Source of the DNA: Styela clava
Taxonomy: Eukaryota
Assembly (NCBI RefSeq): GCF_964204865.1
Contig: NC_135256.1
Location: 15,004,001 to 15,068,000, forward strand
DNA: 64,000 nucleotides
Direction of reading: 5' to 3'
Each line of letters begins with the position of its first letter. Position 1 is the first letter of the stretch. This document shows, in pieces, positions 1 to 64,000 of this stretch. The notes beneath the pieces are model-generated. The model searched no databases. It was not told the origin of the DNA and saw only the letters and a list, made by a program, of their open reading frames with translations. A program made the position numbers and the translations under genes.

Positions 1-126
1 GCGGATCAAGGTAAGCCTATTTCATTTCGGCTGTTTTCGATACTTTACAATTAAAATATTTTACCTGTGCTTGCTTGCAGCAGGGTTATAATACAGTAAT
101 AATAGTATTTTCACAAAATCTGAAAG

Positions 127-419
127 CAATGGATGCAAGAGCCATGCTTCAAAAATGGTTAGGGAATAACATGCGGATCAAGATGTCAGATGGCCGGACA
201 TTGATTGGAGAATTCTTATGTACAGATCAACAAAGGAATATAATACTTGGTTCGGCTCAGGAATACTTGCAATATACTGAGAATGATTGTTTGGAAGAAC
301 CCAGAATGCTTGGCCTGGCCATGGTTCCTGGTAGACATATTGAGAGTTTACAAATTGATATGCAACCAAATTCAGTGATTTTGCATGGCACTGAAGAACA
401 AGATGTTGGCCCTTTCTAA
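127..419 (+). CDS. NAA38: N-alpha-acetyltransferase 38, NatC auxiliary subunit (LSm domain, LSMD1); last exon. An upstream exon ends at 10 (GTAAG donor at 11).
   Basis: Translation MRIKMSDGRTLIGEFLCTDQQRNIILGSAQEYL...EPRMLGLAMVPGRHI matches the NAA38/Mak31 Sm-like signature. ATG at 129. Splicing 10 to 127 (AG at 125-126) keeps the frame (ADQA-MDAR), so the true start may lie left of the window. Confidence 0.92.
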
Positions 420-1052
420 AGATTAACGGAGGATAACACTGACCATAGCGTGAGGTTCAAGAATGGAGGTGTGCCTCAAATCTGCATATAGACAAAGCGG
501 ACCACGTATGAATGCTAAATTGAACTCTGAATGTGTAGTTCAGTGTAATTGCTGATGGTTAAAATCTGCGACTGTGATATATTTTGCTTAGTTATAACTT
601 ATTAGATTTCAGTCTGGAGCCAGGTATTTCAAATTTGCCACATAACTTTGTTTATTTTGAGTGAACATCTGTACAACTGTGTCACACATTTAAATTAGAA
701 TATACACTATATAAAAACTGTTATTCCATCTTCTTTTTTATCTTAAATTACTGTATTCGCTAATTGATAACAATATTTAATTTTAGATTTATTTAAAGTG
801 TCACGGGTTTCTGATTATAAAAGGAATAGACTGCTTTTTACTTTATAATTTACTTCCCTATTCAATTTTATGGAATTCCATTCTTCAGTTTTTTGTGTCT
901 GGTTAGCAAGGTTATCCACCCAAGTGTTTGGAAGTATTTAGATCACTTGAACTCATACTAATCAAATCCTGTTTTCCTTTTTATCTGTATCTCACTGATT
1001 AAATTAGAATCAATAACACACCGAGACGAGTCCTGGTCAACCGGGGAATCTG

Positions 1053-3074
1053 ATGATATGTTTGCAATCTAATCGCCTTACTTCAAGCTTGAAGTTTAAA
1101 AACATATGTGGAATCTTTTATAATATTTACCCAATAAGTGCAATGGCTCAGAACAAACTTCACACAAATAATAAGGATGGCGCATTGCAAGACCTTAAAT
1201 TTGATAATCTTGCTCTACGAGAACTTCCAGTTGACACAAGCAGAGTCCCTGGCTCTCGTCAAGTGAGTGGTGCTTGCTTTTCACTTGTCACTCCAACACC
1301 TGTCAAGTCTCCCAAAGTGGTGGGAGTCTCCAAATCTGCATTATCTCTTCTAGACTTGAGTGATAACGCAATAGAGTCAAAAGATTTTGCCGAATACTTC
1401 AGCGGAAATAAAATTATGAGTGGGAGCGAGCCAGCTTCACATTGCTATTGTGGGCATCAATTTGGGTATTTTTCTGGTCAATTAGGCGATGGGGCTGCAA
1501 TGTACCTTGGCGAAGTTGTCAATAAGAGCAAACAGAGATGGGAACTTCAGCTAAAAGGATCAGGATTAACTCCATATTCACGTACAGCTGATGGAAGGAA
1601 AGTGTTAAGATCATCCATAAGAGAATTTTTGTGCAGTGAAGCAATACATAATCTTGGTATACCCACAACAAGAGCAGGTAGTTGCATTACATCAGATTCA
1701 AGGGTGATTCGAGACATATTCTATGATGGAAATCCTAAAAATGAACAATGTACTGTGATATCACGTATCGCAGAAACTTTCATTAGATTTGGATCATTTG
1801 AAATTTTTAAACCAACAGACGAAGAGACTGGTCGAGCAGGACCTAGCGTTGGTCAGACTGATCTTTTACACAAAATGCTCAAATATGTTTCCAGTACATT
1901 CTTTCCTGACATAGTAGAAAGATTCCCTGACGAAGAAACAAAACTTGTTGAAATGTATCGTGAAATTTGTCATAAAACTGCCAAACTTGTAGCCAAGTGG
2001 CAATGTGTTGGATTTTGTCATGGCGTGTTGAACACAGATAATATGAGCATAGTTGGTCTAACTATAGATTATGGACCGTTTGGGTTTATGGAACGATACG
2101 ACCCAAATTATGTTTGCAATGGATCTGATGATGGTGGAAGGTACTCGTACAAAAACCAACCTGATATATGTGAATGGAATTTGAAAAAGTTGGCCGAAGC
2201 GATCAAGGAAGCGGTTCCATTAGCAAAAACTACACCAGTACACGACGATTATAGAAAGGTATACGATGCAGAGTATATATCAATCATGAGGCAAAAATTA
2301 GGGCTTCACAAGGAGGGAGAACAAGATCTAAAGTTGATTGAAGATCTGCTGAAAACTATGGAAGAAACCAGCGCCGATTTTACAAATACGTTTCGATCAC
2401 TATCTTCTATGTCTCTTCCAGGAATGGAAAATTTTAGTAAATCCAGAGGGGAGACGATAAAATTAGTCTCGTTAACATGCTTCAACCTTCAAGAGCTGAA
2501 AACAATTTATAAACCACGAATGAATCCGCAGCAACTTCAATCCATATTAGCGCTTGTTCGTGAAAATCCTGCTTTCTTACAAATCATGACAGGCGGAAGA
2601 ATGGGAATGATTATGACTGAAATGAATAATCTGGAAAAAATGGAGAAATTAGATGACATGACAGAAGATAGTTTGAAAAAGGAAAACGTTGAAAAATGGA
2701 CAAAATGGTTCGATAAATATGAAAAACGGTTAGCCGATGAAGCATCCGTTTCTAATAACCTTGTAGAACTGAATGAGAATCGTATTAGTATGATGAATAA
2801 AACGAATCCTGCATTTATTTTGAGAAATTGCGTTGCACAGAATGCTATTGAGGAAGCTGAGAATGGTAATTATGGAGAAGTACATAAACTGCTGAATCTA
2901 TTGGAACATCCATTTGATGAAATTCATGTCACCAAACCTTCAACTCAAGAAATAGCTGAAACGAGCGCAAGTTGCCAACAAGGAGTGAGCGATGACGATA
3001 ATCAAACTATGCAATATTCTTTAAATAAGACGCCTATGTGGGCATTACAACTTAAGGTCACCTGATCCTCTTAG
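1053..3074 (+). CDS. SELENOO: Selenoprotein O (protein adenylyltransferase, pseudokinase fold); intronless, 673 aa, Sec encoded by UGA 3063-3065
   Basis: SelO motifs YCGHQFGYFSGQLGDGAA, ELQLKGSGLTPYSRTADGRKVLRSSIREFLCSEA, HGVLNTDNMS, IDYGPFGF, NPAFILRN. 3' end reads GTC ACC TGA TCC TCT TAG = V-T-U-S-S-stop, the conserved SelO C-terminus. SECIS downstream. The first ~30 aa are basic/hydroxylated with no acidic residues, as expected of a mitochondrial presequence. Confidence 0.96.
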
Positions 3075-3283
3075 AAACTTTCTTCATATTAGTGTTTGGT
3101 GAATAATAGTAATATTGACATGCTTGTACAAAACTTGCCAAATAATGGGAGTCTGCATTTGCTTCGGCCATTCATTCAATGTGCATGAATTTGTTAATTG
3201 GCATCATTATCTTTTATAAATGTCAACTATTATCTGATTTCACCATTCACATGATATTATTTTGTTGCAGTACTGGTAATTTC

Positions 3284-3289
3284 AATAAA
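3284..3289 (+). promoter_or_regulatory. Candidate proximal poly(A) signal AATAAA in the SELENOO 3'UTR, upstream of the SECIS; distal ATTAAA at 3429-3434
   Basis: Canonical hexamer followed by U/GU-rich sequence. Whether it is used cannot be seen from DNA. Confidence 0.45.
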
Positions 3290-3302
3290 GTTGAAAAACT
3301 TA

Positions 3303-3366
3303 TTGGATTTTTCATGATGGTAAATTCATAAACCCGGATATGCTGGGATGTTTTTGCTTGAACCCA
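3303..3366 (+). promoter_or_regulatory. SECIS element (form II) of SELENOO
   Basis: AUGAU core at 3314-3318. 11-bp helix II GGUAAAUUCAU/AUGUUUUUGCU with two U.U mismatches. Unpaired AAA at 3330-3332. Apical mini-stem CCCGG-AUAUG-CUGGG. 3' UGAA at 3359-3362. Lies ~250 nt after the in-frame UGA. Confidence 0.9.
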
Positions 3367-3919
3367 CTGGTACTGCAGCATGCTATTGTGAATAAGTAAT
3401 TCTCTGTTAGATGCAATATATTTGTTGAATTAAACTATACATCTCATTCGTTGAGCTTACTTTCACATCAAAAAGCACCAGAAACTCCATATTTTTGCTT
3501 AGATACACAATGCTGTTGGCCTATCACCCATAGTTTGCCGTATTCATATAGGTTTGTTTGTTGTTGGGAAGCCTCGTACACCAGTATGCTCTTCTTTGGT
3601 GCTTCCAATCAGGTCTTTGTATTTAATGGGGCTCTACCTGAATAAGTTTGGGTGCTTTAACTCTGACTGACTACATGCAGCAGCTAGCTGAAAATCTATA
3701 CAACAAGCTATGGCATATATTGTCCAACTGACCAGTTTAATTGAAATCACCTGCCTACTAGTTCTATATGTAGTCATTGATAACAATTAGAGCCTTTTCA
3801 TTCGAAGCATTCATACATTATTAGAACTGCTTTAAAGACTTTTATTCAAAATGGAACATTCATGGGCAGAACATTATGATTGAGGAGATAAAAGACATGA
3901 TCATTTCAAATGATAATTC

Positions 3920-6900
3920 CTAAATTTTTTCTTGTTCGTCTGGCTCATCTAATTTCATTTTCTTTGGAGCAGGATCTTTGTCATCATTGCTTTGATTTGC
4001 ATCAGATTCTACATCTTTTTCCTCACTTTGAGCTGGTTCTTGATCACCATCCTGTGAGGATGGTAATAAACACTTGTTATTAGGTAGAGTACAAGATTAG
4101 GATTTTGTGGCACAAACAAGCCAAAAATTCCTGACCACTGCATTACACTGTAAATATGCTGTTTTGTTAGAGCATCTGTGATATTATGGCAACAGTAAAG
4201 TTAACAATTTAACAATATAAATCAGGCGAGCAATTACGACACTGTTCATGATTGGTTTATACTGCAAGGTGAGAGGTCACATATCTTGGGAGTTGAGTCA
4301 ACCAATTCAGCACATACACCACTGGGGCAACTGCTTTTATTTTCCCTAAGCACAACAAGATCTGAGCTTAGATCTTCAGTATGGAAGCCAGAATATTTGA
4401 TTATCACAAATGCAATTTCAAAAGTACAACGTTAAAAACAGAGTATTGTAATATGCATCCATACAATCACTTGGCATCTACTTCTACATACATGAATGAT
4501 TACCTTTGATTTGTTATCTGTGCTTTCCACAGCTTGCTGTTTTTCATCTCCAGCCTGTTGTGCTGAATTCGCCTTTAGATTTAAAAATAAATATATTTAG
4601 TGACAAAAGGGTAAAACAACCTCGGAGTAACTTCCACACAATGTAATTTTTAAATCCTATGGGTAAATAATACTTTAACTGTCGAGAACTACAATGATGC
4701 CTCTAGTACTTTCTGCTGTTTAGACTAGTTTTTATTAAGGGGAAAAATTCACATTCTGTCTATTAAACAGAACAGTTTATAAGAAAATGATTTGGTGTGC
4801 TAAATGTATGTGTTTTAGGATACAAATATCCAGAGGAACCTAACAAACACAGAATAACACAATTGCCCGATTATCTTCTAAGGATAGGATTAGGGTATCT
4901 TTTCCTCTTACTTCATCCTGCTCCATATCTTTTGTTTCTGACACAGGAGGCTCTACTTCAAAGGCAATTGGTACTTCTTCAAATTTCTTTTCTTTATCAT
5001 CCTCTGTGGTAGGCTCAGGTGGTTCAGCCAGTGATTGGAATGCAACCTAAAGCATAGATGTAATATTAAATCACTTGAATAGATATAGCCATTTGGCTTA
5101 ACATCATGATGAAAATTTTGCTTACTTTTTGTTTATTCATTTCTTTCACAATTGTCAAATACATATCATAAACATATTGATGCATCTGTGCCATATCCTT
5201 GATAACAAACTTAGGTGCAGCTGTATTGCGCAGAGTTTTTGGAGGGTAGGTTTCTCCTGTTAGTAATTCTAGTTGCATAGGTCTCATCAGTAATTGCTTG
5301 AAAGCAGGTGATAACTCAAAGCAATTTCTGAAGAGTGGAACTCTTGCAAAGATGTACAAACCCAACCTAGCTCTCGACATAGCAACAATCAATCTTCGTA
5401 CATCCCTTATGTGTCCAACTGTCTTGGTCCTGACAAGAGAGAGAAGAATGTAGTTGTTTTGTTGACCTTGGAATCTATCAACAGTGGTGATTTTATCTGG
5501 CCATCCGATGAGAGGGTTGTCACCACATCTTTGCCTGACGACATCCCTGATTAAATGCTTTTGACCATTGTACGTTGTCAAGATTGTAATTTCAGAGCTT
5601 GGATATCCAAGAAGTCGCATGTACATGAAGACACCTACACAGTATTCAGCCTCAGCTAAATTTTGATAGAAATAAGGATTGGGTTCTGATTCTCCCACTC
5701 CATTATAATCTTCAACATTTATAACTTGAAAATCAAACACGAAACCAGGATTGAACATCTTAAATTCAGGTTGTGCGAGAACATGTGGCAAATCTCTCAA
5801 TACCTTGTACCTCCAACTATAGAGACTGCGAATAGACGGCCTTGCTCTGCCTTGAGCATCGAGATCTACAGTGGGAACTCCCAACCGAACAAGCCTTGCA
5901 AATAGGGACTGCTCCATGTTACATAAACGTTGAAATGCCATGTTTTTTATCACAGGTGGTAACTGATGGTGATCTCCAATCATTATCCAACGTTTTAACC
6001 TGTTGTATCCATCTGAAGGATTTTGCAGTAACAGAGGTATAAACGTTTCAATTTCCAAGATCTGAGCAGACTCTTCCATGAGTATGTTATCATACTTGAA
6101 ATCCATTTTGGTTAAATCTTGCCTCTTTAGTGCTGCATGAGTACATGTCATAGCGATAATCTTTGCACTTTTGACAAGCAGGTAATGAGAACGATCAAGG
6201 CCAGAACGTAAAAGTTCAAACGCACGGTATTCTTGCAGTTTTTCAAAGATATTTTTAATATGCCTGAAACATCCTTGCGCAATGTCCCAATCGTGCTCAA
6301 AATCCTTTTTGGGAAAAAGAGGTTGTGGTGCATCTGCGAAGAATGAGTGAAAGGGAAATTTGTCAGACACTGTTTCAGAAGTGTTTTCATTTTTAACTTC
6401 ATGCTGGTATTGCTCCCATCTTGAAAGCACTTGATACTTGAAAAAATGTGATGCAGTTTCACAAGTGTATGAGACGTCACCAGGAACACCTAAGCTCTCT
6501 TGCAATCTACCAACATCTTTCAGAAGTGCCAATCTTTGAGTCAAAACATAGTTAACTCTCCCGTATCTTGAAAAATCTTTTTCAGTATCGAGTTCCTCTT
6601 CACCATGACCTAAACGTAGAAGGTGTCTTTCGTCAATATCTAAATGAATAAGTTTCTCAAAAAGCTGGTTCAATGCCTGGTTAGAATGAGTAACAATCAG
6701 TGTCCTCTGTTCTGGAAAGTTATGATACAAATTAGAGATGATTTGCACAGCAACGTCAGTTTTTCCAGTACCAGGAGGTCCTACAACCATGGTAAGACCA
6801 GGCTGCATTCCCGATCTGATTGCTTCAGTTTGTGTTGGAGTAAATCTGATTGTATTCTTCTGGGGAGCATTAAATGGATAAGGTCCACGATTTGGTATCA

Positions 6901-9673
6901 CGTGTGCAGTGACTGAAATTTTCTTGTCTTCAGGAAAAGACAATTTGAATGGTGGAATCGGAGTATCTGAATCCTCAGAAAGTGACACATCATAACCAGG
7001 AAATGCTTCTTTAAGATGATCCAAAGACAAGAAAGTGTCATTCCAGTCAAGATTATCAATGATGCGTCCTAACTTTTTGTAGTTCGCTGCACCAGGATCT
7101 CCATATCCTAGCAGTACATCATGTAGCCAGGTTGGTACAACACATTGTACATTCATTAGATTTCTTATTGTAGCAAGCACTGCTTTAAAGTTGTTTTCTT
7201 TTGGTTTGCGCCGCATAATGACATTGAATGTCTCATATGGATCTTGTTCACCATCTTTCAGAACTGCTTCCATATCATCTTGGTATTGATTGGTGTCTAA
7301 CCAGATTCTATAGGTACGAGTATTTCCATCAAGTTGAGGCTTTGGCTCTGGACCTTCTTCTATCACATGACCTTCACTATCAAGCATTCCTTCAATCTCA
7401 CAACCTCGTACAACTACATGGTATTTTGATAGAAATGGTACACTGCGGTCTCTTCTCACTGTTTCATCCACTTCAAGTGCTGTAACAGACAGAAGCACAC
7501 AAACATCATGCTTTCGTAGATTTTCCCATTCCGCTCTCAGTTGCCTTGATGATGACAAAGCAATTGTGACATCAGCACGAACTTGAGAAGGGCAAGACTC
7601 TGCTATATCTGGTTTGGCAACTTCCACAACGTTGAATGCCTGGATGGGTAGTGCCATTCTTGACCATCCACCAAAAGATGAAGATCCGTCATTTGTAGGA
7701 TAAGGTTGAAGACGTTTCACCGCATCTTCAATATCGCTTTTAATTTCGTACGCTGATTCAAGGCGAAAAAGGTTGAAGTTACGCAATAGGTAGTCATGAA
7801 GAGTCAAAAACTGAAGATTTAGTTTTGGAAGTGCCAATGTCCTATCATGAAAGAAGTTTTCTGTTTTTGTAAGATTCTCATCCCAAAGAACTTTTTCAGT
7901 CGGGTAAAGCGGAAGTCTGTTGATTGCTTCAAGTTGCGATGGTCGTCGTTCATACTTATTTATTAGCATTTCAAGTATAATTCGTTTGTCATCTTCTTCA
8001 CTGACCCTCATTACAATTTGATCACATAATTTTTTCATTTCTTCCAAACTTAAAGCTCCAAAATGTTTGTTGAGCGCTTCACGCTTGTCATTGTGTACTA
8101 CAGTTCCAAGAGCAAATTCCTTTAAGTTTGGAAACTTTGAAAATGCACACCTCTGCAACTTCTGCATTCGGTCATAATGTGCTGTAAGCATTTCCTAAAA
8201 TAAAAAAGTTATTACAAACACAACTCAACAGATGGATATCATTTCTAAGATGAAACATGAACAACAAACAGGAACTTTGAATTTGTCATGTTCAAAAATA
8301 ATTTATAATACGTGCTTTAATAAAGTTTAAAACATTGGTTCTTAATAAATTTTCATAATGTGTGCCCCTCTCCCAAAGACTCTTGACCATTGCACACCCT
8401 GCTCTTCTATAAAATTACCTAGTTCGACTGTTAGAATGTTTCGCTCGGTTATTTTATGCACTATGTTAAACAATAAAAAAGACAGCAAACAAAAGCAAAA
8501 AAAATAAATACATTACAGTCAAAGAGTTAAATGAGTCGCAGTCAATTTACTTGGAATTTATATAGTCAGTCTGAATGGTACTTGGTGAAGGCCTTTGCTC
8601 GTGGCTGCCTAGGAGGGCAGCAGGCCCAGTATGAAAAATCGTGGTTTGAAGGGGTATTTTGCGAAGATTTGACACATTCTCAAACATTTAATTCGATGAT
8701 TTCCATTCCAAATTTCTAGTAGGCATATTTTACATACCTGTTCTGTGAGTGCCTCCCCTGTAAGATCATTGACTTCAAAAACTGCATAAGCTGCAAGATT
8801 TTCAACAAGCTGTGAGAAAACATCATCGTTTTTGTAGAGTTGAGATTGGCGACAACGAACTACAAATTGAGCATCATCTAGTAAAGTATTGAAATTTCTT
8901 CGAGTTACGAGGCAAGAATCTAGATCAATCATCAACTGCAAAAATCTTTGACAATGATCAATAGCTTCATCATTCATATTTGTAGAAAAAAGAAGAGTGA
9001 GAAAATGATCCATCAGTTTTCGGAGAAAGCTTCTATCGAACTCAGATTTTTCATTTTCGTCATCCGAAGCTTTAGCATCTTTTTTAGCAATAGATTTCCA
9101 AAGTTTTTTGAGCTTAGTACTTTTCTTCAGTTCACTTTCCAATCTTTCTGGTAGTAAGCATTTCCAACATCCAAGTGTAAGAGTACGAAGGGTTCGTAAT
9201 CTTACAACATCAACTTCAATACTGTTATAGCAGTGATTCAAAAAAACAATGCACACGGTACGTTGGATAATTGGATGTTCTGAATTCAAAACTATTTTCA
9301 TAACTTCCGTGAAGAAATGCCCAAAATGTTCTGGCTTATCAATGAATACTTCCCATGCAGGAACACTTTCCCGTCTTTTTTCATTAACCATGCATACAAT
9401 TGACATTACAAATGCATGTGTCGATGTTTCAGGTGTAAAATTTGGCCATAAATAATTTTCTAAATACCGACTGAACTCCAGCATCATGAGCCTTCGAGGA
9501 ATGAATTCCTTGCCAACAATTTCAGTCGAAAATACTTTTTCGATTATACTTGATTGAAACTTCTCACTTTTTTCTAATGCTTCATTTGACCAATGCTTTG
9601 ATGCCAATTTTGTTAAAGGATCAAAAAGCATCTGCTCCGTAGTTGGAGCCAATCTGGCACTTTGCTTCGGCAT
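3920..9673 (-). CDS. AQR: RNA helicase Aquarius (intron-binding spliceosomal SF1 helicase), ~1446 aa; exons 9673-8738, 8194-5126, 5046-4912, 4572-4504, 4051-3920
   Basis: [41 protein letters not shown], Walker [51 protein letters not shown] phase-0 junctions join in frame. Minus-strand AATAAA at 3841-3846. Confidence 0.96.
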
Positions 9674-10044
9674 TTTGCAAATTTTCAATAATACAGTAAT
9701 AGTTATAAAGATATCTGTCAAAAATAAAAATAAATGGAGAATGAGCCCATAGTATACCTATATTCCGATATTATGAAATTTTCCCATTTCGGTATTTATT
9801 CATCACAGCGTAGAAAAAGGAAATACAGGATACAATGATAACAAAGCGTCTTCGCCCCTAGTGATATGGACATACCACTGTCTGACTGTAGACTACTAGT
9901 CCAGCAGTCATAAAGATCCATTGATTTGTCAACCAAAACAAATAAATGAAAACCATACATACAATAAATAGACACTGTTTTTCGGGAAAGACTGGAGGGA
10001 GCGATACGAATATACCATCATCCAAGTCAGCTTCCCCCGAATTC

Positions 10045-10536
10045 GGGTCTAGTGTAGTTTCGTACCTGAAGAACTTCTAGTGGGTGTAGCGTAACAATTT
10101 TTGCATACGTTATTTATTTATTTTGTTTACTGTATAGTATACCCTAAATTTATCGCGTCTTATTCTTACTTAAATAAATTCTCAGTGGTTGTGTGTGTGT
10201 GTGGCTGGTGGGTGCATGTGAGCGTGTGTGAAATAACTTAATAATTTTAGGTGAGTAAACACGTACCACTTCCTCTTGGCAAAACCTTCCATCTTATATT
10301 TTGTACGTTATAAACCTTATCTAAGGTTTTGTTTGCTCCCCTGATTTCATAATCAGTTTTTATTTATTTGTTTTTATCTGTCAAATGTATTGTTATGCTG
10401 ATTATGGAGTCGAAATAAACTTATACCTTATACTTATTATTATAATCCTAACCTCCATCTAACTACGCTATTCAAAAATTGTTATGCTACACCCACTAGA
10501 AGTAGCCTACTTCAGGTACAAAACTACACGAGACGC
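10045..10536. mobile_element. Foldback MITE with ~65-bp terminal inverted repeats
   Basis: Left gggtctagtgtagtttcgtacctgaagaacttctagtgggtgtagcgtaacaatttttgcata is mirrored at 10469-10536. Imperfect 8-9 bp TSD (c)ccgaattc/(c)ccaaattc. Internal (GT)n near 10190. Confidence 0.8.
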
Positions 10537-12009
10537 CCAAATTCACTGTTATGCATAAAATTCACAGTTATTGGATGACAATATATACAAAGGCTTATTA
10601 CAGAAATATTACAGTAGCAAACACTTATATTACATTAAAAAATAAACAAGCACAAATAGGAGGAACTCATGATTGTAGCTAAATCTCGGGTTTACCCTCC
10701 ATGGCCAAAATTATATGAGTTCAGAAGTTATTCTGTATTTGAAGAAAATTCAAGAGACAGTGCTGCAGTGTATTTGAAGCTATACCGTTACATTACATGG
10801 GGGTAAGGGTAAGTTACTCGGGTTAGAGTAAAAAAATCTTTTTAGAACCTACGGTCCCTTTATAAACGGTAATTCATTTCCATCTAAGCTTCGCTGTATT
10901 TTTTAACAGTGTCAGAGTGTTGACTTGAACTATTTTAAAAGGTCTCTTTGAGTCTTGTGTCTACCGCTATGGCACCGATAGATAATACATGTACGTTTTT
11001 CGAAGGCAACACGGACCTTGCTTCCACACAAACTTGCATGCAAAGCATGATTGTATTAAAAAATAGGTTTCGAATAAATTGCGGCTTAGCTGACATGCCT
11101 GCAGATACCGGTATCGGCACTGTTCGTATTCAAAAACCGCGGAGCAGATTAGGTGCGCAAGGTTCATTATCCCTATCAGCAGAGGGCGGCATTCGTAGTA
11201 AGTGCTGGTACGATGGTAACTGAATGATGGTACCGTATTATATAGCGAACCATGGCTTCTCGCCCAGTTATCAGTCCGATACGGTATATTATCGATAGTT
11301 ATTTACGGTGGAGTACGAAAGCCGAAACATGCAGTACAAAAAAACAGATACATGGAATTGACCACGGAGGAAGAAAGCCGAAACCAGCAGCTGTAGAAAA
11401 CACCCCACGGGCTACGAAATTATGTAACAAAGAGATTTAGGAATTGCGGTGGCAAGCTTGCTCTTAACGCAGCGTTATTAGAGGTGGATGACAAGCTTGC
11501 TTCAAAGCAAAGCACGATTCGCCAACCCCTTTCCTCAATAGAAATATCTTGCTTTAAACCTTGAGCTCCCAGGCCCAGCCAAGAGAAAACCCTTCATATT
11601 ACGACCGATTTCTCAGCATATTTTTTTTCACAATGACCCTAACCCTTCACCGTCCCCAGACAAAGATAAATTCAAACCAAATCCACTCAAGCACCAATAA
11701 GACAACTTACCACAACAAAATTATCTATAATATATCAAAATCTCTACATTCTACAAAAATATAATAGATAATTGAACATAAATAAGACAGATTTCAATCT
11801 CGTACAAAACAAATATCATGACAGGTATCATACAAAAGTTGCAAACACAAATATAAACAGCACATATGTCACGATTTTCGTCACATACATTGAACAGCAG
11901 GAAATTCCGACCAGCATACACGGAAAAACTATGGAGGTATTCACAACAGCATAGCTTCATACAACATTTGGAAACAAAACATAGGAAGCAAATGATAATG
12001 AGAAAAACA

Positions 12010-15000
12010 TCAACGCCAAGCAGGTGCTGCTTTTGAAGGTGTCTTTGTTTTATTTTTTGACTTGATAGACATTTGACTTGTGCTCAAAGATGTCTCATGA
12101 TTCTATAAAAAAAAAAAAGGACATCAGTTAGTTGTGATCTGTGACATATTTATCAACGGAATACAGTAAGAAATTACTGGTTTGCAATGCGCCTGTTCCA
12201 TACTTCCTCTACAGTTAAGTATATATGAGGAGCCATGGCTACTCTTGAAAATAAAGGACAAATGTAAGACTATTACAAGCTACAGCTTTTTAATATTAAT
12301 GTGAACTAGGCCCATGCTCTGTACCTCATCCAATGTTTAACAAAGTGTCGGCTCCTCTGGAACTTTATTCAAACTATACACAAATTAGACATGCCAAGAT
12401 TTTAACTCCATGCTAGATGGCTCTATAATTCAAGTAATTCCTTGAGTGCAATAAGCTTGAGCTACAAATAAAAATAATATTTACCTTTTGTTGCGATTGA
12501 GCTAAGTATGATAAAAGTTTCTCTGCGGCTTGTTGTGTATTACCATTCATATATGATCCAAGCATGCGTGATACATCACTCAACTGAATTAAAAATGAAC
12601 CAAAAAATTAGAGTGATCTTTCTTCTCTTCTTTTGAAGGTATGAAATGAAATGGTTGTTGAAGTTAGGGGTGATGCACATTTGTGTGGCAAACTTATTAT
12701 GTTTTCGAGTAGGGGATAACTTTGTGCAAGAGGATAACTGTCAAATGGTGCGTTTATCAGATATGTTTTCTCCCACCATCTGGGTCTGAGTACACATACC
12801 TGCTTTTGAGTAACTTTCCCAAAGGATTCAGTTGATGTTTCCAGATCTTTCATTGATAACTGCGGTGGAATTTTTTTCGGAGATTTAGTAACTAAATTGT
12901 TGGCTTGTTTTGGAAAGCTATTGAACTGCTGTGGCCTCATTCCGTTTGTCATTTTAACTTGATGAAAAGCACTACCAATGTTAGATGAGGACCTGTTAAA
13001 AATAAAGTATAATAACTCATCAAATTATGTCCAATCACCTGGTAACCAATCTGACATACCTAAATCCTATAAAAAAAATCCTAAGATCGATAAGTAACAA
13101 TACAAACATTCTAAAATGAGATTAGACCTAAACTCACTTACAAGCAACTAAGCTGATAGCACTTCAACATAAAAGTTACCTTTGAGGCATTCTCAATTCA
13201 GAATCGATCATTTGTTTCTGAGGAGATTTTTGGGTCTTAGTCTTTTCAACAGGTATCAAATCTGGTGACGGTTCAGCTGAAACATATTATTCAACAGTAT
13301 ATGAACATACATTGAAATAAATATATAATACTTACTAACAAATTAACAATACAAATCTGCAATAGCTTGCATGATCATAAATATGTTCAATAGTAGGTAC
13401 AAAATTAGTAACACTATTTATAGGTGAATATAGCTTGTATTTTTTTAAAGTTCGCTCAAAACAAAGGAAACAAGGGCTATTGCCTTTAACCAAAAGTGGA
13501 AAAAGTACTGTCAGAACAGTAGTTACTACAAATATTAGAAATTGCTGCTTACTTTTTAATTGCTTGTTCAAAAAGTTGATAACATCCATAGCCATTTCAG
13601 AAGTAACTCTAGTAGGTTGAATGAAGTCATCATCATCATCATTTTCCTTATTTTCATCTATAGTATTTTGTGATTGATTGGGAATGACAATAGGAGATAA
13701 TGTAGATATTGCAGGAGGTGGTACTGGTTGTAAAGGTGCGGTAACAGGATGAGGGGCATCAATGGGTTCCCCAGGAGATTTATCCAAAAGCTGGAAAAAT
13801 GAAATATCAGGGTGTAAAAACACTATTTCCCAGAGATGCATCCAAGCATATTACTACTATTTGACATGACCAAAGTGGGAAAACCAATGCAGGTTTATAT
13901 TCCATGTTCTAAAATAATGTAGTAAAAAGAATAATATGTTGAAAATCTGTTATTTTTTAATTGTCACAAAATGCTTAGTTGATTAGAATTCTTTCATATT
14001 GAAGTACTGGAAATTTAAAATTGATTGATCATTCAGTATCCAGTAACATACCATTTTTATATAATGCTGTAAATATTGATTTCTGTCTCCTTCTTGTGAT
14101 AAGCTTGGTGATATTGTGTTTTCACCGCTCACTGGTAAAACTTGTGCAGGTGTCATGCTAATGAATAACAAAATACTTTGGTTTAGTGTTATAGAATGAA
14201 TCCCCAATCAAATGCATTTGAATTTTCTTATGATAACTCATGATCCACTAATGCCATTGAATATTATAACATTAGATACACAGATAAATGCTAGGTTTAT
14301 GTTGCTAAAGAATGCGAAAAATTTCAAAGATCAAATATTAAGAATACAAATTATTAATAAAATACAAATGAACAATAAAGCTATCAAGCTGCCAATATGC
14401 ACTAAATCTGGAAAATGCCTAACACAAATTATGTACTGTATGGGAAAATTTGTACTGAAAAAAATTGAGGCATATCTAAAAATTTATCTTCACATCTTTG
14501 ATCTACTTGGAAATCTAAATTGTACATAACTTTAACTTACGACACTCCCATAGGTAAATTGACTTCAGTTTCAAATGTATTTTGTGTTATATGCTGCACA
14601 GACCGAGTTGGTTCCTTATAACTGAATTGAGTATGTTGTTCATTGATAAAACCATTCTGAGCTTCTGTTGTCCTTGTATCCATTTGATTTCTTACAGTTG
14701 TACTGGAAAAAACACAGGGGTGCTATGTGAAATAGCAAATATATGCACAAAGGTTAAATTTTTCCAAAATTATTATATTCATATGAAACTAATTCACACC
14801 CTTTTTCCCAATTAGGACCATGTACAAGCATCTACTGATATCTGACGTCATGTCAGCGGCTACTATATTCTGAAGAACTGGAATCTTTCTTGCTCGCCAT
14901 CACCCACCCAATTTGTTACACCTTAGGAGGTTCTGTTGTAAGCATAGGATTTGAACTTGAGATATCACATATTCAAAGGTTATTAAAAATAATATCGCTA

Positions 15001-18000
15001 CAATTATAGATAACTATGCTTGGGTATAATAATCATACAATAGCACAAACTGAAGTCAGAACTCAGTCCGTAGCTGTGCCTAATGGTTCTAGGAAAATTC
15101 ACCACAGGAAATTTCGCCGAATGAAAAATCGCCTTATTTAAAAAAGATTCATTATATAAGAGCATACCCTAACCCTATAAACCTAACTGTTTTAATCACA
15201 AGTACGGTATTTGTTTTACAGCAAAATGCTCTTGCGATTTTTCCTATGCAGCAAAATTTTTTGCAGCGAGATTTCCCTCTGGCGAATTTTTCGGACATGG
15301 TGCCTAACATCTCACAGGGATTATCAAAAATTGACTACTCCTTGTCATTAGTAAACTTTGAGAATATCATGCTACGACTTATACCATATAAACTATTTTC
15401 TGTTTTCAATTTTACATGATGTTACTTACTTCTTAGATGTTTCATTTATGATTGAAGAACGAAATGATTCCATGTGATCTCCATTTACTAAAATACAACA
15501 ATATTACTGTTTCAACATTTGGTAAATGAATTCTGAATATACAAAGGTATGTCATTGGCGTGAATGGCACAATTTCAGCTTAAACCGCTGGAATAACATA
15601 ATGAAAAACAAATTCACTCAAATAACTAGTTGCAAAAGGCCGATAAGATTTGTTTGTACACTAGGAGATGGACATTTCGATTAATTAAAATTGTTCAATA
15701 ATGAATTGTGTCAAATACTCTATTACAATAAATAAACTGGCAAAATTTTAATGAAATATTTATCTACTTATATGTTTCACGTATAAAATCTATTACATTT
15801 TTTAAATAGATAATTGAATCTAAACACAAAAACAATGACTATAATCATATGACAATACTATTTGAAATCTGTTTATACTGTTCAAGCGATTCTATAATCA
15901 TTTACAAGTTTTTTTTTCAAAGAGATAGAAATTACCTTTGCTTTTGATCATACTGTGACATCATTAGGAATATACCAACCTGTAGCACTTGGAATGAATT
16001 CTGACATGTTCTGCTGATGAGACTGGTTAATTGGCATAGGTGCCTGATATGCAGAAAACGAGGTAGGCAGACGAGATGATACAAATGGATAACTGGAGGT
16101 ATTACTCAGAATTGAATTGGTGGCTTTACTATGACTATCCTTAGTCTGTTCCAGCAGGTTTCCTAATTTTCTGCTGGTGCCTGTCTGCCTTAAGGTGTCT
16201 TGCATTGTGCTATTTAAATTCTGTGAAAAAGTTATCAGTTAAGATTGTAGAACAGATCATCTTGATGTAAATACAAGTAAGCAAATTTAATATACATACT
16301 GAAATGTCATGCAATGTGCTCCCAGGTAAATATGTTGAACTTCTCATATCTTGAAGCATATTTGAAAGAGTACCAGATCGTATTGGTCGCATCGGTGTAT
16401 TACCAGTTGTGTTTCCGACTACCTGCAATATTATAAAAGTATAAATGACTAACATGACAAAATTGATTTTATGTGTCATCAATAATAAGGTGATATTGGT
16501 CATTGTCATTCACCTGGCTAGAGTAGCAATGTTTATTCGTAAAAATTGGACTCTTTCTTCAGAGCCGTGTTTCCCAACCTAATGAAAATTTTCTTAAAAC
16601 ATTTGTATTTTGGAAAAAATCTGAAAGTTACTGATTTTATTTTGTAGTAAATTTTGTTGTTCATTTTATATTTGGTATTGAAATTTTGCTCAATAGTAAT
16701 TGTATATGTGGGAAGTATCACAGCGCAAGAACTTGACAGCATATATTTTGCTTATTGAAGCGATGTCATGATTTCAATAACCAGCTGATGGCAGACCATC
16801 TCACTAATGCAAGTTTAAAAGTTTTGTTGAAATAAATGTTATGTAAAAATGATTGTTTTGTATTTGTAATTTAATTCTTCAGCCATGAGCGCACTTCATG
16901 TGGTTTAGTACCGCATGCGAGCATATCGTTGGGCCGTGAGATTTTACAAAATTTATTTTCTTAAATGTCGCTTGAAAAAAGATTAGGAACCACTGCTCCA
17001 AACAATTAATAGTATCTGTTTTTGCATTGATGACAATATAATTTCAGGCAAGTAATAAATTATGAAAGCAATTTCAAACTGACAGGTTCATCATTGACTT
17101 TTTGTCTAATCTAGAGCTTCGTTCATAGTGAAGATATAAAAATATTTCATAACAAATACCTCCAATGTCTCGTTGTAATGAGCTTGAAGTAGATTTTGCA
17201 TTTTGTTGATCATTTGACGTCTGAGGTTTTCTGTTTTTTCCTTCAATCTTGACAAAAACAGCAAATGAAAAGTAAATCAACAGAGCTTAGATGCCTGTGG
17301 TCTAATGCAAATTTCATATGTCAACAAGGCATGTTTTAAATAAATTTATATATGATTAATTATACAATACATTCGTAAACATGGATATTTTATAAAAATC
17401 ATTGGCTTCTGAAATGGTCTAATTGCGAATTGTGATCATGGTCAAATTATATCTTCATAATGCTTCAGCACAATTTATCTTTCGTTACATGGAATCCAAA
17501 CAATTTATGAATATGGAAGATTCTAGCCATACTTCACAAAATGAAATAGTAGCATAGTAATTTCTTGTTCCTAAGTGACAATTATCCATTAGAAAAAAAT
17601 TCTAATTTGCAGAACATACATCTCATCAAATTTTCTTTCTTTATCTTCTAAATCCTGTTTCCATCTATGTTCTAGTTGTTCAATCCTATCTTCATACAAG
17701 CTACATTGACTTTCCAGCTCCATTTGATGACTCTTTGTTATATCCATCACCTGTATCATTTAATTAAAATACAATTTGATCTCACAGTCAAAAATCCACA
17801 AAAGATTGCCTGTCACAGAATTACTTGAGTTGGTCAAATTGACTTCAAAAGCAATTTTGAGTTTAACTATACTTACTGAACCAATGATTCAGGGGTACTT
17901 CACACAGAATAATACGTATAACATAATAAATTTTTCCCCTCTATTCGCCACTGATATATTTGGTATGAACTACAACCTGTATTTCAACAACAGTGGAGGT

Positions 18001-21000
18001 CTACTCTATTGTCCATTCCGAATCATACTTTAAAAATTCATATAGGCCATGGTTTATAATAACTAGGGCCAGTATTTGAATTAGATTTCGAATCTAATGA
18101 TATTCAATTTTGATCAGTCTTGATAAGGGTGTTGTTCAACAATGCATATCATGCCCAAAGAATCTCTGAGTAGGAAGTCAAATAGATAGCACAATTTTTT
18201 TACAAAAATTACACTTGTATAAATAATAAAATGTCTCACATCCCATTTATGCACACCTGTTTATGATGTCCATCGCGAAGTTCTTTTTCTTTATATTCAG
18301 CTTCTTCATGAAATTTTGATAGTTTTTCTGTAACCTATGAACAGAAAATATATGCAATTTCATTTAGATATTTCTGCACTAAAATTAAAAAACAGAAACA
18401 ACATAACTCATGTCAAAAATAAGATGCGTGACAAACTTGAAATGGGTAATTCAGTCCACTGACTCTGAATTGTTTTACCCAAACACTGCTATTCACTTTA
18501 TTATTGCTAAATTTGGAAAAATGTTTTGACACCGATGTGATCTGCAAGACTTCTGTTCATTTCTAATGTTTGCTATTTACACTTCAAAAAAGTTAAGGTA
18601 TGTGAAAAATTTTTGTATTTCATGTCAATATATCTTTGTTGTTGGATTAACAAGGGGTACTTCAATATTCTAACATTAGGTTCGACAAATAATAGACTAC
18701 AGTGCAAAAACAGGTCTATTTACCAATGATGACACTTTTCATAACCTTTCCGTGTCAACAAATCGTATTTAATAACTGAGAGTGCCTGTGATTACTTCAC
18801 CAAAGCATTATTTCTCATGTATCAAAGACTCCCAAGTTTAAACGTCTAATAGATTTTAGCTTCATTACAAAACATTAGAGTTTTGCAGTTTGTTTAATTT
18901 TTTATGTTAAATGACAATTGCGCGTTTCCGGGTATTTTTCCATTTTATTTGTGTGCTCTTGTCGGATATACGTTTAAAACGCCATTTTCAAAATTATTTA
19001 AAGGTGTTTTATTACCAATGTTATTACCCAGTTGAAGATCAAGGTGCATTAAAACAGTTAATAATACGTAAACGTGTTTTTATAGGTTTATATCACGTTT
19101 ATAACAAATATTCCATTTTCGATACATCTACCGCGCATACGTGAGACACGATATAAGTTGATTACAGTCACAACCGTTGCGGGCAGCCTAGCGCGGCGAC
19201 GCGTGACTGAAAGACGGATATTAAAATGTAAACAAAGTTGCTTTTGACTTGAAAACGTTTACGCGGTAGTTTCTTGTGGAACGTTTATTTGTGATCGCCG
19301 AAATTGCTTTGTGTTTGTTTCATTTCGTTTTTGACGAAGCAGACAACAGTTTCGTATGACAAGGGAAAGCGTGAATTATAACATGAGGCAGCTCCATGTC
19401 TTACGAATACTAGCTGGTTTTATATTGGGTCTGAGCGGGAATTTTATTCACCAGATGATCTCGGGAACAACTTATCTGGACATTCCATCTTTAAAAAGCG
19501 CTCAATATGGTTGTTCACCTTGTGAAGACCCTAATAAAATACGAGCAAAGCCGTGTCCGTATTGCGGCCCGGAGAAAATGACAATGGAGAATGATGGAAA
19601 CATTATTGACGCTTACAAACCAAAAGGAATGTATGAAATAACAAGATGGTATTATTTTGATGAGGCCTATTTATATGACATCATAAACGGTGAACCAAAA
19701 GTAAAGTTAGCTGGAAGTTATTATGAAGAAACTCATGCGGTTACACAGGTCGCATTGGAATATATCAATGCTAACAATATGTTAGGCAAGAAGTGGCATC
19801 TTGTGGGAATAGAAAATGGCTATATGCGGACTGATGTTTTTCGTGGTACAGACTATATATTGGATGTTGCAGTGAAGTCGGTGGAAAAGTACGAGTCAGA
19901 ATCAATACATACAACTTTCAGGGTGAGAATGGTGCACGCTTTTCAAGAAAAAGGCAGCAGTCTGAAAGTGACATCTCAGCACGTTGAACCAAATATTGGA
20001 ATACATATTATCGCTCCCGTGTCAGGGGTATGTATGTTTTTTGCAAGGACATATTGCAAAGAATGAAATATATTGTTATTAGGCGTAATGACACTGTATG
20101 CAGTGGAAAGCATATCTGTGATTTCGTGGGGAGCCATTTTTTATTATAAATAAAAATTTGTTATATTATAATAAGGTAATATGATGTCATATTCGGTATT
20201 TCACACAATGTAAAATACCTAGTGTGAGGTCATATTGGTTCCATGTGATTTACATTATGATGTCACATAGGTCTTTTCATATATCTATGAAACCTATTAT
20301 GATGTCAGAAATGGATTTTTTTTTCATTTGCATCAAATAAAAAATTGCAGTTTTTTAATCTTGACATTTACATTGGAAATTACAAAATTAATATAGTAAT
20401 ATTTATTTTTCTCAGGATGACATGGCCCTGGAGAACTTTGTAAAAATCTTTGCAGAAAGACGATCAACCAGAGATAAGTTGACACTGGTTTTGTTCAATG
20501 GTAAAGGACATTTTGGAGATCAAAGCATAACCTTGAAACCAAAAGTGGACGAACTAATCAATCAATTCCCAAATTCTATGATAAATGTCATTGAAGCAGA
20601 AGGTCAGTATCTTTTTAACAGTGACCTTAAATGTTGCATATTAAATTCTTAAGCTGGAAACATTAGCCAGAAGTCAGAACCCTGTGCTGGTGGTGTAAAT
20701 ATGACATTTACAAATAACTTGGCAACTCGCATGGCTAAATACATCACAATAAATAACCTACAAAATATTGGTCAAGAGTTACTGGAAAGAGCTATTTTGT
20801 GTACTTGTTGTATCATTTGTTACTTTCTTTTTAGGGGACTACAATTTTTTGGTGGGAATCAAAGAAGCATCAAGAGGAGTCGACAATAATGACATAATTC
20901 TGACACTCAACATTGACATGCATTTCGGACAAGATTTATTGAAAACATGCAAACTGATATCCACACCACAAAAGAGGGTATATTTTCCTATAGCATTCAG

Positions 21001-24000
21001 TCAGTACGACCCTGAAATAATTGAAAGGGGTATGCCACCAGGAAAACCAAAGAACATAAACAAAATGGACATAAACAAATTTACTGGTTATTGGATGCAC
21101 AAGAAACACAACTTCATATGTGCATATAAAGAAGATTTAACCAAAATTGTAGACGGGGTTTTGGTATCGATTGAAAGTGCACAAACTACGGATCATTCAA
21201 AAGAAGGAGGCACAGATATATACAACTCCTTTCTTTCGGATAATGTTGAAGTCATCTCTGCGGTTGAACCTGATCTAATTCGTATTTATAGACAAAGAAG
21301 TTGTGATAGACGTTTTATGGTTGATGAGGAATATAATTATTGTTTCAAAACTGCAGCAGAAATGTTGGGATCTAAGCCAACTTTAAGTATATTATATTTA
21401 ACTGAAATAGCTTTGAAAAAGGTTTAATTTGTTATTTAATATATTAGGACAGTCAGGAATCATCTGGTGTTTAAAAGAAGTTTTATCTATATACCATTTC
21501 ATCATGGTAGATTAATTCAATTCTGTGTAACAAGTCATCTTGTTATCAAGACTTAAATTTAGATTTTCATCAACCAGCGAATCGCCTCTTTCAGCTATCT
21601 TTATTACTTTTTTGAGTGTACTGTATGTGAAACAAAATGACCACTGTAGCTATGAAGTGATCTTCAAGATACCTTTTATTTATTATATTTATCAAGAAAA
21701 GTTTGAATATAGCCTATTATGCTGAACAATGAATTTTTATATGGCTAATGATTAACCACAAATCCGTTGAACAATGCGGAAGATAAACAAATTGGTAAAC
21801 CATTAAATATGTATGGCATGCTTTATAAAAATGATGAATTCAAATATTATTAGATGCCATATCCTTCAGTTAATTAATGTTCATTTTCTCTGTACCATTT
21901 CAATAAAGATCATAGTCCATAACATTAGTTTTTTTCCGGTGAGAAATTAATTGTTAAACTGCTTTTCACATTATCAGTAAATCTATTTGTGATTCAGTAC
22001 CAGGCAAACTTTTATTCAATCATATATTTTATTCTGCTTTTTTAATAATATGGCCATTTACACATAATGTCTAGCTATTTTGTATGATGTAATTCTGGCT
22101 AAAATGTTAGGTTTGTATAAATAAGTAAGTAGGGGAAGTATTGCACTAAATATTATTACAGCGGCAGACTTGCCAAATGGTACTTTGAAAAAATTATTTC
22201 AAAAAGTGAAATATCGGAACTATGCACAAGCAGGTGGGAGAATTTATCGCAACATAATAATAAACATGAAGCAAAGAATTTGAATCGACTTTCCTCAGAG
22301 GATTATGAAAACTATGGATACTGCTTGGAAAAATGAAAGCACTTTCTCCATTGATGAATTGCTAAATATCACACATTTGTGCAAATCAATGTTTGTATGA
22401 ATTGAAGTAAACCAGTACCATTAATATAGCAATAGGCAGAAAAGCAAGTCACAAAAATTAAAAAGCAGTTTTGTAGTTGAGTACAGGTACATAAAATTCT
22501 TTTCTAAAACTCCTGCTTGCGAGTCTAACGAAAATGTTCAATTGATCAACCAGCAACAGCAGTGATTTGTGACAAAATAAAATCAGATAATATTGCAGAA
22601 ATACCCATTTCTGCCTTTTTCAAGCATCTTAAAACCTCATTCTCTGGTATTAATAATGTATGGCTATCAATTGAGTATTCACTTACACAAATTCTCAGAT
22701 TATACATCAGAATCATTCCATTTCAAATGATATGTTGTCAGACTTCTTATCTTACTGTATATTAAGTCGCAAAACAAACTCATCTATGATCTCTATAAAA
22801 ATTGCATTACAAATATATTCAATTTTGTTCCCTGTGGAAATGCGATTTTCATGACAAATTCCAAGAATGTTACAAATTCACCTAATTTTCTGCTAATGTC
22901 ATTGTTTATGTGACATAAAATTTTAGATTTGTTATGCTATGGTTCTGAACAATTTGTAACTAAGATAAACATAGCAGTGGTACGAACATAATATGAAACT
23001 GCCAATATCCAACCGAGATAGCGATCAGAGACTGCTGACTTATCGATCTATCATTGTGCATCCTCCATAGCGACACTGCGTGGCCCATCACTAATTAATT
23101 AATAACTCGCTAATTATATGACATAATTCATCCAAAATCAATAGGCTTCTGGTCCGAGTTATGATGAATGCACATGCAAAATTTGGAGCAGATTAAACCT
23201 CGCTTCCGTGAGATATCGCGTAACATACGAAAGTGTCTAACAGACAGACAGACAAATACCAATCAACATACTTACCGATCAAGATTGATAAGTAATAAGC
23301 CAGTTCGAAAATAAAATTGATACAAGTATCATATCCATATGGCACAATTACTACTGCATTTACTCTGAGTGCCTTGGCCGAGTACTCGGAGTTATGGGGC
23401 TAACTCAACAAGTGTTATTAAAGATCTCAAGTCTCTTAAAATGGTTGAGCCATCTGTGCCTGAAATTTCCGAATTGTTGTCTAAAGACTCTTGAGCAGGG
23501 GTGTGCAACAGGCGGCAACCATTTAGTGTTGCCCTTGTACCATGAAATCCCAATATGATAGTTTATGTTTAGAAAGCTAATGTGGGAAAAAACAACAAAA
23601 TGCTCTAATGTCCGGATAAAATATTTTGCTGTTTTGCTCGGTGCCTTTATTACTGGAAAAGTAAGCGATAGTCACTTTCTCTTTTCTTGCAGCGCTCTGG
23701 TTGTCACTAATTTTTTAATTCGTTGTGTACATGGGAAAAAATTATTTTTTGCGCGGTCCAGCTAGATGCCTGAGGCCGCCCTGATTTTGGTTATATGGCC
23801 CCCCAACAAAAAATGTTGTTCTGCGAGCTCCCCATCTCAACCATGAGAAGGTAAATAAATGTGTTGGGTAAACTTGAATATGATTGACTATTATAGTCCC
23901 CAAATGAAAACTTTCAGATATGACAAACCGCCACTTACAATAAATGAGATACAAGGTAGGAATTCCTGCATGACGTAAAATACCCAACCTAATATCATGT

Positions 24001-27000
24001 GGAACCTGGGATTGCTAGCATGCACTCATAAATATGGTTGGAAATATAGTTCCGAATTATTTTAAATATAAGATGCAACCTTTGAAAGATGATCCTGCAT
24101 ATATGACTTTCGGAAATGGCTTCATGGCCGCAGAAAACCAGGACATTGATCCATGAAATTTTTTTATGTGAAGCGTTTTCTCACCTATACTATTATACCG
24201 ACACCTTTTGTTATGTCATAATCAATATATGATTAATACGTATATGCTCGTTTTGTAGCCCGGGCCCTTATTCAAGCACGGGCGCTTGTTATTTTTAAAG
24301 TAAAATTATACACAAAAATATATTAAAAAAACATATATATGTAGATAAGATCGATCTTTACAATAATTCATATATTGTTATTTCCAGTCTCAAGTATGAT
24401 TTGAACGAGAATAACAAAAATTTTGACTTTTTCTACGCACCCCAGGTACAATTCCGCAAAAAAAGAAAAGTTTTGCGACACCTTATCAATATTGAAACAA
24501 CGCACTTGGGCGTCGCGACGCCCAGTTTGAGCGGTTTGAGAACCACGGTGTCACATGATCAATGCTATTTGTTGTGTAATTGGACGCCTAAGGCGTGAGG
24601 GTTATCTACCAGCGCTTCTTATTTTCTATTGTTCTCCACCACTGAAAAATCAGCTTTTACATCAGGCGGGTATTCAAGCACCGACCCTTATTTAATCTTA
24701 TGTTCAGTTCACACGGGCGGTTATTCAAACGGGCCCTTAACCTAATGACCCCTGGTGTTCCTGGGTCATTTTGACATCCCTTTATAATTTTTGAATATTT
24801 CACCAACCAAAAATGCTAAAGACATCATTAATGTGTCCCTAAAAAGCTTATTTTCCCGCTTTCCACTAAAACGCGCCCACATTACGTAGCGTAAATGCGT
24901 CCGACCATATGCCAGTAAGAAGTGAGAAATTTCAAAAAATTTCGAGAAAAAGTTTCTCACTTTTAACGCTGTGGTCAACACGTGATTGATATGCGAGAGA
25001 AAGAGTTTTCCTTTGGACGAGTTTTACGTCACCTTCAAAATAAAACAAAAGTGGGATTTGTAAGTGAAGTGATATTCGTTTTATCGAAGAGCATTTGATC
25101 GCGTGCTGTCTGGTATCTTTGTTTGTTTATTATGAGCCGGAGAACGTTGCTCGCGCGTTCAAAATACTTAGTTTTCAACTAACAACAGATATTTGTTTAT
25201 TTTTAAGCTTTGAAATACTCATACAAATAAATTTGACCTTGTTGCAAAATAAAATTATACATAAAAAAAATATGATGACGTCACCGTAATTGAGAACACT
25301 CGGATCAAGCATGGATAATTTAAACTCAAACATTTTGAGTTTTGAAATTGGTTTTGTTCACATGCAGACCACTATGAAATACTATTGACCCCCCAAAATA
25401 GATTTAATTTAGCCATAATCCCAAATTATGACACAGATCTGCCATTCATGACCAGGCCGATCCTAGAGAGATCGGGCGGTAAAACGAGTATATACGGTAT
25501 GTCAATTTAACATCTACCATTAGCTGCACTTGCCTGTACAGTGTACAGTCTTTAAACTATTCAAAATGCAGAAAAATTTTCCAATAATTTGAATATCACT
25601 GAGCTGAATCAAATCAAGGTTTGTCCAATCCGCATAGTCCCGGTTTTTTGTTTCATATATATGGTAAGTCTAATCCAAGTCCAAAACATTCTTACCTTTT
25701 TCTCCATTTCAATCTGATGTTCTGCTTCCATTTTACGAAGAGCAGCAGAATATTTGGTTTCTTCCACCGAACCCTGCATTTTTAAACTATCGATGGTTTG
25801 TCGAAGTGACCCCATTAGATCTTCAAGTCTTGTAACTTCTTGTTGCGTTGTAGACAACATCTTCTGTAAATCATTATTTCGACTTTTCTCTTGATCATAT
25901 TTTGCCTGAAATGAAAATGAGAACAATAATTTATCACTAAACGTAATCTTTTTTCTACATCATTTCTTCATGTATTTCACCCGGAAGAAGGGTCGGTACA
26001 ATCAGATACTAACATGTAAATGCTAGTTTCTTAAAAGGACTAGAATAATTTCGGTTAACATTACCTTTTATTTCGCGCAGAGTGAAATGGAGGGCATGCT
26101 ATTTTGAAGCCAAAGCTTTTACCAGCTTGGCTCAGAAAAAAGCATTTCAAATAATATAAGCAGTGAATTGAGACTTTTATCAATACTGTCATTGGAAAAG
26201 GTGCTGTATAGTTATTTTTTGTTTTTGTTTTTCTAACTACAACCTGATGATGCTTTTCTGTATGAACATTTGATTCTCACCAAATAATAACATTATTAAC
26301 ATGAGTTACTCTATCTGCAAGAACTCAGGGGAGCGCGATAGCCTAGAAGTTAAAGCGTTAGACTCAAATATGCTGGCATCGCAAATGACTAGGGGTGGGC
26401 AAAATCGAATATTTTTTTCGAATCGAATAGTTCGAATATTTTTTACGAATACCGAATAGTCGAATAACGAATATTTTTTTTTAAATACAACGGGGGTCCG
26501 TCGGAGGTCGATACTCCCTTCGAAAATTAGAAGAAACTTTGAAAAGTCGACAACAAAGCGTTTTTTATTTACTGGTTAAGTTCATTAAAATCGCTAATTG
26601 TTTTTGTCGCCGCGATCCTAAAGTTCGTAATCTGTATTCCCGCCCGATTCATCTTTTTGAAAGTATTAATTCTTGCGGGTCGGCGGACATCGAAGTTTTA
26701 TATATTAGGTATACCCGTGCGTTGTCGTTGGAAATTTTTTAAACTGTAAAAGTCGCCAATAACGCGTGCGATAGCATTTTGCTATAATCGTCGATTGTTA
26801 TTATCAGTGTGACGTGGTATTTAGGCCGTAAACAACTGTATGTTCGTTTTATTTTCTCTAAATCAAAAATTTTCCACAACGTTGTGCGACGTTAACGGTG
26901 ATAATTATTTTATTTTTGTACACACACGGAATTGCGAATCCGGCGATATTTAAATTAATATACGTTCATCGGCGGCGAGTTTCTGTGGACAACGCAATTT

Positions 27001-30000
27001 TTTTTATTAAAAAGCGGCAGTATAATATACTGAAAATAAAACTTTAAACAATATGAGTTTTATTGAGGCCTGCGAGAGTTTAAAAACGCCTTTTTGGACA
27101 TTGAAAATCGCAAAATTTCGTTTGCCTCTCGCACACATTATTTTTAATCGGCGTTTAGAAAACATATCGTCACTAAAATCGAAGCACTGTTAATTGTGGG
27201 CGGGATTGGCCATATTATACATTACTTTGAATTGCCGTCGAAAATTTTTTTTTCAACATTATACAAGGTTTGAAACGGGACAATTTTCCCCGGGTTGTGA
27301 TGATATATATAAGATAATCAATCAAATGTATATTCAATCAAAATTATTGTGCTATAATAAATTTTAATCTGAGATATTACAGTAGATTTATGGATTTTTC
27401 GATGTTACAAGTCCTGAAAATAAGGAAATCAAAGCTTTATATGTTCGAGCAGTTTACCACACAGATTGCCGTGCTATTTAAAATTGTGAAGATTTTATTA
27501 TGTCGACTCAACCGCTGGTTAAATTGAAGACAATAATAAAGCAAGACATTTTAAATATGCCCTCATCGGTCACAAATTGATTACTTTGCACAACAGAAAA
27601 CTTATTATTCATTGTAAAAGTCGGCTCTTTTTTAACAAGTGGCCTAATCGCGGCGATGAATATGTATTTTTGATTAAACGATATACTTTATATGTATTTT
27701 CATTGTACGAAATGAAATTGTACTCTACGGGATTTTATATCAGTTATTGAGATTTTTCTAACGGCGATAACGAAAATACGTATTAAAATTAAATACACCC
27801 GGCAGTTTATCTCATAATTTTATGTCCACAGATCGCCGTGGCATTTCAGAGAAGTAATGTTTTAATTTTGACTCAGGAAGAAGCAACCGCGAGATACGTT
27901 TGACATAATTAAATTAATATATAAACCCATTTTGGAATCCCGTAGGCCGTAGTTGTCATGGATTGATCATTTTACGCAACAAAAAAATCATGCTAATTTT
28001 GTAGCCATAAGTTTTAAGCTATTTTAAGGTTGCCGCTCACAAGTAGACCGAATGGTCATTTCGCGGGTATCCCGTCATTCTGTACAAATATTTTTTTATT
28101 TTTCTTGTTTTCATTTTTGTTATATTTTATCGGAATGACAAATAAAAAACGATTTGATTGATTGATTATACGCTGAAAAAACGTCTCTTTAACGAGCGCG
28201 TAATCGCGCTGACTGTTACAGGAGGCAATGAGAATTTCCGATTTTTTAAATACATCGTCATACGTTTATAATTTACAAAACGTTCATAAACCTACGCAAC
28301 GGTGGGGACCTATTTTACAAAATAAGGAAGTGAAACGATACGTTGGGCGTGAAAAGAAAACGAATAACATCATAACGCAAAGAAAATTTGTCGCTTTTGT
28401 ATGTTAGCGAGCGCCGTTTGTGAATTCTCGCGTAATTCACGATTGATTTGGCGACGCGCGAATTCCGTGTTAAAGCAAAGCGGCGCGGGTCACGTGGTAC
28501 CGGGTATTCGAATAGTGAAATGCCATTCGAATATTTTGATATTCGATTCGATATTCGTTATTCGAATTTTTTGCCCAGCCCTACAAATGACAAATCTTGA
28601 ATTTGAGTGCCACACCTTGGGTAGGCAATGCCGAATCAGGAATATTTCGGTCCTTCCAAATGATAAAAAGAACTTCCTACATATTTAGAGATATCAGTGG
28701 CTGCTTCTATAGCGCCTTGTTCATGTTCAGGCGTTAATAAGTGGCATATAAAAAACCAAAGGTGTGCAATATAAAAAAAATATGAATATGCCCTAAATGG
28801 AAGTTTCACGATTCCACAATAAATCATCACTCATACACAATATGCACGTAATTGCAACGTATGAATTGCGCAGTATGAATCACCTTTTCATCAAATGTCC
28901 AAAATTTGCAAAATATAAAGTTATATGCAAGCTATATTTGAAAGCTGGCAACATGGACATCTGTATTATGTATTATATTTTAATACCATTAAGTATTTTT
29001 AGAAATTTAGCAGAATGTATAGAAACAGGAAACAAAACAGAGGATGATGTTTTTCCTAGCTCGCCACCAGTAATATGCCCGCCAGCATGTCTTAGTGATG
29101 ATCACCCATGTAAATGTTACAGTGATGGTTGGATAGATTGTAATGGGAAAAACCTTACAAGTATTCCAGTTTTACCACCATGCTCAAGACTGATAAATCT
29201 ACAAGGAAATAACATCACATCTATAGGTTGGTAACAAACTAATGATTCTAGTTAGGTAAAGGGTATGATGTACACATGGTACAATTTTTAGGTATTATTA
29301 AAATAATAAATTGGTTGATGCTGAGATTAGATTATTTTGGCATTTAGGATCATGATTCGAAGTTGAATTAATTTTGAATACTCTTCCATTTCGCAAAAAA
29401 ATTAACCTAAGTAATATATAATCGAGATTTCGCTTTTTAATTATATGAATTTTTGGAAAACGCAATTGCGGTATGCATTGATTTTTCATTTCTTTCCTTG
29501 AGTATTCTTTAATAAATATTATTGATATATAGAATACAAAAGAGTATTTAAAAATGACAGTTTATTGTATGTAATTTGCGTTTTATAATTATGTCCATGC
29601 CTGTAAAAATTTTTTCAATTATTATTATTATTATACAAGAAAATTGTCATGTATTGCATCATATTTCATTAATATAGGAGGAGATAGCATGGCATTTCAG
29701 GATCCAAATTTCACACAATTATTCCTATTTTTACAGATCAAGTTGACTTTTCAGAAACAATAGATACTCAAATCATTGATCTTTCATACAATAAAATTAC
29801 CGAGCTTCGGTCAGGAATTTTTATACAGTTAAAAGGTATTTACACTTTGAGCATAAATCTATGAATATTTTATCCTAATTTATGGTTACTCTACAGGAGT
29901 TGTAGGGAACTAACCCCATTCTTTCGTAATTACAGCATTAAAAGCTTTAACGCTCCACCGTAATTCCATAGTACACATCAGTGATTGTGCTTTCTATGGA

Positions 30001-33000
30001 TTAACTGCATTGACGTCATTAGATTTGTCACGGAACAATATAACGGTCATACCGTCAACAGCTTTTGATGACAACACAGCTTTGAGAGAAATAACATTGT
30101 ATGAAAATAAACTGAGTGACCTCAGCCCGAGGTGAGAAAGTTACCTAGAATTTGATACTAGTCATATATATGACATACCTTTGCAAATTTAAACACTATT
30201 ATTCTCAAGCAAATAATCACCTTTTCATGAATTATTCCGAACTTTCTAAGTGGAAAGCACAAAAATTGAAGTAGTATTTTTTATATAATTCAAATTTTTA
30301 TCTCTAAAGATATTTTGGATTTGAAGCTTTAAACCTAAATTAATCCACTCTCTAAGCCAGTGCTTCTCAACCTTTTTTTCAAGTGACCCAAATTTTCTCA
30401 AAATTAAATTTTGTAAATTTCGCTACCGAAGTATATGCTCAGATACTAAATAGCATGGAGTATTTTCATGGTTGCAAAATGACTAATATGAAAGTGAGAA
30501 AGCTGTGCTAGTTTGCCCTCAGCAACGGTTTACTTGAGCAAAACAATATAAACGCTGTAATATTTCCCTTTGTAGACATTTACTATTCAGCAACACTTCA
30601 ATACCAAATATAAAATGATAGGTTTTTGTTGAAAAAATAAGCAACCCAAGTAACTTTCTGGCGACCCAGCTATTGGTCGCGACCCATAGTTTGGGAAACA
30701 CTGCTCTAAGTCACACCACTTGAAATATTACAAAAAAAAGTTCAAGTCAATATAGATCAAAGATATTTATAATGATAAAAAGCAAATTTCTAGATGGTTC
30801 GAAAACAAGACATCATTGGAGACAGTGGCACTGGGACAAAATACTTGGAATTGCAGTTGTGAATTAAGAAAATCGTATGACACAATAGTCAACACCTCTG
30901 GGATTCAGGTTTGTTCAAACAGGGAATCCCAACCCTAATACCCTTGTTTACCACTTGGCCGATTTTAACCGGAATTTTCATCCTAAATATTACTTATGAA
31001 AATATGACAAAAGTGGTGCCAGGATAGACAGTGTCTCAATCTGCTTTGGGCCAGGGCAACATCCACATTTCCTCTTGAAACCGGTAGCTTATATTTGTAG
31101 TAGGCACAAGTATGTAATTCTTGGTTGCAAAATCCACCCAGAATAATGGCCCATTTAGTCCACATGGTGAATTTACCCCAGTTGAGTACCCCAGGTCAAA
31201 ATGAGCTCTAAAACAATTTGCAATGGCTTAAATATACATTAAATATATTTGAAGATTTCAGATAATACATGCATTGATTTTTACAGGTCGATTGCCAAGA
31301 TAATACAGACACAATCTTCAGTTCAATGTGTATACGATGTTCCAGTCCATATTATATGCGTGGATTCACTCTTTATAATATTACAAAAGAAAATTTGAAG
31401 AGTTGTGATGAAAACATCACCAGCAGTGTTAATAATATTCAAGGTAAGGCGTCTTTTTAGATACTCCACCTTTGTGAGGTTATTTATTGCAGGTTTATTT
31501 TTGAACAAATAGAATAATTGAAGACATCTGAATACTTTGACATTCTCGAATTCCTCCTGCCAAACAACCTCAATGGACCAAATTTTGCTACAAAATCAGT
31601 TGACAAATATCAAAACTAGCAAATTCACTCACTTGGCTTAGTGGTGGAGACTGTATGAGCATTTTAGGTTACATAGGTTGGGTTAAATCCTGCGGTGCAA
31701 TGAATTGAGTAGGCAATGTCGAATCAACCATTATAAATTCAAGTTCTAAAAATAATAGATCAATACACCTTACATCCTTTGATATCAGTGATTACTTGTA
31801 AAGAGCCTTGTTCGGATCGAAATGTGTGAATAAATACCTATAGAAAAATCCATACAAAGTTTAATTGATTCAACTAACCTCTCTAGACAACTGCAAACAT
31901 AATTATATTACATATATTATTGTTACCTGAATATTTCACTTCAGAAATAACAAGTTGTGAAAACGTCATCCCAGTAACAAGGCAAAAACTAATGAACACG
32001 AGTGAAGCAACCATGACAACACTAACAACGACAAGAAATTCTATTTCGAGCTCAGCGACAGAATCGGCTTTGAAAAACGCAACCATAATCTTAATCTCAG
32101 AATCTAGCACAAAACGACCCCACATGAAAAATTCATCAATGGATTCATGGGTTGTTGTCTTAATCGTTATTGTTGTTTTGATCCTGATTAGTTTTATCGC
32201 AATTTCTATATGGTGCAATGACAGAAAAAGAAGGAAATTAATAAGGAGAAAGTCCTATGGTACAGAAGAAACAACATTGTGATATCACCTGTGTCTAGAG
32301 ATGGCCAGAATCGAATTATACTATAGTATAGTATATTATATCATGTTCGATGGAAAATTTAAGGAAAAATTGTAAATTCATAGAAACGCAGAATAGTTGA
32401 GATAAACAATGTTTTTTCTATACTTTTACGATGTCTTAAATAAAAAAGAATATTTTAGAAAGAAATTTGCTCAAAGCAAAGTCATGCGCACCCCCCTCCC
32501 CCCTCTGAGCGATGTTACAAGCAGCTACTGAAGTGCCAAAATGTTAAGATCTTGAAATTACAAATGGAAAAACTTCTCGAAATTATTTGGAAAATTGGGA
32601 ATTTAATATCTAATATAAACAATTAAATATCCTGCATTCAATATAAAACTTGATTAAACAATAAAGAATCACAAAAATCAAATGTTTGAGAACAACTATC
32701 TATACCTCATGAGTGTAATTATCGAATTTATGTTTATTATTATGTTATCCATTGTCCAGTAAATGTTGTGTACAGAATAGCTTCCCAAACTAGGGGACAA
32801 ATTTTAGGGACCGCAAAGAGAACACATATTTTACACAAAGTACTATATCTGTTGTACTTTTTTAGACTCTTGATTCGAAACACAATTATCAAAACCAAAA
32901 TCTCACGATTCCGAGTGAATACATCATTATATCCTGTTTCCCCGAAAATATGACTTTCTTTCAATTTTCTTTTAAAAAAGAACACCAGGGCTTATTTTGG

Positions 33001-36000
33001 GGGGATGTCTTTTATTTTCATTTTTCAAAAACAAAATTACAAGTAGAGAATTAAGAGATTTTCAAATGTACAAAATATGAAAATCGATTTTTATTTATTT
33101 ATAAATAACACGTTTGTATTTAAAATAACTGTTTAACATAGATTACCCATACCCATCATACCCATTTGAAACGAGTAGGAAAGATTTCTTGCTACCAACT
33201 ACCGACTAAGCAAAAAAAATTCGGCGTTATTGACTTGGTCTTATTTTAAGGGGAGGGCTTATATTGAAATCATTTTTAAAATTCAGGCTAGCTCTTATTT
33301 TCGGGGAAACACGGTAAATTCATCGCGCTCGCATAACAATGCCTTTAATTGTTAAGCCAGCGGTTCCCAAAGGCAGTTTGCTGAGTGTGCCTCAAAAATT
33401 AAGAAATTGGTTTTAAATAATAACTAATGTATTGTTGAATATTTAACATATTATTTCATTTATTCTAAATGTTTGGTTTCCTATTGTTGTAAATGATGTG
33501 TATATGGATCAATAAACTCATTTTATTTTAGTATGTTGTGTACTTTCTGTTATGTTGGGTCTATTGTTAAGTAACAGTAGAGGTTAATCCCATTTTGTAA
33601 TTTTGTGGGCCGCAGTTTATTCTTTCGATGAACTGAGTTCAGCAAACATGAGTGATTTTTTTCAGCATTTTAAAGGAAAACCAGGCAGAGATAGGGAAGA
33701 GAAGTTAACCTTTTGCCTTGATCTTAAGCCCTAAATGTTTATATAATTTAAAAGACATAAAGTATACATTAACGATAACAAAATTGTGTTTTAATTGGAG
33801 GCAGCATTTTTTTCGTGTAGGTGCACTGTGAATTTTTTCCCTGATAATTTGGCGCCGCACGAACCGCCTGCTTATGCTAAATTTGATCATTAAGAGTAAC
33901 AATGCCCGTTAAGGACCATGCTGTCGGTGGCAAGACGTCATATTTCATTATCATCGAGGCCTGCATTAACAAACATTGAGCTGAGCCACTACTGGACTTG
34001 CTATGCAGCAAAAATCATTCGCACCCATCACACTGAATAATTGAGTAACAGGAATCTAAGTAAATATGTTTTTGTTATCGAGTGGGCCTACTAAATGTTA
34101 AGAATTAACTGTGTCAATAATAAATCAAATATGCATATTTCGAACTGTTTAGCATTATTAACATGAACAGGAGCAGCAAAAAAAAGGGCCGCGAGCTCAA
34201 AAGTTTGGGAAGCCCTGGTGTACAGTACAGTTATATACGATATTTGTTATTTTATATATTTCATTTTCCAATAAAATCAATTGTTTAATTAGTGATTTGC
34301 AACCTTTATCATCAGCAATTTTATTTTTGAAAAATGGTTGAAACAAACTGGTGGTTGAAAACAAACATCGATCAATCTCCTAAAATTTATTCCTTATTTG
34401 CCCACCCACAGTCAGAACTGGACATAAAATGATCAAAAATTGAACTTTGTGTGATGTGTTTCAATTACAGCAAATGCATTTTAGTATGGCCATTATGCAA
34501 TACATTAACCAATAAGTGGTAATGTTAAACTAAAATGGATAGCAGAAATTGAGGAGGAGATATATGCTGAGAAAAGAAGCAAAGTATTTAGGACTTTGAC
34601 AAATATAATGAAAATTCAAATTTTTGAAACAAATAATTTTCAATTTTCTCGTCCGAACTTATTTCTTTTCGAACTAAAATAATAGTGACAACAAGAATGA
34701 TTCAGAGCGTTAACGTCCACATTGTCATCACAGAATACGTTAATAATATCATGCAATTACGTTTCGTAATCCAGGAAATTATGCATCACTGAAATATCAA
34801 ATGGCGATAACGAAAGTTGAAAAAAAATAAAGAAACATCTTTAAAAATTCATAAAAGAAACGTTAGGTGACCTGAATGTCCAACACGTCACTTTATACAG
34901 TATTAAGGTGAATAATAGGCAGCTTACTACATGACGAACAATGCAGACCTAAATAATAACCACTTTCATGTTAATCAAAGTTCTATCAACAATATAATAG
35001 AGCTGCTGGGAAAGGAATGATATAAATAGCATCATTCAGTTGAAATTCGAAAATATGAGAAGTACTTGTGGACTATAAACCGAAAATCATGTTCCGGTTT
35101 TTAATACTAGGCAGACAAATAGTCAAAATGTAAATTCATAAGCTTAGATGGTTCCCAACAAAAAGAGGAAAAAGATTTCATAATGATTTTTGGGAGATAA
35201 AAGAAATAAATTTGTATTAGTGTGCGACGAGACTCTCATATCGCTCAGAATAGTGACCTTTACTTCTGATACAGCATCCTTGAATTACTTGCAGAAGGAT
35301 TAACTATTACAAAAGCACGAATGGTTAGTGGTCAATGCTTCAGAACTCAATTGACAGCAAATGATAGTCTTGTTACAATATAACAGATTGCTCAATTTTA
35401 CAATATATTCCTCTACAGTCATCGAGTTTTATTATTAAGACAGTATAATGGCAAGCAACTCGATCAACGAATACATATTCAAATTACTAGTGCTTTTTGG
35501 CATTGTACACATTACTTTGGGATCGACAGCATGTGATGTTTGTGTTTGTCAACCGACGGCGGATGCTCCGTTTCTCACGTCATGTTCAAACCCCAATTTG
35601 ACAACGGTTCCGGATAATATTATAAACACAACCAAGATATTTATTGCGAATGATGGAAGCATTCGAAATATAACTGCAATGGATTTTGCAGGACTAACCT
35701 TACTTGAACAACTGGAACTAAACAACAACAAGATATCTACAATTGAAGATGATTCATTTAAAGATTTAATAAGCCTGACGGTTTGTTGATTTACTTTCAT
35801 TCTTATGAAGATTTAATCAAAGCCACATCATTAGCAGAATAGGATTTCGTACTTATCTCAGAAAAGAGGGAAGTCAATAAGGCTTATCCATATGGCGAAG
35901 CACGATCTCATGTACGGTTTCCAGTCAGGTACGGGAATAGTTGACCAGTTGTTTGTTTCAGATACATGGACTTGAGATTTTACTGATAAAAGAGTTATAA

Positions 36001-39000
36001 TACTTCAGTGTCAAAAATACCGTATAGATATATTGTTGTGACATAGCTGCTTGGAACTGTTTGACAATGTGAGACTTGAAGCACTTATAAAAAAAACATT
36101 TTACCATCACAGCTATTCGGAAACAAATTTTACAATTCCCAAAAATAACATACAACTAATCTAATTTATGATTAACAAAATTTATCCTTTTTTCTAGACA
36201 CTCAAGGTTGCATCCAATGCTCTCAATCAACTATCCATAGCATCATTGAATGGGCTACCTAACTTAACACATTTGGAAATAAATGTAAGTTGCAATTAGA
36301 AATTCTGGAATGAATGGAAACAAGAAAATAGCAACCCCACAAGCCTAACATAAAATCATTTTTCAGGATAACATGATCACAACTGTTCCAGATCATGTTT
36401 GCAGCAAACTCACATCATTACAATCACTGAGTGCACAAGATAATGAAATAACGACAATCGGATCACAAGTTCTTATGGGATGTGATTCTCTTAATCACAT
36501 TGATTTATCTAATAATGGCATAACTACAATTGATGAAGACGCCTTCAAGGTAATAAGTCCAGTCATTTTTTTAAATTTTGAATAGAAAATAGGATTATTA
36601 TTTTGACTAGCTTAATGTGGGCATGGGTAGTTCCAAGCAGAAATTTTCGAGTGAAATTCAACATTATCGGTAATGTGGCAATGTCGAATGTTAAAAATCT
36701 CGGTTCAACTTTAAACAAGTACTATATCACTCACTCAGGGTGTAATAGATTGGATATACAATTACAAACCAACAAGATTCCTTGATTTAAAAAAATAGGA
36801 GCTAGTAACATATTGGCAGCTGCTTGAACAGAGCCTAGTTCAAAATGGAAGAGTGAAAATGTCACACAATGGAAAGTGTCAATCCATAGCTGACAATTGC
36901 CAAGTTGAATGCATCAATTCATTAATAAATGTATATTATGTATCTCAGTGTTCTAATGGTTGGAACTTGGTCCTAACTCTGTGTTACAGGTTGAAAAGCT
37001 TTAAGCCAAACCCCATGACCACTACCTCAATCAATGTGTAATAAAATTAGGTAGGCGATTCTGATTTTGAGAAAATTTATAGATTTCCAAAAATACGATG
37101 CTCGCTGCTTAAATACATCATATTCAGATAAAACCAGAATTACCAACTTACGGTATGTACTGTAACATTGAAAGATACTTGAATTTCAACATTTATTTTT
37201 TCTATAGGGTTTGGATAGTCTTGCTACATTGGACATCACAGGCAATAAGTTGACAGCATTTTACAGTGCATGGTTTGTGAACAAATCATCCAGTATTAAT
37301 TTTAAACTTGACAACAATGCTACTTGGTACTGCAATGTACAAATGAAGGATGAATATGCCAAGATCAATAGAACTCATCCAAGTCTTCTGAGTTGCAGTA
37401 ATGCAAATGGGTTTTGTCCTTTGTGTGATAATTTTGGAGGTGAGGAAAATGAAGTATTTTTTAGTGTTTGCATTCATAGTAATAAGTAAATTAGGGGTTC
37501 TCGCACGGCTTGCAGGGTTCATGGGAATCTTTCTAAAGAGTACTCAGATGGCAGTTGAATTTTAATACCTTAGTATTTATAATGATAGCTGACTTACACA
37601 TATGACAGTGCAATCCTGTCTTTAAATCGCAAAATTTAATTGAAAGAAACACGCATATTCTTCACTCTCATGTTTAGATGTTTCGTAAACATTCTTTGTA
37701 ATAATATTTAATATTGTTGATCGATAGCCCTAGTCAACATTTTACCACTTAATTAGATGTTAGCTTGCAGAGGTTCAAATAAATTGTGTTATGATTTATG
37801 ATGGGAGGGATATTGAGAATTCGTGATTTAACTAAAACAATTTAACTACGAAATAAGTCATTTTCACCAATACAATTGTTTATGTCAGAATTTGGTATTT
37901 TCTAGGAGTGAGACTCACGGAAATCATCATCACAGAAAGAACTGTGACTGTTTCCACCACAACAGTAAAAGGAGAAACAGAAGATCCATCTGCTACAACT
38001 GCTTGCAATAATATGACAGCTACCTGCCCAGGATCTGGCTTCAAAAACAGACCAGATATCTTTCTTTTACTTGTAGCTATGCTTATGATAATTCTTCATC
38101 GGTAATTGACAAAAAACTTCGAAAAACTCACTACATCCATATGAGTTTATAATGCCAGAGCCAAGCCAAGACAGAAATTTAAACAATTAAAAATCCCAAT
38201 TCACCAGTTCCCATAAATTTATTTTAATCCGAACCAATAATTTATAGCTATTGCCTATTTATTATAATAGTGTAACTTTAGAAATGACTGTAAAATTAAC
38301 ATTGACTTTTCTATTATTTACATTAGCATTAAATTTCTACATTCCTATTTCAGTAATATTATTTTCTGATAAATATTGTATATTATCTCACATCAATGAA
38401 TTAGTAGAATACTTTATTATATTATTCACTGACTTCATGTACATTACAGTGGAAGATACTCAGTGCAATGATAACGTGTAATTTAGCACTGATATTTTTG
38501 TCAAATGTTGTTTTTTGTTAAAATTATGAAACCATATCATAGATTTGAATAAATTGAAAAATATTTTAGCATAGTACCCAGTAGCATAGTGGATACATTG
38601 AATGTGCATTGTATTTCATTATCATGAAATTTAGATATTTTCATATGCTGTAATTATATATTCTTGAATATATATTAGGTTGCACGTATGGTTGTGTCCT
38701 CGACCTCGTGCTCCAGAAAAATCATGATATTTAGTAAACGCCATTATTTCAATATGAAAACAGTAAATTTTACACAGATAAACATTTATTAGTTGAATTC
38801 TTGAAAAAAAAAATCTTTCCGGACATCATTAAACTCAAACCTAATTCAGATTTAAAAATTTTTCATCAATTTAATTGTATAACCTCATATCAATTTTCTG
38901 TCCATGCTATTTCTTTGTCAAATGACAATATATCTCTTCCAATACATATTCAACTATTTTTACACTTTATAGACTGTTTACCTTATGCGATTGTATTTCT

Positions 39001-42000
39001 TGTTTTAGTGTCTTCTGTTGTTCAACCATTTCCTCTGTCCACTTTTCTTTTTCATTCTTGAATAAAAGCATCAGGTAGTTAAGATTGGTATTAAATAACC
39101 CGCATTATTAAAACAGATAAATCTCTAAAAAAAGGCTCGACAGATATTTTAGAACGGAGTAACAGATATTTTAGAACTGAGTGAGATTATCCAGAGAACT
39201 GCGTTACAAATCACTCATGTGAAATTTTTCAAATTTTTTGAATTCAACAATACACCATTTTAAAAGTTCACATCTGTAGGTTTTAAAAATACGAACCTCA
39301 ACCTCCTCGTGCAATTGTTCCATTTTCTTTGTTAAATTATTGATATCTTCCACCATTGTTTGCTTATCATTTAGAAGTTTTTCAATCGAAGCATTTTTCT
39401 GGTCAATGACCCGAGATATTTCATGAGTCTTCATCTATTCAAATATCAAAACAAAAGTTACAAGAAGAATGATTCAGCAACAAAAAGAAACTTTATATTT
39501 TTAGGTGAGAAGTAAATACAAAATGACTTCAGTAAGAAACATACATTTAACCAGTGTTGAGTAGAAGCCAGTGTCTTGAGTCAAGTCACAGGTCATGCTA
39601 GCCTTGCTCCTAGTCCAGTGGTTCTTAAACTTTGCGACCCTATCAAACCTCTATGTTAGTTGGAAAGCTTTCGTCGAACCCCAAAGCGCTTTGAACAACA
39701 ACAACTTTGTTGGGTATAGGGCAACATAAATTGCAACAAGAGAACAAGTACACATAGTTATCCGAACAGGTCTCGTTCTTGGTTGACATATTTTACAAAA
39801 AAATCCTCAAAATTGCAAAGAGTTTTCCGGATAAACCTCAAACCCCCCGCGATCATTCTGGTGTAACATCAAATACCAATACACCGTGTCAAAAGGCAGG
39901 TGATTTCATGTCAGTAAAAACTTCTTGTGCTGCTGGAGAGGGGAATCACTACCAAGGCAAAAATGCAACTTTGGAAATCCAAAAGCTAAAATAACTTTGG
40001 GAGGACTTTCGTTCAACCCCTGGACCCATCTACCGAACCCCAGGGTTCGATCGAACCCAGGTTGAGAAAGATTGGTTCAGTCCACAACTGAAGTCGAGTC
40101 AATCACTGAGCTAAATGTCACTGGCACAAGTTTGAGTCATTTCAGACTCAAGTCTGAATCGGAACTAGAGTCAATTCATTGATTCTCCGAAACAATGCAT
40201 TTAGCATACTTCGCAAGACAGATTATTGTGGATTATACAAACCTGAAATGTTTGTTGAAGCAGCTTTTGTTCTTCTTCTTTCAATTCCAATCTTTCTTTC
40301 ATTTTTTCATAATCCTCAATAACATTTAATGCATCTGATTGAAGCCCATTGATCGTCTGACAAAATAGAAAATTAATATGAATCATGAAACAATGCCATA
40401 ACATGAAATAAATGTAGGCCTACTATTATTAATTATACATCTTCCTAAAAAATAAAAGCTCACTGAAAATGTGTTGGGAACATTGTCAATCAACACCAAT
40501 TAACAAAAACAACCTGCCATAAATGGAAAGGAACATCAACAGCAAAAAATTTTTTTTAAATGATTCTTTCTCACTTTAAAAACCACATCAAAATAATACT
40601 AGTTTTAAGGAAAAACAGCAAAACACATACTTCTTCACTTCTCTCCAATTCAGTTTTGAATTTTTCTTTTTCCTTGGTCAATTGTTGAACTGATTTTGTG
40701 AGCTTCTTTTCATGACCTTTCCACCCATCAACTACTTTTGCCAATGTCTAAAAACAGAAAAACCTCAAAAAAAAAATTCTTATACATTAATACTTATGAT
40801 AATGTGTTTTTACACTAAATAGACTATGCCGAAAAAAACATTGATTAAGCTGGCACCAATTACTGAGAAGTGTTATGGGAATTATACAAAACACTACATC
40901 ATGACATTTTGTACACATCGTTTAATGTCCAATATGACTAAACTACGTCTTTGAACCAGAGCCCAACTTGAATTCTTTTTTAAAATGGTGGTTTGCTGTT
41001 AGATCATATTGACTTGAATTTCTTCATGTCTCACATATACCGATAGTTACTGGCAATTGATATAAGATTATAATACTTACTGAATTGTTTCAGTATGTCT
41101 TGGCATTTTAACGATCGCTCGTAAAGTTTGCTCAAGTTTCATATAATCTTGAGTGAGTTCTATAAGTTGTTTTAGTCCCAAATTTTTAAAAGCTTCAAAA
41201 AAGTATGCAATTATGGGTGGCAATTTTACATCTATGTGACTATAGTCTATCTTGGCAAGTAAGAGACTTTGTGTCCAAACAAATGTACATTACTCACTAA
41301 GGCATACGAAAAACATAAAAGCATACATAATGGTTTCAAATTTGTTTAATAAAAAACTGGTGCTACTATAGCATGAGGTATACTGCTATACATCGCCTAA
41401 ATGCGGCAGTCCTGTTAGTTTTAAGGCTTAGCTTGTTTATTGTTGAAACATAATACACAGAGTAAGGATATTGAAATAGTTTGCTTCAACTCCTCATCGT
41501 TAGCATGAGATCCATGGCCAGTACTGTGGCATGAAGTCTATTGCATACTTTTTGACATTATGAATTTTTATTGAAAATTTGGTATATTTGCCAGTAAACA
41601 GGCAGCATTTAAATGACGTATGGCAGTAGGCCCCACGGCAGTAGCATCAAAAATCGAAAGTCCAGTGAACATTCAGGAATACAAAATTTTATAACAGATT
41701 TCTATTGTATTTAGAAGACTTTACATTTGGCTGACCGTAAATAACTAGTATAAATATTAATACCTTATCTAGTTGTTCAATCATCATGTCCTTTTTCCTT
41801 GCAACGGATTGTCCAACTGCAAGTTCCTGTTGAATTTCAAGTATTTTGTTTTGAAGTTTTTGTATTTGCTTCTCACAGTGGTTACGACGATACCTGTAAA
41901 TGTAATTAATGTATTGTAAATGCAATCAGAAAATTCGAATAATATTACAGATGGCTCTAATATCACACTTTTCCCTTTTATGAGTGGTGTCAACCAGATT

Positions 42001-45000
42001 GCGAGCAACTAGAAGCAAGCATTAAATTGAAAACAGACACAGGTATATATAGATAATATATGATCCATATATTATTATAAGGTATTTCAGTCCTGATACA
42101 GATCTGAGCGGCTGCAGAAACATGGAATTCTACAAGGTTGAAAGATACCATATTCTTCAGATTCAGAATTCATCAGCTATAATCTACTACAAAATGGGTG
42201 AAGCTGTGGGAATGGGTTGTGAGATAGAATGGTAAAACTTTTGCCCCAATATCTGGCACCTGTGAACATCAATATAGTTAGGCCAGCATTTGAAATACTG
42301 TGACAATATCAAACCTTTCTTTTTCCAATGTATCTCTTAATATTTTATTTTCAACTGTTACACTGGAATCCACAGAAGATCTTGTAGTTGTTGTTGGATG
42401 ATTCGAGTTTCCACGTAATATAGAGAATATATTTGAAGTTGCATCATTGTTCATCAAGGCATCTATATCACCTGATGCTGATTCTGGACTTGAAGTAGGC
42501 GGAACAAAATCGGATGGTTGTGCACTAAAAATGAATAAATAAATGTTGGTTTACTGAGATATGAGGTCCCCCATCTGTAACATCCCATCTGTGTTAAATT
42601 AACTTTGCTGTTGTTTAAAAAAAAATGTAAATGTGGCTAGATGGATGGTTGGCTGTTTGTCACTTATTCACTATTTAGAAAAAGATTGGTGGCAGTGCAT
42701 TGAGCAGTTCTACATGAAAGATAATAATCTTGAAGACAAACTTTTATTTGGTGAATAATCTCGCAATATTTTTTGATTTGATTGTCTCCAATATTAGATG
42801 TATGTCAATTGAACAACCTTAGTGATATTCAATTGAATATTCATATTTGACAGTCTTTTGGCAATTCATAAATCGGTGATTCCGACATAAATATTAATTA
42901 TCTGGAGTAGTCAAGCAATGAATACGAAGAAGAAGAATTTATACTGTCATATAATGAATAACTTTTAACTGAAATATAACTTTCACCAAAGGATTTAGTA
43001 TAGTAGTAAATCAAAATACTCCTGAAGTCATTGCCGATAAACCAGGATATCTGTAATTAATATTAAATATTGGTTCCATTACATTTGAACCCACGTACAT
43101 TTGAACCCATGACAATTGCACCTGTATGGTATTGCACCTATGGAATTTTTTTTGTTTCACGGATAGTTAAACCCATACTAACCCTAACCAATGGGTTTTA
43201 GCACCCGCATATAGATTGAACCCGTGGATATACACATGGGTTCAAATATACGTGGGTTCAAATGTACGGTCACCTTAAATATTATTTATAAATATAATAA
43301 ACTCACCTCAGCAATGTTGCAGTATCAGTGCTACGAAAAGATTCGGGACCATCTCCGTCAGTTTTGGTATCCTTAGCACCAAAATACAATTTGTAATCTT
43401 CAGATATGTTCTTCGATTCATTGTTTCCTGGTCAATACAATAAAATGATACAATTTAATACTAGATGATGGTCAACCATGTATCAATATGGCAGGTTATA
43501 GCAGTTTAAACACTGTGCTTCATTCAGGGTATGATAAAATTAGGTTGGTAAATGATGTTCCGGGGGAGGGGGAAGATTTAATATGGCAAACCATGGCTTC
43601 TTTCATGGTTATTAGTCAATGGCGAAAATGAGAAAAATAAGCCAGTTATTCGTTTCAGATGCATGGAGTTGGCGGTGCAGGAAGTCAAAAACCATTCTAC
43701 ATAGAATCTAGATATCCTGTCGCTGTCGCACATAATTATGCCCCACAGGACACAAACCCGCGCAGTGTAATCAGAGATACCATGTCAAACATGCTTCTAA
43801 TGCTTAGAACGATGTACCGAACACAGAGTTCCGCACATATCGATGGATTCTTGTCTGGGCATTGTTCGAAACAAATCCAATTGGAACAAGTGTTCATAAC
43901 TGATTAAGAAGGTGAACTTATAAATATACAAAATCCTTTCTTCCTTCGGCTTACCCAATACTCCATCCATTTTCAGCATTCCTTGCAAATGATTTCTCAC
44001 CGTCTCCATACTGTCGATTGTTTGTTGGCCTTCACTTGTATATTTCACAGCAGCAGTACTTTTTGTGATGTTTTGTTTTGATAACTTTGATGATTTTGTG
44101 CTTGGTACTTTCTGAAGATATAAAAGTTTTTCTTGTCGTTAGCGAAAATATGATAAAATTCAATGCGCAATAATTTAAATGAAACAAAAGCTGAATGACT
44201 CCAACAAGAAAAAAGTAGAATGTCTTCCTCTTTTTATTTTTTTGTTTTATTCTCTCTGCGTTTCGAATACAGGCCATAATGACATCATTAGCTGGTGCAA
44301 CTCTCTAACTTGGATGCCAAAAACAAGTTTAAATAATATACTACTTTATCGTCTGCCGCAGTGTATGGAATAAACAAAGAATGAGTGTGTGAGAGACACC
44401 TGAGTATTCTTTTTCGATGGAACTTTCTTCATTTGATCTCTTGCTTCATTTTTCATTGTATAAGTTTTCTTTCCAACCTCTTTTGGATTGGTCCTTCTAT
44501 TTTCAATTTTCTTCTTCCTCAAATTAGGATCAGGTTTCTCATTTCTGCTCATCTTCGAGGTCTTTCCAAACATTTCAGAACCACTATAATTATAATATAC
44601 ATATATACAGTAAGCGATCCTTGTTTTACGAGATGAAGCTTGAAACACCAAATATACTTCAAATAAATTTCAATTTGGATATTTATTTTTGTAATGCATG
44701 ACATATTGTATGAAAAAAAATAAAATATTAAATAAATTGACAAGACTGACAATATTTCTGATATCAATCAGGTTTCAGCTAAACCAACTACTTTTCCTTT
44801 TTTGCAAAATTGGATTCGTATGCATATAATACTGGGATTGAAGATAATTATTCTGAGTAATTCAAGAGTTTTGTTGCACACATCACGAGAAACATCACAA
44901 AATATTTTGACTGAAATTTACGATGATTTGATCGTATAATTACAGCAAATGCTCTGAATAATGACAGAATAGAATACTGATACTCATGACATATGACACA

Positions 45001-46872
45001 TTCAGATTTATAAACTTTAAGTTACTTCTTTATAGAAATGCCCTGAGCAGGATTTGATTGGAGCAGATGCTAACTTCGTTCTAGTGAAATTATATTGAGT
45101 ATTTAGTGTATTAACCATGAATATCAAATTAAAGAATGAAGACATTTAAAATATAGCGAATATATAATTGAAAGTACAAAAGTATGGATTCAACGATTTG
45201 CTATGTGTAAGTGTAAGTTAAAAAAATTACCTTGGTTTGACATTGCCATTAGGAATTGCTTGTGTTGGTTGTTTCCTTTGTTCCCTAATTCCACTTTGAA
45301 GAGAGAACAAAGATGACAATGGATCTCCAGATATACTTGTTTCCATTTTTTTCATGAAATCAAACAACTTCTGTCTCTCTTCTTCATTTGAAGGAATTCT
45401 GAGAGAATCAAGCATAAAATTGTCATTACTTGAAGTATATTTTAAGTCAGTCTGAGGTGAAGACAATTTTTCCATATTCATCTGATGACTCAAGTTTCTT
45501 CGTGCAGGAGAAGTCGTAGAAACTGTTGAGGAAACGTCTCTTCTTTTTGGAGGAGTGTGAAATGAAATCCTTAATTCTGATTGAAAATCACCTTCACCTG
45601 GTGTGACTTCATCATCAAATCTAACTTTAAACTTTGATGGGGACGTGGAGTATCTATCAGATGGTGATTTACTGCTCATGAGAATAGAATCGTTTTTCTT
45701 AGGACCAGGTGAAATTGACTGCATAGCTTGTTTCTCTTTCTTAAGACTTGTTGCAAGAGATTCCTGCAAATGCTTCGTTATTTCCTGAGCAGCTGATGTA
45801 AACGATCCTGAATCAGCCGTGATGACGGGAGATGAATAACTTGAAAGAGGTTTCACAGGTGATGGTGAAAATCCTGGCTTCATTACTGGGTAATTGATAG
45901 GATCTTCAGTACTAAAAATAAATTTGAAGATTCTGTAATTGTTTGAGTGATACCAATTCATAGTGAGTTTTTCTATAATTTTTTTATATACAAGTTAGCA
46001 CATTGCTGGATGTTAACAAATAATGCTAACATTAGCAGCATGCTTGCTATCATGCAACCAACTACAGTACCCTGTGTAGTTCGTAGGTTCATGTATTGTG
46101 AGATATAATTATGTGTAAAAATTCCTAAAAAAAGGACCATAAATCTATCATTCAACCGCAAATACGGTGTTTAGTGTTTGACTTTAAGTGAACGTATATT
46201 AAACCTTAAATTTTATTCAAAGTGCATCATACCGGAAAAAATTTAAACTATAACACGAAACTGTGGGATTAACGTTGGTTGTTCTAATTTTATACCAACA
46301 AGAACGAAGTGGATCGCAAACCAACAAACCATTAAACTAGGTGAACCACCCTTTTGCTATTTCTACCTAAACACAGAAACAATGGAAAAAATAATTTTAT
46401 AATTTTCAAGTGAGAAACATGGCCTTAGCCAGTTGACTGATATCTGGATATGCAGATAAACAGGGCTTTCTGAACTGCTGAAAACAGAATTATTAAATCA
46501 AAATTGCCAAGAGCCCAATTTATTTGCCATTTCAGCAATTTGTGCCGAGATGATCTAAGTACTGGAGTACTAAAAATTAATTCACAATGAAATCAGGACA
46601 AAGACAAAAAAATTCAGAGCACAGAATCGTACATATTTTCAGCAAATTCAGAAACTCGTTAACCCTGAAACCTGCGTCACATAAAGGTAGACTACGTTAG
46701 AAAATTTAAAAATCTACATGATATTCCTGTATTCTGATATTTATCCTCACCTATTTAAAGAATCCAGTGGAGCTAAAGAATTTTTCAATTTCGTATCGTG
46801 TGGAGTACTAGTTTCTGAAGTTGACAATGGCTCAATTCCACTCAAAAACTCTTGTTCGCCGACAAAGTCCAT
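12010..46872 (-). CDS. CNTROB: Centrobin (daughter-centriole coiled-coil protein), >20 exons. Examples: 46872-46751, ~45911-45231, ~44583-44400, ~44111-43935, ~43427-43307, ~42525-42315, ~41893-41764, 40747-40631, ~40356-40243, ~39434-39297, 39056-38982, 25905-25696, 18334-18257, ~17750-17620, ~17247-17160, several between 16420 and 12485, last 12102-12010
   Basis: Spliced translation gives centrobin hallmarks: IDSMETVRNHLQGML; STDTATLL; RYRRNHCEKQIQKLQNKILEIQQELAVGQSVARKKDMMIEQLDK|TLAKVVDGW; EMEKK|VTEKL...HHKQ|VMDITKSHQMEL; MQNLLQAHYNE; QLSDVSRMLGSY...AEKLLSYL; C-terminal WR-stop. Intron phases are consistent across the junctions checked. Some middle exon boundaries are approximate. Confidence 0.88.
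15085..15299. mobile_element. MULE-like foldback MITE in a CNTROB intron
   Basis: Degenerate TIRs (ggaaaattcacc...ggcgaatttttc). 9-bp TSD gtgcctaat/gtgcctaac. Central accctaaccct motif. Confidence 0.7.
16565..16995 (+). mobile_element. Old hAT/Charlie(Buster)-type non-autonomous element
   Basis: Ends ccgtgtttcccaacc...gattaggaaccactg resemble CAGTG(G/T)TTCCCAA TIRs. Internal cca tct cac taa (PSH-stop) near 16796-16807 resembles a Charlie transposase C-terminus. TSD degraded. Confidence 0.55.
19356..21427 (+). CDS. Chondroitin synthase/CHPF-like type II membrane glycosyltransferase (GalNAc-T half only, degenerate active site), ~483 aa; exons 19356-20027, 20416-20602, 20835-21427; nested in a CNTROB intron
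   Basis: N-terminal signal-anchor LRILAGFILGLSGNFI. Motifs ENGYMRTDVFRGTDYILDV, IHIIAPVSG, KRVYFPIAFSQYDP, GYW..., CAYKEDL, VISAVEPDLIRIY, YCFKTAAEMLGSKPTL are typical of the CHSY/CHPF family. GT-AG junctions in frame. Confidence 0.8.
23010..23296 (-). mobile_element. Helentron/DINE-1-like non-autonomous element, copy 1
   Basis: Reverse-complement match to 48601-49000: aatcaataggcttctggtccgag, atgcacatgcaaaatttggagcagatt, (CAGA)n microsatellite, subterminal gataagtaa / tgacttatcgatc. Confidence 0.75.
23496..23833. mobile_element. Degraded hAT-type MITE
   Basis: Starts caggggtgtgcaac, with GC-rich ggcccccc near the other end. Right TIR and TSD poorly preserved. Confidence 0.4.
24195..25499. 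mobile_element. Degraded Tc1/mariner-pogo-like element (possibly composite)
   Basis: Ends ataccg.../...tatacggta. Repeated subterminal ttattcaagcac/cccttatt motifs. CpG-rich relative to flanks. No intact ORF. Confidence 0.4.
26330..28760 (+). mobile_element. Old tRNA-derived SINE split by the hAT insertion at 26390-28583; related copies at ~31633-31855 and ~36670-36860
   Basis: tRNA-like head (gatagcctagaagttaaagcgttagact). Shared body blocks gtaggcaatg(c/t)cgaatc and gatatcagtg.ct.cttgta.agagccttgttc recur in three places. Confidence 0.5.
26390..28583. mobile_element. Non-autonomous hAT element, 2.2 kb
   Basis: TIRs taggggtgggcaaaa...ttttgcccagcccta. Perfect 8-bp TSD CAAATGAC (26382-26389 / 28584-28591). 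Subterminal cgaata/tattcg arrays at both ends. No transposase ORF. Confidence 0.9.
28953..32282 (+). CDS. Single-pass LRR membrane protein (signal peptide, LRRNT, ~6 LRRs, LRRCT, Ser/Thr stalk, TM, short basic tail), ~392 aa; exons 28953-29226, 29737-29835, 29936-30131, 30794-30908, 31287-31443, 31945-32282; nested in CNTROB
   Basis: MDICIMYYILIPLSIF signal; CPPAC...CKC...IDCNGKNLTSIP LRRNT; INLQGNNITSI, IDLSYNKITEL, LDLSRNNITVIPSTAF; NTWNCSC...CSSP...C LRRCT; TM WVVVLIVIVVLILISFIAISIW; ends ETTL. Exon lengths sum to 1179 nt, in frame. Confidence 0.85.
30358..30703. mobile_element. hAT/Charlie-type MITE in intron 3 of the TM-LRR gene
   Basis: TIRs cagtgcttctcaacc...gtttgggaaacactg. 8-bp TSD ctctaagc/ctctaagt. 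Confidence 0.85.
32930..33316. mobile_element. pogo/Tigger-like MITE
   Basis: TIRs tatcctgtttccccgaaaata...tattttcggggaaacacggta with TA flanks. Internal cttatttt-ggggg repeats. Confidence 0.75.
33358..34217 (+). mobile_element. Charlie/Buster hAT deletion derivative
   Basis: Ends cagcggttcccaaa...tttgggaagccctg. 33992-34036 translates LDLLCSKNHSHPSH-stop, typical of a Charlie/Buster transposase C-terminus. TSD not matching. Confidence 0.65.
35448..38105 (+). CDS. Probable GPI-anchored LRR protein (signal peptide, LRRNT, ~7 LRRs, degenerate LRRCT, Thr-rich stalk, hydrophobic C-terminus), ~344 aa; exons 35448-35780, 36198-36284, 36367-36549, 37208-37439, 37906-38105; nested in CNTROB
   Basis: Signal FKLLVLFGIVHITLG; ACDVCVC...SCSNPNLTTVP; LELNNNKISTIEDDSFKDL, IDLSNNGITTIDEDAFKGL, LDITGNKL; C-terminus TCPGSG-FKNRPD-IFLLLVAMLMIILHR with no cytoplasmic tail. 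Exon lengths sum to 1035 nt, in frame. Confidence 0.85.
39616..40073. mobile_element. hAT-type MITE, apparently inside an older gagtc-rich element (~39552-40180)
   Basis: Ends cagtggttcttaaac...ggttgagaaagattg, with cgaaccc subterminal repeats. Flanks carry repeated gagtca motifs and a cagtgttg start. Confidence 0.55.
43072..43274 (+). mobile_element. MULE-like foldback MITE family A, copy 1
   Basis: ggttccattacatttgaaccc...gggttcaaatgtacggtcacc. Perfect 9-bp TSD TTAAATATT. Near-identical to 51182-51384. Confidence 0.9.
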
Positions 46873-48111
46873 AGGGAAACCAAAACTGTGAAGACTCCGC
46901 CGTCTACTGACAAAAATACGTTTCAAAGTACTGGTCCAAACGGCGCCGAAATGATGTTTACACTCTGGCCCGACATCTCACGGCGATGAAGACTACAGGA
47001 AGATTTTCATGAAATCAAATAGATGTTTCCCAAAGCCTCTACTAGTCTACTTCCTCCTTCACTTCCTTAACATTGACTAATCAGCAAGATGCAGAAGGTG
47101 AGGTTATAATTGAGCAACTGCTCAGGCACTTTTTTCACTCAGACAGATTTTTAGGCATGGTGATAAAACGTAAATGAATACTAATACAATAGCTTGGGTA
47201 AACGATAGCTCGTTTTCGTGGTTTCGCTAGCCATTTGTAAGTTTTAAGTTATATTACTCTAATTTAGGTATAGTTCAAATAACTCGATTTTTTTTCCTTC
47301 CATGAAATTTTAGTTTAGTTGCAGTAAGCAAATATTAATCTCGAAAAAATTGCTATGGGCTAGGCCTTAATTAGGTATTAGTACATTTCTAATGGCGGGT
47401 TATATCATATTTTGAATAAATATTGTGGTTATAAAACATTTAAATTAGGCTATAAACATCAAATCGACAAAATATTTCAATAGTAGGAATTAAGAATTTA
47501 GCCACCATTTAGAAATGGTTAGCCACAGACAGAATTTATCTTGGGTCAAGTTCGGGACAACATCAAATCTTGAAAACCAGGATTCTGAAATCCCGGCTTT
47601 CAACTCATTGTTCTGGTCACGATATCGGCCAATTTTATTAAAACGCCGCTGATTTTCCGTTTCGGCAAATCTTACTTTCATATTTGATTATTCAGCAAGT
47701 TACGTCCGACTCCGAATTGACATGAAATTCGGCCAGAAATCGGTTATTAACAATTTAATCTCTGACTTCAAAATTGAAATTATGCCTCCTGATCTAAAGT
47801 TCTGTTCACTTAATTCTTCTGACTCTTTTCAGATCAATACAGGAGGCTCTATTTTCCCATAATCTAGACGTCCCCGTTCATTTCCATAATGATGACCAAT
47901 CACCAACGAGTTAATGATGACGTAACAGTTGAGATCCCTACAAGCGACGAGACTCCAGTTTCATTCTGGCAGCTTTCAAACATGGTTGTAGTATTCCTTC
48001 GTTTACCTATCCAAGAATTAATTTAATGGTCATTATATCTTTCGAGGAGTTTTAGTTTAAATAGAATAATCCGAAATCAGTCCAGAAAAAGCTACGATAT
48101 AGACTTGTATG

Positions 48112-48190
48112 GGTACTCCTGAAGCATGCGCACCAAGATGTCGCATAACCTGAACCCTAACCTGGTACACAACCTGAGTTCAGGAGGTCC
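48112..48190. mobile_element. 79-bp foldback MITE
   Basis: ggtactcctgaa...ttcaggaggtcc. TSD cttgtatg/cttgcatg. Central aaccctaacc. Confidence 0.65.
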
Positions 48191-48600
48191 CTTGCATGAT
48201 ATTAGGTTGAACATGTAAACTAGTTATTAAGTGCCAACTCCCAAAGGTGCATTCAATAAAAAAGTTCGCAGTGGTAAAGTATAGGGAGAGTATGAGGAGT
48301 AAAAGTAGGCTATAAGAAAGCGGATCGGGGAAACATCCATTATTACCACGCAGTCTGTACCGACAATCTTGGCTTTAATTTATGAAATTATGAGTCATGT
48401 TTATGTTTTCCAATTGAAAAATAAAGTAAACTTCTATTGCCAAGTTAGACGCCTCAATATTCACCAATCGTTTGTATTCATGTTTATTTGTTTATGTTTG
48501 TTGTGATTTGTTTTCTTCTTTCTTCGGTGCGTGAAACGTTTAAGTTATAAACTTATTGTTAGGTTTTTGTTCACTTTTCAGATTCTTCGCCATTCTCTTT

Positions 48601-49000
48601 TTACTTATCGATCTTAAGATCGGTAAGTATATTGATAGGTATTTGTCTGTATGTCTGTCTGTCTGTGTGTCTGTGTGTGTGTCTGTTAGATGCACGCGAT
48701 ATCTCACGAAAGCGAGATTGAATCTGCTCCAGATTTTGCATGTGCATTCATCTTATCTCGGACCAGAAGCCTATTGATTTTGGGCGAATTATGTCGTATA
48801 ATTAGCGAGTTATCAATCAATTATTGATATAGTGATCTAGATTTTTGTAAAGCGAGAGAATTTTGAAACCCGCCGAGTGTGTGTGTGCGATGCGCAGTGC
48901 GCAAGTTACAAGAGCGGATGAATCGAAACTGCAGTTTCTGTTTTGGGGGATCCCCTAACTATCGATCGATAAGTCATCGGTTTCCAACCGATATTCTCGT
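48601..49000 (+). mobile_element. Helentron/DINE-1-like non-autonomous element, copy 2 (more complete)
   Basis: 5' palindrome/subTIR ttacttatcgatcttaagatcggtaagta; (GTCT)n/(GT)n microsatellite; 3' subTIR gatcgataagtca followed by hairpin atcggtt-tcc-aaccgat; T-rich flanks; no TSD. This is the DINE-1/HINE architecture. Confidence 0.8.
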
Positions 49001-51181
49001 TTGAGTATTGTTTTATTTTTTGCGAATGAATCGAAATAAAATCTATCTATCTACCTTTGTAGATACTACCTTTGTGTTTATATTTAATTAACGATATCAC
49101 TAATTATTATAATTTAAATATATACTTGAATAACCATACGGGTGCGGCAAAATAGCTTTGCCACCCGGTATATACCAATGTACCAAGAACATCTTTAAAA
49201 TATTTTGTAGACGTATGAACATGAAATAAATCCATTTTATCCTGAAAACGAAAGCTTCATGAGGCACTGAAAAAATATTCAAATTCCATAATCACGTTGC
49301 TTATAATCTGATTATATTTTTCGGTAAATCGTTCAAGTATACTTATTGAAAAAAATAAAATAAAAAACTATTGGGCTGCCACGCGATGTAGTACAACACA
49401 TGCCACAGTTATTGCATTATGTCATTTTAAGGGAGGACTCTTCGTTTTCGATTGATTTTGCATGTTTAACCTAATAGCCTGTCGAGTTGGATTAAATAAA
49501 TAGATGAATAATATTCACTGCTCAAAAATTTTAACAAATAATGTTGTTACCAAAATACAGTTTCATAAATCAAAATCTCGGCGATAACAAAACCACAACC
49601 CGTGTAATTACTACTCCTAATAGTCGAAGAAGAGATTCCACCAGAGCCAGAGAAGATTGATTGACAGTAAATTTAATTTTAGCAATAATGGTATTGGTAA
49701 ATGCGGTTTTAACAATTCATTTGGGGTTTCTAAATTATATGTGTTTCTATCTTTTTTCAGGGAGAATTGAGTTACAAACTAAAATCGCTGTCTGGAACAG
49801 TAATTTTAAACATGAGCGTTTGTGTGTTATTGGTTGCATTTAAATTCAGCATTTTAGAAAATTGGTGAAAGATTTAATTACGGTACATTCATCAGTCACG
49901 GGGAGGTTCCTGCCATGAAAGTCTGCAAAATTAGGCGTAGACGCTTGTATTAGATGCTGCAATAATAACCAGGAGAATTATTTCAATTTCATCGTAACAC
50001 TATTTTCAAATCTGCGTAAAATACTTGTTGTACAGCTCACAGACTAGAACGTCATATAGCACGCGTAAAGTCGTTTCATTTGCATTGGATAAACTAACAT
50101 GAGATCACTGTGTCATTTGTTGATTGAAGATAAGTAACCCATACTACAACCGCATATTTCCAAGCCTATATCTACCTTGTAGCGGCATTTAACTTTTCGT
50201 GACGACTTGAGGAAGTTATGCTGCAGTACTTCCTGCTGCCCTGTGGTATGATATGACTAAAGCAGAAAATAATCACCAGATGACAATAAACAGTAACTTT
50301 CCAGCCATTTGGAAAAGGGTGAATCGATGTCTGTCGATGTTTATTTATTCCACAAATAAATTCGGCAGTGCCATGTTTGATCGCGCGCGATAAGAAGTAG
50401 CTATGTCGACGATATCGAAGCTGTGTGTAATCATGACAAAAGGCGGCGGTTTTGAGAGTTCTTCGACTCACTACAGCATAAAAAAATAGAAATTTGACAC
50501 CACGAACAATCAATTTGAGCTACGCTTTTGTATGAAAATACTTTTGTCGCTGGACTTAGTGTACTTAAGTATGAATAATCCTTATTCGTTTCCCCGAGGC
50601 TATCGATGGAAACATTTATGAGGGGGTTACAGCTGTATTGTTATGGGTTTTTAATCAACTGACAGTTATGTTAAAGCTCGTTATTATTTCATTACTATGA
50701 GTGTGGATCTAGATACCAACACAATATTCTGAAACATACATTATGCATGCAAATTATTAGGATATGTTACCTTACTGGCACTGTCAAATATGCAACGCAG
50801 CGAAGATATAGATAATATTCCTATGTCAGGAGAGTACACTTTTAAATATGCTTGGCCAGATATAAAATTGAGTGACAGAATCATCGAATTTATCCGTTTG
50901 GTATTAAACTATCGTGCTCAGGCAATGATCAAGATCGATGTTAATCTTGAGATGTACCTACTCAATACCGCGGGAAATCATTGATTCGTCAAGCTATTTT
51001 TAGATGATCGACAATGCAAAGATACAATGTGCTTCTAAATAACGCTATGAAAATGACATCAAACTTTAAAAAAATAGGTGGAATTTCATTAAAATAGAGA
51101 AAAAAACGCGAAATGAAACAATATGTGAATGTTTATGAAGATATAACGATTCGTTTTGTTTTTTTTCAACGTAATTCTGTG

Positions 51182-51384
51182 GGTTCCATTACATTTGAAC
51201 CCACGTACATTTGAACCCATGACAATTTCACCTGTATGCTATTGCACCTATGGAATTTTTTTTGTTTCACGGATAGTTAAACCCATACTAACCCTAACCC
51301 ATGGGTTTTAGCACCCGCATATAGATTGAACCCGTGGATATACGCATGGATTCAAATGTACATGGGTTCAAATGTACGGTCACC
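51182..51384 (+). mobile_element. MULE-like foldback MITE family A, copy 2
   Basis: Near-identical to 43072-43274. TSD aattctgtg/aattctgta. Confidence 0.9.
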
Positions 51385-52311
51385 AATTCTGTACGCCCAT
51401 GTGCAATGTCTATATACTGGTGGAATAGGCCGTGTGGCTAACGCTAGTTTATCATATGTAGTGTAGGCCCTATTTGTTTCAGTCAAATATTGTTGTTGCA
51501 CTTATTCTAGTTGCGTACTTTGCCTCTTGTCGGAATCGGACTGCGAATTATTATTATAACCGTTCACGATTCCGAAGTGCACTTCACAATTGTCAGCTTC
51601 TGTTATGTCGAGCTTGCCCCATATATATTGCGTTGAAATACAAGACACAACTTAAATTTGTCGTTTTGAAAAACGTATAAGCTTATCGTGAGAAGTGGGC
51701 ATGTATCGATCGCTTCAAGTCAGACTGGAGAGAAACATAGTCGGCCGTTCGGCAGTGGAGTGAAACGCGAGAAACGTCAACAAACACAGAAGGACCACTC
51801 TTACAGGTCGTTGTATTTTGCTCGTCAAACCTTTGAAGGGGAGTTTATGGATTTAGAAATATATAGATTTATTGAGCGAACAGGAATTTTTATTGTTTGT
51901 TTGAGGTTTTTAAAAATTACAAATTAATGCGAGAGTCACTTACTAGAATCATACATTGCGCATCTAGGAGTTTCTGGTCAGTTATTTTTCAATCCCGAAA
52001 GTTAATTTTATGAATTTGTTGTTTGTGGTGAGAGAATTTAGTATCTGCATCTGTTTAACGCGTTTAGCACCAACCATTTGAAAGTGTTTATTTCTAAATT
52101 GGTTAATCGATTAATCCATATCCGTGTAGTCCAATCCTACAGTGTTCGAAGCAAAAAAGTGGGTTTAGTTTTAGTTTTGTGGTTGGGTTTTGTGCTATGT
52201 AAAATAGGTCCAGAACCAGAGTGGAAACTCAGTGATTATGGACATAAGTTTCCGATGCTGCATGAATCATTAACCAATTAGCAAATTTGTCAGACCACAA
52301 CAGTTGATATG

Positions 52312-53746
52312 GGTGACCGTACATTTGAACCCATACATTTGCGCCCGTATATTCGCGGGTTCAATCTATATCAGTGGTTCCCAACCGCCGGTCCGCGGAC
52401 CGATGCCGGTCCGCGAAGCTTTTTTGCCGGTCCGCGAGAAATTTCGTTGTTTTGTTTTTTTATGCCGTCTCAACCGCTTTACCGTGGACAAAGTTGCGTT
52501 GGCTCATTACGCAATTCTCTTCTGCCGTCATATTGCGACGTCTCTCGCGACATGTTGGCGCCGTCTTACGCGACATGTTGGCGCCGATCACTCACATTCT
52601 TCGCTTTTCCAGCTCCGATTCATCGCGAATGCGCTCCATCAAATCTCGCAAAATTAGGAAGCCTAAAAATCGGCCCGCGTGCTTTTTCTGTTCTGCGTGC
52701 TTTTCCTAATTAATATGACCATCCATATAAAACGTAATGGATATATCCTTGTTTAAACTAGAAAACAGTCAAGAACAGTATAATAATCCAGTAAGATATG
52801 AACTTGTTGCGACCCCACAGGTGGTCACGAAACACGCAAAAAAAGGATGGGCTGCAGAGATCTTTTCCAGACACAGTAGGATTTTGAGCTTGTCGCCAAG
52901 TTATCGACGACTTTGTCATTGTAATGCAAATTCATTTCGTTTGACGCGTCGATTAACTGCAGAGGGATTATGATGAACCCAATGAAAAAAAAAAGGATTA
53001 AAAAAGAATTACTTATCACAATTTTAGATATCTCTTGATAACGAATACCCATCGCCAAGTAATCGAGCAATCAAACTGTTGTCCGGATTTTCAGCCAGTT
53101 ACTGCGTTATGCGAAAAAACATTTTCATCACTAGATTCAATTAAAACGAAGCAAAGAAATCGGCTGCACGCGGCTGCAGAGCTATACGTATTGCAAAAAC
53201 TTCTTTGAGGCCTCGTTTGCAATCTTATATCGGAAACGAAACAGCAGCAAAATTCTCACAGGAGTAAATTGTGCATGTTTTTAATGTGAGAATTTTTTGC
53301 GTGCCTTTCTTACGCATAATGGGTGCCCAGCACTGCATTTCATTACGCAAATATATGGTATTATTTTATGTTTCACCCTTTTTTAATATTTTGTCGGCAC
53401 ATTATTTGATAGTTATTCTCCGTGTGAGAGGTTTAAAGTGTGTTTTTTTGTCTAGAAGCATATTGAGTGCCCGACATTGCATTATTTTACGAAAATATAT
53501 GCTATTCTTTCCAGCGTTACGGCCATTTCAATTTTTTCCGGTCCGCGAGTACATTTAATCTAATTTTACCGGTCCGCCAGGGTAGAAAGGTTGGGAACCG
53601 CTGATCTATATGACAGTGATAAAATACATGTTTTAGGGTTAGTATGGGTTCAAATATCCGCAAAAAATGGTGCAATAGTATGAAGGTGCAATTGTCGTGG
53701 GTTCGAATACGGGTTCAAATGTACGTGACTCAAATGCAATGGAACC
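52312..53746 (-). mobile_element. MULE-like foldback MITE family A, diverged copy 3 (inverted), interrupted by a hAT element
   Basis: ggtgaccgtacatttgaaccc...gtacgtgactcaaatgcaatggaacc. TSD gttgatatg/gttgttatg. Confidence 0.8.
52372..53603 (+). mobile_element. Charlie/Buster hAT non-autonomous element, 1.23 kb
   Basis: TIRs cagtggttcccaacc...ggttgggaaccgctg. Perfect 8-bp TSD ATCTATAT. ccggtccgc subterminal repeats. Remnant PRL...KQQQNSH of a transposase C-terminus near 53210-53260. Confidence 0.9.
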
Positions 53747-54189
53747 GTTGTTATGACACAATTTCGACCACTGTCAGTTTCGCGGGGTTGTACAGGCTCT
53801 ACTTCATATATTTGACTCTTTCATTCTCCAGTAAGAGCTTGGCGTACTGTCACTAGTGTCAGTCGCATTGCCAACGGTTTGGTGGCAAAACGAGTTTAGA
53901 ACCTATTCGTTTATTTATGACTTAGCTCAGCTACCGCTACAAAAGATATATATATGGGTTATAAAGCGTGAATGGCCAGAAGAAAAGTCCCCTTTGCGAC
54001 GTCAATTCACACAAAAATAACATCAGTTACTTTTCTTTGTTCAACAAGAATAACGGTGCTTATTTTTCTCTCTGAAAACGGCTTGGTCGGTAACTGCTAA
54101 ATTTTGTCAAGTGCAATAAATACCGATTTAATAAATATATGTTTTTACAGAAATATTCATCATAAAGTATCGAAATCTACTATTATGTA

Positions 54190-57100
54190 ATGGTATTTAC
54201 GTGGGACGCTGACGCCCCCTCTTCGTTAAAAGTAGTTTTCGTTGTTGGATTTACCGCTGGAACTGCAACTTTACTAGTTTCCTGCTGGTGTATTATTACC
54301 ATTCTGTCATCTAAGAAGCTTAGAAAACCTTTATGGCTATTCAGGTGAGAAACGTACGCTATAATTGAGTTTATGCGACTAGTTTTTGATGAAATTTTCA
54401 AAGTGTAGAGAGACTGTAAATTTGTTTCGGGACTACATTTGAATGAAAGATTCATTTCACTAAAGCGGGTTGGTATGACATCATTAAATAGAGTAATTCA
54501 CGAATACTGTTTTGTTGCTAAGAGTCACGTTGAAGTAAAATAAAAAGTAAGTTTTTTGCTTTTGAGTACAGTACAGATAACTTGCGTGTATAATTACATA
54601 TTATGCTGCACGAACTTATAAATCACAGGTGCATATTTTTATATTATTAAAACTTGAACATCGTAATTTAAGAGGTTTTGACAGTTTAATTTACGGTTAC
54701 TATGTTTGCATTACCTCAGCCAGACCAGATAAATCGTGTATAACAAGATATTATGTACATTCGCCATTGTTTCAATCAAATCATGACACAAATTGTGTTT
54801 ATCCACAAATAGTGCTTATCAGACGGTGGCACCATTTTTATAGAAGCCATACTTTTTTACGAGTGTAAATTTGAATCATGCCCAGCCCAGAATAGGAATA
54901 ACAATTATATATACCTTCTAAAACAGATGCTTATATATATCACACCTGTACAAACGCATTTGTAAGTAGAATGGCATGGCTAAATGATGCCATTTGCATT
55001 CAATTTTCGGCACCCACCGCAATTGCCCCTTGAAATTGCTATAATATTTTTGATAGACTTCTCGCCAATATCATAGCTCTGTACAAATTTAAAACACAAT
55101 GATTTTACAGCATATCTACAATAGGTAATTGCCGAACATAAATTCCATATTAATTCAAAGTCAACATTTCTGTTGTAACAACTGTTACAACTCGACTTAC
55201 ATATAATTTATAAGGACTCACACAAATTGTAATGTCAACTTGCACATACTACTTCTATCCTGGACAAATATTTGTTTTCGCATATGATATAATATTCCCA
55301 AGGCATTTAAAACAGGGTCAGTTGAACCGAGAAGTAAAGTCGCTTGCCATAGCTATACTCAAAATCACAAATGGCATTTTGCTCATGATTTTTTAAACAG
55401 CTACAGTCATGATACAGTCTGGGCATTAAAGCTTTCAAATCTATTTATTTTATAGTATGTAGAAAAGTTTTAAATTGGTTTTGTATTTTCCGTTAATTTT
55501 TGTTTTGGTTTTTCAGAGCTTCGTTATGCCTGAAGGATATACTTTTATGCATCATCGTTTTGTTGCCAAATTTTTCAAGCTCACAAGTGGAGATTTATAA
55601 AGAGGTAAGAAATATCACTAATAAGTTCATCCTGGTTTCCTCAGTGTACTGTAGAACATGCGAACACATAATAGATGTAAGGCTCGTTGGTTGAAAAGCA
55701 AGAGTGACTTGACACGAAGATGGCAATGCATCATGCGGACGGGCTTAGATCCCAATCGAGACGACGATTATTTTGCACTCAATTTCGAACCCGACCCCCA
55801 AAATTTTAATGCCGATTTACGACTATTGTAATGATCCGATTTATCAACAAAATGTTATATAAAACAAACTAATAACTCTTTTGCTGAGGTAGCCTATTCG
55901 TCTCTTTAATATAGTTAGTAGTTCACTTTCTGGGCTCAATTGATTTCTTGGTGATAAAGGGGCATTTCGGAGCGGGGTCATCATTGACTCGCGTGGGTGT
56001 CATTAACTCATCATGTATCGATTTGAAAATTAGTCCAATTGATTAACTTTGTGGTGTATACTTCATCAGCATAATTTGGCAAATCGATATTTTATAATTT
56101 GACGAGTGAAGAAAAGGAGGCGAAAATGGGAATATTACTATAATTTAATAATGTATAACCATTGCCCATTGCCATATTGTTACAAGCTACAATATATATA
56201 AGAAAGTGTTAAAACTGGGAGGCAGCTGTAAACCATCGACAAAGATCAACACGGACAGCAAACATTAAAACTCGAATAAAAGGAATGTAAATCAAAACAA
56301 TAAGGAAAAAACGGAATTCGATACAGAAACGGATAATAATAATTTAATGAATATTTTTAGTACAATGACATCTCGGAGAATATAAAATGCCTACAATGCG
56401 AGCAAGGCTAATAAGAATGAATAAGAAAATAAATCTTCATTGAAAAAAAATTAATTTTTACTATTATTCTAAATCTGTAAATAATATATGTGTAAGCAAT
56501 AACTGTCGAATATAATTTGACATTTCAATATCGGCCGGATGCCAACTGTTAACGATTTTAGATCGTGTGCTCATTTTAGAATATATTCTGTTGAATTAAC
56601 GCAGTGATATTATGAACATTTATCAGACAACCAATTCATCAATGAAAATATACCAATTTGTATTGCAATGTGCATATTTTACTTCACTCACTTTTGTACT
56701 TTACTTTTTACATTTACTTTGTTGGGATCCATGGAGATCAATACCAATAGAGATTATCTTCAAATATAGATTACTATTAAAATATATGGATACTTAAAAT
56801 AATCAGCATAACCAGCTTTCATGGATAATCCATCACAATGCAGTTTAGAATGTTCATTTAAAAATCAATATCGTAAGCAATATTAGTAACATCAAATGAA
56901 ATTACTGTCAAGTAATAACGCAATCTCTTTCACAAACCAAGGAGATTTATCGAACTGATGGAAAAAAAAGCTGCTGCCCAAAAGCTGCTGCTGCATTTTG
57001 CAAGAAAGCCTAATTCGACATACATCAGTTTGCGATGAATATGACTTTCAACTCTTACTCTGACCATCTGACTAAAACGTTTAAACCAATCCTATGTTAT

Positions 57101-60100
57101 ATATCAAGGATGACGTAGCAAAAGCATGAAATGTGATAGAAATATATTTGCGTTGTTTTTTAAAGCAAGACTAATGAATCACTTAAGAATATATATAGAA
57201 TATATTGTCATACGTCTCAAATGGTGTGTAGCACTAATTTATCAAATCAATATATATATGTATAAGCTCTAACGCTTTTATTTCAATTCTGGGATTAAGT
57301 ATTTAGATTCTGGTACAGGACCAAATCGCAACGACTTGGAAGGGCGCATTGTTATATAAAGAACCAGGAAATGTGCGGGTCAGTCATGCGCACTACAAAC
57401 CTTTTTGTCGCATATAAATAAAATGAAAAAGGTTTTTAAAAAGTAATTTTGTATTTATACAATATTTCCCAGGCAATAGTAATACAACTATCGGTTGAAT
57501 AGAAAACGGCTGAAATAGTTCAAAGAACTCTATCGCGTATGCTTTTTGCCTAAGATAACATTTAGGCTGACAAACAGAATAAGTTTTGTTGTATTAGGGC
57601 GGTTTCTACGAATTTTAAGAGGCTATCGATATAAATATTCCAAAAATAAACAAGTGTCATATCATATTCTTTGCTTTTACTTGTGGAATCCATTTATGTT
57701 TCCCCCTATTACCGTAAATTCTACTCATTTAATAATTTGTTGTTTTAGCATTAGTGTTTTCATCCAAAATATGATAAAATTGAAGTAAAGTTGAATGTTT
57801 TTCTCTACAGCATAACCATGCTCAACCCTACCTCTCTGCTGCCTTGATTGCTTCCATTTCTTCATCTTTCTTCACAATTCTATGCGCATCGATTGACCGA
57901 TATCACGCCTCAACTCGCCCATTCAGGTAACAATAACTTTCTGTTTTAGTTGCAAGTGTTGAAAAACATGATAGTATATTTATGTGCTACTATAGCAAAA
58001 AACATTATGATAGCTGGAGTAATCGGGCCGTGCATGAACAGTACATGGCGTTGGATTAATACTCGTTGTTGAATATTGTGCAGTTTCAACAACATCATCA
58101 TTCAGTAGTGGCTAAAAAGCCGTTTTTGCTCTGATGATTTTTGTCAAACTTTTCCGCCACTCGAGTTAAATGGATCTTTTCTTTATATAAAATTATTTAG
58201 ATGATTTTGTTAATTATTCTCCGATTTTCCATATGTTTTATACGACTTTTGCACGCAATCATTCCGAACAAAGGTGCGTGCTAGCAACCAGATTATATCT
58301 TTTTATCGTTGATTTACGGTGAAGCCTTGAGATAGTCAAATGAATAGCCTGCGAAACTCGACAGAGGGGGCCTAATTGGCTTGATTATTTGAACCGGGTT
58401 GTGGAAGCAATTCTCTCACAGTTGATCAGATTTTTCAGAATTCAACCTATGAGTCTAGTTCACGACAATTCACAACCCCTACTTTCTCGCCCCACTGGTG
58501 TAAAATAACTCACCCAAATCACGTTTGTCTTGTTCCAAAATTATTTTATATTTTTGCTTGTTTAGATATCATATTGGAGACATGATGCCAACGTCTGTTG
58601 CCGTTATATTAATTTTCAACTCTTGGATGATCAGCGTTATCATTTCTGTATGCGTGGTATCGGATTATTCAAAATCAACAAGGGAGTCGTACGGAATTTT
58701 ATTGGAATTTGTATCATTGGAAATATGGCAAAAAGCGATTTTAATAACTGGGCTGACGTTCGTGTTTTTCGTCTCAACCTACCTTCTCGGACTCTCTCTC
58801 GCCCACGTACGGTATTAATTTAACCATGTAATAATCTCGAACGATTAACGAACAAAAATGATTATTTTAAATTGAAATTCATTTCTTCTTTGGGTTTACA
58901 AATACTCACCTACCTTGGTTTGAGAGTGAGATCCATTTTTGTTTAGTATGTAAACATAAATTGTACTAATTGAATTTTCAAAATTCTCCGGCGGCCTAAA
59001 AATGGGTTGAGCTTTCATGCACATTGTGTAAAATTACTTGTCTTGAGCTTGAATGTATAAGACCTTTCAGGTTTCAACTTAAAAGCACTTCATTGCCAAT
59101 TTTCGTTCATTGATCTTTTAATTGCACCCGATATACTTCCACTTCAATACGACCTTATAATTATAGTATTCGTCCAACTTTAGCTATCGAACGACGGAGA
59201 AATAAATTCAACTTTATTTATTTACATTACAATTTGTGGTTTCGTTCGGACCGCTTTATCTGATTTGATGACTTACATAAGCTATACCTAGTTTGGAAAT
59301 CGTTAAACCTTCAATGTAATAATAATACTTTTCTATACTTTCGATTGACTATGCAATATACCAATATGCTTCTTAACGAACCCATATTTATAAGTACCAG
59401 CTTATGGATTTTAGTGAATTAACTAAATGCTGTGTTCTATATTATAGATGATTCGACAGAAACAAGAAAGTAGGCTGCGCATAGAGAGTGGAGAAGAAGA
59501 GCCGATTCGAAGCAGAAGAAATTCTGCGATCGAAGAAGCTTACTGTGATAAACCAAGTACGTCTGGGTACAGAACAGACTCTGAATCAGAAGCAAATCAA
59601 TTTTTTCTACGAGTTGAAGGTATTTAATTTATTCATATACAAGCAGAAATTTTGCAAATATGTAACTGGTATAGTCAATGTCCTCTTCCAAACACATTTT
59701 TTTATGTTTTATTCTCAGTCAGCATCATATTAGTTAACTGATTGTAATGACGATTCTAATGTCTAAAATGAAAACGTGAAGCAAAAGTTTTCAAATCCTC
59801 CAATATTTGAATTTCAATTGATAAAAAAAATGATAAAAAGTGCCACGTAAAATTTTGCTGAGAACATGCGAAATGCAGTCTGAAATCACAATTGGCGAGT
59901 CCTAGCATGCTCAATATGTTGTTAGTATTGTTGAAATCGTTATTACTGTCTGAAAATTTTTAAACTAGTTGAATAGCTACTAGTTGTTAGCTATTGTCAC
60001 TGCGGCAGCTTGTAAATTTGTATCTTAGAATTCTGTTTTCGTGCAGATCCTGTTCAAAAACCAAAAACTGCAAAACGAAAATGGTCGCTGAAGAACACTC

Positions 60101-61460
60101 AAAATAAAGCATATTTCACGCCTACTACATACCGTCCGAGTATTTTGAGGCGAATTCGAGATACCTGGTATCTGTATGTGGTCATTATTACATGGGGAGT
60201 GTTGTTCCTGACTACGTTGATCCCGTTTTATTTTCTACTTGTTGGAGCAGAATATTGCAACATCGATTGGAAGGCTTTTGCGAATCCACACAGTTCAAAT
60301 TCTTCTGTGTCGACCACTGCAGGTAAAAATAGAATGCTGCACTAATTTTGTGCCGAAATCGCTTTTGATCCAAGAATATTTAGTGTTTGCAAATAGTCCT
60401 GGCTCCATAATATATATATAGCGATAGCGTGGCATAGCGGGATGGGAATTCAGTATTGTAGAGATATTCCATCTTAATCCCTGCTAGCGAGAAGAAAAAC
60501 TATATGGACGCTACTATTAGGCAGATAATTTACGTGATGGTGCAAAATTTTGAGCTCATCCCTCTAGCTAGATTACACGTTCATAATCAACTATAAAAAT
60601 TTGAAGTTTAAGAAGATAAAATAAAAAGCAATTTCTATTACCATGGTCGCCATAGATTCATTTTTTAACGATGAACATATGTTATCGCAGTCAATATTCG
60701 TAGCAGACGCGACCGTAAAATATTACAAGTATCTTATGTCTATTTCTGTATCTTCGCGGCGAACAATTTAGCTTTTATACGAGTGAAACCCTTACCTAAA
60801 TTTATTCCTTTCTGTCATCTGAAAATTATAGCCAACACATGGCATAGCTGCCAGGTATTCAGGGATCATACTCATTGTCATGGCATCAAAAAGACGTGGT
60901 TACCATATAAAAATGCGAATCAATGACGTTTCCAAGATAGGAGAGATTAGATTTTGTTTTCACAAAATATCAATCAAAATATTTAATTTATGAGAATGTT
61001 TCAGGCCGTTTCTTCCACCAACATTACATTTTCAAATGACTCTTTTTCAGATGCTGTACAGCCTTCACTTTCATTTGATTTCAATAATCACTGTATACTG
61101 GGCGGAATTTCTGAATGTTTACTTCTAAGTCATGGGTTCATCTGCGTGATCACGTACACATTTGCGGATGATGTGTTCAGGCCGAAGTTTTTGCAGCCGA
61201 TAGCGTTTTTAGTGTTACCGGTAAGTTTTGCCAACAACGCATTCTATAACGGTTAAATGTTTTATTTCATATCATATTGTCCTGGTTCTTGGCGAATATG
61301 TCCTTGGCGTCGATTTTCTATCAAAAATCGAAATTTAATTATGTTTTGTGTTTAGTGTGTAAGCGCTATCAGACGAAATCGTAGGAGAGGAAGCGTGTAT
61401 GGTCAAGACAGACGTCGAACACTTTCAAGAAATTCTAATATTGCAAATTTTGGCGTATGA
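54190..61460 (+). CDS. Divergent orphan rhodopsin-family (class A) GPCR, ~442 aa; exons 54190-54344, 55517-55604, 57811-57926, 58566-58806, 59448-59556, 60047-60322, 60832-60854, 61005-61220, 61356-61460
   Basis: Seven hydrophobic segments. ICL1 KKLRKP; TM2 SLCLKD; TM3 SIDRYHASTRPFRY (DRY); TM4 Trp (NSWMIS); long charged ICL3; TM6 TLIPF; TM7 ...VITY...FR. All junctions GT-AG, total 1329 nt in frame. Confidence 0.8.
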
Positions 61461-63363
61461 TAGTAGATCTGGATTATCGATAAACTTGACTGCAAGAAAA
61501 TGAATTAATTTTAATCGTGTTTTTGCGTAGAATTTTATTTGATCAGTTTTGCTGCAAATGATCTGATTTCTCACGTGGAATCTTGAAGGAGTAATACCAC
61601 AACGGCAGCATTTTAAAATATATTGATCTAATTAATTATAATTAACGTGGGCCTAGCTTCCAAATGAAATGGATATTAATTTATGATGTACATCCTATAT
61701 ATTTAATGAAGTATATTTAAATTTACAATTGATCTTTATGTCGCTGTTGGTTCAAAAATAGTAAAAGCACGAGACATAACATTTTGGTGTTAGCTATCCT
61801 AAATTGATTAGCTTCAGAGTAGCTTCTATACGAACAACAAATTTTGCCAAACAACATTTTTGCTCCCAATACAGATTTTTAGGTTTTGCCGCAAAAGCTT
61901 AACACTTCAGGCATTTCCGTGTGTCAAGCGCAAGCACATGAAAAAATTACATACGCGTGTATTATTCTTATCTACGTTGGCGAACGAGTACAAAATATTA
62001 ATATCTTGCTTTTGATTGCTAAGTTTTTTTTCGATTGATCAAATAAAATTATATTTATTTTTCATTTAACTTGACGACTTGTTGTGTTTCGAGATTATCT
62101 CACGCAAGGGTTATAAGTGATGAGCGAGCTTCAGGTGCGCCATGGGAATATGATAAATAAACTGTATTCTACTAAAAAGCCGCCTAATGTAGAACAGTCG
62201 AAGAACTTGGTTATTAGATTGTTTTGCATTTCCCATTGGCATCAGCTAGACCTGCAGAGCGTGATAGTCCCAACTCCGTAGTGGCAAAAGATTTCGAAAT
62301 AACCAATTTCTGACCTCGACAGCTTTTGTGTACACATGCATTTCTAGTGTATGTTCAAAATTTGGGTTTACCTCAATGTCCTTTTCAGATCATGTTTCGT
62401 CTTCAGCACCCACCCTTGAGCAGTAAACGATTAGATTTTGGTTCCGAATCGATTACTATCAAAACATGTTAGATTTAAACTCTAACCCAGCAGCAAATTT
62501 ACGAGCGCGTTATCGGGAATCTAGCATGGCTTGCCCACGGAAGGCGAAGTCGTTGCACTGTCGCCTTTCCTCTTTAGTAAATTATTAACTGGGACATACC
62601 AATGTAGTTTGACAAACTAGGAAATACAGCTTTAATTCGAATTATTTCAGGTGTTATTGGAAATTATATTTGGTTTGTAAATCAAATGTGTTCTAAATAT
62701 TTCTTACCTAGATATATATACGTAAAGGAAAATTGGCGAAACGTAGTAAAAGTAGATCAAGAGATTAATGTTGAAAATTAAGTAGGCCTACTTGTTGTGC
62801 CAGGTTTCAATGAATACGGCGAAGATCGAAAAAGGGATACAGTCTGGGCTTAATATTGACGCTAACATGACCTAACCATAACTACCCTTCAGGGGTCGTG
62901 ATGGCTGATTGGTTAATGGTAGTAATTAAGCCTAATCATATGCTATTCCATTCTACAATGTTAGTGATTTTGTTGAAAGTAAAATTGGCGTAACTAAGCT
63001 AGTCAATGGCTAAACTGGCCATAGCAATTAAAAATATGATTTACTTTGTTTATTATCATACATGCTATGCATGTTTATTTGTTATTTGATTTCAGGGTTT
63101 TGGTATCCTGATTCAGTCATATATATTCTCTTCGCCCCGCTTTATTTCGTTGATAGCTTGTCGTCGACAATGCGACGTAACTAAATCCTACGCCCAACCC
63201 CAATGCTATATTTATCGGGACAAACGTAGCATGTGAATAGACGTTAGTGTTGTACTGCGAACGCCGTGACATTGCGTGATAATATCTCGCAATGTCAACG
63301 ATTTGGCGTGGTACATCGAACGCATTATCAATCTAACCAATACGTTTTATACTTATTTTTCTA

Positions 63364-64000
63364 ATGTTACGCAAAGCTACAAAAATGTCTGGTACAAGTA
63401 GTAATAGTGACATAATCCGAATATACGAAGATAAACAACTAGCGGAAGAATATATTAAGTATCGACCTGGATATCCTCCATTCATTCTAAAAACTATTTT
63501 GCAGTATATGGAAGAAACAAATGCAGAAAACCTAAACACGTTTGATACCATGATTGACGTTGACTGTGGCAGTGGACAAGCTACACACATGTTTGCAGAG
63601 CATTTTCGATCGGTACTTGGAATTGATATAAGTGAAAGTCAAATTGAAATTGCTTGTAGGTTTAATGAAAAGAATAACGTATCGTACCAACTTATTCATG
63701 ATAACTATTTTCCCGTTTAAGACAATAGCTTGGACCTTGTGAGCTGTGCAACTGCTGCACATTGGCTGAACTTACCGACATTCGAACGCGAATGTAATCG
63801 AGTATTGAAAACTAATGGATGTGTTGCTATTTATACCTACCTTTTGTTAAACATAAAATCCAGCGATGACAATCATGGTAATTTGCAATCCAAATTTTTT
63901 GAAATTGTGACGAAATTTGTTAATGACTGTGAAGGTCATGAAAAGTCAAAGTTGAAAGGTTATCAGGAAATATTTAACGAAATAAACAATACATCGAAGA
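63364..64000 (+). pseudogene. Class I SAM-dependent methyltransferase (Methyltransf_11-like), disrupted by in-frame TAA at 63718-63720; runs off the window edge
   Basis: YIKYRPGYP; motif I DVDCGSGQ (Gly-to-Asp versus DVGCGSG); GIDISESQI; then FPV-stop-DNSLDLVSCATAAHWL...RVLKTNGCVAIYTY in the same frame, open to the window end. Confidence 0.75.

Follow-up and report, generated by a model that had tools for sequence, protein, structure and literature searches.

A poly(A) signal, predicted to be masked, ahead of the SECIS element in the SELENOO gene of Styela clava

Animal SELENOO (SelO) proteins, as described in PMC3994087 and PMC3316567, carry the SelO pseudokinase domain (PF02696), an activation-loop Cys and an xVT-U-S-S end, and their mRNAs have a form II SECIS in the 3' UTR; the SelO of Styela clava shares each of these features. 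In the mouse, the SECIS is given as type 2, and the mammalian protein is reported to be little affected by selenium deficiency (PMC3994087). Cys272 and Cys476 of E. coli SelO form a regulatory disulfide, and Cys476 is replaced by Sec in higher eukaryotes, according to a review (PMC7278666). Among tunicates, Ciona SelO has been listed (PMC2874816).

Near-full-length proteins that lack the C-terminal Sec have been described in mammals. In SELENOS variant 1, splicing removes the SECIS and a Sec-less protein results (PMC3628699), and the intron-retention isoforms of mammalian SelO are reported to be mostly without Sec (PMC3316567). The SELENOS source also lists the SelO SECIS as weak and already discusses whether Sec inclusion is regulated in C-terminal selenoproteins, among them SelO (PMC3628699). 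An isoform of the same kind has been proposed for Styela SelO; however, the mammalian isoforms arise from splicing, whereas the Styela proposal concerns the choice of poly(A) site. A closer parallel in this respect is human SELENOP, in which alternative polyadenylation between SECIS 1 and SECIS 2 is reported to remove SECIS 2 in 10-25% of the mRNA, with a long/short ratio that selenium left unchanged in HepG2 cells (PMC5133445). Both genes have a poly(A) site or signal upstream of a SECIS, use of which removes that SECIS. The SELENOP proximal site is documented and leaves SECIS 1 in place, whereas proximal use in Styela SelO is only hypothetical and would cost the mRNA its sole SECIS.

A different kind of precedent is provided by HIV-1, where the polyA hairpin masks AAUAAA from CPSF (PMC2645353). 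The fold predicted for Styela SelO likewise places the AAUAAA in a stem, where CPSF would have restricted access to it. The masking was shown by experiment for HIV-1, whereas for Styela it is predicted, and the Styela hairpin, unlike that of HIV-1, belongs to a cellular mRNA, within a domain that also holds the SECIS. Our literature search, which left most subscription papers outside its reach, returned no description of a SelO gene in which a poly(A) signal precedes the SECIS.

The SELENOO gene and its SECIS

The window, a 64-kb (64,000-nt) stretch of the Styela clava genome, contains the SelO CDS at 1053..3074 on the + strand, on which all features given below also lie. It is a single ORF of 673 aa when UGA is read as Sec, ending LKVT-U-S-S-stop. 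The frame runs from 1053 to 3065 without interruption, up to and including the Sec codon (TGA, 3063..3065), which is assigned from the sequence and from the ends of homologues, and continues with TCC TCT TAG. The SelO identity and the Sec position, both given in a preliminary description of this DNA, are borne out by these codons and by a PF02696 match of 407 bits (E 1e-121). The protein is 98% identical to a 670-aa full-length entry named Styela clava SelO and matches the SelO structures 6EAC, 6III and 6K20. Beyond this entry, the nearest proteins among those listed show 61-67% identity. Sec is the third-last residue, and the homologues among the matches listed end at the corresponding place: the end is V-T, V-S or L-S in 114 of the 120, as expected if their annotation stops at the SelO UGA. 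LRVT is the commonest end among the homologues listed.

The Cys of the activation-loop motif YVCNGSD (codon 2115..2117) had been regarded as the counterpart of the regulatory Cys of bacterial SelO, and the alignment with 6K20 and 6III agrees, placing it at the position of E. coli Cys272. Where mammalian SelO has the Cys of CxxU, the Styela protein has Lys, as is usual in invertebrates, and the apical loop of its SECIS carries AA instead of the CC of mammalian SelO. The Styela gene further differs from animal SelO in its intronless CDS and in the prediction of a long basal stem into which the AAUAAA hairpin is inserted. The 3' UTR is single copy in the Styela genome, which also contains a Cys-SelO paralogue that has introns and ends LKVSCSS. 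An escape of SECIS-less mRNA from NMD had been argued from the lack of introns. The uninterrupted ORF agrees with the premise, but the argument adds little, since a UGA three codons before the stop normally sits in the last exon.

The SECIS lies at 3314..3362, with AUGA at 3314-17, helix 2 at 3319-29/3348-58, AAA at 3330-32, an apical mini-stem at 3333-47 and GA at 3360-61. The quartet comprises 3315-18/3359-62, helix 2 includes two U-U pairs, and the mini-stem has five pairs. The AUGA…GA quartet, the helix 2 of 11-12 nt, the unpaired AA and the apical mini-stem are those of a form II element. Four other AUGA/GUGA sites considered as the core (3099, 3185, 3251 and 3388) fitted the pattern less well and were dropped, as was a 3' GA placed at 3347. 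An Rfam search (RF00031) of the 64-kb window gave no SECIS match at the gathering score, nor at E<=10. Six other Styela Rfam SECIS matches also all fell under the gathering score (129 of 8270 candidates were scored). Therefore, the model is insensitive here, and we do not count the miss against the SelO element. When a covariance model was trained on 14 other Styela SECIS candidates, the SelO element being left out, 3306-3369 came out as the top match of the whole 64-kb window (score 26.4 bits; E about 0.009, a rough value), in agreement with the SECIS originally placed with its AUGA at 3314.

Poly(A) signals, predicted fold and transcript ends

A canonical AATAAA at 3284..3289 does stand just before the SECIS, as the preliminary description had it, with a gap of 24 nt to the AUGA at 3314, and the ATTAAA noted downstream is located at 3429..3434, +115 nt from the AUGA. 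The U/GU-rich flanks of the SECIS were likewise found, at 3301-3312 and 3349-3359. From composition only, the chance of an AATAAA within 240 nt is 0.23, that of an AATAAA or ATTAAA 0.42, and that of an AATAAA in a given 35-nt window 0.03; the proximal hexamer is not improbable from composition. In animals, the spacing from AAUAAA to the poly(A) site is given as about 15 bases, with AAUAAA the top motif in Ciona (PMC4360255). At this spacing, distal cleavage is expected at about 3449-3450 and proximal cleavage at about 3304-3305, where it would remove the whole SECIS, as had been supposed. The hexamer thus stands before the SECIS at a distance workable for SECIS-removing polyadenylation. The raw sequence even favours the proximal site, which has the better hexamer and a U fraction of 0.35 in the downstream 40 nt, compared with 0.25 at the distal site.

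The predicted fold points the other way. The AAUAAA lies within a predicted GAAA-tetraloop hairpin at 3281..3307 (-6.7 kcal/mol, z -2.79, 3/200 shuffles), paired with 3300-3304. Bases A3284-U3286 are predicted to pair with 3302-3304 at >90%, and the predicted probability that all six bases of the hexamer are unpaired is 0.1-0.4%. The expected proximal cleavage site would fall in the 3' arm of the same hairpin, and SECIS helix 2 takes up the U/GU-rich downstream stretch as its 3' strand. The preliminary description overlooked that the hexamer, like the U/GU element supposed to act downstream of it, is predicted to be base-paired. A local helix 1 under the quartet is missing from the predicted fold; in its place, a long-range stem of 15 bp, with its 5' arm at 3263..3277, its 3' arm at 3366..3380 and three G-U pairs, is predicted to enclose the hexamer hairpin and the SECIS. 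For the resulting 122-nt domain, the predicted energy is -41 kcal/mol (z -5.76 to -5.9), beaten by 0 of 200 shuffles. Among 17 Styela SECIS neighbourhoods, it has the most stable predicted fold (z +0.7 to -3.4 for the 16 others), in a comparison that favours SelO because the borders were chosen on it.

Opening the proximal hexamer is predicted to take 3.4-4.1 kcal/mol and opening the distal one 0.8-1.9, and the proximal hexamer is among the 2-5% most buried of the 195 AATAAA in the 64-kb window. Such energies are sensitive to context, since one signal of a neighbouring gene also reaches 4.4 kcal/mol in one of three contexts. The prediction therefore has the AAUAAA paired in a stable stem, as expected of a masked signal; against this reading, the hairpin is modest at -6.7 kcal/mol and the fold is a prediction only.

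Nine RNA-type runs cover the region, all as assembled contigs, and four of them (from three studies) were compared over 2700-4200. A junction skipping 4052-4503 in the neighbouring gene is present in all four, and three have no cover between the two genes, which identifies the runs as RNA. One unbroken contig crosses 3281-3380, and with it the hexamer, the SECIS and the stem, in each of the four runs. The contigs stop within 3423..3449, at 3423, 3435, 3440 and 3446, the last followed by 3 unaligned letters. These stops lie beside the ATTAAA, which is likely the working signal, and suggest a poly(A) site at about 3446-3450; a CA dinucleotide (3445-46) lies beside the longest stop. A SECIS-bearing SelO mRNA with a distal end exists. 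No joint or loose contig end was found at 3300-3320 in the four runs, contigs being an assembly product that drops rare branches and hides minor ends. The idea that the proximal site is used or regulated finds no support in these data: SECIS-containing transcripts with a distal end are present in all four runs, no proximal end is listed, and the hexamer is predicted to be masked.

We propose that this is probably an ordinary SELENOO mRNA, whose transcripts cross the SECIS and end after the ATTAAA, the upstream AAUAAA being kept mostly silent by the predicted hairpin. The hairpin at 3281-3307 could form as soon as the polymerase is about 20 nt past the hexamer, and is predicted to pair both the AAUAAA and the expected cleavage site. 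SECIS helix 2 would then pair the U/GU-rich downstream element, and the 15-bp stem (3263-77/3366-80) would close the domain, taking over the role of a local helix 1. CPSF would pass the buried hexamer and use the exposed ATTAAA, with cleavage near 3446-3450. The choice between Sec and no Sec would be set at the ribosome, by recoding or termination at the UGA, as in other C-terminal-Sec proteins, and not by the choice of 3' end. If the masking is true, this is an ordinary selenoprotein gene in which hairpin and long stem would keep an upstream AAUAAA from costing the mRNA its SECIS, and it offers a modest, testable example of a recoding element guarded by RNA structure. The predicted masked poly(A) signal would then be the sole unusual detail of this SelO gene.

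Other selenoprotein genes and distant SelO 3' UTRs

For comparison, we took a further 21 Styela selenoprotein genes in which both the stop and a SECIS candidate could be located. The set includes recent duplicates; Sec codons were checked in part of the genes, and the 3' ends derive from sequence alone. MsrB1 and SelS (stop not located) and a GPx-like locus, L109 (no SECIS found), were left out of the count. In MsrB1, an AATAAA stands at -25 relative to a SECIS recognised by pattern only and missed by the covariance model.

An AATAAA or ATTAAA precedes the SECIS in the UTR of 3 of the 21 genes and overlies the stop codon in four more. All seven belong to internal-Sec families (GPx, SelW-like, deiodinase), in which loss of the SECIS would destroy the protein because the Sec is internal; in one deiodinase, the AATAAA lies 20 nt before the AUGA. 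Neither of the two C-terminal-Sec genes in the comparison, TXNRD and SelK, has a hexamer in the UTR upstream of the SECIS; the last coding exon of TXNRD contains an ATTAAA. The arrangement of an AATAAA before a SECIS is not tied to C-terminal Sec in the Styela genome.

Hexamers between stop and SECIS are depleted in the 21 genes, with 8 seen against 18.6 expected (P 0.005), or 2 against 14 when one deiodinase is set aside. The SelO hexamer is therefore not plain background and must be either neutralised or used; surviving in a depleted zone, it is probably neutralised. Masking is not the general rule in Styela selenoprotein genes, since the other hexamers that precede a SECIS are not especially buried, with predicted opening costs of 0.1-3.3 kcal/mol. 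In 20 of the 21 genes, the first hexamer downstream of the SECIS is found between +107 and +624 (median 180), and 6 of these 20 are ATTAAA; the SelO ATTAAA at +115 fits both the offset and the use of this variant.

A metagenome scan (best 80 of 534 matches) returned only distant SelO, with 14 loci that have a Sec-type end. An AATAAA or ATTAAA occurs in 1 of these 14 distant 3' UTRs, and in 0 of the 3 with a model-supported SECIS; being distant, and possibly using other poly(A) signals, these UTRs weigh little. In one metagenome locus (L008), an AATAAA lies 11 nt before a SECIS-like 5' half without the 3' GA, which the covariance model missed.

Alternative readings

The main rival to the masked signal, which we regard as unlikely but well worth keeping in view, is that a proportion of transcripts, from a minority up to a sizeable share, constitutively use the proximal AAUAAA, which would yield a SECIS-less mRNA and a …LKVT-stop protein with no selenium control. 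It draws on the canonical hexamer with its U/GU-rich downstream region, on the survival of that hexamer in a zone purged in other Styela genes, on a cost of only three residues, and on the precedents of the short SELENOP mRNA, SELENOS variant 1 and intron retention in mammalian SelO. The depth of the last contig (3216-3435/3440) also speaks for it and against the masked signal: in two runs, it is 0.28 and 0.22 of the body, where a single-end taper model predicts 0.38-0.79, and these values are closer to 30-60% proximal ends. However, contig depth is not a valid measure for ranking parts of one gene, the depth model is ambiguous, and the low values could stem from allele splitting or library bias. 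A simple read model of the two low-depth runs, with assumed read and fragment lengths, makes the observed contig stops unlikely at 80-90% proximal ends and compatible with 0-60%. Constitutive use is further opposed by the predicted pairing of the hexamer and the cleavage region and, weakly, by the unbroken contigs at 3300-3320 in all four runs, from which such branches would be dropped.

Far less probable, in our view, is a regulated switch, in which selenium or redox state alters SECIS folding or nuclear SBP2 binding and so leads to proximal cleavage and a Sec-less AMPylase free of the Sec-Cys lock. The hexamer, the cleavage site and the downstream element share one predicted domain with the SECIS, and alternative folding could couple them. 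SBP2 is reported to shuttle through the nucleus, and peroxide moved it there in HEK293, although not in McArdle, cells (PMC4615290); the Cys272-Cys476 regulation of E. coli SelO (PMC7278666) also counts in favour of the switch. Nevertheless, the RNA contigs of the four runs contain no proximal end, the masking hairpin would form locally, with no need for SBP2, and the one tested precedent, SELENOP, has a selenium-insensitive ratio in the source cited (PMC5133445), as mammalian SelO itself is said to respond barely to selenium deficiency (PMC3994087). The arrangement is also absent from TXNRD and SelK, such hexamers are rare among the distant Sec-type SelO UTRs (weak evidence, as noted above), and a Cys-SelO paralogue is present in the genome. 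Finally, the switch would be partly redundant, as termination at the UGA on the full-length SelO mRNA yields the same …LKVT protein. For this reason, mass spectrometry of …LKVT versus …LKVTUSS, which had been put forward as a check, cannot discriminate between the readings.

The boldest form of the switch, a SelO SECIS held in a three-way junction with its own poly(A) signal, where folding or nuclear SBP2 (selenium or redox) picks the Sec or the Sec-less AMPylase, strikes us as scarcely more credible. A regulated switch, if real, would connect SECIS fold and 3'-end choice for the first time in the literature searched, and a redox-unlocked AMPylase would be possible whatever the Sec-tRNA supply; the present data do not support it. 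A C-degron on the truncated …VT end was also considered and left aside: on C-terminal Ala/Val degrons the source (PMC7458402) offered no more than a general remark, and SelO is mitochondrial in mammals.

It is very improbable that the hexamer is a chance AT-rich word ignored for non-structural reasons, the long stem merely supplying SECIS helix 1 or being a folding coincidence, for although such a word is not improbable within 240 nt and 7 of the 21 other genes have a hexamer, not strongly masked, that lies in the UTR or overlaps the stop, the SelO hexamer is predicted to be among the most buried of the window and free hexamers are depleted before the SECIS elsewhere.

A variant hexamer, TATAAA (3215..3220), is without sign of use, and its first base is polymorphic in two of the four runs. 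In favour of the masked signal, sequence variants across these runs number 0 in 3259-3413 and 7 in 3075-3258, at a nominal P of 0.013, six of the seven forming one linked haplotype.

Deiodinase 3' untranslated regions

Among the Styela loci outside the window, the deiodinase gene L104 (G000:C1, about 22.449 Mb) is a stronger candidate than SelO for premature cleavage or gene decay. Six AATAAA/ATTAAA hexamers lie between its stop codon and its SECIS, the last of them 20 nt 5' of the AUGA, and none is strongly buried in the predicted folding. The distance from stop codon to SECIS in this gene is 865 nt.

Two further deiodinase loci, L105 and L106 (G000:C1, about 22.43–22.44 Mb), carry tandem repeats of 192–229 nt in their 3'UTRs, with a SECIS-like unit in each repeat; the array in L105 spans positions 1951–2787 of that locus. 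The Styela SECIS model, built without SelO, gives four hits in L105 and two to three in L106, at 12–16 bits. AATAAA sits between the later repeat copies. These would be multi-SECIS UTRs serving a single-Sec protein.

Hexamers at other selenoprotein genes

In three tandem SelW-like genes (L092–L094; G000:C8, 16.43–16.44 Mb) and one GPx gene (L086), AATAAA spans the stop codon, 300–540 nt upstream of the SECIS. The MsrB1 gene at L129/L132 (G000:C19, about 10.68 Mb) has no introns and contains an in-frame UGA. Its sole SECIS candidate begins with GUGA, has one AATAAA 25 nt upstream and a second within it, and is not matched by the Styela SECIS model. The GPx paralogues L087, L088, L090, L091 and L115 share a short GTGCATTCG-like motif located 15–25 nt 3' of the SECIS, flanked in some cases by an inverted repeat.

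Surroundings of SelO and a second SelO gene

Convergent with SelO, on the minus strand, lies Aquarius (AQR; window 3423–4053 and 4052–8191), whose ORF is nearly intronless, with one spliced intron at 4052–4503 in the RNA contigs. The RNA contigs from the AQR side end at about 3835–3897 in three runs but extend to 3423 in a fourth, X9, and the X9 contigs would overlap the SelO 3' end. About 630 nt 5' of SelO, on the same strand, is an LSM-domain ORF of 96 aa (window 129–419), an arrangement that may reflect an operon or trans-splicing. The 5' end of this ORF recurs in part, and in rearranged form, roughly another 700 nt upstream (about 5400–5490 of L135).

A second SelO gene, L002 (G000:C6, about 24.07 Mb), contains introns and has Cys in place of Sec (LKVSCSS); its identity is 47% in its largest exon.

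The second-best match to the SECIS model in the window, at 16574–16632 (22.8 bits, E 0.05), falls within very AT-rich DNA and is probably due to chance.
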